Positions 1 to 64,000 of a stretch of 64,000 nt of DNA are shown here, piece by piece; position 1 is the first letter of the stretch, and the number at the start of each line of letters is the position of its first letter. Position numbers and translations under genes: made by a program. The stretch is from Longimicrobiales bacterium (lineage in GTDB: Bacteria > Gemmatimonadota > Gemmatimonadetes > Longimicrobiales > Gaopeijiaceae), in contig OY730414.1 of the NCBI GenBank assembly GCA_963422615.1, forward strand, positions 620,001-684,000, in the 5' to 3' direction. The notes under the pieces are model-generated. The model was not told where the DNA came from. It did no database searches and saw only the letters and a list, made by a program, of their open reading frames with translations.

Positions 1-2
1 TC

Positions 3-3000
3 TGGTCTCCCGTATTTACGGTCCGACCCGAGCCGGGAGAGTGGATCGCTCTCGACCGCCTTTTTGGATCCGTTGGTCCGGCTGCCGACCCCGTTTCTCC
101 GGGAGGGGGCGTCGAAGATGATACTCCCTCCCCCGCGTTCAAGATTCGGGGGGCCCGGATACACGGCGGCACCGTGGTCATGCGGAGCGGCGGCGGTGCC
201 CAAGAGCGGGTGGAAGACATCGAAGTGGATTTTTCCCAGGTCGAGGTGTTCCCCGAGAGGGGCATTTACGCCAGGGTCGCCGTGGAGCGCACGACGTTTT
301 CCCTTCCCGTCGGAGAGAACCGGATGAGCCTGGCCATCACCGGGGGTATCGTGAATGCCGGCCGGGAAGGCGTCACCGTGGAGGCAGAAGAGTTTCGCCT
401 GCCCGGGTCGCAGGGAGAGGTCAGCGCCGTCGCCCGGCGAGAAGGAAGCGAGGGCTGGCGTACCGCCCTTGAGGTCGACTTTGCCCGCCTGTCCCTGGCG
501 GATCTGCGCTGGCTGGACGACAGATTCGACCGCGGCGTTGCCAGCGGCAAAGTCGGAATTACCATAAGCGAGCAGGGAATCGCGGCGGATCTGTCCGGGG
601 TTGAGGTCGAGCTGGACCCGGGTCGGCTGGCTCTTTCGGGGGGTCTTGCCCTGACCGGCGGACGGTTCTCCAGGGAGTCCATCCGGTTTGATGACCTGCG
701 CCTTTCGGCGCGGGCGGTGCCTACCGAAGAGGTGGGGCGATGGTGGCCTCCCGGCCTCCCTGTCACCGGGGGCGTTTCGGGGGAGATACGGGTCGACGGA
801 ATTCCGGACCGCCTGGGCGTCCAGGGATGGCTCGCGCTCGTAGACGGCCTGTCTTCGGACACGCTCGCGCTCGCCTCGGGAGGGGGCACGCTCCTGGGTC
901 CCGGTTCGGTGGAGGAGGCTTCTTTGGCCCTGACCGCCTTGGACTACAGGCTGGTGGAAGCCCTCGTGCCCGGTTTTCCGCAGACCGGGCGGGGGAGCAT
1001 TCACATCTGGGCCGACGGGGATCTGGGCAACGGCATGGCGGTCAGGGTCCGGGCAAACGGAGCGGTGGCCGGAGGTCCATCGGACTCGGTTGCTCTCGCG
1101 GGCACCCTCTTTGGGAACGCCGAAATGCCGGAAGTGTCCGAGTTCGACCTCGAAGCCACGATGAATCCGCTGTCCTTTTCCACAGTCCGGGCGTTCTTGC
1201 CCGGCGTTGCCCTGTCCGGGGAGGCCAGGGGGAACGCCAAACTGGTCGGGGAGCTCGCTCGGCTCCGTGTGGATCTGGACGTAGAGACGTCGGCGGGGCA
1301 TCTGGCTGCGGGAGGGGTGGTGAATGCCCGGGATCCGGCGGCGGGTTACGATCTGCAGGTTGCCGTCAGGGACTTCCGGCTTTCCGCGCTGCTTCCAAGG
1401 CTCCCCGAACCTACCGTCGTGTCGGGCATGGCCCACGTCACTGGGCGCGGGCTCACGCTTCGGGAAGTCCGCAGCGCGCTGGTCCTCCATGCCGGGTCCT
1501 CCTCCGTCGGCCCGGTTCAAGTGGATTCCGCGACCATAGAGGTGCGGGTGGGTGACGACGGCATCCTCGACTTCGAGTCCGTCTACGCCGAAGCGGGAGG
1601 TGTGGTGATCCGAGGCCAGGGAAGCCTGGGCACTGCCCCGGAACCCCTGGGTGAAGGCGTCATCCTATCCGTTTCCTCGCCTTCGATATCGCTGTTGCGT
1701 CCCCTGTTCATGGACGAAAGCCGGGTCGCATGGGACGCGTTGCCGCCCATCGAGCAGAACTTCATGATCGAGGCGTACGGCGTGGATCCTGACACCTTCC
1801 CGGTAACCCGGGACCTTCGCTTCGGGGGCGCCGCCGAAGGCGAAATTCGGATCCAGGGCCGCTTGGACCGACTTTCCGCCGAGGCATCCGTCACCTTTGA
1901 GGCTCTGGAATACGGTTCCTACTCGGCGGGCTCCCTCACTCTGGATCTCACGGCAAGGGAACTTGATTTCTTCCCTTCCGGTCCGGAATTCCAGACCGGA
2001 AGCTCCACGACCGAGTCGTTGCCGTCTCGGGTAGAGCGGACTCCCGTCGGCGTGCTCGCGGGAACCATCACGGCGGATTCGGTCTTTTTCGGGGACCTGG
2101 CGTTTCAGACTGCACAGATTGCGGGAGACTACGACTTGGTGGGACTCGGGCGGTTGCGCGCCCTAGCCGTTCCCTCGGAGAGGGAGTCCTACGAGGCGCA
2201 CGCGATGCTTCGTCTGGGAGTGGACGGAGGTCGCGTCGATCTGGACCGGCTCAACCTGATCCTGGACGATCGGCAGTGGAGACTCAGGGAACCGGCGAGC
2301 TTCGAGTGGAGTCCGGATGCCCTGATCGTCAACGACTTCGGCCTCATCCAGCCAGGAACCCACGGGCTCGATGCCCGGGCTGACGGACGTCTTGCCCGGC
2401 GGGATGGGAAATCGGATTTCGAGTTCCGGGTGAGCGGCCTTGATCTCGACATGCTGGGCCGCATTCTGCAGAAGGAGGACCCGCCGATGGGACGGTTATC
2501 GGCCGACCTTACGGCGCGGGGCTCCGGGGAGCGTCCGGAATGGGAGGGTGCCCTCCAGATCGAGGATGCGGAGTACGGGATATTCGGTTTCGACCGGATC
2601 ACGGCGAACGGAAGCTACGCCGACCGGATCGCAGCCGTCTCGGCCGAAACCTGGACGGACGCCCGCCGAACGATCCGCGTCGAGGGGTCGATCCCCCTCG
2701 ACCTTCGCCTGAACCCCGTGGAGAACCGGGTTCTTGACGAGCCGATTGAGGTGACGGCGGCGGCCGACTCGTTCCCCCTTGCGGTGATCATGAGCGCCCT
2801 GAACAGCGTGGAAGAGGTGGGTGGAACCGTTTCGGGCACCCTGGAAGTCCGCGGCCGACCTTCGGAACCGAAACCCACGGGGGCTTTTCGAGTGATGAAC
2901 GGCACCGGCGTTCTCTCTCCCCTCGGGGTTCGGTTTACGTCTGCCCAAGTCGCACTGGCACTGAGCCCCGATGGTAGATTGGCCGTAGACGGGTCGGCCC

Positions 3001-4160
3001 GATCCGGGGGCTCGATCCGGATTCGGGGAGCCGTGGATATTGGCCAGCCCGCGAACCCGATCTTCGATCTGGCCTTCTGGTCCCAAGATTTTCAGATCGT
3101 GGACCGGCGGGATATGGAAGCGGCGGTGAGCGGCGACTCCATCACCCTGACCGGCTCCTACAACCTGCCCTTCATCCAGGGAGCGCTGGACGTGCAAGGC
3201 GCGACCGTCTTCATTGAAGAATTCCTGCGCTCGTCAGAGGCTGTGAATTTCTATGACCCGGTGCTCTTTGGTGCGGCGACGGCCGACGGCGGAGACCTGA
3301 AGCCCCCGAATCCGTTCCTCGCCAACCTTCGCGTCCTTGTCGACATGAACGTGGGCCGGGAAAACCGGCTGCGGTCCCGAAACATGAATGTGGAGACATC
3401 CGGCGACCTCTCGGTCACCTTTGACCGGGAACGGAACCAGCTGACCCTTCAGGGAACGGTTGAGGTCGTTCGGGGAACCTACAGCATTCCGCCGCGCACC
3501 TTCACCATGACCGAAGGAAGTATTCGCTTCGTGGGGATTCCCGGTTTCAACCCCGACCTCTCGGTCACGACCGAACACCGTCTCCGCACCCGGGACGGTC
3601 AACCTCTCACGATCACGGCCAACATTACCGGTACGCTCCTTTCTCCCCTGGTTGCCCTGTCCAGCGACGCCGAGCCCGAGATTCCGGAGGCCGACCTGTA
3701 CAGCTACCTCCTCCTGGGTCAACCCACCTCGGCTTTGACGAGGAGTGCCCAGGATGCCTCTTTTGGGGCCGGCCGGAATCTGCTGCTGGGCCAGGTAGCC
3801 AGCCAGATCGGCTACCTTCTTGCTCTGGAGCTGAATCTGGACCACCTGTCCGTGTCTCAGGCGGAACAGGGTTTGGCCAACGCTGCCTTTGGGGCGTCTT
3901 CGCTCCAGGTGGAGGTGGGCAAATACCTGTTGGACAATATCTTCCTTACGGGCGTCTACCAGCGGGGCTTTTGTGCCGATCCCACGCTGCCCGTCAGCAG
4001 TGGTGCAGTTCGGGTGGAAGTGGGGTTGCCCAGGGACGTGACCCTGGAAGGATTCCTGGAGGACAGGTGTACTCGGGAAGGGTTTCAGGGACTGGGAGGC
4101 CTGTCCCTCCAACTTGCCCAGATCTGGGGATTCTCCCTGTACAGGGAATGGGGGTACTGA
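3..4160 (+). CDS. tamB: Translocation/assembly module TamB-family protein (5' end lies before the window)
   Basis: Frame is open from position 3, with no stop before the listed start at 174. Over 1300 aa of amphipathic beta-strand sequence. C-terminal DUF490-like segment (RLRSRNMNVETSGDL...GSIRFVG...NPDL...ITGTLLSP.VALSS...YLLLG...VEVGKYL). Confidence 0.85.
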   Translation, partial: WSPVFTVRPEPGEWIALDRLFGSVGPAADPVSPGGGVEDDTPSPAFKIRGARIHGGTVVMRSGGGAQERVEDIEVDFSQVEVFPERGIYARVAVERTTFSLPVGENRMSLAITGGIVNAGREGVTVEAEEFRLPGSQGEVSAVARREGSEGWRTALEVDFARLSLADLRWLDDRFDRGVASGKVGITISEQGIAADLSGVEVELDPGRLALSGGLALTGGRFSRESIRFDDLRLSARAVPTEEVGRWWPPGLPVTGGVSGEIRVDGIPDRLGVQGWLALVDGLSSDTLALASGGGTLLGPGSVEEASLALTALDYRLVEALVPGFPQTGRGSIHIWADGDLGNGMAVRVRANGAVAGGPSDSVALAGTLFGNAEMPEVSEFDLEATMNPLSFSTVRAFLPGVALSGEARGNAKLVGELARLRVDLDVETSAGHLAAGGVVNARDPAAGYDLQVAVRDFRLSALLPRLPEPTVVSGMAHVTGRGLTLREVRSALVLHAGSSSVGPVQVDSATIEVRVGDDGILDFESVYAEAGGVVIRGQGSLGTAPEPLGEGVILSVSSPSISLLRPLFMDESRVAWDALPPIEQNFMIEAYGVDPDTFPVTRDLRFGGAAEGEIRIQGRLDRLSAEASVTFEALEYGSYSAGSLTLDLTARELDFFPSGPEFQTGSSTTESLPSRVERTPVGVLAGTITADSVFFGDLAFQTAQIAGDYDLVGLGRLRALAVPSERESYEAHAMLRLGVDGGRVDLDRLNLILDDRQWRLREPASFEWSPDALIVNDFGLIQPGTHGLDARADGRLARRDGKSDFEFRVSGLDLDMLGRILQKEDPPMGRLSADLTARGSGERPEWEGALQIEDAEYGIFGFDRITANGSYADRIAAVSAETWTDARRTIRVEGSIPLDLRLNPVENRVLDEPIEVTAAADSFPLAVIMSALNSVEEVGGTVSGTLEVRGRPSEPKPTGAFRVMNGTGVLSPLGVRFTSAQVALALSPDGRLAVDGSARSGGSIRIRGAVDIGQPANPIFDLAFWSQDFQIVDRRDMEAAVSGDSITLTGSYNLPFIQGALDVQGATVFIEEFLRSSEAVNFYDPVLFGAATADGGDLKPPNPFLANLRVLVDMNVGRENRLRSRNMNVETSGDLSVTFDRERNQLTLQGTVEVVRGTYSIPPRTFTMTEGSIRFVGIPGFNPDLSVTTEHRLRTRDGQPLTITANITGTLLSPLVALSSDAEPEIPEADLYSYLLLGQPTSALTRSAQDASFGAGRNLLLGQVASQIGYLLALELNLDHLSVSQAEQGLANAAFGASSLQVEVGKYLLDNIFLTGVYQRGFCADPTLPVSSGAVRVEVGLPRDVTLEGFLEDRCTREGFQGLGGLSLQLAQIWGFSLYREWGY

Positions 4161-4210
4161 TGAAGTGCCCTCGGTCGTTTATGGTCTGTTAACGAAAGAG
4201 GAGTTACAGG

Positions 4211-5059
4211 ATGCAACAAGCGAGGGTGTTCCTGTTGATGGCGGGGCTGACGGCCTTCTTGGCGGTGGTCGGCGGCCTCTTGGGGGGTCGCGGCGGCGCG
4301 ATGATCGCGTTCGGCTTGGCCCTGGTCATGAATGTCGGGATGTACTGGTTCTCGGACCGGGCCGTCTTGAAAATGTACAAGGCCCGGATCATCGGGCCCG
4401 ACGATGCCCCCCGACTCTACCGTATGGTGGACCGGTTGCGGCAGCGAGCCGGCCTTCCCATGCCCACCGTTGCCATCGCCCCTTCCCCCCAGCCCAACGC
4501 ATTCGCGACGGGACGCAACCCGTCGAAGTCCGTGGTGTGCTTCACCCAGGGGATTCTTCGGGTGCTCACCCCGGAGGAGCTGGAGGGCGTGACCGCTCAC
4601 GAGCTGGCTCATATCAAGCACCGCCACATGCTGGTGGGCACGGTGGCCGCGACCTTGGCGGGAGCGGTGGGGATCCTGGCCAGCATGGCCAAGTGGACCG
4701 CCATCTTCGGTGGCCGGGACGAGGACGACAACCCATTGGCGCTGTTGGCCATGGCGATTGTCGCCCCCCTGGGAGCCATGATCATCCAGATGGCCATCAG
4801 CCGCCAGAACGAATTCGAGGCGGACCGAACGGGGGGCCAAATCGCGCGGAGTCCCCTGTACTTGGCGAACGCCCTGAAGCGGCTGGACGCGACCGCCCGC
4901 CAGATTCCCATGCAGGTCAGTCCCGCCGCGGCTCAGCTGGCAATCGTAAACCCCCTTGCCGGACGTCGGGGTTCCCCCTTCACCCGATGGTTTCGCACCC
5001 ACCCCCCAACAGAGGAACGGGTGGCCAAGCTCGTCGCGCAAGCTCGGAGATCAGCCTGA
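4211..5059 (+). CDS. htpX: Zinc metalloprotease HtpX (M48)
   Basis: N-terminal TM helices, PNAFATGR, HELAH zinc motif, SRQNEFEAD, THPP. RBS GAGGAG upstream. Confidence 0.95.
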   Translation: MQQARVFLLMAGLTAFLAVVGGLLGGRGGAMIAFGLALVMNVGMYWFSDRAVLKMYKARIIGPDDAPRLYRMVDRLRQRAGLPMPTVAIAPSPQPNAFATGRNPSKSVVCFTQGILRVLTPEELEGVTAHELAHIKHRHMLVGTVAATLAGAVGILASMAKWTAIFGGRDEDDNPLALLAMAIVAPLGAMIIQMAISRQNEFEADRTGGQIARSPLYLANALKRLDATARQIPMQVSPAAAQLAIVNPLAGRRGSPFTRWFRTHPPTEERVAKLVAQARRSA

Positions 5060-5062
5060 CCC

Positions 5063-7948
5063 TTGAGCCGCGATACCCTCGTCGTCCGTGGGGCGCGCGA
5101 ACATAACCTGAAGGACGTTTCCCTGGAGATTCCCAGGGGAAAACTGGTCGTCGTAACAGGTTTGTCCGGTTCGGGAAAGTCGTCCCTGGCCTTCGACACC
5201 ATCTATGCCGAGGGCCAGCGGCGCTACATCGAATCCCTGTCGGCGTATGCCCGCCAGTTCCTGGGGTTGATGGAGAAACCCGATGTCGACGCCATCGAGG
5301 GCCTCTCGCCGGCCATTTCCATCGAGCAGAAGACCGTGTCGCGAAACCCCCGGTCTACGGTGGGCACTGTGACCGAGATCTACGACTACCTGCGACTTCT
5401 CTACGCCCGGGCCGGCACGCCATACTGTCCCAGCTGCGATCTGCCCATCCAGCGCCAGTCGGCCACTCAGATCGTTGATCAGCTCCTGGAGCTGAAGGAA
5501 GGAGCCCGGATCCAGGTCGTGGCCCCTCTCGTCCGGGGCCGAAAGGGTCAGTTTCGGGACCTCTTCGACCGAGCCCGCCGGGAAGGCTTCGTTCGGGCCC
5601 GGGTGGACGGGAGGGTGTTTGACCTGCGGGAGGTTCCCAGTCTGAACCGGTACGAGAACCACGACATCGGGATTGTCGTGGACCGGCTGGCCGTTCGTGC
5701 GAAGGATCGGAATCGGCTCTCCGATTCCGTGGAAACCGCCCTGAGAGCGGCGGAGGGGGTCGTGGAGATCATCGAGCGGGGGGGACGCCGGGATGTTCAC
5801 CACCTCTTCAGCGAGCACTACGCGTGTGCAGACTGCGGGGCCAGCTTCCCGGAGCTGGAGCCCCGGGTGTTCTCCTTCAACTCTCCCCACGGCGCCTGCC
5901 CCGACTGTGGGGGTCTGGGAACAACCAAGGAAGTGAACGGGGCCCTCCTCGTCGCCAGTCCGTCCCTTTCCATCCTGGAGGGAGTCATCATCCCCTGGGG
6001 AGAGCCAGGGGGCCACCTTCGCCGTTCTGTCATACCGGGCCTGGCACAGGCCTACGAATTCGATCCCCGGACGCCGTGGCGCGACCTGTCCCTGGAAATT
6101 CGCGAGGCACTTCTCTACGGCTCCGGCGGGATGAAGATCCGATTCCCCTACAAAACGGGGAAAATGAGCGGCCACTACGAGGACGACTGGGAGGGGGTCG
6201 TCGCCAATGTGGAGCGCCGCTATCGGGAGACGAGTTCCCAGCACATCCGGGAACAGCTGGACGCATACATGTCGAGCCAGACGTGTGGGGGTTGCCTCGG
6301 TTCCCGGCTGGGGCCTTTCGCCAGGTCCGTGCGGATCGGGGGCTCCTCCATCAGTGGCGTTGTGGACAAACCGATCGGAGAAGTTCTTGCCTTTATCCGT
6401 TCGCTGCGGGTGACGGGAGAGCCCGTTCCGCCGGGCGTGAAGGCGGCTCCCGGAGATTCCCTCTCTGCCGAAGTGGCCGGTCCGATCCTCAAGGAGGTCC
6501 GGGAACGGCTGGGATTCCTGCGAAACGTTGGCCTGGACTACTTGTCGCTGAATCGTTCGGCGGACACCCTCTCCGGCGGGGAGTCCCAGCGAATCCGCCT
6601 CGCAACCCAGATCGGGAGCCGCCTGGTGGGGGTGCTCTACATTCTTGACGAGCCCTCGATCGGACTCCACCAGCGGGACAACCGCCGGCTGCTCCGAACC
6701 CTCGAATCGTTGAGGGACCTGGGGAATTCGGTTCTGGTTGTCGAGCACGACGAGGACACGATCCGCTCGGCGGACTTCATTGTCGACCTGGGACCGGGTG
6801 CGGGCCGGGCGGGGGGGGAGGTAGTGGTTGCCGGCTCCCCCGAAGACGTGAATGCCGAACCCCGTTCCGTCACGGGAGCGTACTTGCGGGGGGATGCGGA
6901 GATTCCCCTGCCCCGCCAACGGCGCCGGGCGGACCCGGAGCATTGCCTCACGGTTCGGGGCGCTTCGGAGCACAACCTGAAGGACATCGACGTGTCCTTC
7001 CCTCTGGGCTGCTTCGTCACCGTCACGGGGGTCAGCGGGTCGGGCAAGTCCACGCTTGTCAACGGCACCCTCTACCGGGCCCTGTCGCGCCAGCTGCACC
7101 GAAGCCGCTCCGTCGCGGGCGCCCATGAGCGCATCGACGGCCTCTCTAGCGTGGACAAGGTCATCGAGGTGGACCAGTCGCCCATAGGCCGCACGCCCCG
7201 GTCCAACCCCGCCACCTATACGGGGTTGTTCACTCCGGTTCGCCAGCTCTTCGCAGGCCTCCCCGAAGCCCAGGTCCGCGGCTATCCGGCGGGCCGCTTC
7301 TCCTTCAACGTGAAGGGCGGGCGGTGCGAAGCGTGTCGGGGCGACGGCGTGGTCAAGATCGAAATGCACTTTCTTCCCGACGTGTATGTGTCGTGCGACG
7401 TATGCCGGGGGCGCCGCTACAACCGGGAGACTCTGGATGTTTACTACAAGAGCCGAAACATCGCCGATGTTCTGGACATGACCGTGGATGAGGGTCTGGA
7501 CTTTTTCGATGCGGTGCCGCAGTTGAAACGCCGCCTGCGAACCCTGTCGGACGTGGGGCTGGGGTACATACGCTTGGGTCAGAGGGCCACGACCCTGTCA
7601 GGGGGGGAGGCTCAGCGGATCAAGCTGTCGTCCGAACTCTCGAAGAAGGCCACGGGAAGGACCCTTTATGTCCTGGATGAGCCAACGACCGGTCTTCACT
7701 TCGAGGACGTGAGGATCCTTCTGCAGGTTCTGCACCGCCTGGTCGACCGGGGGAACACGGTCGTGGTCATCGAACACAATCTCCATGTGGTGAAGACGGC
7801 GGACTGGGTCATCGACCTGGGACCTGAAGGAGGAGACGCCGGCGGACGTATCGTTGTGGCCGGTACGCCCGAGCGGGTGGCGGTGGATCCGGCATCCCAC
7901 ACCGGCGAGTACCTGGCCCCGCTTCTTGGCGTGGTTCGACCCGGATAA
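5063..7948 (+). CDS. uvrA: Excinuclease ABC subunit A
   Basis: GAREHNLK, two Walker A motifs ([16 protein letters not shown]), two LSGGE signatures, CxxC zinc fingers. 961 aa, TTG start. Confidence 0.98.
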
Positions 7949-8000
7949 GCCGTGTTACCTTCTGCACGGCACCATTGAAGCGATCATCCAAGGAGAGGTC

Positions 8001-8408
8001 ATGGTCACCCGAGAAGACCTGGAAAGTTATCTGATCCGCATGGACGCGGACTTCGACGAGGTGGACGACGGGATGTTCCTCGTTCGCAACGAGAACCAAG
8101 GCGCTCCTATCGTGGTCCACCTCTCGGAGCCGCTTCTGCTGGTTCGAATGAAGGTGATGGATCTGCCGGCAGCTGCGGACGGCCTTGGCGAACTCTACGA
8201 GATGCTCCTCCGGCTCAACGCGACGGACGTGATTCACGGTGCCTACGGGATCGAGGAAAGCGAACTGATCTTGAGCGACACGCTTCAGCTGGGCACCCTT
8301 GACTTCGAGGAGCTGAGGGCCTCGCTCGAGAGCGTTCAGATCGCCGCTTCCTCCCACGTCTCCCAGATCCAGACCTTGGCCGGAGGAAGGAGGACAAACA
8401 ACCGATGA
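8001..8408 (+). CDS. CesT/Tir-chaperone (YbjN-like) family protein
   Basis: ATG at 8001 after AGGAGAGG. 135-aa acidic protein with LL.LNA...HGAYGI...LD..EL pattern typical of the T3SS-chaperone/YbjN fold. Its stop overlaps the pspA start. Confidence 0.7.
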   Translation: MVTREDLESYLIRMDADFDEVDDGMFLVRNENQGAPIVVHLSEPLLLVRMKVMDLPAAADGLGELYEMLLRLNATDVIHGAYGIEESELILSDTLQLGTLDFEELRASLESVQIAASSHVSQIQTLAGGRRTNNR

Positions 8409-9256
8409 GCATTTTCACCAGATTCTCCACGCTGATCAAATCCAACCTCAACGACATCATCTCCCGGGCGGAAGACCCGGAGAAGATGTTGAACCAGATC
8501 ATCATCGACATGCGGGATCAGCTGGCGAAAGCCAAGCGGGAGGTCGCCGCCGCCATCGCCGACGAACGCAAACTCAGGGCCGATCTTGAGGGTGAGGTCC
8601 GGCACATGCAGGGTTGGGAGCGCCGGGCCATGCTCGCCGTGAGGGAAGGAAAGGATGCACTCGCCAAGCAGGCCTTGGTTCGCCAGCAAGAGCACGCGGA
8701 ACGCACGGCGACCCTGGAAGCGACGTGGCGGGCGCAAGCAGCGGAAACCGCCAAACTGAAGGACTCCCTCCGCCAGCTCAACGACAAGATCGAGGAGGCG
8801 AAGCGAAAGCGAAACCTCCTGATCGCCAAGCAGAAGCGAGCCCAGGCCCAGAAGCGGATCCACGAGACGATGTCCGGACTGTCGGACACCTCCGCGTTTG
8901 AGGCGTTCAACCGAATGGCGGACAAGATCGAGGAACAGGAACGGCGGAGCCTGGCCCAGGCCGAAGTCACCCAGGCCCTCACCGGGGACACGTTGGAATC
9001 GGAATTTCTCCGCCTCGAGTCGGGGTCGGGAGGGGTGGACATGGACGGCAGGCTTACGGCCCTGAAGGCCAAGATGGGCATGCTCCCGTCGGGAAACATG
9101 GAAGCGCCGAAGCAGCTGGAGGCGGGGGAGGGAGACCTGGCCGAATCGTCATCTTCCGACGAAACCGATCGGGATGCTCCTTCGATCCAAGAGGCCGAGC
9201 TCCTGGAGGAGTTCAAGAAACTGGAAAGGGAAAGCGGGAACTCTCCCAGGCCATGA
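8405..9256 (+). CDS. pspA: PspA/IM30 family protein
   Basis: MSIF.RF...IKSN.N......EDPEKML.Q.I.DM start, long coiled coil, AF.RM.DKI motif, C-terminal extension. Confidence 0.93.
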   Translation: MSIFTRFSTLIKSNLNDIISRAEDPEKMLNQIIIDMRDQLAKAKREVAAAIADERKLRADLEGEVRHMQGWERRAMLAVREGKDALAKQALVRQQEHAERTATLEATWRAQAAETAKLKDSLRQLNDKIEEAKRKRNLLIAKQKRAQAQKRIHETMSGLSDTSAFEAFNRMADKIEEQERRSLAQAEVTQALTGDTLESEFLRLESGSGGVDMDGRLTALKAKMGMLPSGNMEAPKQLEAGEGDLAESSSSDETDRDAPSIQEAELLEEFKKLERESGNSPRP

Positions 9257-10098
9257 ACGTCGTCTACTTGAACGGCGATTTCCTTCCGAAGGAGGAGGCG
9301 AAGGTTTCGGTGGACGACCGGGGGTTCCTCTTCGGTGACGGGGTCTACGAGGTAACGCCCGCCTACCAGGGCCGTCTCTTCCGCTTCCCGGAGCACCTTT
9401 CCCGCATGAGGAAGGGGCTCGCCGCTCTCCGGATCGCCTTCGATCCGGATGGATTGGAAGCGGTGAAGCTCGGTCTACTGGTCCGAAACGCCCTTGACCG
9501 GGCGACGGCGGCCTACGTGTACGTACAGGTGACGCGGGGAGTCGCGCCCAGGAGCCATGCCTTCCCGAATCCGGCGGTCTCGCCCAGTGTCTACGCCTTC
9601 GCCCGTCCGTACCGACGCCCTTCCCCGGAGCGCTGGGACAGGGGGTTCAAGGCCGTGACGATCCCGGACCAGCGCTGGGCCCGCGCCGACATCAAGGCCA
9701 TTGCTTTGCTACCCAATGTTCTGGCCCAGCAGGCGGCGGCGGACGCGGGGGTCGGCAACGCAATCTTCATCCGGGACGGAATGGCCATGGAGGGCGCGCA
9801 CAACAATCTGTTCGTTGTCTCCAGGGGCATCGTCGCCACGGCCCCGAAGTCCAACTACATCCTTCACGGGATCACCCGGGACTTCGTAATGGAGCTGGCC
9901 CGGGGAATGGGGATCCCCGTCCGGGAACGGGCCATCCCTCTTGACGATCTCTTTTCCGCCGACGAAGTGTTCTTCACCGGAACCACGACGGAGATCCGCC
10001 CGGCGGTGGTGGTGGACGGAAAGGCGATCGGAGAAGGGCGTCCGGGCCCGGTCACCCGCCGGCTGTTTGAGGCATTCCTGCAGGCCGTGGCGAACTGA
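9253..10098 (+). CDS. Class IV PLP aminotransferase (D-amino-acid aminotransferase-like)
   Basis: DRGFLFGDGVYE, DIK (PLP lysine), EG..NN, IL.GITR, EVF.TGTT.E. Confidence 0.9.
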   Translation: MNVVYLNGDFLPKEEAKVSVDDRGFLFGDGVYEVTPAYQGRLFRFPEHLSRMRKGLAALRIAFDPDGLEAVKLGLLVRNALDRATAAYVYVQVTRGVAPRSHAFPNPAVSPSVYAFARPYRRPSPERWDRGFKAVTIPDQRWARADIKAIALLPNVLAQQAAADAGVGNAIFIRDGMAMEGAHNNLFVVSRGIVATAPKSNYILHGITRDFVMELARGMGIPVRERAIPLDDLFSADEVFFTGTTTEIRPAVVVDGKAIGEGRPGPVTRRLFEAFLQAVAN

Positions 10099-10276
10099 CG
10101 GCCCCTTGAATCCAGGGACCGGAGCGGGGGCACGCGGGTTCGCGCTCGCCCCTACTCTCCGGCGTTAACCCAAGTCGCCAACACGGCAAGCTGCCGGGTC
10201 GGTGTCCGGTCCTGGCGCTGATCCATCGGTTCCAAGGCGCGGGCGGCGGTGCGGACTTTCTCCGTCCGGTCCGATT

Positions 10277-10960
10277 TCAATCCGGTGGACCGGAGGGAGT
10301 CGGACGAGGCGTCAACATCTGCCGGATATCGGATTCGCGAATGTCGATCAGCTGATCGGCCAGCTGCGCGACTTCCCGGGCCACGCTGCTCCGGTGGGGT
10401 GTGGCGACGAGCACGCGCATTCCGAAGTCCTGGGCCGTGCGAATCGCTTCCGCAATGTCGCGGTCCCCGGCGATGAGTACCGCGGTCGAGCAGATCGACC
10501 GGCCGGCCAGGCGCACCATGTCCAGGGCGATCAGGGTGTCGATACCCTTCTGTTGGCGCTCCAGGCGAAATGTCCAATTCCGGTCGAACTCGGCGAGTAG
10601 CCTTTCCGGCTCCACTCCCAGGCCCAGCGCCGTATTCTCGAGTGCTCGCCGGATGGGCTGCTCCAGGCGCGACGGACGCTCGACGATGTGGCCCAGGCGG
10701 AGTTGAATTCCGGGCGTTAACCCGATGGCGTCGAAAAAAGAACGCTGCCTGTGGTACTGGGCGTGGGAGGGTTCGAAAGCGCTGTCGTACCAGTATGCCC
10801 GCAGGAACTTCTCGCCGTACAGTTCTGCCGCGACGGTACGAAACCAAGCCACAATGGCAGCGGCGTCGGGGCGGACATTGATCTGGTGTTCGCGAATCAG
10901 CCGGGCCCCCTCGGCCCGCAGGAAACCAACATCAACGAATCCGGCGTAATTTCCGGACAT
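10277..10960 (-). CDS. NYN (PIN-like) domain putative RNase
   Basis: FVDxGF, RAYWYD, QKGIDTLIALD, GDRD acidic motifs, ADQLI. GGAG RBS. Confidence 0.88.
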   Translation of the reverse strand: MSGNYAGFVDVGFLRAEGARLIREHQINVRPDAAAIVAWFRTVAAELYGEKFLRAYWYDSAFEPSHAQYHRQRSFFDAIGLTPGIQLRLGHIVERPSRLEQPIRRALENTALGLGVEPERLLAEFDRNWTFRLERQQKGIDTLIALDMVRLAGRSICSTAVLIAGDRDIAEAIRTAQDFGMRVLVATPHRSSVAREVAQLADQLIDIRESDIRQMLTPRPTPSGPPD

Positions 10961-11234
10961 TCAACGCTCCAGTTCGGACTTGGGAATGGCTCCAACGGAG
11001 CCGGACGTAAGGTTCCAGATTGGGTACATCACTGGGATGAGACCGATTAAGGTAATCACATTGCGAGCCGGTTTCCGTTTTTCGACCTTGGGTTCGACCG
11101 CCCGGGCTCGGAGTCTGAACGGAAGTTCCTCGAAAGTCGCTTTCTCTTGCGTTATCTTCTGCGGCGAAGAAATTACTGTCCCGTCTCCCACCAGCCCAAC
11201 TCCCGACCATGAGCGCCCCCCCGGGGCGAGGACA

Positions 11235-12260
11235 ATGACCCGGTTGCCGCAAGGACGATCCCCTGCTTCCCTTCTGGCTGCTGCCGCCATCGTGCCGGTG
11301 GTGCTGGCGGCGTGCGAAGGATCCGATCCGGTCCTGGCCCGAGGCGAGGCCATTTTCGACACGTGCGCGCCCTGCCATGGGCCGCAGGGTGCCGGAAAAC
11401 CCTCCCTCGGGGCCCCCGCCATCGCCGGGGCTTCCGAGTGGTACCTCAGGGCGCAGCTTGACGCCTTTCGAACCCAGCGCAGGGGGTACCACTACCAGGA
11501 TGCGGAGGGGCTCAGAATGCGCCCCATGTCTCGCACGCTGAAGTCGGAAAAGGGAGACGTCGATGCGATCGTCGCCTATGTCGCCGGCCTGCCCGCTGCC
11601 GATCCCCCGGCCACCCGGGGCGGAGACGCGGAAGTGGGGGAGGAGGAGTACGCCACCCTTTGCGCCAACTGCCACGGCCGGGACGGAAGGGGCATGGAGG
11701 CACTGAGTGCTCCCTCCCTGCTTCACCTCAGTGATTGGTACATTGCTTCGTCGTTGAAGAAGTACCGGGAACGAATCAGGGGAGGATCCCTAGGAGACGC
11801 TGCGGGAGCCACCATGTATGCGCCTGTCTCGACCATTTCCGACGAGCGAATCGACGATGTGACGGCCTATATCATGACCATGCAAATGCTGCCCCGAAGG
11901 CCGAGTACCGCCGGAGCCCCTGCTTTGGCCGCCGTGGCGCCGCCGGACTTCGATCCGGCCATCCTGCCCGAGGGCGTGACTCCGGATATGGTGGAGGCGG
12001 GGCTTTCCGTCTTCCACGAAACGGGGATTTGCTACACCTGCCACACCCAGGGGGGCCAGGGTGGCCCGCTTGGACCCGACCTGACCGACGACGTCTGGCT
12101 GAACATCGACGGCGAATACGAATCCATCGTGGAGCTCGTCAACACAGGAGTTCCGCAACCCGTCGAGTACCCTGGGGCAATGCTCCCCACGGCCGGGATG
12201 CCCCTTACCGACGACCAGGTGCGGGCCGTTGCCGCCTACGTGTACGTTCTGAGCCGCTGA
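11235..12260 (+). CDS. Triheme c-type cytochrome lipoprotein (c4-like diheme plus a third c domain)
   Basis: ATG at 11235 after GAGGA. Lipobox LAAC. Three CxxCH motifs (CAPCH, CANCH, CYTCH) with candidate Met ligands. Confidence 0.9.
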   Translation: MTRLPQGRSPASLLAAAAIVPVVLAACEGSDPVLARGEAIFDTCAPCHGPQGAGKPSLGAPAIAGASEWYLRAQLDAFRTQRRGYHYQDAEGLRMRPMSRTLKSEKGDVDAIVAYVAGLPAADPPATRGGDAEVGEEEYATLCANCHGRDGRGMEALSAPSLLHLSDWYIASSLKKYRERIRGGSLGDAAGATMYAPVSTISDERIDDVTAYIMTMQMLPRRPSTAGAPALAAVAPPDFDPAILPEGVTPDMVEAGLSVFHETGICYTCHTQGGQGGPLGPDLTDDVWLNIDGEYESIVELVNTGVPQPVEYPGAMLPTAGMPLTDDQVRAVAAYVYVLSR

Positions 12261-12263
12261 TCC

Positions 12264-12443
12264 ATGGAAACGAAAACCTCTGATCACACCCCGACCCACC
12301 GGGAGCTGGCCGCCAAGATTCCAAGTCCGCCTCCCGATGCGGAAAACGAGGCGATCCTGTTCGCGAAGAAGACCTTCGGCTGGACCCTGATCCTTGCGGT
12401 CCTCTTCGTGGGAGCCGCCGTGGTGTACACCTTTTACCTATAG
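12264..12443 (+). CDS. 59-aa small membrane protein (not in the ORF track)
   Basis: Manual translation METKTSDHTPTHRELAAKIPSPPPDAENEAILFAKKTFGWTLILAVLFVGAAVVYTFYL*. Fills the space between cytochrome c (stop 12260) and subunit II (start 12446). One C-terminal TM helix. Confidence 0.75.
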   Translation: METKTSDHTPTHRELAAKIPSPPPDAENEAILFAKKTFGWTLILAVLFVGAAVVYTFYL

Positions 12444-12445
12444 TT

Positions 12446-13135
12446 ATGGAAACCACGCTCTTCGACAGCCTGGTTCGGGTCGCGTCTTCCTACGCGGCGG
12501 CAATCGACGGCCTAATCGTTCTTGTTCTCGTTCTGGTCGGCGTTTGGTTCCTCGCCGCCGAGGCCCTCTTCCTTTACTTCATTGTCAAGTTTCGAGCGAC
12601 GCCGGGCCGAAGGGCCGACTACATTGACGGGAAGAACAAGCGGCACAAGCGCTGGATCACCATTCCCCACCTTGCGGTGCTCCTGTGCGACGTCTGGATC
12701 ATCGTGATCTCCTTCCAGGTCTGGCACGCGGTCAAGCTTGACCTGCCCGAGAACCCCGACGCAGAGATTCGCATCATCGGCCAACAGTGGGCGTGGACCT
12801 TTCAGCACCCCGGGGCCGACGGCGTCCTGGACACGCCCGACGACATCTTTACGGTCGACGAACTCCACGTGGAGAACGAGAAGATCTATCACTTCAAGCT
12901 CGAAGCCACGGACGTTCTTCACAGCTTTTCGGTTCCGGTCTGGCGCATCAAGCAGGACGCCATTCCCGGCCGGAGCATCACCGGTTGGTTCCAGCCGACG
13001 GAGACCGGCGAATTCGACGTGCAGTGCGCCGAGATTTGCGGCTTCGGCCACGGAGTCATGGTGGCCACGGTTCGGGTTGAAGAAGCGCAAGAACATGCGG
13101 CCTGGGTAGCGGCCAACACGCCTCGAACCCAATAG
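12446..13135 (+). CDS. coxB: Cytochrome c oxidase subunit II (CuA)
   Basis: Two TM helices, GQQWAW, DVLHSF, CAEICGFGHGVM CuA motif. Confidence 0.95.
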   Translation: METTLFDSLVRVASSYAAAIDGLIVLVLVLVGVWFLAAEALFLYFIVKFRATPGRRADYIDGKNKRHKRWITIPHLAVLLCDVWIIVISFQVWHAVKLDLPENPDAEIRIIGQQWAWTFQHPGADGVLDTPDDIFTVDELHVENEKIYHFKLEATDVLHSFSVPVWRIKQDAIPGRSITGWFQPTETGEFDVQCAEICGFGHGVMVATVRVEEAQEHAAWVAANTPRTQ

Positions 13136-13162
13136 CCAGCAGATACGGAGGTTCCAAGAGAG

Positions 13163-14881
13163 ATGGCTGAGCCAGCGGTCGATCTGACACCCGGCCACCC
13201 CGCCGCCGATCATGCCGATCATGGGCCTCAGGGCTGGTTGAAGTACGTGTGGTCAACGGACCACAAGATCATTGCCATGCAGTACATGTTCACGGGCATG
13301 TTCATGGCGCTGATCGGTGGCTTCATGGCCTATGTCTTCCGCGTGCAGCTGGCGTTTCCGGGCGTGGATGTCCCCTTCTTCGGCGTGGTTTCCCCCGGAG
13401 AGTACAACGCGCTGGTGACCAACCACGGCACGATCATGATCTTCTGGGTGGCCATGCCCGTGCTCCTGGCGGCCTTCGGGAACTACCTGATCCCTCTCAT
13501 GGTCGGGGCAGACGACATGGTCTTCCCCCGGATCAACCGCCTGTCTTTTCAGATCTTCTTCATCAGCACGATCGTCATTCTGGCTTCTCTGGTCGTGGAA
13601 GGAGGGGGCTTCGCGGGGGCCTGGACCGCCTACCCGCCGCTGTCGGCGGATGCAGCGTACAACCTCACGCCGCTCGGGAGTACGTTGTGGCTCATCGGGG
13701 TCGGGCTGGAGTTCGTGGCCTTTCTGCTGGGAGGGATCAACTTCATCACCACCCTCATGAACTCCCGGGCCCCCGGGATGCGGGCCTTTGATGTCCCCGT
13801 GGTTGTGTGGATGATCGTCATCGCGAGCATCCTTTTCATGCTTTCCGTCGGCCCGCTCCTTGCCGGGGCGATCATGCTCCTCTTTGATCAGACCCTCGGC
13901 ACCGGCTTCTTCGATCCCGTGGCTGGGGGCGACCCCGTCCTGTGGCAGCACCTTTTCTGGTTCTTCGGACACCCGGAGGTGTATGTCGTTCTCCTGCCGG
14001 CCATGGGGATCGTGGCAGAGATTCTGACTACCTTCGCCCGGAAGAAACTCTTCGCGTATCGCACGGTCATCTTCACCGTGGTGGCCACGGGCGTGCTCAG
14101 CTTCTTCGTGTGGGCCCACCACCAGTTCATCGCGGGGATCGACCCGCGAATGGCGAACCTCTTCACCATTACCACGCTGCTGATCTCGGTCCCCATCGCG
14201 GAGCTGTGCTTCATCTACATTGCCACCCTGTACGGCGGATCCATTACCCTTTCCACGCCCATGCTGTGGGCATTGGCTTTCGTCGCCGAATTCCTCATCG
14301 GGGGGGTAACAGGGATCTTTCTGGGGGCTGCGGGGGCAGACATCTACTTTCACGACACGTACTTCGTCCTGGCTCACTTCCACTACACGTTCTTCCCCAT
14401 TGCCATCATCGGGACCTTTGCGGCCTTTACCTATTGGTTTCCCAAAATATTCGGCAAAATGATGGATGAGCGTCTGGGCAAGATCCACTTCTGGGGAACC
14501 GTCATTCCCTTCAACTTCATCTTCATTCCTCTTTTCGTGCTGGGGATGGGCGGCCAGCACCGGCGAATCTACGACTATACCCATTTCTCCGAGCTCGCCG
14601 GCGGCGGATTCCAGAACCTTCGGATCGTTGCGACCATTTCCCTGCTCGTCATGCTCGCCTTCCAGCTTGTCTTCTTCTACAACTGCTACAAGTCGTGGCG
14701 TTCCGGAAAGAAGGCGTCGAGGAACCCTTGGAGGGCCAACTCCCTGGAATGGACCACCGAGTCACCGCCTCCCCATGGAAACTGGCACCCGGACGAGCTG
14801 CCGGTTGTGTACCGGGGGCCCTACGAATACAGCGTGCCCGATCGTGAAGACGACTATTGGCCCCAGAACGAGCCCGCCTGA
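13163..14881 (+). CDS. coxA: Heme-copper oxidase subunit I, A1 type with atypical proton-channel residues
   Basis: TDHK, NHG (low-spin heme His), WFFGHPEVY, WAHH, HDT..V.AHFH, RR pair. Confidence 0.97.
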   Translation: MAEPAVDLTPGHPAADHADHGPQGWLKYVWSTDHKIIAMQYMFTGMFMALIGGFMAYVFRVQLAFPGVDVPFFGVVSPGEYNALVTNHGTIMIFWVAMPVLLAAFGNYLIPLMVGADDMVFPRINRLSFQIFFISTIVILASLVVEGGGFAGAWTAYPPLSADAAYNLTPLGSTLWLIGVGLEFVAFLLGGINFITTLMNSRAPGMRAFDVPVVVWMIVIASILFMLSVGPLLAGAIMLLFDQTLGTGFFDPVAGGDPVLWQHLFWFFGHPEVYVVLLPAMGIVAEILTTFARKKLFAYRTVIFTVVATGVLSFFVWAHHQFIAGIDPRMANLFTITTLLISVPIAELCFIYIATLYGGSITLSTPMLWALAFVAEFLIGGVTGIFLGAAGADIYFHDTYFVLAHFHYTFFPIAIIGTFAAFTYWFPKIFGKMMDERLGKIHFWGTVIPFNFIFIPLFVLGMGGQHRRIYDYTHFSELAGGGFQNLRIVATISLLVMLAFQLVFFYNCYKSWRSGKKASRNPWRANSLEWTTESPPPHGNWHPDELPVVYRGPYEYSVPDREDDYWPQNEPA

Positions 14882-14899
14882 CCCGATGAGATCCTCCGA

Positions 14900-15469
14900 A
14901 TGAAGCCGATCGCAACCACCCGCGCCGCTACGGGAATCGCCACCGGCAAACTGGCCGTGTGGTGGGTACTGGCGTCGGAGGTCGTAATTTTCGGCGGTTT
15001 GCTTGCTGTGTACATCATGCACCGGTTGGGTCACCCGGAGTGGGGAGATGCGGCCATTCACACCAATGTCCGCCTCGGGGCGCTCAACACGTTCGTGTTG
15101 CTGTCCTCGAGCCTCACGGCGGTGCTGGCCCACCAGGCGGCGGAACGAGGGGACGGGAAGACCGCGGCTCGGTTTCTCTACATCACCATTGGAGGGGCCG
15201 TCACCTTTATCGGAGTCAAGTCCTACGAATGGTGGTACGAGATATCCCACGGATACACGATCATGACCAACACCTTTTGGTCATTCTACTATTCGGCTGC
15301 GGGACTTCACGCTCTCCACGTGATTGCGGGGGCCGTGATCATGGCCTTCGTGGCCCGTGATGCGAAGCGGAACATCGAGCTCCACCGGGTGGAGCTGATC
15401 GGCATCTACTGGCACTTCGTAGACATCGTCTGGATCTTCCTCTTCCCGTTGCTCTATATCGCGAAATAG
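14900..15469 (+). CDS. coxC: Cytochrome c oxidase subunit III (short, copy 1)
   Basis: LASEVVIF, NTFVLLSSS, GLHALHV, YWHFVD.VW.FLFP. Confidence 0.92.
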   Translation: MKPIATTRAATGIATGKLAVWWVLASEVVIFGGLLAVYIMHRLGHPEWGDAAIHTNVRLGALNTFVLLSSSLTAVLAHQAAERGDGKTAARFLYITIGGAVTFIGVKSYEWWYEISHGYTIMTNTFWSFYYSAAGLHALHVIAGAVIMAFVARDAKRNIELHRVELIGIYWHFVDIVWIFLFPLLYIAK

Positions 15470-15476
15470 GCGGACC

Positions 15477-16058
15477 ATGGCCGTATTGTCCAAGATGCTG
15501 TCCAATCACTACGTCAAGGTCTACCTTGCCCTGATTGGGCTCTTCGTCGTCAGCGTCGCGGGTCCGACGCTTGAGATCACGTGGGTGACCCTGACCACGG
15601 CCTTCGGGGTGGCCGTGATCAAGGCGTGGCTGGTCATCAAGCACTTCATGCACCTTGCCATTGAGCGTCCCATTGCCAAGTGGTTCCTGGCTGCTTCGGT
15701 GTTGTTGATGGTGCTGCTGTGGGGAGGCGTTGCCCCGGATGTGCAAAAGCACGAGGGCGCCAACTGGGAGAACGTCGCGGCGAAGGCCGCAGTGGAACGG
15801 GGGATATCGGAGCCGGAGGCCCACGACGACGAAGCGCACGTTGAACAGGCGGTCACGGCCGGATTGGTGCCCACCGCAAAGTCGAATTCGAATCTTCTCC
15901 CCGGCGGGTACAACTTCACTCACGTCGCGTTTTGGTCCGTGGTGGGTTTGGTCGCCGTGGGAACCAACGCCGTGGCCATCATGCTCCTGCTGGGTGCAGG
16001 GCTCCTGGTATTTGAGACCGTGAAGAAGTACCGGGAGAAACGGGAGGTCTCACCCTAG
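15477..16058 (+). CDS. Cytochrome c oxidase subunit IV-family protein with long C-terminal extension
   Basis: Y..VY.AL, AVIKA.LV..HFMHL..E motif. Extra polar segment and a further hydrophobic helix. Confidence 0.8.
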   Translation: MAVLSKMLSNHYVKVYLALIGLFVVSVAGPTLEITWVTLTTAFGVAVIKAWLVIKHFMHLAIERPIAKWFLAASVLLMVLLWGGVAPDVQKHEGANWENVAAKAAVERGISEPEAHDDEAHVEQAVTAGLVPTAKSNSNLLPGGYNFTHVAFWSVVGLVAVGTNAVAIMLLLGAGLLVFETVKKYREKREVSP

Positions 16059-16061
16059 GAG

Positions 16062-16664
16062 GTGACCGTGTCGGCAGACGCTACCGTCATTCCATTTCGT
16101 CCCCGTCCCCGCAGGGTGCGGAAGCTGGTCTCAAACGGGGTCATGGGGATGGTCCTCTTCATTTTCGTGGAGGTCATGGTGTTTGCCGGGTTTATCTCGG
16201 CCTTCGTGATCGTGAAGTCCCGGGCCCCGGGCTCCGTGTGGCCCCCGCCGGGTCAGCCGCGCCTCCCCTTCCAGGAAACCGCCCTCAACACGGCGGCCCT
16301 GATTGCCAGCGGATTGGTGTTGCTGTGGGCCCACTGGGCCTACCAGCGGGGCAGAAAAAATATCGGGTTATCGCTCCTGCTGGCCACGGGACTGGGCGTC
16401 GGCTTCGTCGCCCTTCAAGGGGTGGAGTGGGCCGCGTTGTTGCGGGACGGTCTGACCATGACCTCTTCCACCTACGGGAGCCTGTTCTACACGATTATCG
16501 GGACTCACGCCGTCCATGCCATTGTGGCCATCTTCGCGCTGGCGTGGGCCGGGGTTCGATTGCGATTGGGCAAGCTGACCCCCGAAGTCCTCTCCGTTGT
16601 GTCTCTGTTTTGGTACTTCGTGGTCCTGGTCTGGCCTTTTCTGTACCTGCAGGTGTACCTGTAG
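16062..16664 (+). CDS. Cytochrome c oxidase subunit III (short, copy 2)
   Basis: FIFVEVMVF, WPPPG, LNT..LI.S, GTHAVHA, FWYFV.LVWP. RBS AGGAGG. Confidence 0.88.
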   Translation: MTVSADATVIPFRPRPRRVRKLVSNGVMGMVLFIFVEVMVFAGFISAFVIVKSRAPGSVWPPPGQPRLPFQETALNTAALIASGLVLLWAHWAYQRGRKNIGLSLLLATGLGVGFVALQGVEWAALLRDGLTMTSSTYGSLFYTIIGTHAVHAIVAIFALAWAGVRLRLGKLTPEVLSVVSLFWYFVVLVWPFLYLQVYL

Positions 16665-16666
16665 CC

Positions 16667-16933
16667 ATGGACGGTTTTCGGATGCCCAGAGTAGGGATGA
16701 CGCTGGCGGTGCTCGTTTTCCTGGCCCTTACCCCGGAGCATCTCCACGCGTGCCCCGTCTGCTTTGATCGGGACGACGAAGCCCGCCTCGCTTTTTTGGC
16801 GACGACGGCGCTGCTTACGCTGTTGCCGTTGGGCATGGCCCTGGGGACGGGCGTGTGGTTGCGGAAGCGAGCCCGGAAAAGGGAAGAATACGGTGCTGGG
16901 GAGGACGCGCTAGCCTCCCCGGATGAAGCCTAG
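16667..16933 (+). CDS. 88-aa exported/membrane peptide with HACPVC motif
   Basis: ATG just after the previous stop. Signal-like N-terminus, CxxC directly after the predicted cleavage site, one TM helix, basic stop-transfer. Confidence 0.7.
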   Translation: MDGFRMPRVGMTLAVLVFLALTPEHLHACPVCFDRDDEARLAFLATTALLTLLPLGMALGTGVWLRKRARKREEYGAGEDALASPDEA

Positions 16934-17508
16934 CCCGATTCGGTGCCTGGGTCGGTGGTCAACTCCAGAGCTTCTTCCAGTCCAGCCAAGAAGTCTCGGT
17001 CTCCCTCCGGGACCGGTCCGATCCAGCTGAATGCGACCGTGCCCGCCCCGTTGATGAGGACTGAAGTAGGGAGCCCTCTGGCGAGAAAGGCATCCCGGGA
17101 AGTTGCGGCCGGATCAAGGACGATGTCGTAGCCGACCCCCATCTCTTCGACGAAGTCTACGACTGCCTCCCGGTCGGCCCGCCTGTCAATGGAAATTCCC
17201 AGGATCCGAAGCCCGCGCGGCTTGTACTGTTCGTACAGGGATTGAAGGTAGGGGGTTTCGGTCTTGCAGGGATGGCACCATGTGGCCCAGAGGTTCACGA
17301 GCAGTGTTTTGCCCCGGTAGTCTGCGAGGGAAACGGAGGATCCGTCCTGCAGGGACACCGCCGTGAATACAGGCGCCCGGTCGCCTCGGCGGAGGGTGGC
17401 CGACTCCGAAGGAATGCATCCGGACAGAGTTGGCGCCAGCCCTGCAAGGAGCGCAACTCGGCCGGCCGTGCCGAGGCGCAACCGGTTCCGGGTCAGCTGG
17501 GCGGCCAC
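16930..17508 (-). CDS. TlpA/ResA-like thiol-disulfide oxidoreductase lipoprotein (start uncertain)
   Basis: NLWATWCHPC, GLPTS cis-Pro motif, lipobox LSGC. The ORF extends to 17751 but the upstream part looks non-coding. Confidence 0.85.
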   Translation of the reverse strand: MAAQLTRNRLRLGTAGRVALLAGLAPTLSGCIPSESATLRRGDRAPVFTAVSLQDGSSVSLADYRGKTLLVNLWATWCHPCKTETPYLQSLYEQYKPRGLRILGISIDRRADREAVVDFVEEMGVGYDIVLDPAATSRDAFLARGLPTSVLINGAGTVAFSWIGPVPEGDRDFLAGLEEALELTTDPGTESG

Positions 17509-17911
17509 GATAGCCGGATCCAGATCACCGGAGACGGATCCCGTGGGGTCCACTGCCACGCATTCGCCGTTGGAAGCCGCGGACGCGGAACCCGAGTGCC
17601 GGCATGCGGGGTGTGGTGGGTCGCTCGCTCTCTGCCGGCTCTTCGTGCTAGGGATGGGCGAGCTCTCACACCCTGGGCTTCCCGGTATTCTGGCGGCCCG
17701 AACGGTCATGGGCGCCACCGCCAGATCGGTGGTCCGCCGGCCGGGCATCATAAGGTCGTTTCATTTGGATTTCCTGTCTTCTGGCACCGAATTAGAAGGT
17801 CGGAAGCCTGGGGAGCGGAGGCAAGCGAACCCCATTTCCGGGCGAAGCCTTCCCCGCAGCAGGAGACGAGCGACAGAGGAGTGGATCGCCCAAGAAGCCC
17901 AGGAATCAGGC

Positions 17912-18002
17912 CCTGGAATCTCCTCTTTTTCGGGGCCGCGAACTTGGGGGCCGGTCAATGATCCCCTCCAGCTGGCCCGTGTTCGGGACGTGATCCTTGG
18001 AA
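17912..18002 (+). repeat. Direct repeat copy 1 (91 bp) of an internal segment of the EEP gene
   Basis: cctggaatctcctctttttcggggccgcgaac...gtgatccttggaa matches 18763-18852 with two substitutions and one extra G. Confidence 0.95.
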
Positions 18003-18101
18003 TTTGGAAATATGAATTTCTTGCAAATTTCCGAGCTGGCTATTTTATGATTACCTGTCCTCTACGGTTCTTCGTTGGGGGAAGAATTCCGAACCACCCA
18101 A

Positions 18102-18470
18102 ATGAGTGAGGAGGACAGAAGATGTTTTGAGCGACGCAACCTAGTGATGGCGGCCATTCTACTGGCTGCTCTAGGGCTCGTGACCACTCCGGTACGGACA
18201 ACCGCGCAGCCGCCGGCTCCCGAACCAGAATGCACCATGAGGTGTGGATGCGTCAAGGAAAAGGGCTGCGGATATCAGATGGGCGGAGGAAACGGCGGCA
18301 GTTGTAGCGCCAGCGGCAATGGGTGTTTTGTCCACCGGCGTGGCGTCAATGGCGTCGGTTTTTTTCGTCGGACGGAAGCATCCTGTCTGAAGAAGCACAC
18401 AAAGGGGACGGTTTCTTGGGTGACGCTGCCTTTCGGGATCGCTGTCGCTAGAAACTGTGCCCGGGGGTGA
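18102..18470 (+). CDS. Small Cys/Gly-rich secreted protein, possibly frameshifted at its start
   Basis: Signal peptide (VMAAILLAALGLV...TTAQ) followed by eight Cys. Lower-GC context. The best RBS (GAGGAGG, 18108-18114) precedes an out-of-frame ATG at 18122. Confidence 0.55.
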   Translation: MSEEDRRCFERRNLVMAAILLAALGLVTTPVRTTAQPPAPEPECTMRCGCVKEKGCGYQMGGGNGGSCSASGNGCFVHRRGVNGVGFFRRTEASCLKKHTKGTVSWVTLPFGIAVARNCARG

Positions 18471-18569
18471 TCGTTGAACGATTCTTGACGCCGGCCTAGG
18501 CTTTGTGGAGTTGCGGAACAAAGACTACATTCCGAAAGAATCCCCCAGCAACCAAGTCTCCGATTTTCG

Positions 18570-19565
18570 GTGTCCTTTCCAGCCTACACATCGTCCACGG
18601 CAACCCCTGTGACGGTGCCGGTTGTTCCCCTGCATATGCTGTGGGTTGGCGTGATCCTCACCGGGTGCAGCTCCGAATCCACGTTGGTTCCCGACCCGGA
18701 ACCTGTGCCGGAGCCTGTGGCCATTCCTGCCTGGGGCACCCCCACGACCTTTGAAGTGGCCACCTGGAATCTCCTCTTTTTCGGGGCCGCGAACTCGGGG
18801 CCGGTCAATGATTCCCTCCAGCTGGCCCGTGTTCGGGACGTGATCCTTGGAACCGATGCCGATCTCTGGGGCGTGCAGGAAGTTTCCCGGGGCGCCGCTT
18901 TTGCACAGTTGGTATCCCAACTTCCAGGTTATGGCGGACTGCTGGTCAACGACCCTGCCGTCCCGAACGGCGCGGACCACTACGACAGCTTCGAACTGAA
19001 GGTCGGGCTCATCTTCAAGCGCTCAACGATCGAGATTGTCGGTGCTCGGGTCATTCTCACCGAACTCGAACCCGCGTTCGCGGGTCGGCCGCCCTTGGAA
19101 GTGAAAGCCAGGCTGACCCTCGGCGGAGCTGTCCGGGACGTTGTGATCATCGTCCTGCACGCAAAGGCCAACGCCCAGGTTTCGTCGTGGGAGCGCCGGG
19201 CCGCGGCTGCCCTGGGATTGAAAGAATACCTCGACACAGCGTGGGCTGGCGACCCCGTATTCGTCCCCGGAGACTGGAACGACGATGTAGACGAGTCGAT
19301 CACCCCCGGACGGGACACGCCCTATCGGACCTTCGTGGACGCTGCGGACTGGGCCTTCCCTACGGCCGAGCTGAGCGCTGCGGGTGCCGTATCGATTCTG
19401 GGCTTTCCCGACGTGATCGACCATATCCTGGCTTCCGACGAGACCATGGCGTGGTACAGTCCGGGATCGGCGTCGGTCTATCGGGTGGACGAGTACATTC
19501 CCCGATATGAGGAGACCACCAGCGACCACCTACCGGTGCTGGTACGCTTCAGTCCGGACCGATAG
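18570..19565 (+). CDS. Endonuclease/exonuclease/phosphatase (EEP) family lipoprotein (start uncertain)
   Basis: ATWN, VQE, LHAK, GDWND, IDHI, SDHLP motifs. Lipobox LTGC. Confidence 0.9.
   Translation: MSFPAYTSSTATPVTVPVVPLHMLWVGVILTGCSSESTLVPDPEPVPEPVAIPAWGTPTTFEVATWNLLFFGAANSGPVNDSLQLARVRDVILGTDADLWGVQEVSRGAAFAQLVSQLPGYGGLLVNDPAVPNGADHYDSFELKVGLIFKRSTIEIVGARVILTELEPAFAGRPPLEVKARLTLGGAVRDVVIIVLHAKANAQVSSWERRAAAALGLKEYLDTAWAGDPVFVPGDWNDDVDESITPGRDTPYRTFVDAADWAFPTAELSAAGAVSILGFPDVIDHILASDETMAWYSPGSASVYRVDEYIPRYEETTSDHLPVLVRFSPDR
18763..18852 (+). repeat. Direct repeat copy 2 (90 bp), in frame within the EEP gene
   Basis: Encodes WNLLFFGAANSGPVNDSLQLARVRDVILG. Near-identical to 17912-18002. 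Confidence 0.95.
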
Positions 19566-20288
19566 AGCCCGAAGGGGCGTCAAGGAACTCGGGGTCCGGT
19601 CCAGCACCGCGATGCATCGTCCCGGGCCGTGAACGCCGGTGACCACCGTTCGACCGATATCCGCCGATTTGCTGGGTCCCGAGTGAAGGGCCACCGTGGC
19701 CGGAAGGCGGGTCTGCAGCTCCAGGAGGGCATCTTCCATTCGTCCCAGAATCCGCCCGACCGGGACCCAGATGAAGAGGACGGGAGGAAGGAGCTGCACT
19801 GCCCGCCCGCCTCCCGGCTCCAGGATTAGGCTCCCCGTTTCGGCGATGGCGCCCCAAGCCAGAACGACTCCTGCAGCGGCGCGGTCGGGAGGGGCCTCGG
19901 GCATATTCGGTCGCATTTCGGGAGGCACGTCGGTACCCACCGCCACCCCGACGGTTGCTCCCAGGTTGAGGCCCTTCATGAAGGTTGTGAGCCACTCGCC
20001 CCTGTGCCGTTCCCGATTCGCCGTAACGACCCTGCCACCGCTGTCCGAGAAGCGTCGCGCGAAGCCGACTACCGGATCCGGAGGTTGAGGGGTCTGCAGT
20101 TGGCCCGGGTGGGCCCGCTTCTCCCGGCGGGCTACGGCCCGCGAAATCCGGGCGAGGACCCGGTGTCGGGAGGAGTGGCCCGCGCTGCCAGGGGATTCCG
20201 ACGCACCGAGTTCTCCTTGAGTTCCACGAGGTTCGGCCGCTGCGCCTTTCAGGCCCGGTGCATCCCTCGCCCGACTTTTCCCCTTCAT
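19530..20288 (-). CDS. lutC: LUD-domain lactate utilization protein C
   Basis: AIAETGS, LLPP, SGPSKSADI...V.GVHGP. ATGA overlap with the lutB stop. Confidence 0.85.
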   Translation of the reverse strand: MKGKSRARDAPGLKGAAAEPRGTQGELGASESPGSAGHSSRHRVLARISRAVARREKRAHPGQLQTPQPPDPVVGFARRFSDSGGRVVTANRERHRGEWLTTFMKGLNLGATVGVAVGTDVPPEMRPNMPEAPPDRAAAGVVLAWGAIAETGSLILEPGGGRAVQLLPPVLFIWVPVGRILGRMEDALLELQTRLPATVALHSGPSKSADIGRTVVTGVHGPGRCIAVLDRTPSSLTPLRALSVRTEAYQHR

Positions 20289-21676
20289 TCGATTCCGTCG
20301 CGCCAGAGCCGGCGAAAAGTGGGTCGGCTGGGCTGCGGCGCCGCCCGATCTCCCGACCATTCCCGGAGCACGGGCAGCGCCCGCCCCGCCCCGGTGGCAC
20401 CGAGCCGAGAGGCGACACTTCCCGCCAGTCGGTACAGGGCCGGGCGGGAGGCGACCCCGGCCAGCGCTGCCAGGGCCAACCCCTCCGCCTTGGGAGCCAG
20501 CCCCTGTTCCTGGGCTTCCTGCCGCCAGCGCAGGAGGAGCTCGGGAATCGGTATCCGGACCGGACAAGCGTCGGTGCAGGCCCCGCACAGAGTCGAAGCA
20601 AAGGGAAGGGGCATGGCCTCGCGGAGTCCCAGAAGACCGGGATCAAGCACGGACCCGATGGGACCCGAATAGACCCACCCGTAGGCGTGACCGCCCGTCT
20701 GACGGTACACCGGACAGACATTCAAACAAGCCCCGCAACGAACGCAACGGAGGGCTTCCCAAGCGTGCTCGTGCTCCAGAACGGCAGTGCGTCCGTTATC
20801 CACGAACACGACGTGCACCTCTTCTGGGCCATCGTCTCCGGGTTGCGCGGCGGGACCCTGAATCAGGGACACGAAGCAGCCCGTCGGCTGACCCGTGCCC
20901 GCCCGAGCCGTAAGCTGCAGAAAGCCGGCGACGTCACTCATTCGGGGAAGAAGCTTTTCGATACCCGCAAGGGCGACGTGGACCCGGGGCAGAGACGTGG
21001 CGAGGCGAATGTTCCCCTCGTTTTCGATCAACACGACGGTCCCCGTTTCCGCCACAACGAAGTTGGCCCCGCTGATGCCCATGTCGGCGTCCACAAATGC
21101 ATCCCGCAGCTCCCGTCGGGCTGCGTGGGCCAGGGCGTTCGGGGAATCCTCGCTAGAAGTGCCCAGGCGATCGGCGAAGAGGCGGCGAACCTCTCCCAGG
21201 CTCTTGTGGATGGCAGGCCCCAGGATGTGGCTGGGGGGTTCGTCCAAGAGCTGGAGGATGTACTCGCCCAGGTCGGTTTCGCAGACCCTGATGCCGACGC
21301 TCTCCAAGGCCGAATTCAAGCCGATTTCCTCGGTGAGCATGCTCTTTCCCTTGACGATGCTCTTGACCGAGGCTTTCTCGGCTAGGGTGGTCACGATCTC
21401 CCGAGCTTCCTGGGCGTCCGCTGCCCAGTGGACCCGGGCGCCGTTGGCTTCCAGCTTGGCTTCGGCTTCCGCCAAATAGTCGTCCAAATGGGTCAGGACG
21501 TGATTCTTCACCCCCTCGGCCCATCGGCGCCACGCGTCGGCGTCAACCTCCTCATAGGCCTGCTTCCGGTTCCGGTCAAAGGCCAGGGTGGCGCCGGTAA
21601 CGGCTTCCCTGACCGCCGGATCGCCGCGAATGATCTCTCGGGACCGTTTCCGGTACTCGTTACTGCGGATGCGCAT
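20285..21676 (-). CDS. lutB: Lactate utilization Fe-S protein B
   Basis: KGKSM.TEE, ETDLGEYI, ENEGN, CVRCGACLNVCP, STLCGAC..ACP. RBS AAGGAGG. Confidence 0.95.
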   Translation of the reverse strand: MRIRSNEYRKRSREIIRGDPAVREAVTGATLAFDRNRKQAYEEVDADAWRRWAEGVKNHVLTHLDDYLAEAEAKLEANGARVHWAADAQEAREIVTTLAEKASVKSIVKGKSMLTEEIGLNSALESVGIRVCETDLGEYILQLLDEPPSHILGPAIHKSLGEVRRLFADRLGTSSEDSPNALAHAARRELRDAFVDADMGISGANFVVAETGTVVLIENEGNIRLATSLPRVHVALAGIEKLLPRMSDVAGFLQLTARAGTGQPTGCFVSLIQGPAAQPGDDGPEEVHVVFVDNGRTAVLEHEHAWEALRCVRCGACLNVCPVYRQTGGHAYGWVYSGPIGSVLDPGLLGLREAMPLPFASTLCGACTDACPVRIPIPELLLRWRQEAQEQGLAPKAEGLALAALAGVASRPALYRLAGSVASRLGATGAGRALPVLREWSGDRAAPQPSRPTFRRLWRDGIE

Positions 21677-21720
21677 GGCCCCCTCCTTTCCTGGCCGCTG
21701 CGGTGCGGGCCGCAGGCATC

Positions 21721-22488
21721 CTACCCGGCATGCCGGTGCCCCTCGGGACGCTGCCACCCGCTCCCATCTCTCGGGCCGTCTGCGACGCCCCGCCAGAGTG
21801 CCGTTGCCAGGTGCAGGAATTCGACCTCTTGGCCCCGGGCCCGGCTTCGACCTTCCAGCTGAAGTAGGCAGCCTCCGTCTCCCGATACCACCCAGTCCAC
21901 ATCGGGAAGGGTGTCCAGCTTCCGGTCTGCCATGGCCGTAGAGACTTCGGGCATCTTCACGGAAAAAAGCCCCCCGAAGCCGCAACACTCCTCCCTTGCT
22001 TCCCAGGGAACGACTTCGGCTCCGGCGCCCCCTAGAAGGGTGTCGGGCTCGGCCTCGAGGCGGAGTTCACGGAGGGCGTGGCACCCCTGATGAATGGCCA
22101 CGCGGCGGCCGGTGAGCCCGGATCCCAGCCGAGTGACGCCCAGGCGGCGAACGATGAATTCGCCCAGCTCGAAGACCTTGGCTGCAAGAGCGTCCGCTTC
22201 GGCGATGCGCTCACCGGCGATTCCGGGGTAGGTTTTCCTTACCATCGCGGCGCAGGAACCGCTGGGGAGAACTACGGCGTCGGCGTTACGGAACACGCCC
22301 AGGGTATGGTGGGCCATACGAACCGCCTCCCGGCCCCGCCCTGCATTGTGTGCCGGCTGTCCGCAGCAGGTCTGGTTGGCCGGAAAGGTCACTTCGCAAC
22401 CCAGATGGCGGAGCAGTCGCACGGCGTCGGCGGCGGCCTCGGCAAAGTAGTGGTCGGCCAAGCAGGTAACGAAGAACGCGACGTTCAT
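21721..22488 (-). CDS. lutA: Lactate utilization protein A (CCG-domain Fe-S protein)
   Basis: FVTCL.D, QTCCGQP, SGSC, CH, ECCGFGG.F, D.GCL. Confidence 0.93.
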   Translation of the reverse strand: MNVAFFVTCLADHYFAEAAADAVRLLRHLGCEVTFPANQTCCGQPAHNAGRGREAVRMAHHTLGVFRNADAVVLPSGSCAAMVRKTYPGIAGERIAEADALAAKVFELGEFIVRRLGVTRLGSGLTGRRVAIHQGCHALRELRLEAEPDTLLGGAGAEVVPWEAREECCGFGGLFSVKMPEVSTAMADRKLDTLPDVDWVVSGDGGCLLQLEGRSRARGQEVEFLHLATALWRGVADGPRDGSGWQRPEGHRHAG

Positions 22489-22493
22489 GGCCG

Positions 22494-22844
22494 CTAACGC
22501 TCGAGCATGGAGCCCAGCGGACGCCCGCCCAGGAGGTGCAGGTGGAGGTGGTAGACTTCCTGGCCGCCGTGTTTGCCACAGTTGATGATCACGCGGTAGC
22601 CACCTCGGTCGATTCCTTCATCCCTAGCGATCTTCGTGGCGACGCGCAAGAGCCGGCCGAGTATCGCTTCATCTTTGTCGGAAACTTCGGCCAGAGAGGG
22701 GATTTTCTCATTGGGCACGACCAGCACGTGGGTAGGCGTCCGGGGAGCAATATCCCGGAACGCAGTCACGAGATCGTCCTGATAGACGATGTCGGCGGGA
22801 ACCTGTTTGCGGACGATCTTTGCAAAGATGGTGTCGTCGGACAT
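22494..22844 (-). CDS. hinT: HIT-family purine nucleoside phosphoramidase
   Basis: TIFAKI, AFRDI.P, GQEVYHLHLHLLGGR histidine triad. Confidence 0.95.
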   Translation of the reverse strand: MSDDTIFAKIVRKQVPADIVYQDDLVTAFRDIAPRTPTHVLVVPNEKIPSLAEVSDKDEAILGRLLRVATKIARDEGIDRGGYRVIINCGKHGGQEVYHLHLHLLGGRPLGSMLER

Positions 22845-23077
22845 TGTTCGGGAACGCTCCCTATTGGGAAGGGCTCATGGGAAACAGCTCCAACCTGGTG
22901 GAAGCTAGCCCCAACGCCAGTTTATCCTTCCGACTTCCTAATTCTTGCCGCCCTCCTTTTCGTAGACTAGATGACGGCGATTCGGAACATTTCCGCCGCG
23001 GTTTCGTATGTGGACTGCGTGTGTGGACGAGAGTTTCCCCCGCAACCGAACCCGTGAAGTGGAGAGGAGTGACGACG

Positions 23078-24340
23078 ATGATGAGAATCCCAAGTCCCGG
23101 AGAGGATGTCAGGAACGTCGCTCTGATCGGTGGATCGGGCCTTGTCGCGGTCCTGGCTACCGTAGGCTTCCTCCGTTCGAACAGTCCTTCCGGGCGAAAC
23201 ATCCCTCCGTCCACGCTGGATGTCTATCACAGCGAAGCCGACGCGGGACCGCCCTCCAGCTACCAGGTGGAGGAACCTCTTTCGGGCACCAACCGGCTTT
23301 ACGGGACGGTCCGTACCCGGGATGGACGCACGTCCGAAGGCTACATTCGCTGGGATCGGAATGAAGGGAGCTGGGCCGACCTCATGAATGCGTCCAAAGT
23401 CGAGGGGAAGACCCGTCAGCTGTCGGGAATTCGCTTTGGCCATATTCGCCGGATCCGACCCCTGGGACGCAGGCAAGCGCTCTTCACCCTTCGCTCCGGT
23501 CAGGACGTTCTAATGGAGGGGCGTTCCACCGATCTGGGCCGGGGCCTCCGCGCCCTGGTCGTTGCCCACCCCCTTCGCGGGACGATGAAGCTGGAATGGA
23601 GGGACATTCGCGAAGTCGAATTCCGCGCCGCTCCCGAAGGGGCACGGCCCTCGGAGGGTCGGCTTCACGGAACCCTGACCACGGCTTCGGGGATGGTCTT
23701 CACGGGCTACATCGCGTGGGATGTGGACGAAATCTATTCGACGGACGAGCTTGACGGCGATTTCGGAGGACGACGTTACCAGATTCCCTTCGGCGCCATC
23801 CTGACAATCCGGCGGAACGACTCTCGTTCCGCCGACGTGGTTCTCCATTCCGGGAAGCAGTTTACCCTGTCGGGCACCAACGACGTCAACCGGAAAAACC
23901 GCGGGATCACGGTATCGGATCCATCTTTGGGACAGGTGAAGGTCGGTTGGCGCGCGTTCGAGAGCGTGCGCTTCCACGGTACGGATGCCGAGGAATCCCC
24001 GGTGGACTACAGCGGCGGCGACGCGATCCGGGGTACGGTGATCACCGCGTCGGGAGACGAGCTGTCGGGCCTGATCCGGTGGGACCGAGACGAGGAACGG
24101 AGTTGGGAAATGCTTAACGGTCAAGCGGGTGGTGCTGACTTCGACATCGAGTTCTCCCGGATCGCCAGGATCGTGAAGAACGGGGAGGGCTGCATGGTGG
24201 AACTCCGGGACGGCAGGCTTTTCGATCTCAAAGGATCGAACGATGTGGACGGAGGGAACCGCGGCATCTTCGTCGACGTCGGGGACCAGTCTCGTACGTT
24301 GGCGTGGCGAGACTTTCGGGAGCTTCGGCTGGACCCCTGA
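23078..24340 (+). CDS. Membrane-anchored hypothetical protein with three ~120-aa tandem repeats
   Basis: ATG after GAGAGGAG. N-terminal TM. Repeated G-T-V-x-T...G-x-I-x-W-D-x-x-E...F-x-x-I...[ST]NDV...RG units. Confidence 0.75.
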   Translation: MMRIPSPGEDVRNVALIGGSGLVAVLATVGFLRSNSPSGRNIPPSTLDVYHSEADAGPPSSYQVEEPLSGTNRLYGTVRTRDGRTSEGYIRWDRNEGSWADLMNASKVEGKTRQLSGIRFGHIRRIRPLGRRQALFTLRSGQDVLMEGRSTDLGRGLRALVVAHPLRGTMKLEWRDIREVEFRAAPEGARPSEGRLHGTLTTASGMVFTGYIAWDVDEIYSTDELDGDFGGRRYQIPFGAILTIRRNDSRSADVVLHSGKQFTLSGTNDVNRKNRGITVSDPSLGQVKVGWRAFESVRFHGTDAEESPVDYSGGDAIRGTVITASGDELSGLIRWDRDEERSWEMLNGQAGGADFDIEFSRIARIVKNGEGCMVELRDGRLFDLKGSNDVDGGNRGIFVDVGDQSRTLAWRDFRELRLDP

Positions 24341-24375
24341 TCGGATCGAGATCGGTCCTCCCGGACTCGCACCCG

Positions 24376-25851
24376 CTACTTCACGTCTCCCATCAGGCGT
24401 TTCACGGCGGGGCTCACGACCAAGCCGATCAGACCTGCGATTCCGGCGATTGTCGCCACCGTTGCGAAGAGGGGGGAGGGCGCCAACGACTCCAGGCGGC
24501 CGGCGACCAACCCGGCCATGAGGTTCCCCAAAGAGGTGGCCACGAACCATAGCCCCATCATCTGGCTGACCCGACTAGGCGGAGCAAGCTTGGTTACGGC
24601 GGAGAGCCCGATGGGGGACAGGGCCAGCTCCCCGACGGTGTGGAAGAAGTACATGACCACGAGCCATGATCCGGAAACCGGGGAATCGGGAGTGGCGTTG
24701 GCGGCTCCCCATGCAATGACGAAGTAGCCTGCCGCCAGCCCCAGCAGGCCCAGGCCGAACTTCGCGGGGGTTGACGGGTTGGCGTTGCGGTTGGCGAGCC
24801 AGACCCAGAGCCATCCGAAGACGGGTGCAAAGACGACAATGAAGAAGGCGTTCACCGACTGCAGCCACCCGGCGGGGTACGTGAAGGACCCGATCGTACG
24901 GTCGGTGTAGTCCCGCGCAAACAGGTTCAGAGACGATCCTGCCTGTTCAAAGCCGGCCCAGAAGATCGTCGCCAGGAGGGCGAACCAGAAGATCACGCCG
25001 ATTTTCTTCTTTTCGGCGGGGTCATGCCCCCCGAAGAACATCAACCGGACGAAGTAAACGAAAACGACGACCAAGATGAAGACGGCCAAACCCCTTGCAA
25101 TCTCGGGGAGCGTCAAAGAGATCACGTCCTGCGACACGAGGGCCCCGAATACGGCCAGTAGTGCCGCTACAATGGCACACCCGCCAAAGAATGATCGCTC
25201 AAGGCGACGGCGCTCGGCCGGGGTCTGTTCGCTCCGAAGGGATCCTGCGTCCCCCAGCTTGCGGTATCCCAGGCGAAACTGGACCAGCCCCGCGATCATG
25301 CCCACCCCTGCCACTGCAAAGCCCCAGTGCCAGTTGTAACCTTCTCCGAGCCAGCTGCAAATGACGGGGCCGGCCATGGCGCCCAGGTTGATGCCCATGT
25401 AAAAAATGGAGAACCCGGCGTCCCGCTTGGCTCCGCCTTCCGGATACAAGTCAGCAACTACCGAGCTGACGTTGGGCTTGAGAAGGCCGGTTCCAATGAC
25501 AATTAGGCCCAGCCCGAAGAAAAAGTTGAACGACGTGGGCACCGCCATGCTGAAATGACCCGCCGCGATGATGCATCCCCCGACGAACACCGCCTTCCGC
25601 TGGCCCCAGAGGCGATCCGCGACCCATCCGCCGGGCAGGCCCAACAGGTACACGAGACCCGTGTACAGTCCGTAGATGGCGGTGGCCGTGACCACGTCCA
25701 GGCCCATGCCCGGGTTCTCCCCCATGGTCGCCCCGGTCATGAAGAGGGTCAGAAGGGCGCGCATCCCGTAATAGGAGAAGCGTTCCCACATCTCCGTAAA
25801 GAAGAGCGTTGCGAGTCCGCGGGGGTGACCGGTGGATACCGCTGCCCTCAT
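24376..25851 (-). CDS. POT/PTR-family proton-dependent oligopeptide transporter
   Basis: EMWERFSYYG (ExxERFxYY), GTGLLKPN, FYMGINLG, GEL.LSP. Confidence 0.96.
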   Translation of the reverse strand: MRAAVSTGHPRGLATLFFTEMWERFSYYGMRALLTLFMTGATMGENPGMGLDVVTATAIYGLYTGLVYLLGLPGGWVADRLWGQRKAVFVGGCIIAAGHFSMAVPTSFNFFFGLGLIVIGTGLLKPNVSSVVADLYPEGGAKRDAGFSIFYMGINLGAMAGPVICSWLGEGYNWHWGFAVAGVGMIAGLVQFRLGYRKLGDAGSLRSEQTPAERRRLERSFFGGCAIVAALLAVFGALVSQDVISLTLPEIARGLAVFILVVVFVYFVRLMFFGGHDPAEKKKIGVIFWFALLATIFWAGFEQAGSSLNLFARDYTDRTIGSFTYPAGWLQSVNAFFIVVFAPVFGWLWVWLANRNANPSTPAKFGLGLLGLAAGYFVIAWGAANATPDSPVSGSWLVVMYFFHTVGELALSPIGLSAVTKLAPPSRVSQMMGLWFVATSLGNLMAGLVAGRLESLAPSPLFATVATIAGIAGLIGLVVSPAVKRLMGDVK

Positions 25852-26113
25852 GGTTGCCTCTTGGGTTGTCGGAGTCGGAACCTATTCACGGTACCGGGGC
25901 ACTGGCGCATGGCTTGAACGTATCACACCCGGTGAGGTGCTTCCATAGCTTCCTCTCCCGAACTGGCGTATGCGCGTCCAAGCGTATTCGTCGCCGCCCG
26001 AGCCAGATGCCGTCTGCTTCGGTCGGATGACCCCGGTTGCATGAAAATCGGCGGCTTCCGGGCCAAACGAGGGGCATCATGACCACGACCGGGTTTCCCG
26101 ATTGACAAGAACT

Positions 26114-26866
26114 TCACCTTAGGGCAGCGGCCACCGCATCCGCCACGGTGGCGATGCACCGTTCGCCGATTTCGCGGCTCATCCCCCTCGCGTCTCCCAA
26201 GATCCCGTTCGGCGTGACGGAGCGGAGGCCATCGTTGAACACCCGCTCCGCAAGGGCTTCGTCGAAGTTTGCTACGTGACCCGCTTCCGCACGTTCCTCA
26301 TGCACCAATTCGGGACGAATACAGAGCATTTCCGAACTCTCGGCAATATCGGCGTGACCCCCGACCCTGTGCGCAAGCTCGGGTTCCATCTCCGACACGA
26401 CTTTCGTCCAGACGGCCACGAAGGCCGAGAGGTCGGTGTAGGCTCGGATCTCGCAGTCGGGAACCGCGGCCCGAAGGAGATCGAGCATTTCTGCAAGAGG
26501 GGCGAAGTTCCCCCCGTGGGAGGGCACGAAGCAGACGGTTCGGAAGCCGTGGTGGGCGAGGCTGGCGGCATAGTCGATACAGATGGCTTCCAGAGTCTGG
26601 CGGCGGAGGGAAAGGGTGCCGGGAAAATTCATGTGGTGCTGCGAACAACCGACCCGAATCGTCGGTGCGACCAGGGTGCGTCCCAGCCTGCGGGCGACTT
26701 CCAGAGCGAGGCGGTCCCCTCGGACCGCGTCCACCAGAAGGGGGAGGTGAGGGCCGTGCTGCTCAATGGCACCGGCGGCCACGACGACGGTGGTGTACCC
26801 ATCCGCGAGGGCCCGTTCCACCTCCGGCCAGGTTAGCTCATCCAACAATATGTTCCGCTGATTCAT
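26114..26866 (-). CDS. Creatininase-family amidohydrolase
   Basis: G.IEQHGPHLP..D, S.HH..FPGT, HGGN, GHA...E. Confidence 0.92.
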   Translation of the reverse strand: MNQRNILLDELTWPEVERALADGYTTVVVAAGAIEQHGPHLPLLVDAVRGDRLALEVARRLGRTLVAPTIRVGCSQHHMNFPGTLSLRRQTLEAICIDYAASLAHHGFRTVCFVPSHGGNFAPLAEMLDLLRAAVPDCEIRAYTDLSAFVAVWTKVVSEMEPELAHRVGGHADIAESSEMLCIRPELVHEERAEAGHVANFDEALAERVFNDGLRSVTPNGILGDARGMSREIGERCIATVADAVAAALR

Positions 26867-27062
26867 GCCCGAACGTATGTTGAGACTCCCCGTCACTCCA
26901 GGGTCAAGGATTGATGATCCATTCAGGCCTTATGGCACCGGAAGAAGCCCCGCCAACCCCCGTAGGCGTGTGGGATTCCGCGGGAGAGGGAAAAATGCGC
27001 GGGTTCGGTATCAACGGATCCATGCTGTCCGGCAGCGTTCCGGCCCCAGCTTTTCGGTAGTC

Positions 27063-27848
27063 TTGGAGCGGGTTTCTTCGCAAAACGCCTTGGCCCGGCG
27101 GTTGCTTTCTCCGGACCTGAGCGTGGATCGGATTCGGGCCTGGACCCGGGACATTTACCGGGAGGTTCTGTCCAGGTCACCTAGGATTCGGGAGCCCGAC
27201 TTCAAGGTGATCCACCCGGACGACCTGGAGTTCCTCTTTACCCAGTACGACGAACGGTTTCTGGAAGGTCTGGGCCGCCGAGCCTTGCGTTCCCGGGGCA
27301 ACCTCTCATTCCGACTCTCCCACCGGATGACCCGTTCGGCTGGCATGACCAAGCGCTACCTTCACCCAAACGGCACAACGGACTTCGAGATCGCCATCGC
27401 GACCACGATCCTGTTCGACGGATTTCGCGCCGGCGATTCGGACGTAACCGTATGCGGCCTGCCCTGCGCGAACCGCCTGAAGGCCCTCCAACGGATCCTT
27501 GAACATGAAATCCTTCACTTGGGGGAGTTCCTCTGCTGGGAGCAAAGCAACTGCAACGCCCCGCGATTCCAGGATGCGGCCCGGGGGCTCTTCCTTCACC
27601 GGGCCCACACCCACCAACTGATCACCCGACGAGAACGGGCCGCGGAGCTGGGGATCACCGTCGGGTCCGAGGTGACGTTCCCCCGTGGGGGGAAATATCT
27701 GACCGGTCGCGTCAACCGGATCACCAAACGCGCCACTGTGCTTGTGGAAGACCCAGCAGAGGGCGTCCAGTACTCTGACGGACGCCGTTATGCAAAGTAC
27801 TACGTTCCCATCACTGCGCTGAAGCTCACCACCCGTTCACCCCGATGA
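27063..27848 (+). CDS. SprT-like zinc metalloprotease (start uncertain; ORF open from 26865)
   Basis: RMTRSAG, HEILH (HExxH). C-terminal SH3-like beta domain GRVNRITKRATVLV...KYYVP. Confidence 0.75.
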   Translation: MERVSSQNALARRLLSPDLSVDRIRAWTRDIYREVLSRSPRIREPDFKVIHPDDLEFLFTQYDERFLEGLGRRALRSRGNLSFRLSHRMTRSAGMTKRYLHPNGTTDFEIAIATTILFDGFRAGDSDVTVCGLPCANRLKALQRILEHEILHLGEFLCWEQSNCNAPRFQDAARGLFLHRAHTHQLITRRERAAELGITVGSEVTFPRGGKYLTGRVNRITKRATVLVEDPAEGVQYSDGRRYAKYYVPITALKLTTRSPR

Positions 27849-27994
27849 GGGGGACTTTCAGCGATACGTGGCCTTGAATGGTCGGGAATAGCGAGAAGGG
27901 AACGGGGCGAACGGGCTTCTGCAATCCAACAACCTGAGCTGAGACGGGCCAGAAACAAGGGAGTGCGAGGGGAACGGGGATAGCGGGTACAGAT

Positions 27995-29272
27995 TCAGGA
28001 AGGAATCTCCCCCAGAACGGGCGGGCCCGGCCAGAAGTCGATGCCCCCGGACTGATACCCGAGCTCGATGCTGTCGACGAGTTCCAGGGTTTCCAGATCG
28101 ATCACGTCCAGGGTGCCCAGGACGGACCCCACGGATTCGTTCGTGATAAAGGCAAACCGTCCGTCGGTGCTGGCGACGACCCCGTGGGTAACGGGTCGGG
28201 AGGTTTCCACCCTTCCCAGGAGGGTACCGCTCTCCAGGTCGAATATGGCGACTGCCTGTTCCCCCTTCAGGGTGGCAACCAGCCGCTTCCCTCCTGCCGT
28301 GACCTCCAAGTTGTACGGCGCCGTTCCGGCGAGGAACCGCCGGGATACCTCCCAGAGATCCGTATCCACTTCGAGAATCTCCCGGTTCCTGTTGCAGGCT
28401 ACATAGACCACTCGATTGGCTCCCATCCCCGTGCCGGGCTCGACCCAGGTGGGGCTGCACACGGCAGCGGGACTCGGGGAAGGAGGCGCGGTCTCCGCGG
28501 AGGGAGAGTGGGAAGCGGTGTGGACCTTCCCCCGGCGGGTTGCGAGAGGGGGAGATCCCTCCTCCGGAACACCGTCGGCCCGGGAAACCGCGAGAATGCC
28601 CTCCCGTTCGGGTGTCAGGTCGAAGCGAGCGCTCACCTGGAAGGTGGCCACGTCGATCTCCACCAACTGTTCCGAATGCATGCACACCGAATACTGCCGG
28701 GTCCCGTCGGCCTGTATCCGGCTCCCGTGAGGCATGAGGCAGGTCTCGATTTTCGTGACCTCCACCATGTCCGGCGTGTATACGACCGAGACGGTGGAGG
28801 GAGTCATGTCGCCATGGAGGTTGAAGTTTGCCGCCAGAAGAAACTGTCCGTCGGGGGTGAGCCCCATCGTTGCGGGGAAGAGACCCAGTCGCGTCCGCCC
28901 AACCAGGGTATCCGGGCCCGCATGATACTTCCACACGTAACCGTAAGGTGTGCCGTGGGCGATGGTTACGTACCAGTAACGCCCGTCGGGGGACACGCTG
29001 ATCCCGTGGGCGCCGTCGTTGTCTCCCGGCATGATTCCGACGGGAATCTCCTTCTCGACGATGGCTCCTTCGCCAGGGGTGAAGGCGACCCGGCTGACCA
29101 CGTCGGAGGACTCGTTGGCAACGTAGACTCGGTAAGGCGCCTGGGCTGGGACTCCGGTCTCGGGCAAGCGAGGAACCTGGGCCTTTGTGTCCGTTGGAAC
29201 CCAGAGGATGAGGACGACCAGGAGTGGCCGCCAAGGCCAGGAGATGTCGCGCATCTTCTTCGCGGAATTCAC
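27995..29272 (-). CDS. YncE/YVTN-type beta-propeller secreted protein
   Basis: Signal peptide, VYVANE, repeated HG...SPDGR blade motifs. GTGA overlap with the upstream stop (alternative ATG at 29254). Confidence 0.85.
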   Translation of the reverse strand: MNSAKKMRDISWPWRPLLVVLILWVPTDTKAQVPRLPETGVPAQAPYRVYVANESSDVVSRVAFTPGEGAIVEKEIPVGIMPGDNDGAHGISVSPDGRYWYVTIAHGTPYGYVWKYHAGPDTLVGRTRLGLFPATMGLTPDGQFLLAANFNLHGDMTPSTVSVVYTPDMVEVTKIETCLMPHGSRIQADGTRQYSVCMHSEQLVEIDVATFQVSARFDLTPEREGILAVSRADGVPEEGSPPLATRRGKVHTASHSPSAETAPPSPSPAAVCSPTWVEPGTGMGANRVVYVACNRNREILEVDTDLWEVSRRFLAGTAPYNLEVTAGGKRLVATLKGEQAVAIFDLESGTLLGRVETSRPVTHGVVASTDGRFAFITNESVGSVLGTLDVIDLETLELVDSIELGYQSGGIDFWPGPPVLGEIPS

Positions 29273-31443
29273 GAAACCGGGGTCTCCAGGGGCTCCAGCC
29301 GCACAACCCAGAGGCCGGAGTTCAGGTCGGAGACGAAAATGTGTCCTTTGAAGGGGCGGGGTCCCCACGCCATAGGGGAGTTGGCCACATGACCATCCGG
29401 GGTGCCCGTAGGGAACCAAGCGATTTCTCGGCCTTGCCTGTACAGGTTGCCCCTGAGTTCCCCTGAAACGTCGACAACCCGGAGACCTGCTTGGTAGTAG
29501 GCCACGTACATCTTGTCGTCTTCGATCCACAAATTGTGTGCCCCGGCTTCTGGGACCTCGTAGCGGGCGACTTCCCGAAGATTCTCCGGATCTTCCAGGT
29601 CGAGAATGTGAATGAACCCCCGCGATCCGTCTCCCGGGTGTCCGTTTCGGGAAATGCATTCGTCGCAGTCGAAGATTTCGTCCCCGACGAACAAGTAGCG
29701 GTGCCCGTCGGCGTTCGTGTAGGGGAAGGCGAAGTGGGTGTGGCCCTCCTCGTATGCAAAACGACTCACCTCCACCGGTCTGGTTGGCGTCCCGCCCCAT
29801 CGGCCGTCGCCCACATCCAGGACGAAGACACCGTCGTCCCAGTAGGAAACGTACGCCAGACCGTCCGCCACCCAAATGTCATGGAGATATTTGCCGGGGC
29901 CTTCAATGCCCCACCGCCCGACTTCCTCCACATCCCCGGGATCCGTCACGTCCAGCACGTGAACATCCAGGGTTCCGTTGTGGATGGCGTAGAGGGTATT
30001 GCCGGAGAAGAAGACGTTGTGCACGCCCCCGGTCAGCTCGTCCGTGTAGGTGTCGGCGACCACCGGATGAGCCGGATCGGTAAGGTCCAGGAGGACGATC
30101 CCGTTCTTGCGGTCCGAGGCTCCCTCCCGGGTGATCACGGCCAAGGTGCCCGCCTCGTTCACCTTCACGTCGTTGACCACTCGGGCGTCCACCTCGACGA
30201 AATCCGTAAGGACGGGGTTCGCCGGGTTCGTCACGTCCCAGGCGAGCATGCGCTGGCCACCCAGATGGGTACCTGTGTACACGTAATCGCGGCCGTCATT
30301 CCCTGTAAAGGCCCAGAGATCGGAGGTGGGCCGGTCGGCCACAAGCCCGCGACCCGTCACGACGACTTCCTGCTGCACGTGTCGCTCCACGACCTTGATC
30401 AATGCTTGGCCCGTTCCCGTTCCTGCAGATGCCACAACCCGATACAGCCCCGGTTCCTCGGCGACAAAGGCGCCGTCTGGATAGATGGACGCGCCCAAAT
30501 CGGTCCTTGTTGCAAAGGAGGACACCGAAAAATCCAGCGGTGCGCCGTCCACCTCGCTTCCGCCGGCGTCCCGGGCAGTCGCCCGGAACCGCACCACATC
30601 GCCCGTCCGGGTCCGGGAGGGCCCCAAGATCTCGACAGAAACGACGGGGTTTTCCTCCACTTCCAACTTGAGCGTCGCTTCGACCCCTTCCACGGAGGCG
30701 GTGAGGGTGACGGCTCCCGGCCGGATGGCGCGCAGGAACCCTTCCTCGTCTATGGTGGCCAAGCGTCGGCGATCGCTTGTCCACTCAACCGTTGTGGCTC
30801 GGCGGATCTTGCCGTCTTCGGTGAGGGCCCGGGCCCTGATCCGAACCATGGTCCCCGTGAGGAAGCGGACGTCGGGCTGGATGATTTCGACGGTCTCCAC
30901 GGGGGCACCAATTACGGTGATGGGGACCGAGAAGGTTCGAATCTCGGGGGGGCCGGTCCCGCTGGCGGAGGGCACCCGGATGCTCATGCGCAACTCGGCC
31001 TCTCCCTCGGCCCATCCCTTGATGTGGCCGTCGTTGAGGACCGCGTACTTGGAATCGACATTGGGTAGAATGCGAACGCCCCGTACCGGGTTTCCCGCGG
31101 CGTCGAAGGCGACCATCTCCAAGTCATCGTTGACGGTGAGTGAGTCTCCGACCCGGATGCGAATCTCCTCGGGTTGGGTGCGCACATCGGCGACGCGTGC
31201 CCCGATTCGGACCGCGGCGGGGTATTCCCGCCTGACGGGTGTCGACTCGACAGCGGCTTCAGGAGCCACCATGCTGTCTGACGGGGTGGCCCGGGCAGGC
31301 GGTTCGGGATTAGGCGGAGTCTCTGCTTCTGGAGCCCTTGGCGGTGCCAAGGAGGGCTCCAGCGTTGCGGTTGACGCGCCGACGGTACCACAACCCGTCA
31401 TAAGCAAGGCGGTTGCCAGAATCCGGGCCTCGAACCTGATCAT
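29269..31443 (-). CDS. Lipoprotein with Ig-like (Big_2) domains and LVIVD-repeat beta-propeller
   Basis: Lipobox LMTGC. VEWTS...ATID..G...A..PG.VT.TA Ig motif. Repeated [LV]D[VL]TDP..P..V motifs with HN/HD. Confidence 0.85.
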   Translation of the reverse strand: MIRFEARILATALLMTGCGTVGASTATLEPSLAPPRAPEAETPPNPEPPARATPSDSMVAPEAAVESTPVRREYPAAVRIGARVADVRTQPEEIRIRVGDSLTVNDDLEMVAFDAAGNPVRGVRILPNVDSKYAVLNDGHIKGWAEGEAELRMSIRVPSASGTGPPEIRTFSVPITVIGAPVETVEIIQPDVRFLTGTMVRIRARALTEDGKIRRATTVEWTSDRRRLATIDEEGFLRAIRPGAVTLTASVEGVEATLKLEVEENPVVSVEILGPSRTRTGDVVRFRATARDAGGSEVDGAPLDFSVSSFATRTDLGASIYPDGAFVAEEPGLYRVVASAGTGTGQALIKVVERHVQQEVVVTGRGLVADRPTSDLWAFTGNDGRDYVYTGTHLGGQRMLAWDVTNPANPVLTDFVEVDARVVNDVKVNEAGTLAVITREGASDRKNGIVLLDLTDPAHPVVADTYTDELTGGVHNVFFSGNTLYAIHNGTLDVHVLDVTDPGDVEEVGRWGIEGPGKYLHDIWVADGLAYVSYWDDGVFVLDVGDGRWGGTPTRPVEVSRFAYEEGHTHFAFPYTNADGHRYLFVGDEIFDCDECISRNGHPGDGSRGFIHILDLEDPENLREVARYEVPEAGAHNLWIEDDKMYVAYYQAGLRVVDVSGELRGNLYRQGREIAWFPTGTPDGHVANSPMAWGPRPFKGHIFVSDLNSGLWVVRLEPLETPVS

Positions 31444-31494
31444 GAAGCTCTCCGTTGGCGGAAGCCAAGAGGCGAAAATATCTTATTCAAGATA

Positions 31495-31809
31495 ATGAAG
31501 GCGTTTTCTCAACGGGTCTATGCTTGTGTTCGGCGAATCCCGGCCGGCCGGATCATCAACTACGGCGGCGTGGCGGCTCTTGTGGGCGTCCCCCGGGCAG
31601 CTCGGGGGGTGGGATATGCCCTCGGCCACCTCCCCGAGAATACCGACGTGCCCTGGTGGCGAGTGGTCAACCGGAGGGGTGCCATCTCCACATCGTCCGC
31701 GGAGGGGCTGGCCCAGCGGCAGCGGGCTCTCCTGGAACGGGAAGGGGTGGAGTTCGACGAGATGGGACGGGCATCCTGGGAGAAGTTCGGATGGAACCCT
31801 TATCCGTAG
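31495..31809 (+). CDS. Alkyltransferase-like (ATL/YbaZ) protein
   Basis: IP.G...YG.VA, AAR.VG, PWWRVVN (Trp in place of the MGMT catalytic Cys), LE.EGV.F. Confidence 0.9.
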   Translation: MKAFSQRVYACVRRIPAGRIINYGGVAALVGVPRAARGVGYALGHLPENTDVPWWRVVNRRGAISTSSAEGLAQRQRALLEREGVEFDEMGRASWEKFGWNPYP

Positions 31810-33926
31810 CGGCTAAAGGTCCGGGCGGAGTCCGTAGGCTGGGTTGGGCATCCAAGCTCATGGCCGTCGTTCTCCTCCTGGGAACGTGGGGTGTGGCGAA
31901 TTCGGGGTGCGGGCGGCCTCCGTCCGACTTTCACACGGCCTATGCGGAGATCGTCGCCGAGGAAGACGCCCGCGGTCGGATCGGTCTCGCGCGCATCCGA
32001 GGGCATCTCGAATCCGCCGATCCGGCCGTTCGGGCCCTGGCGACCCGGGCCCTCGGGCGGATGGAAGAGCCCGGTCATGTCGGCCTGATCAAGGAAATGC
32101 TGCTTGACGGGGATCCTTCAGTCCGGGTGGTGGCCGCCGCTGCCGTTGCCCAGGCGGTCTACGGGAAAGACCCGGAGGCCGCGATTCGGGCCCTTTCGGA
32201 ACCCATTGCCCGGGAATCGGATCCGGTGGTGCTGGCCAGCCTGGCTACGAACCTTGGCCGGCTCCCTTTCCGCACTCCGGAACAGCGGGAAGCCATTGCG
32301 GGGGGACTGGAAGCCGTGGCTGGGCGCCTCCCCGAACCGATCGGAGACCCGGGGCTCGCCGTCCGCCTGGGGTTGGCCCGAGGTATCGAAGCGTTCGCCA
32401 GGGGTAGTCGTCGGGTTGATCCGGAGTCGGGCCTTCTTTCCTCCGGTCTCGTGAGCGCTGCCAGCACCTTGGCGGGCCTGACCCATCCGGATCAGGAGCA
32501 GACCACCGCGCGCATACGACGACTGGCTACGGCGGCCCTGGTTCACACCGACCAACTGGGAGCGGAAGATGCGGTTCGGTCTTTCCGGGACCTGGATTGG
32601 GGGGTTCGGCGGCACGTCGTGATTGCGGCTCTCCGTCATGGCATCGCTTACGCCGACGTCGTCCTATCGGGGCTTGACGATCCCGACTTCCGGGTTCGGC
32701 TGGAGGCGCTGAGCGCCTACGATCGCTGGATTCGCCCCGGGGAGGGCTGCGGCCCCATCTTTCGTGCGCTTGGTGACCCCAATCCTCATGTGTCGGCCAG
32801 GGCCATCGACTTGGCCGCCCGGCTGTGTCCGGAGCGGGAGACCCAGCGCAGCGCGCTTCAGCGCAAGGTCGCCCAGGCCGATGACCCGGCGGCTGGGTGG
32901 CATGGGCCGGTTCGAGCCCTTTTCGCCTTGGCGGGAATCGCTCCGGACGCCGTAGCGGAGAAAATTGTCCGGTTCAAGGCCCACCCTTCTCCCTTTGTGC
33001 GGGCTTGGACCGCCGGGACCGCGACCCGGGCCGCGGACGAGGCGACCCTGCGCGAACTGGCCGCCGACCCGGACCCCAATGTTCGCGAAGCCGCGATTCG
33101 GGGACTGGGGAGCCTCGTCGGGAGTGACGCCCGGGAAGTCTACCTAGGGCAGCTGAAAGACGAAGACCCGCAGCTGGTCATGACCGCGACCCGGCTTCTC
33201 GTGGAGTTCGCTCCAGGGCAGACGTCTGCCGCCGCGCTGCTGGCCCCCTTGGGCCGCTTCACTTCCACGAAGCGGGAAACCGTCCGGGACGTGCGCGCCG
33301 TCCTCCTTGACGGGATCGGCGCCGTGGGCGGGTACTCCCGGGAGGACATCACGCCTTACGTCACCGATTTCGATCCGGTCGTGGCGGAGCGAGCCACCGC
33401 CCTGTTGGAAGCCATCGGCGGCCCCGGCGCCCAGCCTGACCCCAGCCCCCTTCCCCCCACGCCCACCCCGGACGCGACCCGTTTGGAGGCCCTGGACCGT
33501 TCGGTGGTTCGGCTCCGCATGGCCGGACTGGGCGACATCGTCATTGCGCTGCGGCCCCGTTTGGCCGCGACCAACGCGGATCGCTTCGCCCGGTTGGCGC
33601 AAGAGGGCTACTTCGACGGTCTCACCTTCCACCGAGTCGAACCCAATTTTGTGATTCAGGGCGGCAGCCCCAACGCCAACGAATATGCCGGCGACGGACG
33701 ATACAGCCGGGATGAGATCAGCGGCCACCCACACTGGCGTGGAACCGTTGGGCTTTCCACGCGGGGACGGGACACGGGGGACGCCCAGATTTTCATCAAC
33801 TTGGCGGATAATGTGCGACTGGACTTCAACTACACAATCTACGGGGAGGTCCTGGAGGGGATGGAGGTCGTGGATGCCGTACAGGAGGGCGCCGTGATTG
33901 AGTCCGCCCGGGTGGAAAGGAGGTGA
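31791..33926 (+). CDS. HEAT-repeat lipoprotein with C-terminal cyclophilin PPIase
   Basis: Multiple D.D..VR..A HEAT units. FHRV.PNFVIQGG, RDTGD.Q.FIN, YT.YG.V..GM.VV. SGC lipobox. Start could be 31860. Confidence 0.88.
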   Translation: MEPLSVAAKGPGGVRRLGWASKLMAVVLLLGTWGVANSGCGRPPSDFHTAYAEIVAEEDARGRIGLARIRGHLESADPAVRALATRALGRMEEPGHVGLIKEMLLDGDPSVRVVAAAAVAQAVYGKDPEAAIRALSEPIARESDPVVLASLATNLGRLPFRTPEQREAIAGGLEAVAGRLPEPIGDPGLAVRLGLARGIEAFARGSRRVDPESGLLSSGLVSAASTLAGLTHPDQEQTTARIRRLATAALVHTDQLGAEDAVRSFRDLDWGVRRHVVIAALRHGIAYADVVLSGLDDPDFRVRLEALSAYDRWIRPGEGCGPIFRALGDPNPHVSARAIDLAARLCPERETQRSALQRKVAQADDPAAGWHGPVRALFALAGIAPDAVAEKIVRFKAHPSPFVRAWTAGTATRAADEATLRELAADPDPNVREAAIRGLGSLVGSDAREVYLGQLKDEDPQLVMTATRLLVEFAPGQTSAAALLAPLGRFTSTKRETVRDVRAVLLDGIGAVGGYSREDITPYVTDFDPVVAERATALLEAIGGPGAQPDPSPLPPTPTPDATRLEALDRSVVRLRMAGLGDIVIALRPRLAATNADRFARLAQEGYFDGLTFHRVEPNFVIQGGSPNANEYAGDGRYSRDEISGHPHWRGTVGLSTRGRDTGDAQIFINLADNVRLDFNYTIYGEVLEGMEVVDAVQEGAVIESARVERR

Positions 33927-36900
33927 GAAGAGCCCCAGCCGTGTTCGGGGCAGTGCTGGCCGTCCTTGCCCCGGTCGACACGGAGACCCTCCGGACTGTC
34001 CGGACTGCGGGAGCGGCCAGGACGGTCCAGGCCGCGCAAACGGTGCAGCCTCCCCAAGCCGCCCAGGTCCCGCCCTCCCGCCTGGACCTTGCCAACCTTT
34101 TCGCGGCCGGAAACCTGGTTCTGGACGAGAACGGGGACGGCATCCCTGACCGCCTGGGAGCATCCTTTGTACTGGCAGAAGACGCGACCCCCGGGGAACG
34201 GGCCGCAGCCGCGGAGATCGCGGCGCGCCTGGGATTCGAAACCATGGCCCTTGATCTGCCCGTGGAGAGGGGGATGCGGCCGGGTAAGATCGGCGTCCTC
34301 GTCGGCCAAAGCGCGCTGGCCGATGTCGGGTTCTCCCTTGCCGACTTCGGGGTGGACCCGCTGGCTGAGGGCGACGGAACCGTGGCGACCCGGACCGAAG
34401 GGGATACGCGCTGGGTGGCCGTTCTGGGAGGAGGTGAGATGGGCCTTCGCCGGGCAGCGCGCTTCCTAGCCGGGGGTCTTCCCCATGTGGGGACCCTGTC
34501 CAGCCCGTCCCTTGGGGATGTGGGAGAGGAACTGTCCGTGTGGATCGCCGCCGGGGACACCCCGGCGCCCCCCGCCGATGTGGCGTTTCCCAGTGTGGTG
34601 GTGAACGGAGTCGATGGCTCCCTTCGCCTCGCTGCGGACCTCACCCTCGCCGACGCCGCTGGAGCGACCGTCTTCGACCGCCTCCTGGCCCTGGCTGGGG
34701 CCCGTTCCGGCGAAAGCGCGACGGGACCCGATTCGGCGGATCTCCGCTTCCCGAACGTCGCATCCATCGCCGTGAGTGTCGGAGGCCGGGAAGTGGTGAT
34801 TCCCGTGCGGGCCACGCCCCCTCCTCCAGGCCCCGTACCTGCCCGACCCGGTACGGGAAACCGGGATGAGATGGATCTATCCAGCGTCTACAGCACCGAC
34901 GGTTTCCTGGCGGACTCCGACGGCAACGAAATACCGGACCGGATCGAGGTGATTGTGGTTCCCGGCGAAAGGGCCATGGGCGTTGCGGACCTCACGGCGC
35001 GGATGGGTCTGGAGTCCACGGGCCTGACTGTCCCCCTGGTGATCCGGCCGGGCGAGATCGAAGATGCGGCCCGAGGGCCTGTGACGGTGCTGGTCGGCAT
35101 TGCCGACGGACATCCCTTCATCGCCGAACTTGCGGACAGCGGCAAGGTTGGCGTCGGAGATCTGTCGCCGGGTGAAGGGCTGGTCGAATTCGTTCCGGAC
35201 GCCTTCGGAAGCAAGGCCAGCTTGGTGGTCACGGGGGCGGACCCGGGCGGGGCGGCCCTTGCAACGAGGCGGCTGGCAGAGGTCTTTCCGAGCGTTGGTG
35301 CCCTTGGCAGCGACACCCCGACCTTTGACGATGTGGAATACGAGCTCTGGGGCACCCTGTCGGGGCGTACGCCCGCCGGCCAGGCCGCCATCGGGCTGTA
35401 CAAACTGGACCGGATCGTCGCGGAGCTCGCCGATGAAGAGATCGCGGGGGCGGAGATTCTCGTCTCCCTGGAGAAGCCTGCTCCAGGGTTCGAGGCCGTT
35501 GTGCGGGAGCGGGCCGGCGGAATCGGCGCCGATCGCTTGTCCGTCACCATCGACGATCGGGACGTTGAGAACGCCGCCACGATCTTCGATGAGAGCTTCC
35601 CGGTACCCTGGGAGGTGGACCGTTTCTGGTCGGTGTTCCAGGAGCGAGTGGTGAACCGGATCGAGCTGGGGGCGCCGGTTCACCTCGAGGCGAGGCTGTC
35701 AGAACCGCCGGAGGTTCGGGAAGCCGTCGCAGAGGAGGCTCGGCGTCGGCTTGTGGGGGCCGGAGCCGATCCCGAAGGCACGGTCGTTCTGGTTCTGTCC
35801 GCCTTCAAGCAGGGGTTTTCCTGGATCCGGGAATCGGTGGCCCCCCGCCTGGAGGGGGAGGCGCTGGAGGAGATCGTCATCGAGTTTCTGAGGAACGAGC
35901 CGCCCGCCGAATGGCCCCAGCAGGCCATGCACACGCCCCTTCGGTGGCTCCACGAGATTTTTCCCGTCGACGAAGTCCTCGCCGCCGATCTGGGGCTGGC
36001 GCTGGACCGGATCCGCTTCGAGATGGCAACCGACGGCCCGGTCTATCGCATCCGGGCTCTGGGCCCGGGAGCCCGGACTCTCTTGGATGAGTCCTTCGAG
36101 CCGGCGTGGGTCCTCCGCCCTTACTTCGACCGCTTCCGGGACTACGAGCAGGTTCGGGTCACCACGGGATGGATACGGGCGATTTCCGGGGCCGACACCC
36201 TGGCCGACGAGCGCATCGTCACCGACCCCGAATGGTTCTGGGACCGCTTCCAGGCCCGAACCCTTCCCGCGGTCTACGACTACGTTATGGATCGGCACGC
36301 AGGGAACCCCAGAGGAGAAGGAACGGACGCGCCGTATTTCGGCACATTCACCGTCGAGCTGGAGCTCAGCGAGCCCGACTATCGCCTGGGCGTGGACAAC
36401 GAAATCATCTCCCCTATGGATGCCCTCCACGAGGAGGTGTACTTCGGGACCATCGAGTTTTTCCACCTCATCGGTCGCAACGCCCGAGGTCAGGAGTTGA
36501 CCTACCCAGGCCGGGTCATTCCGGTTATGCGGCCCAAAGCGGACGGCGGGGCGGGCAACGGCCGGATCCGCTTCACCGGCTTTGCAACCAGCCGACCGGC
36601 TGTGGTCGTGCGCTACGAGAGGCGGGACGGTTCCCGGGGTGAACGTCGGCTGGACATCCCCAAGATCACCATGGAGCGTCCGAGCCTGCGGCGAGCGGTG
36701 GTCACGCCAGGGACGCCGGCATTGCGTCGCCTGGATCTCCGGGTGCGGGTGGACTCCGAGGCGGACCAACGGGAAGCTCTCCTGGGATTGGCCAGGGGCG
36801 AGCAGGTGGACGCTCGCATGATTTCGGCGGAACAGGTGGCCGCCACCCTGGCCAACCTTGCGGCACTCCGGGGAGCGGGCCTGCATCCCGACGCCCTGAC

Positions 36901-38182
36901 CTACGAAGAGGTGGGCGAGATCGGCGTATGGGCGGAATGGACCCACGAACAGGACCCCGGATCCCGGGTGACGGCGGTCCTTCCGGCCAACGGCATCCCT
37001 GCGGCCCGTTCTCGCTGGTCGGACCTGGTACCGGAGGGATGGACGCCCGACGGGACCCGCATCGTCCAGTGGGAAACGCCCATTCCTCCGCCCGAAGGTG
37101 ACACCATGTTGGCAAAGTTGCGCCAGGCCTTCGAACACGCGTCCATGTACCCGGTCGGCAAGAGCTACCTGGGCCGGACGATCTGGGCCATGGACCTCAT
37201 GTCCCCCATCGTTGCCACCCACTGGGCCCGAGCAAAGGCCACGACCTTCAAGCCCACGGTGATTTACTCGGCCCGACAGCACGCCAACGAGGTTTCGTCC
37301 ACCAGCCATGTCCTCCGCCACGCAGAGCTGCTGCTCACCGATCCGGCGCAACGGGCCAAGCTCGACAAAGTGAATGTCGTCATCCACCCCTTCACCAACC
37401 CCGACGGTGCCCAGCTGGCTTACGACCTGTACGGGATGACCCCGGACTACATTCTTCACGCGGGTTACTTGGGGTCCCTGGGTATGGACGTCACTTCGGG
37501 GGTTGGACAGGACTTCCCCCTCTATCCCGAAGCCAACGTCCGCAACCGGCTCTGGGCGGGCTGGCTGCCCGACATCTTTCTGAATCCCCACGGGTATCCC
37601 AGTCACCAGGTGGTCCAGCTCTTTTCCGAGTACACCGGTCTGGTGCGCCGGGGGCGGGTCACGGAACGAAACTGGGGATTCAACAAGGGCTGGTTTATGC
37701 CGGGCTTCGGATATGTGGACGACCCCCGCTACCCCCGGCACAAAGATGCGGCCTTCAAGCTCCGGGACTACATCACTGCCGGGATCAACTCCAACCGCGA
37801 CGTCTTCGAGATGAACCAGCGCAACTACGCCCGCTACCACCGCTACGGTGCCGCTTTTGACAAGGAAGTCTTTCGGTTGCCCATGACCGACAGCGTCTTG
37901 ATCGAAATGCCCCTCAAGGGATCCGGAGGCCAAGCGGGAGGCCGGGGCTTCAACCCCAAGGTCACCATCTGGAGCGGAACCACCGAGGCCCCCGACGAGA
38001 CCGCCCATGGCGAATGGATGGAGCTGGTGGCGAAGGCCGGGCTTTCCTGGGATCAGGCGGTTCTGGATTACTTGTACGACGGGAACCACGAGGTCGAGCG
38101 CAGCGGGTCAAAATTCTTCGGGGGTGTGACGTTGAAGATGGACCGACCGAGACCGCCGAAGGTATCGAAAGAAGGGAAGTAG
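33923..38182 (+). CDS. Very large secreted M14-family zinc carboxypeptidase (1419 aa)
   Basis: G.S..GR, RQHANE, NPDG, LNPHG zinc motifs in the C-terminal ~380 aa. Two DxxGxxIPDR motifs in the N-terminal part. GTGA overlap with the upstream stop. Confidence 0.85.
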   Translation: MRRAPAVFGAVLAVLAPVDTETLRTVRTAGAARTVQAAQTVQPPQAAQVPPSRLDLANLFAAGNLVLDENGDGIPDRLGASFVLAEDATPGERAAAAEIAARLGFETMALDLPVERGMRPGKIGVLVGQSALADVGFSLADFGVDPLAEGDGTVATRTEGDTRWVAVLGGGEMGLRRAARFLAGGLPHVGTLSSPSLGDVGEELSVWIAAGDTPAPPADVAFPSVVVNGVDGSLRLAADLTLADAAGATVFDRLLALAGARSGESATGPDSADLRFPNVASIAVSVGGREVVIPVRATPPPPGPVPARPGTGNRDEMDLSSVYSTDGFLADSDGNEIPDRIEVIVVPGERAMGVADLTARMGLESTGLTVPLVIRPGEIEDAARGPVTVLVGIADGHPFIAELADSGKVGVGDLSPGEGLVEFVPDAFGSKASLVVTGADPGGAALATRRLAEVFPSVGALGSDTPTFDDVEYELWGTLSGRTPAGQAAIGLYKLDRIVAELADEEIAGAEILVSLEKPAPGFEAVVRERAGGIGADRLSVTIDDRDVENAATIFDESFPVPWEVDRFWSVFQERVVNRIELGAPVHLEARLSEPPEVREAVAEEARRRLVGAGADPEGTVVLVLSAFKQGFSWIRESVAPRLEGEALEEIVIEFLRNEPPAEWPQQAMHTPLRWLHEIFPVDEVLAADLGLALDRIRFEMATDGPVYRIRALGPGARTLLDESFEPAWVLRPYFDRFRDYEQVRVTTGWIRAISGADTLADERIVTDPEWFWDRFQARTLPAVYDYVMDRHAGNPRGEGTDAPYFGTFTVELELSEPDYRLGVDNEIISPMDALHEEVYFGTIEFFHLIGRNARGQELTYPGRVIPVMRPKADGGAGNGRIRFTGFATSRPAVVVRYERRDGSRGERRLDIPKITMERPSLRRAVVTPGTPALRRLDLRVRVDSEADQREALLGLARGEQVDARMISAEQVAATLANLAALRGAGLHPDALTYEEVGEIGVWAEWTHEQDPGSRVTAVLPANGIPAARSRWSDLVPEGWTPDGTRIVQWETPIPPPEGDTMLAKLRQAFEHASMYPVGKSYLGRTIWAMDLMSPIVATHWARAKATTFKPTVIYSARQHANEVSSTSHVLRHAELLLTDPAQRAKLDKVNVVIHPFTNPDGAQLAYDLYGMTPDYILHAGYLGSLGMDVTSGVGQDFPLYPEANVRNRLWAGWLPDIFLNPHGYPSHQVVQLFSEYTGLVRRGRVTERNWGFNKGWFMPGFGYVDDPRYPRHKDAAFKLRDYITAGINSNRDVFEMNQRNYARYHRYGAAFDKEVFRLPMTDSVLIEMPLKGSGGQAGGRGFNPKVTIWSGTTEAPDETAHGEWMELVAKAGLSWDQAVLDYLYDGNHEVERSGSKFFGGVTLKMDRPRPPKVSKEGK

Positions 38183-38497
38183 GTCGGAAGCGCCGGAGCG
38201 TTTGACGGTCGCCTTCACGTGACCGGCAGTACAGCCGGAACACCGTCGTCGGGCTTCCACACGGGCGAACCGTGGGGAGTCCCCCTAAGGGCGCCGTGCT
38301 CGGCCACCGCTATGCGCTAGGTCGGCTGGTTCGCGCTTGCGCTTTTTTCTGTTGGTAGGGAGGCGGTGTTCGGTGATGCGTGAGCATTCGGACCCGGAAA
38401 CGCCCCCCGACCAGCCCGAAAACGTTCGCGGATAGCGCTACCGTGTCCTATACTTGGGGTCTGTCCCACCACCCAGTCAGCCGTGAGGTACAGACCG

Positions 38498-39121
38498 ATG
38501 TTGGAACCCCAAGTCATTCAGTCCAGGCGGGGTGGCTATACCCGCCGGAAGTTCATCAAAGGAGTGATCGCCGCCGGCGCCACGGTATCCGCCTCGGGCT
38601 ACCTCTTTCGGGGAAGCGGCTTGTCCGCCCGGCCCTCGGCGCAAGGGGCGGTAGGGCGTCTCGTAACCCTGAACGTCAACGGACAGCAGCGGCGCGTGGA
38701 TGTCTTGAAGCAAGAGACCCTCGCCATGACGTTGCGCTACAAGCTGGGGCTGACAGGCACCAAGCTGGGGTGTGACCGGGCGGAGTGCGGTGCGTGCACG
38801 GTGCTGATCAACGGGGTCACCCACTACGGGTGCTCCATTCTGACCCACTCCGTTGGAAGTCGTCCGGTAACGACCATTGAGGGGCTGGAGCGGGACGATC
38901 GCCTCCATCCGGTCCAGCAGGCGGTCGTAGACGAGGGCGGATTTCAGTGCGCATTCTGCGCGCCCGGATTCATCATGAGCATGGTCGGCATGCTGGACAA
39001 AAACCCGAACCCCACCCGAGACGAAGCGGCCGTCCTCCTTTCGGGCAACCTCTGCCGGTGCGGCGACTACGACAAGATTCTGAACACGGCCTTGCGGGCG
39101 GCCGAGTTGTCCCGGGCCTGA
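38498..39121 (+). CDS. Tat-exported 2x[2Fe-2S] subunit of a xanthine-oxidase-family molybdoenzyme (PaoA-like)
   Basis: TRRKFIK Tat motif. GC...ECGACTV...C, QCAFC.PG, NLCRC. Confidence 0.93.
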   Translation: MLEPQVIQSRRGGYTRRKFIKGVIAAGATVSASGYLFRGSGLSARPSAQGAVGRLVTLNVNGQQRRVDVLKQETLAMTLRYKLGLTGTKLGCDRAECGACTVLINGVTHYGCSILTHSVGSRPVTTIEGLERDDRLHPVQQAVVDEGGFQCAFCAPGFIMSMVGMLDKNPNPTRDEAAVLLSGNLCRCGDYDKILNTALRAAELSRA

Positions 39122-39135
39122 AGGGGAGCTGACGA

Positions 39136-41532
39136 ATGGCTGAGAACGTAATCGGCACTGATATTGTTCCGCCGGACCTGCGGGCGAAAATCACCGGCAG
39201 GGCCCGTTACGCCGAGGACTTCCGGGCGGAAGGGATGGTCTTCGCGAAACTCCTGGGGAGCCCCATGCCCCACGCTCGGGTTCGACGAGTGGACACCCGG
39301 GCGGCAGAGGCTATGGAGGGCTTCCTGGGCATTCTCCGGGCCTCCGACCTCCCGCCCGTGGAAGGGTTGGGAGAGGGCGCACTCACCGACGAGCCCAAGT
39401 ACGAGGGTGAGCCGATCCTCGCGGTCGCCGCGGTGGACGAAACGACCGCGGCCGCGGCGGTGGAGGCGATCCGGGTAGATCTGGAGCCCCTGCCCTTCGT
39501 TTTGAATCCTCTGGAGAGCCTTCGGGAGGGAGGACCGAACGCCCGCCTGGATGGGAACGTCGGCGGGCGGGGCGAGGCCCTCACCGTCAAATGGCCCGAT
39601 TCCGTGTTCGAAGAAGCGGACGCTGACAAGCTTCCCATGGGGGAGCCTACGACCGAGTGGTCCATTGGCGATGTGGAGCCGGCATTCGCCGATGCGGCGG
39701 TGGTGGTTGAAGAAACGGTCATGCACCAGTCCGTCACCCACCACCCCATGGAGCCCCGGAGCTGTATGGCCTACTGGCAGAACGGAAAGCTGTACATCCA
39801 CGGTTCCACCCAGAGCGCCGCCCGGACCCGCCCGAACGTGGCGGGAATGTTGGACATGGACCCGGACGACGTGGTGCTCGTGGCCGAGTATTGCGGCGGG
39901 GGCTTCGGCAGCAAGATCGCTGGGTCTCCCATCATGGCGGTGCCGGCCGCCCTGTCTCGGAAGATTGGCCGTCCTGTCATGCTGCGCATCACCCGGTACG
40001 AAGAGAACTACATCGGCCGGGCTCGGGCCGGCTTCCAGGGGTGGGTGCGTATGGGATTCCGGACCGACGGCCGCATGACCGCCCTGGACCTCTACCTGGT
40101 CCAGGACGGGGGACCGTACGGTAGGGCCAGCGACTTCTCAACGGCGGCCACGGTCGCGTCCTTGGCCTACCAGCCCGAGAACATGCGCTTTCGGGGAGTG
40201 CCGGTGTACACCAACACCCCGCCCCGCTCGGCCCAGCGGGCCCCGGGGGGTGCCCAGATCGTCGCCATGCTGGAGCCGTTTATGGACAAGGCGGCCCGGG
40301 AACTGGGTGTGGACCGGCTGGAGATCCGGAAGGTCAACGCGGCGGGCCACGACGGCTGGGTCGGTTCCGGCAAGGCGCCCGTTACCAGCGCCTACGTGCG
40401 GGAAGCCCTGGATGTGGGCGCCGAACTCTTCGGGTGGGAGGAGAAGAGGCAGCTCTCGGGTCGCAGGAAGGGAACCCGGGTCAACGGCGTCGGGATCGGG
40501 CTCAGCCCCTTCGTGGCCGGCAGCACGGGCTTCGACGGCCTGTTGGTGGTCCGCCCCGACGGGAAGCTCCATGTCCATCAGGGCATCGGGAACCTGGGAA
40601 CCCACTCGATCGCCGATACGGCCCGGTCCGCGGCCGAGGTTCTGGATCTTCCCTGGGACCGGGTGGTCATCGTGTGGGGCGACACCAGCAAACACCTGCC
40701 CTGGAGCTCGGTCCAGGCCGGCAGCCAGACGACCCACGCCCACACCCGGGCCAACCACGCGGCGGCCACGGCGCTCAAGGGGTTGCTCCAAGAGCTGGCC
40801 GCCCGGGATCTCGGGGGTGCGCCCAGCGACTATCGGGTTTCCGACGGTCGCGTCTACCGAGCCGGGAACCCTTCAGTCGGGATGGACTTTGCCCGGGCGG
40901 CGCGGCGGGCCATTCAGCTCGGCGGGAAGTTCAGCGGTGGGGAGGTCCCCGAAGACATCCACAACATGACCAAGGCATCCGTCGCGGGTCTGGCGGGGCA
41001 GGGACTGATTGCGGCCGCAAAGGACAACTATCCCCACGAGGGCAGCACCTTTTCGTGGGTCATCAGCTTTGCCCACGTCGAGCTGGACGTGGAAACGGGC
41101 GAAGTCGAGATCATCGACTTGGCTTCCGCCGCAGACTGCGGCACCGTCTTGCACCCGCGAAGCCTGGCGGCCCAGACCAACGGCGGCGTCTTCCAGGGCA
41201 TTGGGATGGCGAAGGGCCAGCGTTGGGTCTTTGATCCCAAGTGGGGCATCCCCTTTACCAAACGCTTCTATACGGCCCGCCCCCCGGGGATCCTGGATCT
41301 GCCCCTGAGCCCCCGCTTCGCCGCCGTGAACCTACCCGACCCCCAGACGCCGGTCGGTGCCAAGGGGATCGGTGAGCCGCCGGTCGGCGCCGGAGAGGCG
41401 GCGTACGCCTGTGCGGTGGCGGACGCGATGGGAGGGCGCTGCTTGTGCAGAACGCCCCTTACCGCTGACATGATTCTGGCCGAACTGGAGGGGCGTCCCC
41501 GGCCCTACGGCGTGCTGGACACCCATGTCTGA
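39136..41532 (+). CDS. Molybdopterin-binding large subunit, xanthine oxidase/aldehyde oxidoreductase family
   Basis: KITG.A.Y..D, MEPR, STQ, GGGFGSK, AQRAPG, KGIGEPP (catalytic Glu). Confidence 0.95.
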   Translation: MAENVIGTDIVPPDLRAKITGRARYAEDFRAEGMVFAKLLGSPMPHARVRRVDTRAAEAMEGFLGILRASDLPPVEGLGEGALTDEPKYEGEPILAVAAVDETTAAAAVEAIRVDLEPLPFVLNPLESLREGGPNARLDGNVGGRGEALTVKWPDSVFEEADADKLPMGEPTTEWSIGDVEPAFADAAVVVEETVMHQSVTHHPMEPRSCMAYWQNGKLYIHGSTQSAARTRPNVAGMLDMDPDDVVLVAEYCGGGFGSKIAGSPIMAVPAALSRKIGRPVMLRITRYEENYIGRARAGFQGWVRMGFRTDGRMTALDLYLVQDGGPYGRASDFSTAATVASLAYQPENMRFRGVPVYTNTPPRSAQRAPGGAQIVAMLEPFMDKAARELGVDRLEIRKVNAAGHDGWVGSGKAPVTSAYVREALDVGAELFGWEEKRQLSGRRKGTRVNGVGIGLSPFVAGSTGFDGLLVVRPDGKLHVHQGIGNLGTHSIADTARSAAEVLDLPWDRVVIVWGDTSKHLPWSSVQAGSQTTHAHTRANHAAATALKGLLQELAARDLGGAPSDYRVSDGRVYRAGNPSVGMDFARAARRAIQLGGKFSGGEVPEDIHNMTKASVAGLAGQGLIAAAKDNYPHEGSTFSWVISFAHVELDVETGEVEIIDLASAADCGTVLHPRSLAAQTNGGVFQGIGMAKGQRWVFDPKWGIPFTKRFYTARPPGILDLPLSPRFAAVNLPDPQTPVGAKGIGEPPVGAGEAAYACAVADAMGGRCLCRTPLTADMILAELEGRPRPYGVLDTHV

Positions 41533-41629
41533 CCGGCTTCCGACCGACCGCCGGCTTCGTGATCTCGGCCGGTTCAGGTGCACGACGGGCTTGCGCGTTC
41601 GACCGAACAACTGAAGGAGGATCCAAGAA

Positions 41630-42631
41630 ATGGCCGTCATTCGGGATATGATTCCGCCGTTCGAGCTCTACCAACCGGCTGGCGTTGGCGACGCGGTACG
41701 CCTGCTCAATGAGCATGCAGACCGGGGATGGGTACTGGCGGGAGGGCTGGACACCTTCGACTGGTTCAAGGATCGGATCAAGCGGCCGGCGGCGGTGATT
41801 GATCTGGGGGGCATCGACGAACTCCGCGGCATCGCGGCCGGCCCGGATGGCGGACTCGACATCGGCGCGATGACGAGCCTCACGGAACTTTCGGAAAACG
41901 GGGACGTCAGGAGCCGCTATCCCCTTTTGGCCGAGGCTGCCGAGCTGGTTGCCACGCCCCAGATCCGCAACCAGGGCACGTTGGGCGGCAACATCGCCCA
42001 GGACACCCGTTGCTGGTACTACCGAAGCGGATGGCCCTGCTATCGTGCAGGAGGCAACATCTGCTACGCGGCGACACCCCGGTCCATGAACCGGGAGCAC
42101 TGCATTCTGGGTGCCAGCCGTTGTGTAGCCGTCAACCCGTCGGACACGGCTCCGGCCCTGGTTGCCCTGGACGCCCAGATGGTGGTGGCCAACGTCTCCG
42201 GGGAGACGACGTATGCCGCCGAAGACTTTTTCATTGGTCCGGACATCGACATCACGCGGATGACGGTCCTGGAGCCGGGCGACCTGCTGACCCGGATTCG
42301 CCTACCCGCGCCCCAGGCCGGAGCGCGCTACTACTTCGAGAAGATTCGGGACCGGAAGTCCTGGGACTTTTCCCTGGCTAGCGTGGCCACGGTTCTCGAT
42401 GTGGAGGCCGGCGTGATCCGGGACGCCCGGGTGGTGGTCAACGGCGTGGCTCCCTATCCCGTGCGACTGGGCGCCTCCGAGGTCGCGGTTCGGGGACGGA
42501 GTCCGGACGATGAAGCGGGACAGGCGGCAGGAGCTGCGGCCGTGGCGGGTGCTCGGGCGCTTCGCCACAACGACTACAAGATCGCCCTGATGCGGAACCT
42601 GGTGAGACGTTCGATTCGGGACGCGGCGTAG
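41630..42631 (+). CDS. FAD-binding medium subunit with [4Fe-4S] insertion (PaoB/HcrB-like)
   Basis: LAGG.D, ATPQIRN.GTLGGN, RCWYYR...C..AGG..C...C, PSD.A.AL. Confidence 0.93.
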   Translation: MAVIRDMIPPFELYQPAGVGDAVRLLNEHADRGWVLAGGLDTFDWFKDRIKRPAAVIDLGGIDELRGIAAGPDGGLDIGAMTSLTELSENGDVRSRYPLLAEAAELVATPQIRNQGTLGGNIAQDTRCWYYRSGWPCYRAGGNICYAATPRSMNREHCILGASRCVAVNPSDTAPALVALDAQMVVANVSGETTYAAEDFFIGPDIDITRMTVLEPGDLLTRIRLPAPQAGARYYFEKIRDRKSWDFSLASVATVLDVEAGVIRDARVVVNGVAPYPVRLGASEVAVRGRSPDDEAGQAAGAAAVAGARALRHNDYKIALMRNLVRRSIRDAA

Positions 42632-42680
42632 TCGGCGGCGAACCGAAGCATCCGGCCTGGCCGGAAGGGAGGGGTAGGCG

Positions 42681-43529
42681 ATGGATTTCCTGAGACGGGC
42701 GCTGAACCCGTGGGGTGAAGAGGTCCCCATGGGGGTTTCGTGGGATTTGGCCTGGGCGGCAGTCGCTCTGGGCGCCCTCTTCGTGATCGGTCACGCCCTC
42801 CTGATTCCGAAGAAGACCGGCGGCGGCAAGGCGGATGCGGATGCGGAAGAAGCGGAGGGGCTTCCAAAGAAGATCCTGCGTCATTCGCTGGGCGCCCGGG
42901 CATTCCATTGGTCCATGACCGTTGCCATGTTCGTCCTTCTGATCACGGCCTTCTTCCCATTGTTGGGCATTCGGTTCCCATGGGTGACGATTCACTGGAT
43001 CGCGGGATTCGGCCTGATCTTGACCTTGATTTACCACATTTACCACGCGCTCACAAAGCAGGATATGGGAGCCATGTGGATCGGACGGCAGGACGTTGAC
43101 GAAACCGCCAAGAGCTTGAAAGTGGCCCTCCGCGCCTCGGAAGAGGAGCCCCCCCGGTCCGGTAAGTATCCGCCGGATCAGAAGATGTTTCACCATGTGG
43201 CCACGGGGGTGACCGTAGGCGCCATCGTGACGGGTCTGCTCATGATGTTCCGCATTGACCACTTCCTGTGGGGGCAGAACCCTTACCTCTTCAGCGACGC
43301 CGTTTGGGGATGGATTTACGTTGTGCACGGGGTCTGCGGAATCGGGCTCATCTTTCTGGTGATCGCTCATGTGTACTTCGCCATCCGGCCCGAAAAGCGC
43401 TGGATGACTTGGTCCATGATTCACGGCTGGATCGACCGTGACCGCTATTTGCAGAACCACGACCCGAAGCGGTGGGTGGTCGCGCGGGGTGAGACTGCGG
43501 AAGGCCGCGGCGACGGCCAATCTTCGTGA
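42681..43529 (+). CDS. Di-heme cytochrome b, formate dehydrogenase gamma (FdnI)-like membrane anchor
   Basis: RHS...R.FHW, IHW, GKY...QK, VHG, AHVY, SMI.GW, H.P.W motifs. Confidence 0.88.
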   Translation: MDFLRRALNPWGEEVPMGVSWDLAWAAVALGALFVIGHALLIPKKTGGGKADADAEEAEGLPKKILRHSLGARAFHWSMTVAMFVLLITAFFPLLGIRFPWVTIHWIAGFGLILTLIYHIYHALTKQDMGAMWIGRQDVDETAKSLKVALRASEEEPPRSGKYPPDQKMFHHVATGVTVGAIVTGLLMMFRIDHFLWGQNPYLFSDAVWGWIYVVHGVCGIGLIFLVIAHVYFAIRPEKRWMTWSMIHGWIDRDRYLQNHDPKRWVVARGETAEGRGDGQSS

Positions 43530-43620
43530 CGGCTGCGGACCTTCATGGGAAGCCGGACCCTGCCATGCGGGCCCTTCGAGGTGGCGGATGCGCAAACCCC
43601 CTCCGGCCCCCGCTCCCCTG

Positions 43621-43995
43621 ATGACCCTTGAAGACCTGAAGGCCCGCGTCGACCGGATCGAGGAGAGCTACGAGTTCTTTCTGGCCTATGCCGCCCAGGG
43701 GCTAACGGAGGAATCGGCCAGCAGCGCGGGAGAGCAGGTTCGAGATTACCTGCGCCTTTATGACGAAGCCCTGGACGGCCTGGTGGACGGATTCCGAGCC
43801 CATCTGCCCGGCGCGGCGGGCCACGAAGGCGCGCTGTCGATCCTGGAACGGGATGTTCAGGCGTCCCGGGCCCTGGTGCGCCTGGTTTCCGCCCAGCCGG
43901 TGATTTCCTCCCAGCTGATCGACAACCTGAACGCCTCCATCCACATTCGGGCCCTGCTGACGGATTTGTTCCTGCTGGGAGACGTGGTGAAGTGA
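43621..43995 (+). CDS. Acidic helical hypothetical protein (124 aa)
   Basis: Coding-like codon usage. IEESYEFFLAYAAQG...ISSQLIDNLNASIHIRALLTDLFL. Follows the Mo-enzyme cluster on the same strand. Confidence 0.75.
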   Translation: MTLEDLKARVDRIEESYEFFLAYAAQGLTEESASSAGEQVRDYLRLYDEALDGLVDGFRAHLPGAAGHEGALSILERDVQASRALVRLVSAQPVISSQLIDNLNASIHIRALLTDLFLLGDVVK

Positions 43996-44131
43996 CGGAG
44001 CGCGCCGGGAGCGGACCGCCAGCGTCCGTACGTCCCGGTTGTTGAGGCCCGGGGCTCCCGACTTCGTTCCTACCACTGCGTCGTCAAGCTTGCGGCTTGG
44101 GGGCTAGGCCGGGGGAATCACCCCCCCACCT

Positions 44132-45151
44132 TTAGCCTGCCGCAAGTCGCAACCGTCTGTACTCCCGGAACGAGATCAGCTTTCGTCTCCCTTCATCCCA
44201 CAGCGTCAGGTTGAGGGTCTTCAGTCCGTCGAGAAGCGTCATCCGGGTCACCGCCCAAAGCTCCGGGTTCTCATCGTGACACCGCTGAAGTCGATAGTTG
44301 GGGATCCGGCTGCTCAGATGATGGACGTGGTGAAGTCCGATGTTGGCCGTCAACCACTGCAAGGGCTTCGGAAGCTCCAGGAACGAAGAGCCGTGGAGGC
44401 CGGCGTCGTAGTAGTTCCAGTCTTTGTGCCAGTGCCAGTAGGCGTCTTCGAATTGGTGCTGGACGTAGAACAGCCAAACCCCTAAGGCGCACGCGCATAG
44501 CGTCACGGGAACTTGTACGAGAAGGAAACGGTCAATCCCGATGGTCAGCCACGCGAGAGCGATGATTCCTGCCAAGGCGGCGTTGGTCACCCACACCGAA
44601 CGCCACTCCCGCTTCCAGGCCCTGGGCACGTCCCAGGGGAAGCGGTGCTTCACCAGGAAGTGGAATGCGGCGCCGGGCCCGAAGAGAACCACCGGATTGC
44701 GGTAGATACGATAGCCGAATCGCTGGAGCCTGGTCATGGCCTCGTATTCCTTCACCGTCTTGGTGCAGATATCCCCGAAGGATCGCAAGTCCAGGTCGCC
44801 GGAATGGGCGTGGTGGATTGCGTGGGTCTTCCGCCAGTAGTGGTAGGGCGTGAGGGTCAGCACACCGATCACCGAGCCCACCAGGGTGGCCAGCCTGCGG
44901 GACTTGAAGTAGGAGCCGTGGCCGCAGTCATGTTGGATCATGAAGAGCCGCATCAGGAATCCCGCGGCGGGAATCGCCAAGAGGAGGGTGAGCCAGTAGC
45001 CGACCTTCAGGCTCAGGAACATCAGGAGCCAAGTCGCGACATAGAGAACTGCAGTGGTCGAGACCTGCCGGGTGCTTCTTCGGCTGTCGGGACCGAAGTA
45101 GGGGGACAGAACTTTCTTCCAGCGTCTTACTTGGTCACGGTCCGGTTTCAT
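44132..45151 (-). CDS. Membrane fatty acid desaturase (Des-like)
   Basis: His boxes HDCGH, HAIHH, HHVHH plus YVQH, IPNY. Start could be further upstream (45220). Confidence 0.93.
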   Translation of the reverse strand: MKPDRDQVRRWKKVLSPYFGPDSRRSTRQVSTTAVLYVATWLLMFLSLKVGYWLTLLLAIPAAGFLMRLFMIQHDCGHGSYFKSRRLATLVGSVIGVLTLTPYHYWRKTHAIHHAHSGDLDLRSFGDICTKTVKEYEAMTRLQRFGYRIYRNPVVLFGPGAAFHFLVKHRFPWDVPRAWKREWRSVWVTNAALAGIIALAWLTIGIDRFLLVQVPVTLCACALGVWLFYVQHQFEDAYWHWHKDWNYYDAGLHGSSFLELPKPLQWLTANIGLHHVHHLSSRIPNYRLQRCHDENPELWAVTRMTLLDGLKTLNLTLWDEGRRKLISFREYRRLRLAAG

Positions 45152-45790
45152 CTCGCTTCGTTTTCGCCTTGGCGGGTGGTTGTGGACGGGCCGGGATTTC
45201 TCAGTTTGGGAAGGATTCAATATAACCGGAGCGGGGCATATTTATCGTTTTGGTGCGGAATTCCAGCGGCCGAAGCCAATTTGTTAGAGCCAGGATGGCT
45301 TGGGGAGTGTGGGCCGGTGAAGTTGCCGGGGGGTGGCGAAGGACCGGATCGCCGAACACGGATATGCTCCGGCACCTTGTCGCCGATCTGGACCTCGAAG
45401 CCCGTTGCCGCTCTAAGGGACGGGGACCGTCAGAGGCACGTGTCGTTCGTGGCCGCCGCCAACTCCTTCAACGCCAAGAGATCCCTTTCCGGTCGGTCCC
45501 GTACTCGCACTCGCGTGAGGAGGTGAGGCCCCTTGGCGTCAAGCAACTCTTCGTCCGCCAGATCGCTCGGCACCTGGAGATGAGCCTCTTCACGATCAAC
45601 ACCGGAGAATACGCTTGGCAAGGGCCGCGGCCCTTCAGTCGTTTTCCCGGGAGACGACCTTGTCGGCGCAGGACGTCCAGAAAGCCGGCTCGACTTCCGC
45701 TTGTGGCCTCCGCCTCCATGGCTTCCAGCTCCCAGACGCCTCCGGGGGATTGGGGCGCCGGGCTCGCATAAGTGGCGGTGAGAGTACGGT

Positions 45791-47338
45791 CTACCGCCCT
45801 TCCGGCACTCCGTACGGGTACAACCCTCCCAAGTCCACATTCTCATAGGGGAGGGCGTCCAGGAAGGTCGTGCCCACGAAGGGCTCCGGTGCCTCTACAA
45901 TCACGATCGTTTGGGCGAATCCGGTTTCGTCAAAGCCACGGCGAAAGTGAACCCGGGACTTGACGACGAAAACATCATAGTCGTCGGGGTCGATGGAGCC
46001 GAAGCGAAACGCATCCGGGTACAGGACCTGGGTATACGTCGGCGTAATGACCACAAGATTGCCGTTGCCGAAGGAGACCGCAGCGATGGCGTCGTAGCTG
46101 AATCCCTGGCCGAAGTATTCCAAGGTGCCCTGGATCCGCCGGGGCGTGCCTCCCGACGGCGTGAATCCACCGATCTCCGCGTCGAAAGGGTCACCGGCTC
46201 GGACCCCGGCTTCGGACAGAGCCTCCAGGGTGTGGGGGGAGGTGATGGTGCCGTAGAGTACCTTGCCGATTCCGGCGTCTTCGAATGCCCCCAGGATGTG
46301 GGTTGCGTCCCCGGGGCGGTCGCTGTGGTCGCCCACGGCCACAGGTGTCTCCCGACGGGCGACAGCGTCTGCGACGATCCGGGCGGCTTCCCGAGGCTGG
46401 GGGTACCGTCCCTGGGCGAAATCCTCCCGCACCCGCCACATGAAGTCGTCCATGTCTTCGGCGATCCGGTCCGCCAACGGCTGGTCTCCATTGGTCATTA
46501 CATGGATTGTGGCTCCCACGTCGGGGACGTCCGACCAGGGGTAACCGTAAAAGATGCTCACGTAGGCGTCGGGCTCCCGGGCCTCCCATCGCCGGGCCCG
46601 TTCCATGATGTCCATGGATGGGGATCGGCCCGTCCACTGGAGTACCGTAGCCGTAATGATCCCGGGCTTCCTCGTGGCCGTTACCGGTGTGTATTCGCCC
46701 AGAGCGACAAGTCGCAAAGCCCGGGCCGCCCGCTCGCCTTGGATGTAGGCGTCGTAGTGGGGATAGCGTTTGGTTGTGAAGGCGAAGTCGGCGTGCTCCA
46801 GAAACGCCCCATCCTCGTTTCCGTGAAGGTCGAAGGTCCCTGCGATGGGTACCCCGGGGCCGACCACCTCCCGGAAGCGCCGGGCGATCTCGGCCTCGGG
46901 GCGGGGCACATCTCGCACGGCCATGGCCCCGTGCAGGGCCAGGTAGACGCCGTCCACCGGGAGCTCGCCTTCCAGCTCCGCCAGCATGGCGTCCAGGAAA
47001 TGGTCGAAGGTGTCCTTCGTGTTCCAGCTCCGGGAAGAGCCGCCGAAGACGCCAACGGGGGAAGTCAGGGGCACCAGCTCTACATCTCCGAACTCCCGGG
47101 CCCGCTGGGCGAAGCCCCGGATGTACCCGCCGGACGCCAGGAGCGCTTCGCCCGAGAGTGGTTGGCTCGCCTGTAGCCAATCCTCGATTTGCGTATCTCC
47201 GCCGGGACAGAACGTGCAAGTCTCATGTTGGAAGCGCGCGACCGCGAACCGGAGCGTTTCCCCATCGCCGGCGGGGACGCAGGCCGACAATGAAGCGGCG
47301 ATGGCGGCGAAGACGAAGACCGAGCGGGCGTGGCGCAT
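45791..47338 (-). CDS. M81-family metallopeptidase (MlrC-like), lipoprotein
   Basis: HET.TF, LHGAM, DLHGN, YPH.D, D.PG, VVKS..HFR. Lipobox LSAC. Confidence 0.92.
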   Translation of the reverse strand: MRHARSVFVFAAIAASLSACVPAGDGETLRFAVARFQHETCTFCPGGDTQIEDWLQASQPLSGEALLASGGYIRGFAQRAREFGDVELVPLTSPVGVFGGSSRSWNTKDTFDHFLDAMLAELEGELPVDGVYLALHGAMAVRDVPRPEAEIARRFREVVGPGVPIAGTFDLHGNEDGAFLEHADFAFTTKRYPHYDAYIQGERAARALRLVALGEYTPVTATRKPGIITATVLQWTGRSPSMDIMERARRWEAREPDAYVSIFYGYPWSDVPDVGATIHVMTNGDQPLADRIAEDMDDFMWRVREDFAQGRYPQPREAARIVADAVARRETPVAVGDHSDRPGDATHILGAFEDAGIGKVLYGTITSPHTLEALSEAGVRAGDPFDAEIGGFTPSGGTPRRIQGTLEYFGQGFSYDAIAAVSFGNGNLVVITPTYTQVLYPDAFRFGSIDPDDYDVFVVKSRVHFRRGFDETGFAQTIVIVEAPEPFVGTTFLDALPYENVDLGGLYPYGVPEGR

Positions 47339-47551
47339 GGTACGAACCTCCTCAATGAGGGAGTGAGGGGGAGCGAAGGTTACAGGCCGAAGCTACGGCG
47401 ACCGGGCCCGGGACCCAAGTTGCCCAGAACCCTGCTGGGTTACCATACTACCGGCGGCAAACCGATACTTGAGCGGACCGGCCTGATTCCCCACCGGTGT
47501 TCGCCCACCCATCATTCGCCGCGGCAGGGACCGCTGGCTGTGGAGACTCCC

Positions 47552-48814
47552 ATGGAATACGACCCCACCCTCCCCTGGTACCGACGGCTTCACTGGCAGG
47601 TGCTGGCGGCGATGCTTCTGGGCGGCCTGACTGGAGTACTTTTCGGAGAACCGGTAGCGGACAAGATCAGCTGGATCGGTGATCTGTTCATGAAGCTCCT
47701 TCGGATGATCATCGTCCCCTTGGTGCTCACGTCGATCGTTTCGGGAGTGGCGTCGGTGGGTGGGGGACGGGCGATCGGGCGTCTCTTCAGCAAGACCCTG
47801 GGCTACTACGTCCTGTCCAGTTTCCTGGCAGCCAGCGTAGGCCTGCTCATGGTCAACCTCATCAAGCCCGGGGTGGGCGCCAACATGAGCGCCGCCGACC
47901 GCCAGGAGATGCCGGAGCTGTCCACGCCGGACTCCGCCGTAGACCTGATCTTGGATATCGTGCCGGAGAACTTCATCCAGGCGGCTTCGGTTCCTGACAT
48001 GCTGGCGATCATCTTCTTCTGCATCGTCTTTGGCGCTGCCATTACCACCCTGCCGGAGCGGCCCCGAACCCTGGTCACCGAAATCTTCGACGCCTTCTTC
48101 CGCGTCATGATGGCCCTTACTTCGGGGATCATAAAGTTCCTGCCCATCGGCGTATTCGCCCTGATTACCACGATGGTGGCGAACACGGGGCTGGAGTCTT
48201 TCTCGGCTCTACTGAAGTACGTGCTCACCATCGGGTCCGGGCTCACCATCCACCTCTTCATCACGCTGCCGCTCCTCCTTCTCCTCCTGGCCAGGATTTC
48301 GCCGAAGATCCACTTGCTGAACATGCGGGAACCGCTCCTGGTCGCGTTTTCGACGAGCTCCTCGGGCGCCACCCTGCCGGTCACAATGAAGACCGTGAAA
48401 GACAAGGTGGGTGTGTCGAACCGGGTTTCCTCGTTCACCCTCCCCATGGGCGCGACGGTGAACATGGACGGGACGGCGGTCTTCGAGTGTGCGGGTGCTC
48501 TTTTTATCGCTCAGGTGCTGGGGTATGAAATTGGCTTGACAACCCAGGTTCTCGTGGTCATGACGGCCCTTCTGGCCTCCATCGGAGCCGCAGCGGTTCC
48601 TTCCGCCGGCCTCGTGGTCATCTTCATCGTACTGGATGTCATCGGCCTGGGGAGCAGTCCGGAAGCGGCGCTGATCGTCGGCGCCATGCTTGCCATCGAC
48701 CGGCCTCTGGACATGTACCGTACCGCGGTCAACGTCTTCAGCGACTCCTGCGGTGCGGCCATCATCGCCCGTTCCGAAGGCGAGGAGGGAGTGGATACGG
48801 AGGTGCGAACGTAG
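47552..48814 (+). CDS. Dicarboxylate/amino acid:cation symporter (DAACS)
   Basis: LLRMII.PL, AFSTSSS.ATLP, GATVNMDGT, D..RT..N...D. Confidence 0.95.
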   Translation: MEYDPTLPWYRRLHWQVLAAMLLGGLTGVLFGEPVADKISWIGDLFMKLLRMIIVPLVLTSIVSGVASVGGGRAIGRLFSKTLGYYVLSSFLAASVGLLMVNLIKPGVGANMSAADRQEMPELSTPDSAVDLILDIVPENFIQAASVPDMLAIIFFCIVFGAAITTLPERPRTLVTEIFDAFFRVMMALTSGIIKFLPIGVFALITTMVANTGLESFSALLKYVLTIGSGLTIHLFITLPLLLLLLARISPKIHLLNMREPLLVAFSTSSSGATLPVTMKTVKDKVGVSNRVSSFTLPMGATVNMDGTAVFECAGALFIAQVLGYEIGLTTQVLVVMTALLASIGAAAVPSAGLVVIFIVLDVIGLGSSPEAALIVGAMLAIDRPLDMYRTAVNVFSDSCGAAIIARSEGEEGVDTEVRT

Positions 48815-49211
48815 TGGGGCACGGCGCCCACCTGACTCAGGCGAGGTTGATTCGGGACCACCAGAGAGCTTCGATGCGGCTACGTGCTCAGCGAACTCTT
48901 CCCACTCATGACGATTCAGGAGGAGGTGTTTTCACCGTTCTACCGCCTCGTCATATCCAGACCGGGCCGAATTCCGGGATGAGACCCCACGAGGCTCGGG
49001 GCGAAGTCCGGCTGTCCCGGAGGGTTGTAGTTCGAGGCCGTCACAGCGATTCCCCGGTCCGAGCGCCGCGGCAGTAGGTTGCCCGGTTGGGTGGTTCCGC
49101 CACGGTTGACCTGGGCCATTCTGTTCGCCATCTGAAGTTGGGAGAGAGGTTGTGCGGCCGAAATCACCCGCCCGGCCGGCCCATCAATCTTCTCGGAGAA
49201 GGAGCAATCTG

Positions 49212-51059
49212 TTGAAAAGTCGGCGTTGCGTCTTCCTCAAACGGGCGATTTCCCCTTGCGTTCTCTCCTTCCTCCTCTTCCCGGCTTTGCCGGGCTCGAC
49301 AACGGCCCAGACGGCGGACCGGGCTCGCGCATTGGTTCCGAATCCGGCGGCGGAAGGGGCTCCCCGGCTGGACGAGATTCTGGCCTTCCGGGAATCGGGG
49401 CTGGCCCAGGTCGTGGACCGTTTTCGCCAGGATTTGGAAGTGCTGGAGCGGAGGTGGGACATGCCCTATTCGCCCGCCCGTCAGGCCCGGATGCGCACGT
49501 TCCTTTCCAGCTGGGCCCAGGCGGTGCAAAATCTCGAGGTCGGGGAGGACGACCTGGAGAGCAACATCGACCTCGTCCTCCTTGGCAACGATGTGCGCTA
49601 CCGCTTGGAGCTTCTCGCCAGAGAGGACCGTCTCGTTGCCGAAGTGATGCCGCTTCTGCCCTTCGCCGACATCATCGTCGATCTCCTTGAAGCCAAGCAC
49701 CGCCATGAGTCTGCTGACGGGCCGTCCATTGCCGGAAAGCTGGCAGGGCTGGCGGAGATGGCGAATGAAGCAGCACGGCTGGGTGCAATGGACGCAAGGG
49801 GTGAATCGTCGGAAGCGGTCGAGGAGCCTGGAGCGTCCCCCATTGTGGGCTTGAGGGCCGTCCGTCTCCTCCAGGCCTACCGCCGTTCCCTTGGGACTTG
49901 GTACCGCCACTACGACGGGTACGACCCGATCTTCACCTGGTGGGTAAAGCAACCCTTTCAAGAAGCGGACGAGGCCATCGGCCGGTACATCATGCTCCTC
50001 AGGGAACGGATCGTGGGATGGCCGGAGGGGGAGGAAGAGCCCATCGTCGGCGATCCCATCGGGCAGGCGGGCATGACCGCCGACCTGATTCACGAAATGA
50101 TTCCCTATTCACCTGAGGAGCTGGTCGCCATCGCCGAGCGGGAGTTCGCTTGGTGCGAGTCCCGGATGCTGGAAGCATCCCGGGAGCTCGGGTACGGGGA
50201 CGACTGGCGCGCGGCCCTGGAATACGTCAAGACCCTGCACGCCGGCCCGGGTGGACAGCCCGAGGTGGTCGTGGAGCTGGCCCAGGAGGCGGTCGATTTC
50301 ATAAGCGAGCGCGGCCTCGTGACCGTGCCTCCCATGGCCGCCGAAGTCTGGCGTTTGGAGATGATGTCTCCGGAGCGCCAGCGGGTGAGCCCCTTCTTCT
50401 TGGGCGGCGAAGTCATCCGGGTCTCCTTCCCCACGGACGAGATGACCCACGAAGAGAAGCGCATGAGCATGCGGGGGAACAACATCCACTTTTCCCGGGC
50501 GACGGTTCACCACGAGCTCATTCCGGGACACCACCTCCAGGGCTTCATGACGGAGCGCTTCAACTCCCACCGCGACCTTTTTCGCACCCCGTTCTGGGGG
50601 GAGGGCTGGGCTCTGTACTGGGAAATGCTCCTCTGGGACTTGGGGTTCCCGGCCACGGCGGAGGATCGGGTGGGGATGCTGTTCTGGCGAATGCACCGGG
50701 CCGCCCGGATCATCTTTTCCCTGAGTTTTCACCTGGGCGAGATGACCCCGGGCGAGGCCGTCGCCTTTTTGGTTGACCGGGTGGGTCACGAACCCGCCAA
50801 TGCCACGGCAGAAGTCCGCCGCTCCTTCAACGGGAGCTACTCGCCGCTATACCAGGCGGCGTACATGGTGGGCGGCCTGCAAATCCGGGCCCTCCGCGAC
50901 CAACTGGTGGGGAGTGGCGAAATGACCGACAGGGCGTTCCACGACGCGATCCTCAAGGGCGGCAGAATGCCGATCGAGATGGTCCGGGCCCGGTTGTTGG
51001 GAGAAGTTCCCGAAAGGGACTTCCAAGCGGGCTGGCGCTTCTACGGGGATCCGCTGTAA
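49212..51059 (+). CDS. DUF885-family secreted protein (putative metallopeptidase)
   Basis: HELIPGHHLQ, EGWALY.E, RAARI, QA.AYM.G. TTG start after AAGGAG (uncertain). Confidence 0.88.
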   Translation: MKSRRCVFLKRAISPCVLSFLLFPALPGSTTAQTADRARALVPNPAAEGAPRLDEILAFRESGLAQVVDRFRQDLEVLERRWDMPYSPARQARMRTFLSSWAQAVQNLEVGEDDLESNIDLVLLGNDVRYRLELLAREDRLVAEVMPLLPFADIIVDLLEAKHRHESADGPSIAGKLAGLAEMANEAARLGAMDARGESSEAVEEPGASPIVGLRAVRLLQAYRRSLGTWYRHYDGYDPIFTWWVKQPFQEADEAIGRYIMLLRERIVGWPEGEEEPIVGDPIGQAGMTADLIHEMIPYSPEELVAIAEREFAWCESRMLEASRELGYGDDWRAALEYVKTLHAGPGGQPEVVVELAQEAVDFISERGLVTVPPMAAEVWRLEMMSPERQRVSPFFLGGEVIRVSFPTDEMTHEEKRMSMRGNNIHFSRATVHHELIPGHHLQGFMTERFNSHRDLFRTPFWGEGWALYWEMLLWDLGFPATAEDRVGMLFWRMHRAARIIFSLSFHLGEMTPGEAVAFLVDRVGHEPANATAEVRRSFNGSYSPLYQAAYMVGGLQIRALRDQLVGSGEMTDRAFHDAILKGGRMPIEMVRARLLGEVPERDFQAGWRFYGDPL

Positions 51060-51089
51060 CGGGTGGAGTCAGCCCCATAGCCCGCGGAG

Positions 51090-52110
51090 CTACCCCCGTC
51101 CCGCCCTCCACTCTTTGAGGATCCCTCGGTCTCGCTCCAAGTAGAGCTCGAAGCTGCTCCGGCGCTCTTCCGAGAGCGACCGGAACCACTCCAGGGTATC
51201 GAATGCGGTGACTGCCAGAGGTCGGAAGGTAAGTCCCGCGGCGACGGCCCTGTGCGACCTCACCTTCGAGATCCCCCGGAGGGGTCCGTCGCTGGGCGGG
51301 TACCAGAGAGGGAAGCGGGCCTCTCGTTCCACCAGGAACTCCTCGTCCACCCAGTTGAAGACCAGGGGCGTACTGGTGATGGCCCGCACGCCGTACAGGA
51401 ACTCGGCCATGGAAGTATCCGCCAAAGCGGGTCCGGCGACGTTGTAGGTGCCGCCGGTATCCTGCTCCAGAAGGTGGATCACGAACTCGGCGAGGTCCCG
51501 GACGTCGATGTATTGAACCGGTGTGACCGGATGCCCCGGGGCGATGATGTCCCCGCCGGAGTCGATCCGGACGGGCCAAAAGGTAAACCGGTCCGTGGGA
51601 TCCCCAGGGCCTGCCACGACGTGGAGTCGCACCACGGTGCCCCGTTCCTTGTATGTGTCGGTCACCGCGTTCTCGCACAGGACCTTGAGGGGTCCGTAGT
51701 AGCGGTTGACATCCTCGCTCAGGGGGTCTTCGACGGGAAGCAGTTCGGCGTCTTCCGCGAGTTCGTCCTGGTCGAAGTTGTATACCGAACCGGTGGAGGT
51801 GAAGAGGTATCGCCCCACCGCACTTTGCAGCAGCTCGGCCGAGTCCCGGACATGGCGGGGCACGTAGCCGCTGTTGTCTATGACGGCGTCCCACGTCCTT
51901 CCCCTCAGGGCGTCAAGCTCCCCGTCCCGGGTCGCCCACCAGTTTTTCCGCTCCCGGGAAGAGATGGGTGTTGGTCCTGCCCCGGTTGAAGAGGGTGACT
52001 TCGTGTCCCCGGTACATGGCGTAGCGGACCATGTGGGGTCCGATAAACCCGGTTCCCCCCAGGACCAAAATCTTCAGTGGCCAGCGGTCCGGCCGCCTTG
52101 TGGCACTCAT
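51090..52110 (-). pseudogene. NAD-dependent epimerase/dehydratase (extended SDR) split by a +1 frameshift
   Basis: GGTGFIG N-terminus and YGPLK domain lie in different frames. Removing one base of GGG at 51929-51931 restores GDRDGELDALRGRTWDAVIDNSGY, matching the paralog at 54775-55932. Confidence 0.85.
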
Positions 52111-53594
52111 ACCTCCCAGCCTTTCCTGTACTCTCGGGTCAGATAGCGGTTTGCGTCGGGGGCGTTGGTGATCCTCATGGCGTCGCCGTCGTAGTGGATC
52201 TTCTTTCCCTGGCCGGCTCGCAACGCCACAATCCCCAACAGCATGACCTCCGTCAGGCGGGAAGCATAAGCGAAGGGGCACGACGCTTCCCCTCCTCCCT
52301 TGCACGCCTTCACCCAGTTCATCTGGTGGGTCTCCATGATGCGGGGTTGGGTCATTGGAACCTCTTCCGCTTCGGCGGCCAGGGATTCGGGGAAAAGACG
52401 GGGGTTCCGCCCGTAGGTGTCGTGCATGAGGATCCCCCGGTTTCCGATGAACAGCACGCCTCCGCTCCGGTTCAATTCCGTATCATCCGGCAGCTGCCGA
52501 GGCCGGGGGGGCATAAGGCCGCCGTCGTACCAGTGGAGGTCTACGGGGGGGAGGGCCCCCCGGGCGGGGAACTCGTAGTGGGCTCGCATGGCCAGGGGGA
52601 AGGACATGGGGTCGTCTTCCGGTCCGCCCCAGGGGGTGGATGTGGCCTCGACGCTGGTCGGGTAGCCCAGTTCCAGGGCCCAGTAAGGGTGATCCACCAA
52701 GTGGGCGCCCATGTCGCCCAGGGCGCTGACGCCGAAGTCGACCCAGCCGCGCCAGTTGAAGGGGTGGTAGACGGGGTGGTACGGGAGGTCCCGGGTGGTG
52801 GGTCCCAGGTAGAGATCCCAGTCCATGCCAGCCGGGACGGCGTAGCCTGAATCCATAACGTCTGCGGCGAGGGACAGGATCGCGCCCTGGTGCCACTGCT
52901 GGTACCAGCCGGGTTGGAGTCCCTCCTTCCACGGGGCGGGCCGGAGAATGCCCTGGGGCCAGATGGGTCGGTTGGTCCAGATGTGGACCTGGGTCACATC
53001 GCCGATGACTCCGGCTCGAACCCATTCGTTGATCCGCCGACCGGCGTCTTCCGAGTGGCCCTGGTTCCCCATCTGGGTGACCACGCCCGTCCTTCGGGCA
53101 ATTTCGTCTAGCACCCGGGCTTCGCGCACCGTGTAGGTGAGGGGTTTTTCCACGTACACGTGCTTCCCCGCCTCCATGGCCGCCTTGGCGATGGGGGCGT
53201 GGAGGTGGTCGGGGGTCGCCACCAATACCGCGTCCAAGTCGCTCTCCCGGTCCAGGAGTTCCCGAAAATCGGTGTACTCGCGAGCCTGGAGGAACTGCTC
53301 CCGCCACCGCGCGCCCTTCTCCCGGGGATTTCCGTCGCCGTCGGTCAGCCGCTCCTGGACACGTCGGTGAACCACACCGAAGTCCACGTCGCAAATGGCG
53401 GCAATGTGTTCCGTCCCCAGCTCCTGGGCGTTCTCGGTGCCCTGACCGCCCACGCCGATGATGGCGATGTTGAGCCTGTCGGACGGCGCACGGTACCCGG
53501 CACCGCCCAGAACGTGCCGCGGAACGATCATCGCCCCCATGGCCAGCGTCGATCCCTGGCCCACGAACTTTCTTCGGTTGAGCGTGTCGGACAC
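52107..53594 (-). CDS. Gfo/Idh/MocA oxidoreductase with Tat signal
   Basis: NRRKFV, IG.GG.G, ATPDH.H, VYVEKP, QMGNQ, LGDMG.H. Confidence 0.93.
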
Positions 53595-53790
53595 GGTTGA
53601 ACTCCTTTACGGATGGGCGGCCCTCACTTCGGGGTCTCGTCCCGGACGCGTTTTGCCGCTGGTCAGGGGTCGCGGTCGACGGCCCGCCGAGCTCGAGCTT
53701 GCGCCGCGCCCCCGCCGCAACCGGTTTCCGGGCGCAAGCCGGTTCCCATACGTTTCAACGGAACTCCCCCCGCGAACCCGTGAGGCTACG

Positions 53791-54630
53791 ATGACCCGCT
53801 TCTCCCCTGGACGGCAAGCCCGCAGGCTCTTGGCTGCGGCACTTCTCCTGACCTTTTTTCCGGCGGCCCTTTCTGCCACGTGGTCCGTCATCGCTGTGGA
53901 TGCGCGAACCGGCCAGGTGATCATCGCGTCGGCGACGTGCGTGGCCCAGGAGAGATTCGCGGGCTTCCCCGCCCAGGGTCTCATGGACATTCAGGCTGTC
54001 GTGGTGCCCGGCGTAGGTGTCGCCGCCGCCCAGGCGGGGGTGGACCGAACCCGGGCGAACCAGCAGCTCATCTACACCGAAATGAAGAAGGGGACGCCAC
54101 CGGAGGAGATCATCGAGATGCTCTCGGCGGATCCGGATTTCCAGAGACGCCAGTTCGGAATCGTTGATCTCCAAGGCCGTTGCGCCGGCCACTCCGGGAG
54201 CGGGAACGGAGAGGCTTCCCTTGCCGTTGCCGACAGCCTTCCCGAGGCCGGGATCTTCTTCTCCGTCCAGGGGAACATCCTGGCTTCCGACGAGGTCGTG
54301 CACCGGGCGGTGGCGGCCTTCAAGGCCGAGAGCGGGACCATGGCCGATCGAGTGATGGCGGCCATGGAGGCCGCCGACGGAGAAGGGGGAGACCGGCGGT
54401 GCACCTGCGAATCGGAACCGCTGGTGCCGAATGTCTCCTGCGACGGGAAGACTTCCCACGTGGCCTACCTGCTGGTGGCGAACGCCCACGACCCCGAGGG
54501 CCAGTCTTTCAACGACGGTGACTATTCCCTCTACATTGACGTTACCGACCAGAACATCCAACCCGGGGAAAACGCCAACCCGGTGGCCACGCTCAGAATG
54601 CGCTACGAACAGTGGAAGGCGAACCGATAG
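53791..54630 (+). CDS. DUF1028-family (Ntn-hydrolase-like) secreted protein
   Basis: Signal peptide then TWSVIAVD..TG, RQ.GIVD, QGNIL, GGD.R. Confidence 0.85.
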   Translation: MTRFSPGRQARRLLAAALLLTFFPAALSATWSVIAVDARTGQVIIASATCVAQERFAGFPAQGLMDIQAVVVPGVGVAAAQAGVDRTRANQQLIYTEMKKGTPPEEIIEMLSADPDFQRRQFGIVDLQGRCAGHSGSGNGEASLAVADSLPEAGIFFSVQGNILASDEVVHRAVAAFKAESGTMADRVMAAMEAADGEGGDRRCTCESEPLVPNVSCDGKTSHVAYLLVANAHDPEGQSFNDGDYSLYIDVTDQNIQPGENANPVATLRMRYEQWKANR

Positions 54631-54774
54631 GGGTGACCCGGGGGCCCTGCTGCCCGGGAGCGTGACCGGATCGGCACCTTCTGCCCGTCACAGCTCCGAT
54701 GGGCGCTAGACGAAGGGCCGATCCCCAAGCGGGAGCCGGGGACCGGCCCCAGCTCCCGCCCCGGACGATCAAGC

Positions 54775-55932
54775 CTACCGGGCCGCCCACGCCTCCAGAA
54801 GGGCGCTTTCGACTTCCATCATCGCCTCCAGGCTGGCGGGCGCTTGGAAGCCGAGCTCTGGAGGCTTGCGCAGTCCTGCCCGCATCCCACCGCTGGGTCT
54901 GTCTTCCTCCCCCAATCCATTCCACCAAGCCAGAGTGTCGCGGATCGTCTCGGCTAAGGGCCGACTCGTGTAGCCGGCCTCAATCGCCCGGGTATTGTCC
55001 ACGACATGGGCCGCACCGAAGTTGCCCTGCCCAGGCGGGGCCCAGATGGGGAAGAACGCGCCCTGCTCATCCACGAAATCGGCGGCCATCCAGTGAAATT
55101 CGGCGTCGCTTCCGCTGACTTCTCGGCACGCCTCCAGCATCCCGGCCATGTCCACGGCTTCCTGCGGACCGACACCGTTGAATTCGCCCCCAATCTCGTC
55201 TTCCAGCATACGGACGACCCATCCCGCCAAGTCGCGGGCGTCAATGACCTGCACCGGGTCGGTGGGGGTGCCGGGTACGGCCACATCTCCTCCAGCGGCG
55301 GTGCGCACGGGCCAGTAGGTCCACCGATCCGTACCGTCGCCGGGACCTACGATGTAGCCAGGACGGACGATGTTGGCCCGATCGCCGAATACCTCCTGCA
55401 CGGCCTCTTCGCACAGCGCCTTCATGGGACCGTAGCTTGCGTTGGTCATCTCCTCCACCGTGGGGTCCTCCATTCGGCCCACCTCGTAGTCCTCGGTGAT
55501 GCCCGGCGTGGCCAGGTCCTTGTATGCGGAGATTGAAGAGATGAACAGATATCGCCCGGAGTCGGCCAGGAGGGTGGCCGAGTCCCGCACGTGGCGGGGT
55601 ACGAAGCCGCTGTTGTCGATCACGGCGTCCCAGGTGCGCCCCTCCAGGGCCGCGAGGTTCCCGTCCCGGTCACCTACAAGCTTTTCCACCTCCGGAAAGA
55701 GGTGGGTATTGGTTCTGCCCCGGTTGAAGAGGGTGATCGTGTGTCCCCGGGACCGAGCGTATTCCACCATGTGAGGGCCGATGAACCCGGTGCCGCCCAG
55801 AATGAGAATGGACATCGGAGCCGGAGCTCCGTCGCGCCGGTCTCCATAGGGGCCACAAGCCGCACCCAGGCTCACCGCCCCCGCTGCGGCAGCCGCCGTC
55901 TTCAGAAAGTCCCGCCTGTTTCGGCTCACCAT
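54775..55932 (-). CDS. NAD-dependent epimerase/dehydratase family protein with Tat (lipo)protein signal
   Basis: NRRDFLK...LGAAC, GGTGFIG, ISSISAY, YGPMK, RPG.IVGP.D, ID.RDLA. Confidence 0.92.
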   Translation of the reverse strand: MVSRNRRDFLKTAAAAAGAVSLGAACGPYGDRRDGAPAPMSILILGGTGFIGPHMVEYARSRGHTITLFNRGRTNTHLFPEVEKLVGDRDGNLAALEGRTWDAVIDNSGFVPRHVRDSATLLADSGRYLFISSISAYKDLATPGITEDYEVGRMEDPTVEEMTNASYGPMKALCEEAVQEVFGDRANIVRPGYIVGPGDGTDRWTYWPVRTAAGGDVAVPGTPTDPVQVIDARDLAGWVVRMLEDEIGGEFNGVGPQEAVDMAGMLEACREVSGSDAEFHWMAADFVDEQGAFFPIWAPPGQGNFGAAHVVDNTRAIEAGYTSRPLAETIRDTLAWWNGLGEEDRPSGGMRAGLRKPPELGFQAPASLEAMMEVESALLEAWAAR

Positions 55933-56272
55933 GATCGTCTTCCTCCGTACGTTATGAGTTGGCCACGAACGTAGGGCGTGGAGGCCGATCTGGAAAGGTT
56001 GCCTGGCGCCCTGACGCAAATGTGATTGCCCCCAAGCTTTACGGAGGTGCTTCTACGCGGATGTCTCCCCGCTGTCGTCACCACCCGGATCTGCATGGTG
56101 GTAGTAGTCCGTGCGGCACCAGATCCACAAGAAACACTTGCTCTTGGACCCGCAGAAATGAGTATTTCATTACATTCAGGCCCTATCTGCTCGGGGCCTA
56201 TCTACGCTGTAAGCGCCTGCGGCTTGGCTTCAAACACGGACCTTCTTTCTCATCTCTACCATTGCCTATTCC

Positions 56273-56790
56273 TTACGTCACGACGTAGAGTTGGTCTTCA
56301 TAAGCGACAAACTCTGATAAAGCCATAGGCAAAGTTGGGTCTCAAGATAGGCCCCCGTCTTGAAGTCGTATTTGTCAAGGGCGCGACGATCCAGACTTCT
56401 GCCGACTAGCACAAGGACAGTGTCGGACTCTACGGCTACTGCGAATGCAGCATAGGTAGGACGCTGGGCCAGAAATGTCCTGGTGATTCGGATGAAATCT
56501 GTCTCGGGATCCCTGTGCCAGCACAGTGGGAAAATCCGTGTGCTCTACAAAAGGGTACATGCCTCGTGAATGCATCCCGTTGATACGCCATCAGGCGAAG
56601 GCCCCTGCTGGCGATCCAAGGTCCGGGACGCCCCGCCAAGAACAGCTTTGCCGCTTCAGCGTAGGAGTCCTGTCGCTCCAATGGCGGCCGGCCGCACTCC
56701 CCGAGTTCTCATCCGAACTGCAGCGCGCACGTGCCGTCCTGTTCGCTTCGTTTGATGAAGAGCCATTCCGAGCTCTCATGTCGTCGGTCA
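56273..56790 (-). pseudogene. Decayed, lower-GC gene remnant (probable beta-propeller C-terminal part)
   Basis: Protein-like pieces in alternating frames: PPLERQDSYA.., YPFVEHTDFPTV.., AQRPTYAAFAVAVESDTVLVLVG...RALDKYDFKTGAYLETQL / LPMALSEFVAYEDQLYVVT*. Confidence 0.45.
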
Positions 56791-57050
56791 CGCCGTTCCG
56801 CGATCGGCGCCGCTCACCTTCCGACATTAGATTCTCCCTATGCCACCCGGACAAGGACTTGCTTGGGGCACCCGAAAGCCAATCCCGGTCCCTGCCCCCT
56901 GTCCCCACGGCGCCATTGTATGGATCTTCCGGGCTGGATACGGCTCCGTCGAATGTAGGTTCCAATGCGACGGTTAGGAGACCGTTCCGCCGAAGGACAC
57001 GACTCAAGACGACACGACTCGAGAGACCACTCACCTCGGACGGTAATACG

Positions 57051-58484
57051 ATGCCCCTGGTTCGCCGCGCCTTCCTGAAGACACTCGCTTCCGCGGGTGG
57101 TGCTGCCGTGCTCACCCCTTCCCTCGCCGGACTCGCCGCGTGCAACGACGCCAAGCTCCTGCGCCGGTCCGGGAGCGCGGGCAACTCCTTTCGACCCTAC
57201 AGGAAGCTCGCGGCCACTCCCGACTGCCCCGAGCTCGAAATTCCGGAACGGTTTCGCTGTGTGCGCATCAGCGCAGGAGGCGTGCCCTCGTCGGTCCGGG
57301 AAGGGCTGATTGTGCCTAACGCCTTTGACGGAATGGCGGCCTTCCCTCTCCCCAACGGCAATGTCCGGCTGATCCGCAACCACGAGATGACGGACGATGC
57401 GGACGGGGCCCGACCCATGGGGGAGCCGTACTACGACGCGAAAGGGAGCGGCGGGACGACTTCGCTGGAAGTCCGGATCACGGGGGAGAACGACCGCTTG
57501 AACGTGGAGCTGGTGGACGAGTTCGTTTCCCTCGCCGGCACCCGGGTGAACTGTGCCGGCGGCCCGACGCCTTGGGGAAGCTGGCTCTCCTGCGAGGAAA
57601 TCACATCGGGTCGGGCTTCGGGCTTCGACGAGCCCCACGGCTACATCTTCGAGGTTCCGGCGGACGCCAGAGGTCCCGTGGATCCGGTTCCCCTCCGGGC
57701 CATGGGGCGCTTCATTCATGAGGCGGTGGCCATCGATCCGGAGACGGGGATCGTCTACGAAACGGAAGATACCTGGTACGTCCCCGGCCGGGACGAGCTG
57801 CCCGGAGCGGGGTTCTACCGCTTCCTTCCTTCCCAACCGGGAAGGTTGGCGGTGGGGGGCAGCCTCCAGATGATGGCGGTGACCGGTGAACCGGGTTACC
57901 TGACGGCCCGGGGTCAGACGCCGGGAACGGCGCTCCCGGTCCACTGGGTGGACATCGACGATCCGGATCCCCCCGATGCCGATTCCGACCGACTGGCGGT
58001 TTTCAAGCAGGGATTCGCCAAGGGTGCCGCCAAGTTCGCCCGCCTCGAAGGGGCTTTTCACGGGGACGGCGGAATCTACATTGTCTCCACAAACGGCGGA
58101 GACGCCACCGCAGGGCAGGTCTTTCACTACCGACCCCTTTCCCCCGACACGGGGGAGTTGACCCTGGTCTTCGAGTCGCCGTCGAAGGAGGTTCTGGACA
58201 GCCCGGACAACATCGTGGTGAGTCCCCGGGGAGGGCTGGTCATGTGCGAGGACGGGAGCGACGACCAGTTCATCCGGGGGCTTGACCGGGAGGGGCGGAT
58301 CGTCGATTTGGTGAGATCCCCGCGGGATCCGGACGGTCCCCAGCCCGGAGAGTTCGCCGGCTCCTGCTTCAGTCCGGACGGTCGCGTCCTCTTCTTCAAC
58401 GTGCAGGGTTCCCGCGTAATCGGCGGATCGGTGGCGAGCGCCACGTACGCCCTTTGGGGGCCGTGGGAAGATGGTCCGATATAG
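57051..58484 (+). CDS. phoX: PhoX-like (DUF839) alkaline phosphatase with Tat signal
   Basis: VRRAFLK, DGM, RNHE, NCAGG.TPWG.WL.CEE, GRF.HEA, RLEG, PDN, CED. Confidence 0.88.
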   Translation: MPLVRRAFLKTLASAGGAAVLTPSLAGLAACNDAKLLRRSGSAGNSFRPYRKLAATPDCPELEIPERFRCVRISAGGVPSSVREGLIVPNAFDGMAAFPLPNGNVRLIRNHEMTDDADGARPMGEPYYDAKGSGGTTSLEVRITGENDRLNVELVDEFVSLAGTRVNCAGGPTPWGSWLSCEEITSGRASGFDEPHGYIFEVPADARGPVDPVPLRAMGRFIHEAVAIDPETGIVYETEDTWYVPGRDELPGAGFYRFLPSQPGRLAVGGSLQMMAVTGEPGYLTARGQTPGTALPVHWVDIDDPDPPDADSDRLAVFKQGFAKGAAKFARLEGAFHGDGGIYIVSTNGGDATAGQVFHYRPLSPDTGELTLVFESPSKEVLDSPDNIVVSPRGGLVMCEDGSDDQFIRGLDREGRIVDLVRSPRDPDGPQPGEFAGSCFSPDGRVLFFNVQGSRVIGGSVASATYALWGPWEDGPI

Positions 58485-58539
58485 CCGGGCTCCAGAGCGG
58501 GCTTTTGCGACCCGTCATATCGATGACCCGAGGCGGGAG

Positions 58540-59184
58540 ATGATCCGAAAACTCGCGACCGCGCTCTTGCTGGGGGCCGCACTGCTCCCCGCGACCGCGC
58601 CCGAGGCATCGGCGCAGATTTCGTTCGGGTTGCTGGGTGGCCTGAACCGCACGACCTTCACGGGCAACGGTACCGCCAGAATTGGAAGCCGCACAGGTTT
58701 CATGTTCGGCGGCGTGACGGATATTCCCCTTACAAAAAACCTATCGATTCGGCCGGAACTCTACTTCTCGACCAAGGGTTCGCAGTTATCCGTCCAGTCA
58801 AGCATTCTTCCCCTTGCGACGCTCGACCTGTTCTACCTTCAGCTTCCGGTTCTCGTCGATCTGCACCCGGCGTCCGAAGCCACCGTTCGCCCTCACCTCT
58901 TCGGTGGGTTGTCTCTCGGATTTCCCTTGCGTTGCCGATTGGATTCCCGGGATTGCGGTGAAACCGAGGGTCTGGATCCCCATACTTTCGACGCCAGCGT
59001 GCTCGTGGGGGTTGAAGTTGAGTTCCACAAGACGGGGATCGGGATTCGCTACGGAGCGGGTCTCATATCCGTGGGCAAATCGGCGGGAGCCGAGATCTAC
59101 AACGGGGTCCTGTCCTTCACGGTCAGGCACTTCGGGTGGCCTAGGGGTGCAGGGGGGAGTCGGGAAGGTTCTGCGGAACGGTAG
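58540..59184 (+). CDS. Outer-membrane beta-barrel (porin-family) protein
   Basis: Signal peptide ending ASA-Q, G..GGLN, RPEL.F..KG, YLQLPVL, alternating hydrophobic strands. Confidence 0.8.
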   Translation: MIRKLATALLLGAALLPATAPEASAQISFGLLGGLNRTTFTGNGTARIGSRTGFMFGGVTDIPLTKNLSIRPELYFSTKGSQLSVQSSILPLATLDLFYLQLPVLVDLHPASEATVRPHLFGGLSLGFPLRCRLDSRDCGETEGLDPHTFDASVLVGVEVEFHKTGIGIRYGAGLISVGKSAGAEIYNGVLSFTVRHFGWPRGAGGSREGSAER

Positions 59185-59279
59185 ACGAAAGGGGGCGGAC
59201 CCGTTCCCCCCGACGCCGAAATGCGCCCTGGGCGTCGCCGGTATCAGTGGCCGCCTTCCCGAGCAAGGCTCGCCCAAGG

Positions 59280-60071
59280 TTACGCGGTCCGAAAACCGTG
59301 GGGTCGGGGCCGGCCTGTCAGGGGTGTGCCAGATTCGGCGGGGACTCCATCGGTTACGAAGAACTCCGCGATGAAGTCCGTCGCCGGCCGGGCCGCCAGT
59401 GCCCCGGGCTGTCCCTTCTGCACGATTCTGCCACCTTCCAGGGCGTAGACCACCGGGGTTCCGAAGGCCCAAACATCCCGGGCGTCGTGGGTGGCGACGA
59501 TGGCGGGTGTGCCGCACTCGGCCAGATGGCGGGCCAAGTAGGCGCGGAAATCACGGCGAGCGGCGGCGTCCATCGCGGCGAGGGGCTCATCCAGCAGGAG
59601 CATCTCCGGCTCGGTCAGCAGAGCCCGGGCGAGAGCGACACGCTGCTTTTCCCCCCCGGAAAGGGAGTTCGGGCGACGCCCGGCCAAGTGAGCGAACCCC
59701 AGCTGCTCCAAGATTTCGGCCGCCGCCCGTTTCCGGGCCCGCCGATCCATTCGCCGCCGACGGGAGGTAAGTCCGAAGGCCACGTTGTCGATCACCCTCA
59801 AATGGGGGAACAGACCGCAACCCTGGGGAAGATAGCCGACGCGCCGCTCTTCCGGGGGACGGTCGATCCCTTCTTCCGAGTCGAAAAGGACCCGCCCGCC
59901 CGCGTGGATCCGACCCGCCAGGGGCCGGTACGCGCCGGCGATTATCCGCAGTAGGGTGGTCTTTCCCGAGCCGTTGGGGCCGATGAGGATGACCGGGTTC
60001 TCGTCTCCTTCCACGTCGGCTTCCAGGTTGAAGGACCCCGCGCGGGCGCGAATGCGCAGGTGCCACCGCAT
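59280..60071 (-). CDS. modC: Molybdate ABC transporter ATPase
   Basis: GPNGSGKT, PPE.R.VGY.PQ...LFPHL, LSGGEKQRVALAR, LDEP. No C-terminal TOBE domain. Confidence 0.9.
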   Translation of the reverse strand: MRWHLRIRARAGSFNLEADVEGDENPVILIGPNGSGKTTLLRIIAGAYRPLAGRIHAGGRVLFDSEEGIDRPPEERRVGYLPQGCGLFPHLRVIDNVAFGLTSRRRRMDRRARKRAAAEILEQLGFAHLAGRRPNSLSGGEKQRVALARALLTEPEMLLLDEPLAAMDAAARRDFRAYLARHLAECGTPAIVATHDARDVWAFGTPVVYALEGGRIVQKGQPGALAARPATDFIAEFFVTDGVPAESGTPLTGRPRPHGFRTA

Positions 60072-60078
60072 GGGAAAC

Positions 60079-60927
60079 TCAGAGCGTTTCCGCAGCGGGA
60101 ACGGAAGGGTTCTTCCCGGTCAACCGCCGCCGGGACGAGAGGAGAGCCGGGACAGCCCGGAGAGGCAGGAGGAGAAGCCCCCCGGCTCCGGCCAAGACGA
60201 GGGCCAAGGCGACGGCGACCCGGACGTCGGATTCGAGGGCGGTGTAGATGGCCAGGGGCATGGTCTGGGTGGAACCCGCGAGGTTGCCGGCGAAGAGCAG
60301 CGTGGCTCCAAACTCCCCCAGGCCCCGGGCCCAAGACAACGCGGCGCCGACGGCTATCCCCGGCAGGGCCATGGGAAGGGCCACGCGGACGAATGCGCCC
60401 GCTGACGATTGGCCGAGCGTGCGCGCGACGATCAGCAGATCCTCGTCCACCCTGCGGAAGGCGGCGGCCGCTGCCTGAATGTAGAAGGGTGCGGAGACCA
60501 CCACCTGGGCCAGGACGACAGCGGTGCTCGTGAAGGCCACTTGGAGATTGAGAGATGCCAGGACAGGCCCGAAGAGGCCGTTACGCCCGAAGGTTTCCAG
60601 CAGCGCGATGCCGATGACGGCGGGCGGTACCACGATGGGGAGGTCGACAAGGGATTCGACAACCCGTGCCCCTCGGCTGGAACGCGCGGCCATCCACCAC
60701 GCAAGCGGGGTTCCCGTCACGATCACGATCGTCAGGCTGACGACCGTCGTTCGGGCGCTGGTCCAGAGGGCTGCGACAAAGAGCGGGTGGCGGAGGCCGA
60801 ACGACAGATCCGCCAAAGAAGACGCGCCGGTCAGGGCGACCAGGGGAATCACTAGAAGCCCCAGCATCGGGACCCCGGCGAAAAATGGGGCTCTTCGGGT
60901 GAGGGGCCCTCCGGACGTCGGCTTCAC
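60079..60927 (-). CDS. modB: Molybdate ABC transporter permease
   Basis: [37 protein letters not shown]. Confidence 0.93.
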
Positions 60928-61805
60928 GGCCCGGTAGGCTTGGCCGACCCGCGCGATTCGGACTGCATGGGTGGTGCGTCAGCTCCGGCCGGCGGGCTTG
61001 GTCCCGCGAAGGCACCGGGTCCGGCCGATCCGGTCAGGAACCCCCGGCGGGACAGAATCGCCCGGCCCTCCCGGGAAAAAACGAAACCGAGCCAACGCTC
61101 CGCATCCCCGGGGTTGGCGGTGCCGACGATGGCCCCGATCAGGTAGCCCGCGCGCACCCGAGCCAGGGGCGGAATCGGTATCGTCCGGACTCGTCCCGAC
61201 AGGGCGTCGGTCCGGTACACGACGGCGGCATCGGCTTCACCCAGTTCCACCTTGGCGCGGACGAGGCGAACGTTGCTTTCCTGGGAGACGACCCGCCTCA
61301 GTACGTCCGTTCGGAAGTCGGCGCCGAACTTCCCGGCAGCCATGGCGAGGGATTCGCGGGTATAGGCGCCCACCGGTGTGTTCTCCGTCCCGATGACCAG
61401 CCGCTTTGCCTGCCTCAGGTCCAGGAAGGATCGGATCTCCGCCGGGTTGTCCGGGGGAACGATTACGGCCAGCTCGTTGTGGGCAAAGACCCGGGGAGCC
61501 ACGACCAAGCCCGCACGGGCCAGGGATTCCATGTGGTGGAAGTTCGCAGACGCGAAGAGATCCGCCCCAGCACCCTGTTCGATCTGGAGGCGGAGAATCT
61601 GGCTCCCCGAAAACGTCAAGACGACATCGGTATCCCGATGGACATTCTCGAATGCCTCTTCCATTTCCTGGAAGGCTTCCATCAAGGACGACGCCGCGAA
61701 AATGTTCAAGGGCCGCCGGTCCGGCACGTTGTTGCCGCAAGCGGAAATCGCGCCCCCTCCAAGGAGGATCGACATGCGGAAAAGGCTCCCGCGGCGCCGG
61801 TTCAC
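60924..61805 (-). CDS. modA: Molybdate ABC transporter substrate-binding lipoprotein
   Basis: FAASSL, F.GS..L..QI.QGA.AD.FASA, P.G.Y, NV, GEADA..VY.TD. Lipobox ISAC. Confidence 0.92.
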
Positions 61806-62953
61806 GCGGCTTCCACCCTTGTGACCTGGCCACTGAGGGAGCCGTCATACCCCGGAAGGTACGCGGTTTCGACCCGGAAACCGGGGTTGTCCAGCGTTTC
61901 AATCAGACGGGAGACCGGAGGCACCATGGCCAGGGCAGTGGGGACCACCAAGTCGAAGCGTTCCTGGGCAAGAGGGACAAACCCCAGCCCTTCGGCAAGA
62001 GCCGCGCCCTCAATGGCAATTCCGGTGTCGGCTGAACGCCAACGGACCAGTCGAGCGACTTCCCCGTGGTCCTGGGCGAGAGGCCCACGAAGCAAGGGGG
62101 AACAGGCGGCCCTCCCGCTCTCTGGTTCCAGGAACCGGGCGGCCAGCGCGTATGCACCGGAGCCCTCTTCCCGGTGGGCCAGCCTCAGCTCGGGCCGGAG
62201 CAGATCCGCTCCCCCGTCAATGCCCAAAGGGTTGCCGGGCAGGACCACGAGTCCCTGTCGCCAGCGGGTGAGGTTGACCACGAGAAGCTGTCGACCGGGC
62301 AGGGCGCGGCGGATCGCCGCCAGGTTTCCGCCCCCTGTAGAAACTCCGGACAGGTGGACGCCCGCCACATGAACCATCCCGGCTGCAAGGAGATCCAGGG
62401 CTCTTTGGCTACCCGCCCGTAGCCAAGTAACCCGGGCATCGGCGAAGCGTTGGCTCACCCGGTGGGCGACCGCGCCCAGGAGCGGTGCGCACCCGGCTAC
62501 GAGAATGTTGCGCTCCAGATCGTTGGTGCTGGCAAGGGGCTGAACAACTGCGATGGAGTCGGGAGATCCAGGGCGCCCCGGGGCTTCCGACTCCACGATT
62601 CCGTCTGCTGCCGTTGTGCCGTCGGCGGAAAGGCGGTGGGCCGCCCAGTTCCCCTCGATTCGGCCCAGCGCAACCCGGTTTCGCGTGGCGGAACCCGCCG
62701 TCAAGCCCAAGGGAAGCGAGGCCAGCCGAGCGTGGATTCCCGGTGTGGGTACCAGCTGGAACAGGTCTTCCACGGCACACTTCAGGACATGTGCCAACCG
62801 AAGTGCCAGCTCTGTAGAGGGCACCCGCTTCCCCGCCTCGATGGCCAACACCGCTTGGCGGGAAACACCGGATCGTTCCGCCAGGACGTGCTGGGACAGC
62901 CCGTGGGCCTTGCGGTGACGTCTCAGGCGGTTGTCAAGCCGAGCTTCGGACAT
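61802..62953 (-). CDS. XRE-family HTH regulator fused to a molybdate-type PBP sensing domain
   Basis: N-terminal Cro/C1 HTH (LSQ..LA...GVSRQ....IEAG...PS...AL.LA..L...VEDLF). C-terminal PBP-like motifs (GS..AL, HVAG.HL, RE.GSG, PL..ERFDLV, LPGYD). Confidence 0.88.
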   Translation of the reverse strand: MSEARLDNRLRRHRKAHGLSQHVLAERSGVSRQAVLAIEAGKRVPSTELALRLAHVLKCAVEDLFQLVPTPGIHARLASLPLGLTAGSATRNRVALGRIEGNWAAHRLSADGTTAADGIVESEAPGRPGSPDSIAVVQPLASTNDLERNILVAGCAPLLGAVAHRVSQRFADARVTWLRAGSQRALDLLAAGMVHVAGVHLSGVSTGGGNLAAIRRALPGRQLLVVNLTRWRQGLVVLPGNPLGIDGGADLLRPELRLAHREEGSGAYALAARFLEPESGRAACSPLLRGPLAQDHGEVARLVRWRSADTGIAIEGAALAEGLGFVPLAQERFDLVVPTALAMVPPVSRLIETLDNPGFRVETAYLPGYDGSLSGQVTRVEAA

Positions 62954-63004
62954 GGTGACGTCTTGTTTTCGGGGATTCAATTTTCGGAGATTCAAGTAGT
63001 TCAA

Positions 63005-63047
63005 AATGTATTTGGAAGATTACATTATGTAATATGTAGATTACATT
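63005..63047. promoter_or_regulatory. Candidate operator/promoter of the regulator-modABC operon
   Basis: AT-rich stretch with inverted repeats ATTACAT-t-ATGTAAT (63019-63033) and ATGTA-gat-TACAT (63034-63046), plus direct repeat AGATTACATT at 63017 and 63038. Confidence 0.65.
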
Positions 63048-63244
63048 TGCGAAAGCTCTTCCGCCGAGAAGACCCCATGCCCGCCGGCCCGTCGGCCGAT
63101 CCAGCCGGGCCAAGCACCTGCTGCACTGACGACGTGGCCCGCAGGAGAATCCAGTCAGGTGAGGGGACGACGTTTGGGTCCGCCGCCTGCGCTTGGCCGA
63201 CACCCCATTCCGGAGGACGAAGGGCAGTGGTGCGTCGCCGGATA

Positions 63245-63273
63245 TTTACATTCGCGTGAAAATACTCTATATT
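63245..63273 (+). promoter_or_regulatory. Sigma70-type promoter candidate
   Basis: TTTACA-N17-TATATT about 60 nt upstream of the ATG at 63336. Confidence 0.55.
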
Positions 63274-63335
63274 TTCCCAGCACAGATCTGGGCGGACGCA
63301 GGGGGCTCATTCAGCAGAAAGGATAGGTTGCAACC

Positions 63336-63758
63336 ATGAATAGCAAGAAACCGAGGAGTAGCAAGAGACCGATTTGGGGGCCATTCGCAGCCCTGGCATT
63401 GGTGTTGGGTGCGTGCCAGGAAGCCACTGAACCCGAACCAGACGACTACGCCGATATTCGGGCCACCCTGACCGAGGTGCATTGGGCGCTGGCCGAAACC
63501 GGCGGCCCCGTCTCCTTCAATAGGTACGGAATCACGTCCGTGGGTGGGGAGAAGCAGAGCCAGAACCTATTGGCCGACGACCCGGATCCCGATTGTAAGG
63601 ACGATCAGAGTACGGACAAAGACGACGATGGGGCATGGGAATGCATCGTCTACCATCTTTTGTTCGTCTGCGATGAACTGCAAGTTGAATTTTCCGGTAA
63701 GGGAAAAGGGAAGAGCGGAGAAGACGGGGTTGTACATTACCATTGCAAGCAGTCCTGA
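63336..63758 (+). CDS. Hypothetical lipoprotein (140 aa)
   Basis: Basic N-terminus, lipobox LGAC, acidic mature part with four further Cys. Upstream promoter and AAGGA RBS. Confidence 0.65.
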   Translation: MNSKKPRSSKRPIWGPFAALALVLGACQEATEPEPDDYADIRATLTEVHWALAETGGPVSFNRYGITSVGGEKQSQNLLADDPDPDCKDDQSTDKDDDGAWECIVYHLLFVCDELQVEFSGKGKGKSGEDGVVHYHCKQS

Positions 63759-63821
63759 TGGAACGAGCTGTCTAACCGGCAATGTGAGAGCATAAGCGAT
63801 GATCGCCGCCCCCTGCGTTCA

Positions 63822-64000
63822 TCAGAAGATGTTCCCCTCTTCTTCTCCCCGTTCCCCCGAGCGAGGTTTCCCGAAGCGAGTGTGGCGGAACGCCGCGATG
63901 TCCAGGGTGTGGGAGTGCCCGACCGCCACCAGCTCCGAGACGGCAAGTCCGGTAGCGGGGGCGTGCATGATGCCGTGGCCGGAGAAGCCGCACGCGTCGA
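63822..64000 (-). CDS. C-terminal end of a FAD-dependent DAO/sarcosine-oxidase-family oxidoreductase (truncated by window edge)
   Basis: Manual translation DACGFSGHGIMHAPATGLAVSELVAVGHSHTLDIAAFRHTRF...EGNIF*. Confidence 0.85.
   Translation of the reverse strand, partial: DACGFSGHGIMHAPATGLAVSELVAVGHSHTLDIAAFRHTRFGKPRSGERGEEEGNIF

Follow-up and report, generated by a model that had tools for sequence, protein, structure and literature searches.

What makes two proton channels necessary in A-family oxidases, and whether the lysine of the K-channel acts as a proton carrier or only as a charge compensator, is an old question that has been approached mainly with crippled mutants. The canonical A1 aa3 enzymes (R. 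sphaeroides 1M56/2GSM, P. denitrificans 1AR1, M. smegmatis 6ADQ and C. glutamicum 7Q21) show 37–40% identity to the oxidase described here and share with it the 12-helix fold (TM-score about 0.85), the six His ligands, HPEVY, the D132/N139/N207/E286 sites, the Arg pair, the Mg-site His/Asp and a CuA subunit II. Compared with them, our enzyme has lost K362, T359, S299, S365 and subunit II E101 and carries Glu/Ala/Phe in place of S197/S200/S201; new are E347, E376, S342, R329, R126/Q130 and helix X Pro412, together with H75, D82 and K68 of subunit II. Operon subtype a-III is defined by a COX3 doublet (PMC6431628), and the A1 enzymes of this subtype and of the 'Gemmatimonadetes' A1 subclade have two short COX3 genes, as here (PMC6431628; PMC8239418 Table S1). 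The K-channel of these enzymes is listed as 'yes' or 'generally yes' (PMC8239418 Table S1), and 74/77 outgroup sequences have the lysine, unlike the clade described below, which never does and which also has an upstream di-haem cytochrome c.

Lysine-less A-family oxidases have already been catalogued, including a Calescamantes protein (PMC8239418), and the A1 'KC channel' subclade (Degli Esposti et al. 2021) groups enzymes of Elusimicrobia, Ca. Calescamantes and Methylacidiphilaceae that are devoid of the lysine (PMC8239418). Its HR19 protein (GBD04318) has Phe, Thr and Phe at the S291, K354 and T351 sites, as does L021 (Ca. Calescibacterium), a sequence basal to our core clade on the tree, and the HR19 entry of PMC8239418 is a probable basal member of the clade. 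The Elusimicrobia and Methylacidiphilum entries retain Ser at T351, where no clade member has it; in the 'KC channel' table, the core pattern is not listed for any protein of Gemmatimonadota, Myxococcota, Opitutales or Eisenbacteria, and the positions of E183, E347, E376, H75 and D82 are left unscored. The earlier, sequence-only reading of this locus was unsure whether the clade had been catalogued: lysine-less A-family enzymes are indeed listed (PMC8239418), but no entry for the core clade was found there. Other A-family lineages that lack the lysine are described with no listed replacement and with the D-channel kept (bioRxiv 10.1101/2020.03.01.968255; PMC8239418 supplement). The Acidithiobacillus rus-operon aa3 and related 'modified K-channel' enzymes resemble ours in having hydrophobic residues at the sites of the Lys and the subunit II Glu and in keeping the D-channel; a further likeness is that a di-haem c4 feeds the Acidithiobacillus aa3. 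Unlike the clade here, these enzymes keep the Thr, have extra N-terminal helices, come largely from acidophiles and are listed as a separate subclade.

The window (the whole 64,000-nucleotide stretch that was analysed) carries the oxidase operon on the forward (+) strand, as are all features given below. Upstream lies a gene for a cytochrome c with three CxxCH motifs (10980..12260; PF00034, 6e-34), whose real start is probably near 11235 and whose product, judging from sequence, is likely the dedicated electron donor of the oxidase. Of the 57 clade loci whose upstream sequence extends to 1.9 kb or more, 54 have a homolog ahead of the oxidase, and 61/70 clade homologs have two CxxCH (di-haem) compared to three here. 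This gene is followed by a 59-aa protein with a single hydrophobic stretch and no Pfam match (12264..12443), a possible accessory subunit with a BLAST match in 16/84 core loci. Next come coxB (12446..13135; PF00116 and PDB matches), encoding a 229-aa subunit II with an intact CuA site whose ligands (H159, C194, E196, C198, H202 and M205) are kept across the clade alignment, and coxA (13163..14881; PF00115, 7e-132), encoding the 572-aa, 12-helix heme-copper oxidase subunit I. The remainder consists of a short subunit III homolog (14900..15469; PF00510), a subunit IV-like protein with a C-terminal extension (15477..16058), whose PF03626 match at 1.9e-5 is under the curated cut-off, a second short subunit III homolog (16062..16664; PF00510), which makes a COX3 doublet like that of subtype a-III, and, last in the operon, an 88-aa ORF that has no family match (16667..16933). 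The reading frames are intact, and the operon is conserved across several phyla. An AlphaFold2 model of coxA (pLDDT 85.6) has aa3 oxidases as its best fold matches. Both a subunit III and a CuA-bearing subunit II are present, as in A1-type enzymes; because the K-channel residues are missing, we would file coxA as A1-derived rather than as a canonical A1 member.

To place the individual residues, we aligned coxA with 92 clade sequences (85 core and 7 basal) and 77 outgroup sequences, and subunit II with 76–77 core, 4 basal and 74 outgroup sequences. Subunit I keeps the six His ligands, HPEVY, D118/N125/N193 and R467/R468; the His ligands and the cross-link Tyr are found in 120/120 homologs, and the HPEVY Glu (E272) in 92/92 clade sequences and 119/120 homologs. 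V273 and W154, which we take to be part of the O2 path, are invariant in the clade alignment. Helix VIII reads VPIAELCF versus VPTGIKFF in M. smegmatis in a gap-free alignment, so that at I345-A346-E347-L348 (14195..14206) T359 and K362 are gone and a Glu is new at I361. The R. sphaeroides equivalents by alignment are I345=T359, E347=I361, L348=K362, I351=S365, A285=S299 and E376=L390, and the bovine positions cited in the sequence-only reading are presumably these same sites. What that reading had reported of helix VIII, the ligands and subunit II E39/H75/D82 is all present, including Glu at codons 14201 (gag) and 14288 (gaa). It had also named retention of bovine K319/T316 in close homologs as one of the observations that would overturn it; the K-channel Lys, Thr and Ser each occur in 0/92 clade sequences, and Lys occupies the K362 site in 74/77 sequences outside the clade. 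Position 348 in the core (n=85) is Met in 55, Leu in 26, Ile in 3 and Val in 1. On the subunit II side, the W70/P74 register against 1m56_B (TM2 gap-free) places H67 at the K-channel entry Glu, a position that is Glu in 11/77 core sequences, and aligns H75 with Ile and D82 with Gly. Since the lysine contrast is 0/92 versus 74/77 and synonymous codons alternate at conserved sites across the clade, the residue set does not reflect chance or sequencing error. S342 (14186..14188) brings a new hydroxyl to the upper end of the former K-channel, at the R. sphaeroides A356 site, a K-channel corner (PMC10341450); it is present in 92/92 clade sequences, and the top outgroup states at this site (n=77) are Ala 42, Gly 33 and Thr 2.

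The sequence-only reading had described the entry of the D-channel as kept, which holds, but had overlooked a rebuilt upper part. All 92 clade sequences agree at the D132, N139, S142, N207 and E286 sites, and the enzyme keeps the Asp, the three Asn (N121, N139, N207), S142 and the Y33 site. In helix IV, E183 (13709..13711) occupies the S197 site, and A186/F187 replace S200/S201. All three sites are D-channel corners (PMC10341450). E183 is the most conserved change of all, being present in 120/120 homologs chosen independently of this motif; its counts in 80 metagenome loci that were picked by the E183 motif are circular. Glu or Asp stands at 183 in 7/7 basal members and 0/77 outgroup sequences.

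The core clade is well defined on the tree (support 0.988; 99.6), and the deepest node of the broad clade reaches only 0.70 and 58, probably owing to the partial sequence L158. The clade groups with lysine-bearing A1 enzymes of Gemmatimonadota, Acidobacteriota and Binatia at 40–50% identity (aLRT 100), and its hosts belong to Gemmatimonadota, Myxococcota, Bdellovibrionota, Verrucomicrobiota and Eisenbacteria. In the tree, E183, S342 and D82 come first, followed by R126, E376, H75 and E347. Basal members lack the Lys and have neither E347 nor E376 (7/7) nor H75 (4/4); the loss of Lys and the acid at 183 appear together and precede E347/E376/H75, indicating that a lysine-less enzyme exists that does without those three. 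This widespread lineage appears to be unstudied, and in the openly searchable literature no paper describing the residue set was found.

To examine whether the new residues of the two subunits meet, we used an interface model of the I/II pair. It scored 0.89, with a best control of 0.00, against a mark reached by 116/157 solved and 2/215 mismatched pairs; at least 97% of the contacts are shared between its runs, and partner pLDDT is at least 85. As I/II is a textbook pair, this pass may stem from the predictor's memory, and the geometry given here consists of the interface list and helical wheels. The model names E347, S342, A346, H75, D82 and K68. E347 is present in 79/85 core sequences, 0/7 basal members and 120/120 nearest homologs, and of the 6/85 core sequences that are devoid of it, five belong to one branch that lost it secondarily and kept the rest of the set. 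In TM2 of subunit II, H75 (12668..12670) is found in 75/77 core, 0/4 basal and 0/74 outgroup sequences, and D82 (12689..12691) in 77/77 core and 4/4 basal sequences, the outgroup column in that alignment being mostly gaps. K68 (12647..12649), at the N-side end of TM2 and 20 degrees from H75 on the helical wheel, lies on the same face as both and is Lys in 68/76 core sequences. R329 (14147..14149), at the P-side start of helix VIII and on the same face as E347, is also named in the modelled interface and is conserved in 85/85 core and 5/7 basal sequences; it is a candidate partner of D82.

The proposal of a single five-residue cluster survives in part: E347, H75 and D82 are conserved and lie at the modelled interface, but E376 and E39 do not belong with them. 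E376 (14288..14290), in helix IX at the L390 site, is unnamed in the interface, and its wheel angle to the mean direction of the interface is 123 degrees, about 120° off the subunit II face; in this model it is probably a separate site directed away from subunit II. In the core (n=85), this site is Glu in 78, Asp in 1 and Thr in 6. Subunit II E39 (12560..12562) contacts residues 375 and 378 of subunit I in the model but is unspecific to the clade, with Glu in 49/76 core sequences, Glu or Gln in 60/74 outgroup sequences, and a common occurrence in lysine-bearing relatives. The claim that the change is coordinated across two genes fared better, as each of the 80 paired loci (out of 160) that carry H75 also has E347, E376 or both, and H75, E347 and E376 are all missing from the 71 lysine-bearing pairs. 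Loss of both E347 and E376 with H75 kept was seen in 0/80 pairs, a weak result since about 0.4 would be expected by chance; redundancy of the two Glu was set aside, the events being too few for significance.

The genome, a single contig of 98.1% completeness, has one PF00115 match only and no match for cytochrome bd, along with haem A synthase, a Rieske and cytochrome b/c fusion and complex I-type subunits. Among 30 other clade genomes, five have a single PF00115 match, four of them with no bd match; most clade genomes carry further heme-copper enzymes. Being intact and the only enzyme of the heme-copper class in a 98% complete genome, where cytochrome bd gave no match either, the oxidase is not a product of decay, and the proposal of a distinct, conserved subfamily stands. 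The clade thus offers a natural, conserved K362M/L enzyme, the sole terminal oxidase found in at least one near-complete genome, and a natural test of whether the K-channel is needed.

Very probably, the enzyme acts as the terminal oxidase of this organism and is a cytochrome c oxidase of the aa3 type, reducing O2 to water. Our best reading, to which we give a probability of roughly 0.45, is a single-input oxidase fed mainly via a retuned D-channel; it builds on the enzyme being the sole oxidase, the invariant D-channel sites, the arrival of the acid at 183 with the loss of Lys, and the renewed loss of E347 in one branch. Electrons would pass from the bc-type complex to the operon cytochrome c, CuA, the low-spin haem and haem a3-CuB-Tyr. 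Hydrophobic residues would close the canonical K-channel, and cytoplasmic protons would all enter via D118, N125 and the new E183, then E272. From the residues, their conservation, the acquisition order and the genome context, we infer these proton routes and the stoichiometry: a mirror image of the B/C-family, probably pumping <1 proton per electron. R329, D82, H75, E347 and K68 would form a polar seam, added later, where helix VIII meets TM2 of subunit II. This seam would secure the contact of the two subunits and provide the titratable charge that comes from K362 in other enzymes, rather than serve as an obligatory proton wire; a 'dielectric channel' role of the K-channel has been discussed (PMC7196763). 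Against the D-channel reading, R. sphaeroides K362M is fully inhibited in oxidase activity, the D-channel alone being insufficient (PMC7601700), and the need for K362 has been called consensus (PMC10341450). Also against it, the invariance of S342 and D82 extends to the basal members, and these two residues could be markers of a replacement route; H75 and E347, both buried and ionisable, are strongly conserved, beyond obvious structural need, and most clade genomes have the further heme-copper enzymes mentioned above.

Some of these points suit a tentative alternative, a replacement K-like wire at the I/II seam that would lead from near K68 past E347 and H75, then via S342 and the haem a3 tail hydroxyl to Y274, in a two-input full pump. 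E347, S342, A346, H75, D82 and K68 all belong to the modelled interface, H75, D82 and K68 share one TM2 face, S342 is invariant at a K-channel corner, and H75 is always accompanied by E347 or E376; however, basal members lack all three of E347, E376 and H75, six core sequences lack E347, E376 lies off the interface, and Ile/Leu/Met fill the old lumen, with no evident polar residue from 347 to the N side (351 is mostly Val/Leu). That such a lysine-free wire across two genes (K68/H75 with E347/S342), running outside the former channel and combined with a Glu-lined D-channel, gives full pumping, and that this enzyme has taken the place of the canonical oxidase in certain lineages, is rather doubtful. 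Since the tree orders the compensating changes, single mutants can separate these models. Binding of Na+ or a metal by the His/Asp/Glu set, for Na+ pumping or cation regulation, is improbable, even though three ionisable residues share one interface, many members come from marine assemblies, judging by their record titles, and the genome also encodes a membrane pyrophosphatase and a second triple of antiporter-like genes. NQR/Rnf subunits gave no match in the genome, and its single ATP synthase c subunit is of the H+ type, with VEGA at the carboxylate and none of the Na+ ligands of a motif that we take to be diagnostic, so that the Na+ site offered as an example in the sequence-only reading is unsupported and a Na+-coupled respiratory chain was rejected. 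The D-channel is intact, and with two helical turns between H75 and D82, and with E376 directed to another side, one coordination shell would be impossible.

Very improbable, too, is the uptake of periplasmic chemical protons via D82/R329 (with the acid at 86 in basal members) in the reductive steps, charge separation being traded for turnover: D82 was the first change in subunit II and is located in the P-side half, Glu or Asp stands at 86 in 3/4 basal members, and E347 and R329 share a face, but D82, outside helix VIII, may just salt-bridge R329, and a P-side path beside an intact D-channel would risk leak. The activity retained by K362M is that of a peroxidase (PMC7601700), and Met is the commonest residue at the Lys position (55/85 core), yet a natural K362M counterpart working mainly as a cytochrome c peroxidase with H2O2 as acceptor is most unlikely, given that this is the only candidate terminal oxidase here, as in four of the 30 other genomes, and that V273 and W154 are invariant. 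We attach next to no weight to the gene having decayed or coding for a nitric oxide reductase. Loss of a proton channel is typical of cNOR/qNOR (PMC11214002), but the cross-link Tyr is kept in 120/120 homologs where eNOR, bNOR, sNOR and nNOR have Q, N, N or E, and no NirK above cut-off was found in the genome; the NO reductases as a whole (cNOR, qNOR, eNOR, bNOR, sNOR, nNOR and gNOR), in which Glu, Gln or Asn replaces the cross-link Tyr or a His ligand is exchanged, were rejected on Y274 and the full set of His ligands, and the intact frames and conserved operon speak against decay.

A variant of the clade enzyme that lacks E347 occurs in Puniceicoccaceae bacterium K14 (MCH6255307.1), a record with no MAG label. 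C-family cbb3, which has cytochrome c subunits where others have CuA and is devoid of a D-channel, was rejected as a class for the enzyme, as a CuA subunit II and a D-channel are present and no cbb3 chain is among the 60 PDB matches listed. NCBI nevertheless labels many clade members cbb3, a mislabelling that would distort inferences of oxygen niche and energy yield.

The plus strand of the window carries an eight-gene operon encoding, in order, a cytochrome c (10980–12260), a 59-aa protein, coxB (12446–13135), coxA (13163–14881), a short subunit III, a subunit IV-like protein, a second short subunit III and an 88-aa ORF. Two minus-strand genes flank it: a divergent NYN-domain gene upstream (10277–10960) and a convergent TlpA/redoxin-like gene downstream (16930–17751). 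Both the best sequence matches (E about 1e-122) and the best fold matches (TM-score about 0.85; AlphaFold2 model with mean pLDDT 85.6) of subunit I are aa3 oxidases. The cytochrome c gene lies 5' of coxB in 54 of the 57 loci whose upstream DNA is long enough; the copy in this operon has a third haem domain, three CxxCH motifs occurring in 3/70 clade loci, and this domain has a 76% identical paralog at C1:2333603–2333899 of the source genome (G000).

Among the top 80 of at least 600 genome matches, the same operon order was found in 20 loci, 19 of them at 69–88% identity and one frameshifted, with record titles naming Gemmatimonadota, Myxococcota, Bdellovibrionota, Verrucomicrobiota and Eisenbacteria. 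Scanning for the helix IV motif brought in at least 120 metagenome stretches, 80 of the listed ones with flanks, and the enzyme was present in 10/60 related genomes at 79–82%. The complete clade operon also occurs, at 71% identity, in a MAG titled Klebsiella pneumoniae; this bin is probably misnamed or mixed. We aligned 190 subunit I sequences, leaving out 40 metagenome stretches without flanks, and the 169 sequences covering at least 90% of residues 60–470 resolved on a tree into a core of 85, a basal set of 7 and 77 from outside the clade. Support for the core was 0.988 (99.6 in a 43-sequence subset); the broad clade was weakly supported at its deepest node (0.70; 58 in the subset), and it grouped with Lys-bearing A1 enzymes from Gemmatimonadota, Acidobacteriota and Binatia (support 100 in the subset). 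The sequence-only reading had proposed a distinct subfamily, and this stands: the clade is genuine, conserved and spread over several phyla, a variant of A1 oxidases in which both proton channels have apparently been rebuilt. The basal grade extends beyond the seven sequences sampled: in many divergent subunit II clusters (P0007–P0071) the entry Glu is missing and position 82 remains Asp, often followed four residues later by another acid.

Through a relative aligned to 1m56_A, and with a gap-free helix VIII alignment to M. smegmatis, the K-channel positions map to R. sphaeroides as I345 = T359, L348 = K362, I351 = S365 and A285 = S299, and the new glutamates as E347 = I361 and E376 = L390. 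The residues and codons reported earlier were correct. The K-channel Lys, Thr and Ser occur in 0/92 clade sequences, against 74/77 for Lys and 77/77 for the helix VI Ser outside. Three outgroup loci (L030, L071, L078) are separate losses of the Lys, and in L030 the helix VI motif His is Gln. E347 is present in 79/85 core and 0/7 basal sequences; position 376 is Glu in 78, Asp in 1 and Thr in 6 of the 85 core sequences, with no acid in basal members. In subunit II, H67 aligns on the entry Glu, H75 on Ile and D82 on Gly. H75 occurs in 75/77 core and 0/4 basal sequences, and D82 in 77/77 and 4/4, the outgroup column at D82 being mostly gaps and Gly in the gap-free comparison. E39 is found in 49/76 core sequences, and since Glu or Gln is common at this position in the outgroup (60/74), it is inherited rather than new. 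In an independent homolog search, of the 120 best of 3422 homologs all had E183 and E347, 117 had E376 and none had the Lys. At each conserved residue both synonymous codons occur.

The co-conservation implied by a five-residue cluster of E347, E376, E39, H75 and D82 was found in part. Lys is absent throughout the clade, and H75, present in 80/160 paired loci, always accompanies E347 and/or E376 (68 with both, 5 with E376 alone and 7 with E347 alone); 0/71 Lys-bearing pairs have any new residue. However, E39 is not clade-specific, and basal members lack E347, E376 and H75. A model of the I+II complex scored 0.89 versus 0.00 for the best control, a mark reached by 116/157 solved pairs and 2/215 mismatched pairs, with runs agreeing in at least 97% of contacts and partner pLDDT of at least 85; because the pair is a textbook one, its pass may reflect memory, and the interface list alone was used. 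The predicted interface names subunit I residues 329, 342–343 and 346–347, helix IX residues 371, 374, 375, 378, 379, 382 and 383, and subunit II residues 39, 67–68, 74–75 and 82, with E39 predicted to contact 375 and 378. E347, E39, H75 and D82 are thus named, but E376 is not, an absence that is uncertain by the tool's terms, and on a helical wheel it lies 123 degrees from the mean interface direction. By register, H75 would be level with E347, and K68 at the cytoplasmic end. A single cluster is not borne out; there are probably three sites, namely a helix VIII/TM2 seam, E376 alone, and E183 in the D-channel.

This last change, absent from the sequence-only reading, lies in helix IV, where E183 (= S197) is accompanied by A186 (= S200) and F187 (= S201) instead of two serines. 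In PMC10341450, S197, S200 and S201 are D-channel corners and A356, the site of S342, is a K-channel corner. From an acid at 183 in 7/7 basal members, S342 in 92/92 clade sequences and R329 in 85/85 core sequences, as distributed on the tree, we derived an order of acquisition: Lys loss with E183, S342 and D82; then R126, Q130 and E376 at the base of the core; and next H75 and E347, the latter subsequently lost in one branch (n=5; Opitutales by record names). A Lys-less enzyme existed without the five-residue cluster.

In coxA, R126 (85/85 core; 13538–13552 region) and D210 (82/85; 13790–13792) stand where the outgroup has Met/Ala and Arg, respectively, and may form a salt bridge of swapped polarity close to the entry of the D-channel; Q130, within 13538–13552, replaces an invariant Trp. 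A153 (13619–13621), preceding the conserved Trp154, is Ala in 84/85 core sequences and Gly in 77/77 outgroup and 7/7 basal ones. In helix X (409–412; 14387–14398), after the haem ligands, Thr409 and Pro412 are invariant (85/85 core); Pro412 would kink the helix, a possible neighbour of E376.

In canonical enzymes the K-channel supports the two reductive steps, acting as a path for protons, as a dielectric channel or as both (PMC7196763), and K362M blocks oxidase but not peroxidase activity (PMC7601700). The clade must have compensated for the loss of this channel. We favour, at a probability of about 0.45, a retuned D-channel as the main proton input, because E183 is the change most tightly tied to Lys loss and seam residues are absent in basal members; reduced pumping would then be predicted. 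The main rival, possible but doubtful, is a new proton wire (K68 to E347/H75 to S342 to Y274), which would be consistent with the modelled interface list and the invariance of S342, but whose seam residues are missing in basal members. Periplasmic uptake via D82, placed by register two turns towards the periplasm, below R329, seems quite improbable. A peroxidase is very improbable. An NO reductase, or decay, is the least probable reading, the protein falling outside the NOR definitions in PMC11214002.

G000 consists of a single 2.57 Mb contig, has a completeness of 98.1% and contains one PF00115 match. It encodes haem A synthase, complex I-type subunits, and a Rieske protein followed by a cytochrome b/c fusion (L235:343–2794, C1 near 712–714 kb; 622-aa cytochrome b joined to a cytochrome c domain that has two CxxCH motifs); no cytochrome bd, no NQR/Rnf subunit and no NirK above cut-off were found in it. 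Its single c subunit has VEGA at the carboxylate, presumably the H+ type. Together these argue for O2 reduction in a proton circuit, and a Na+ or metal site, suggested earlier, is improbable, the Na+ idea not being upheld by the missing NQR/Rnf and the c subunit. G000 also encodes a second triple of antiporter-like subunits (C1:2024287–2028367; either Mrp or another complex I module), as well as a membrane pyrophosphatase (C1:1868857–1870851). Of 30 further clade genomes, 5 contain only one PF00115 match, 6 contain an additional one with an E-value no worse than 2e-147, the level that a canonical A-type enzyme would be expected to reach, and 9 contain a cytochrome bd match.

The enzyme resembles A1 aa3 oxidases in its predicted working but lacks the K-channel used as a criterion for them, and is therefore filed as A1-derived. 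Lys loss itself is not new: many Lys-less enzymes are already listed in the consulted portion of PMC8239418, along with an A1 'KC channel' subclade to which Ca. Calescamantes belongs, and the HR19 entry there equals our basal Ca. Calescibacterium member (L021) at three sites (Phe, Thr, Phe); no entry in that portion has the core pattern, and the new-residue positions are left unscored. No description of the residue set was found in the literature searched, which lay outside subscription journals; the papers covered include PMC9687966 and bioRxiv 10.1101/2020.03.01.968255. The COX3 doublet matches operon subtype a-III as outlined in PMC6431628. Many clade members are named 'cbb3-type cytochrome c oxidase subunit I' at NCBI, a label that is wrong because the enzyme has CuA and a D-channel.
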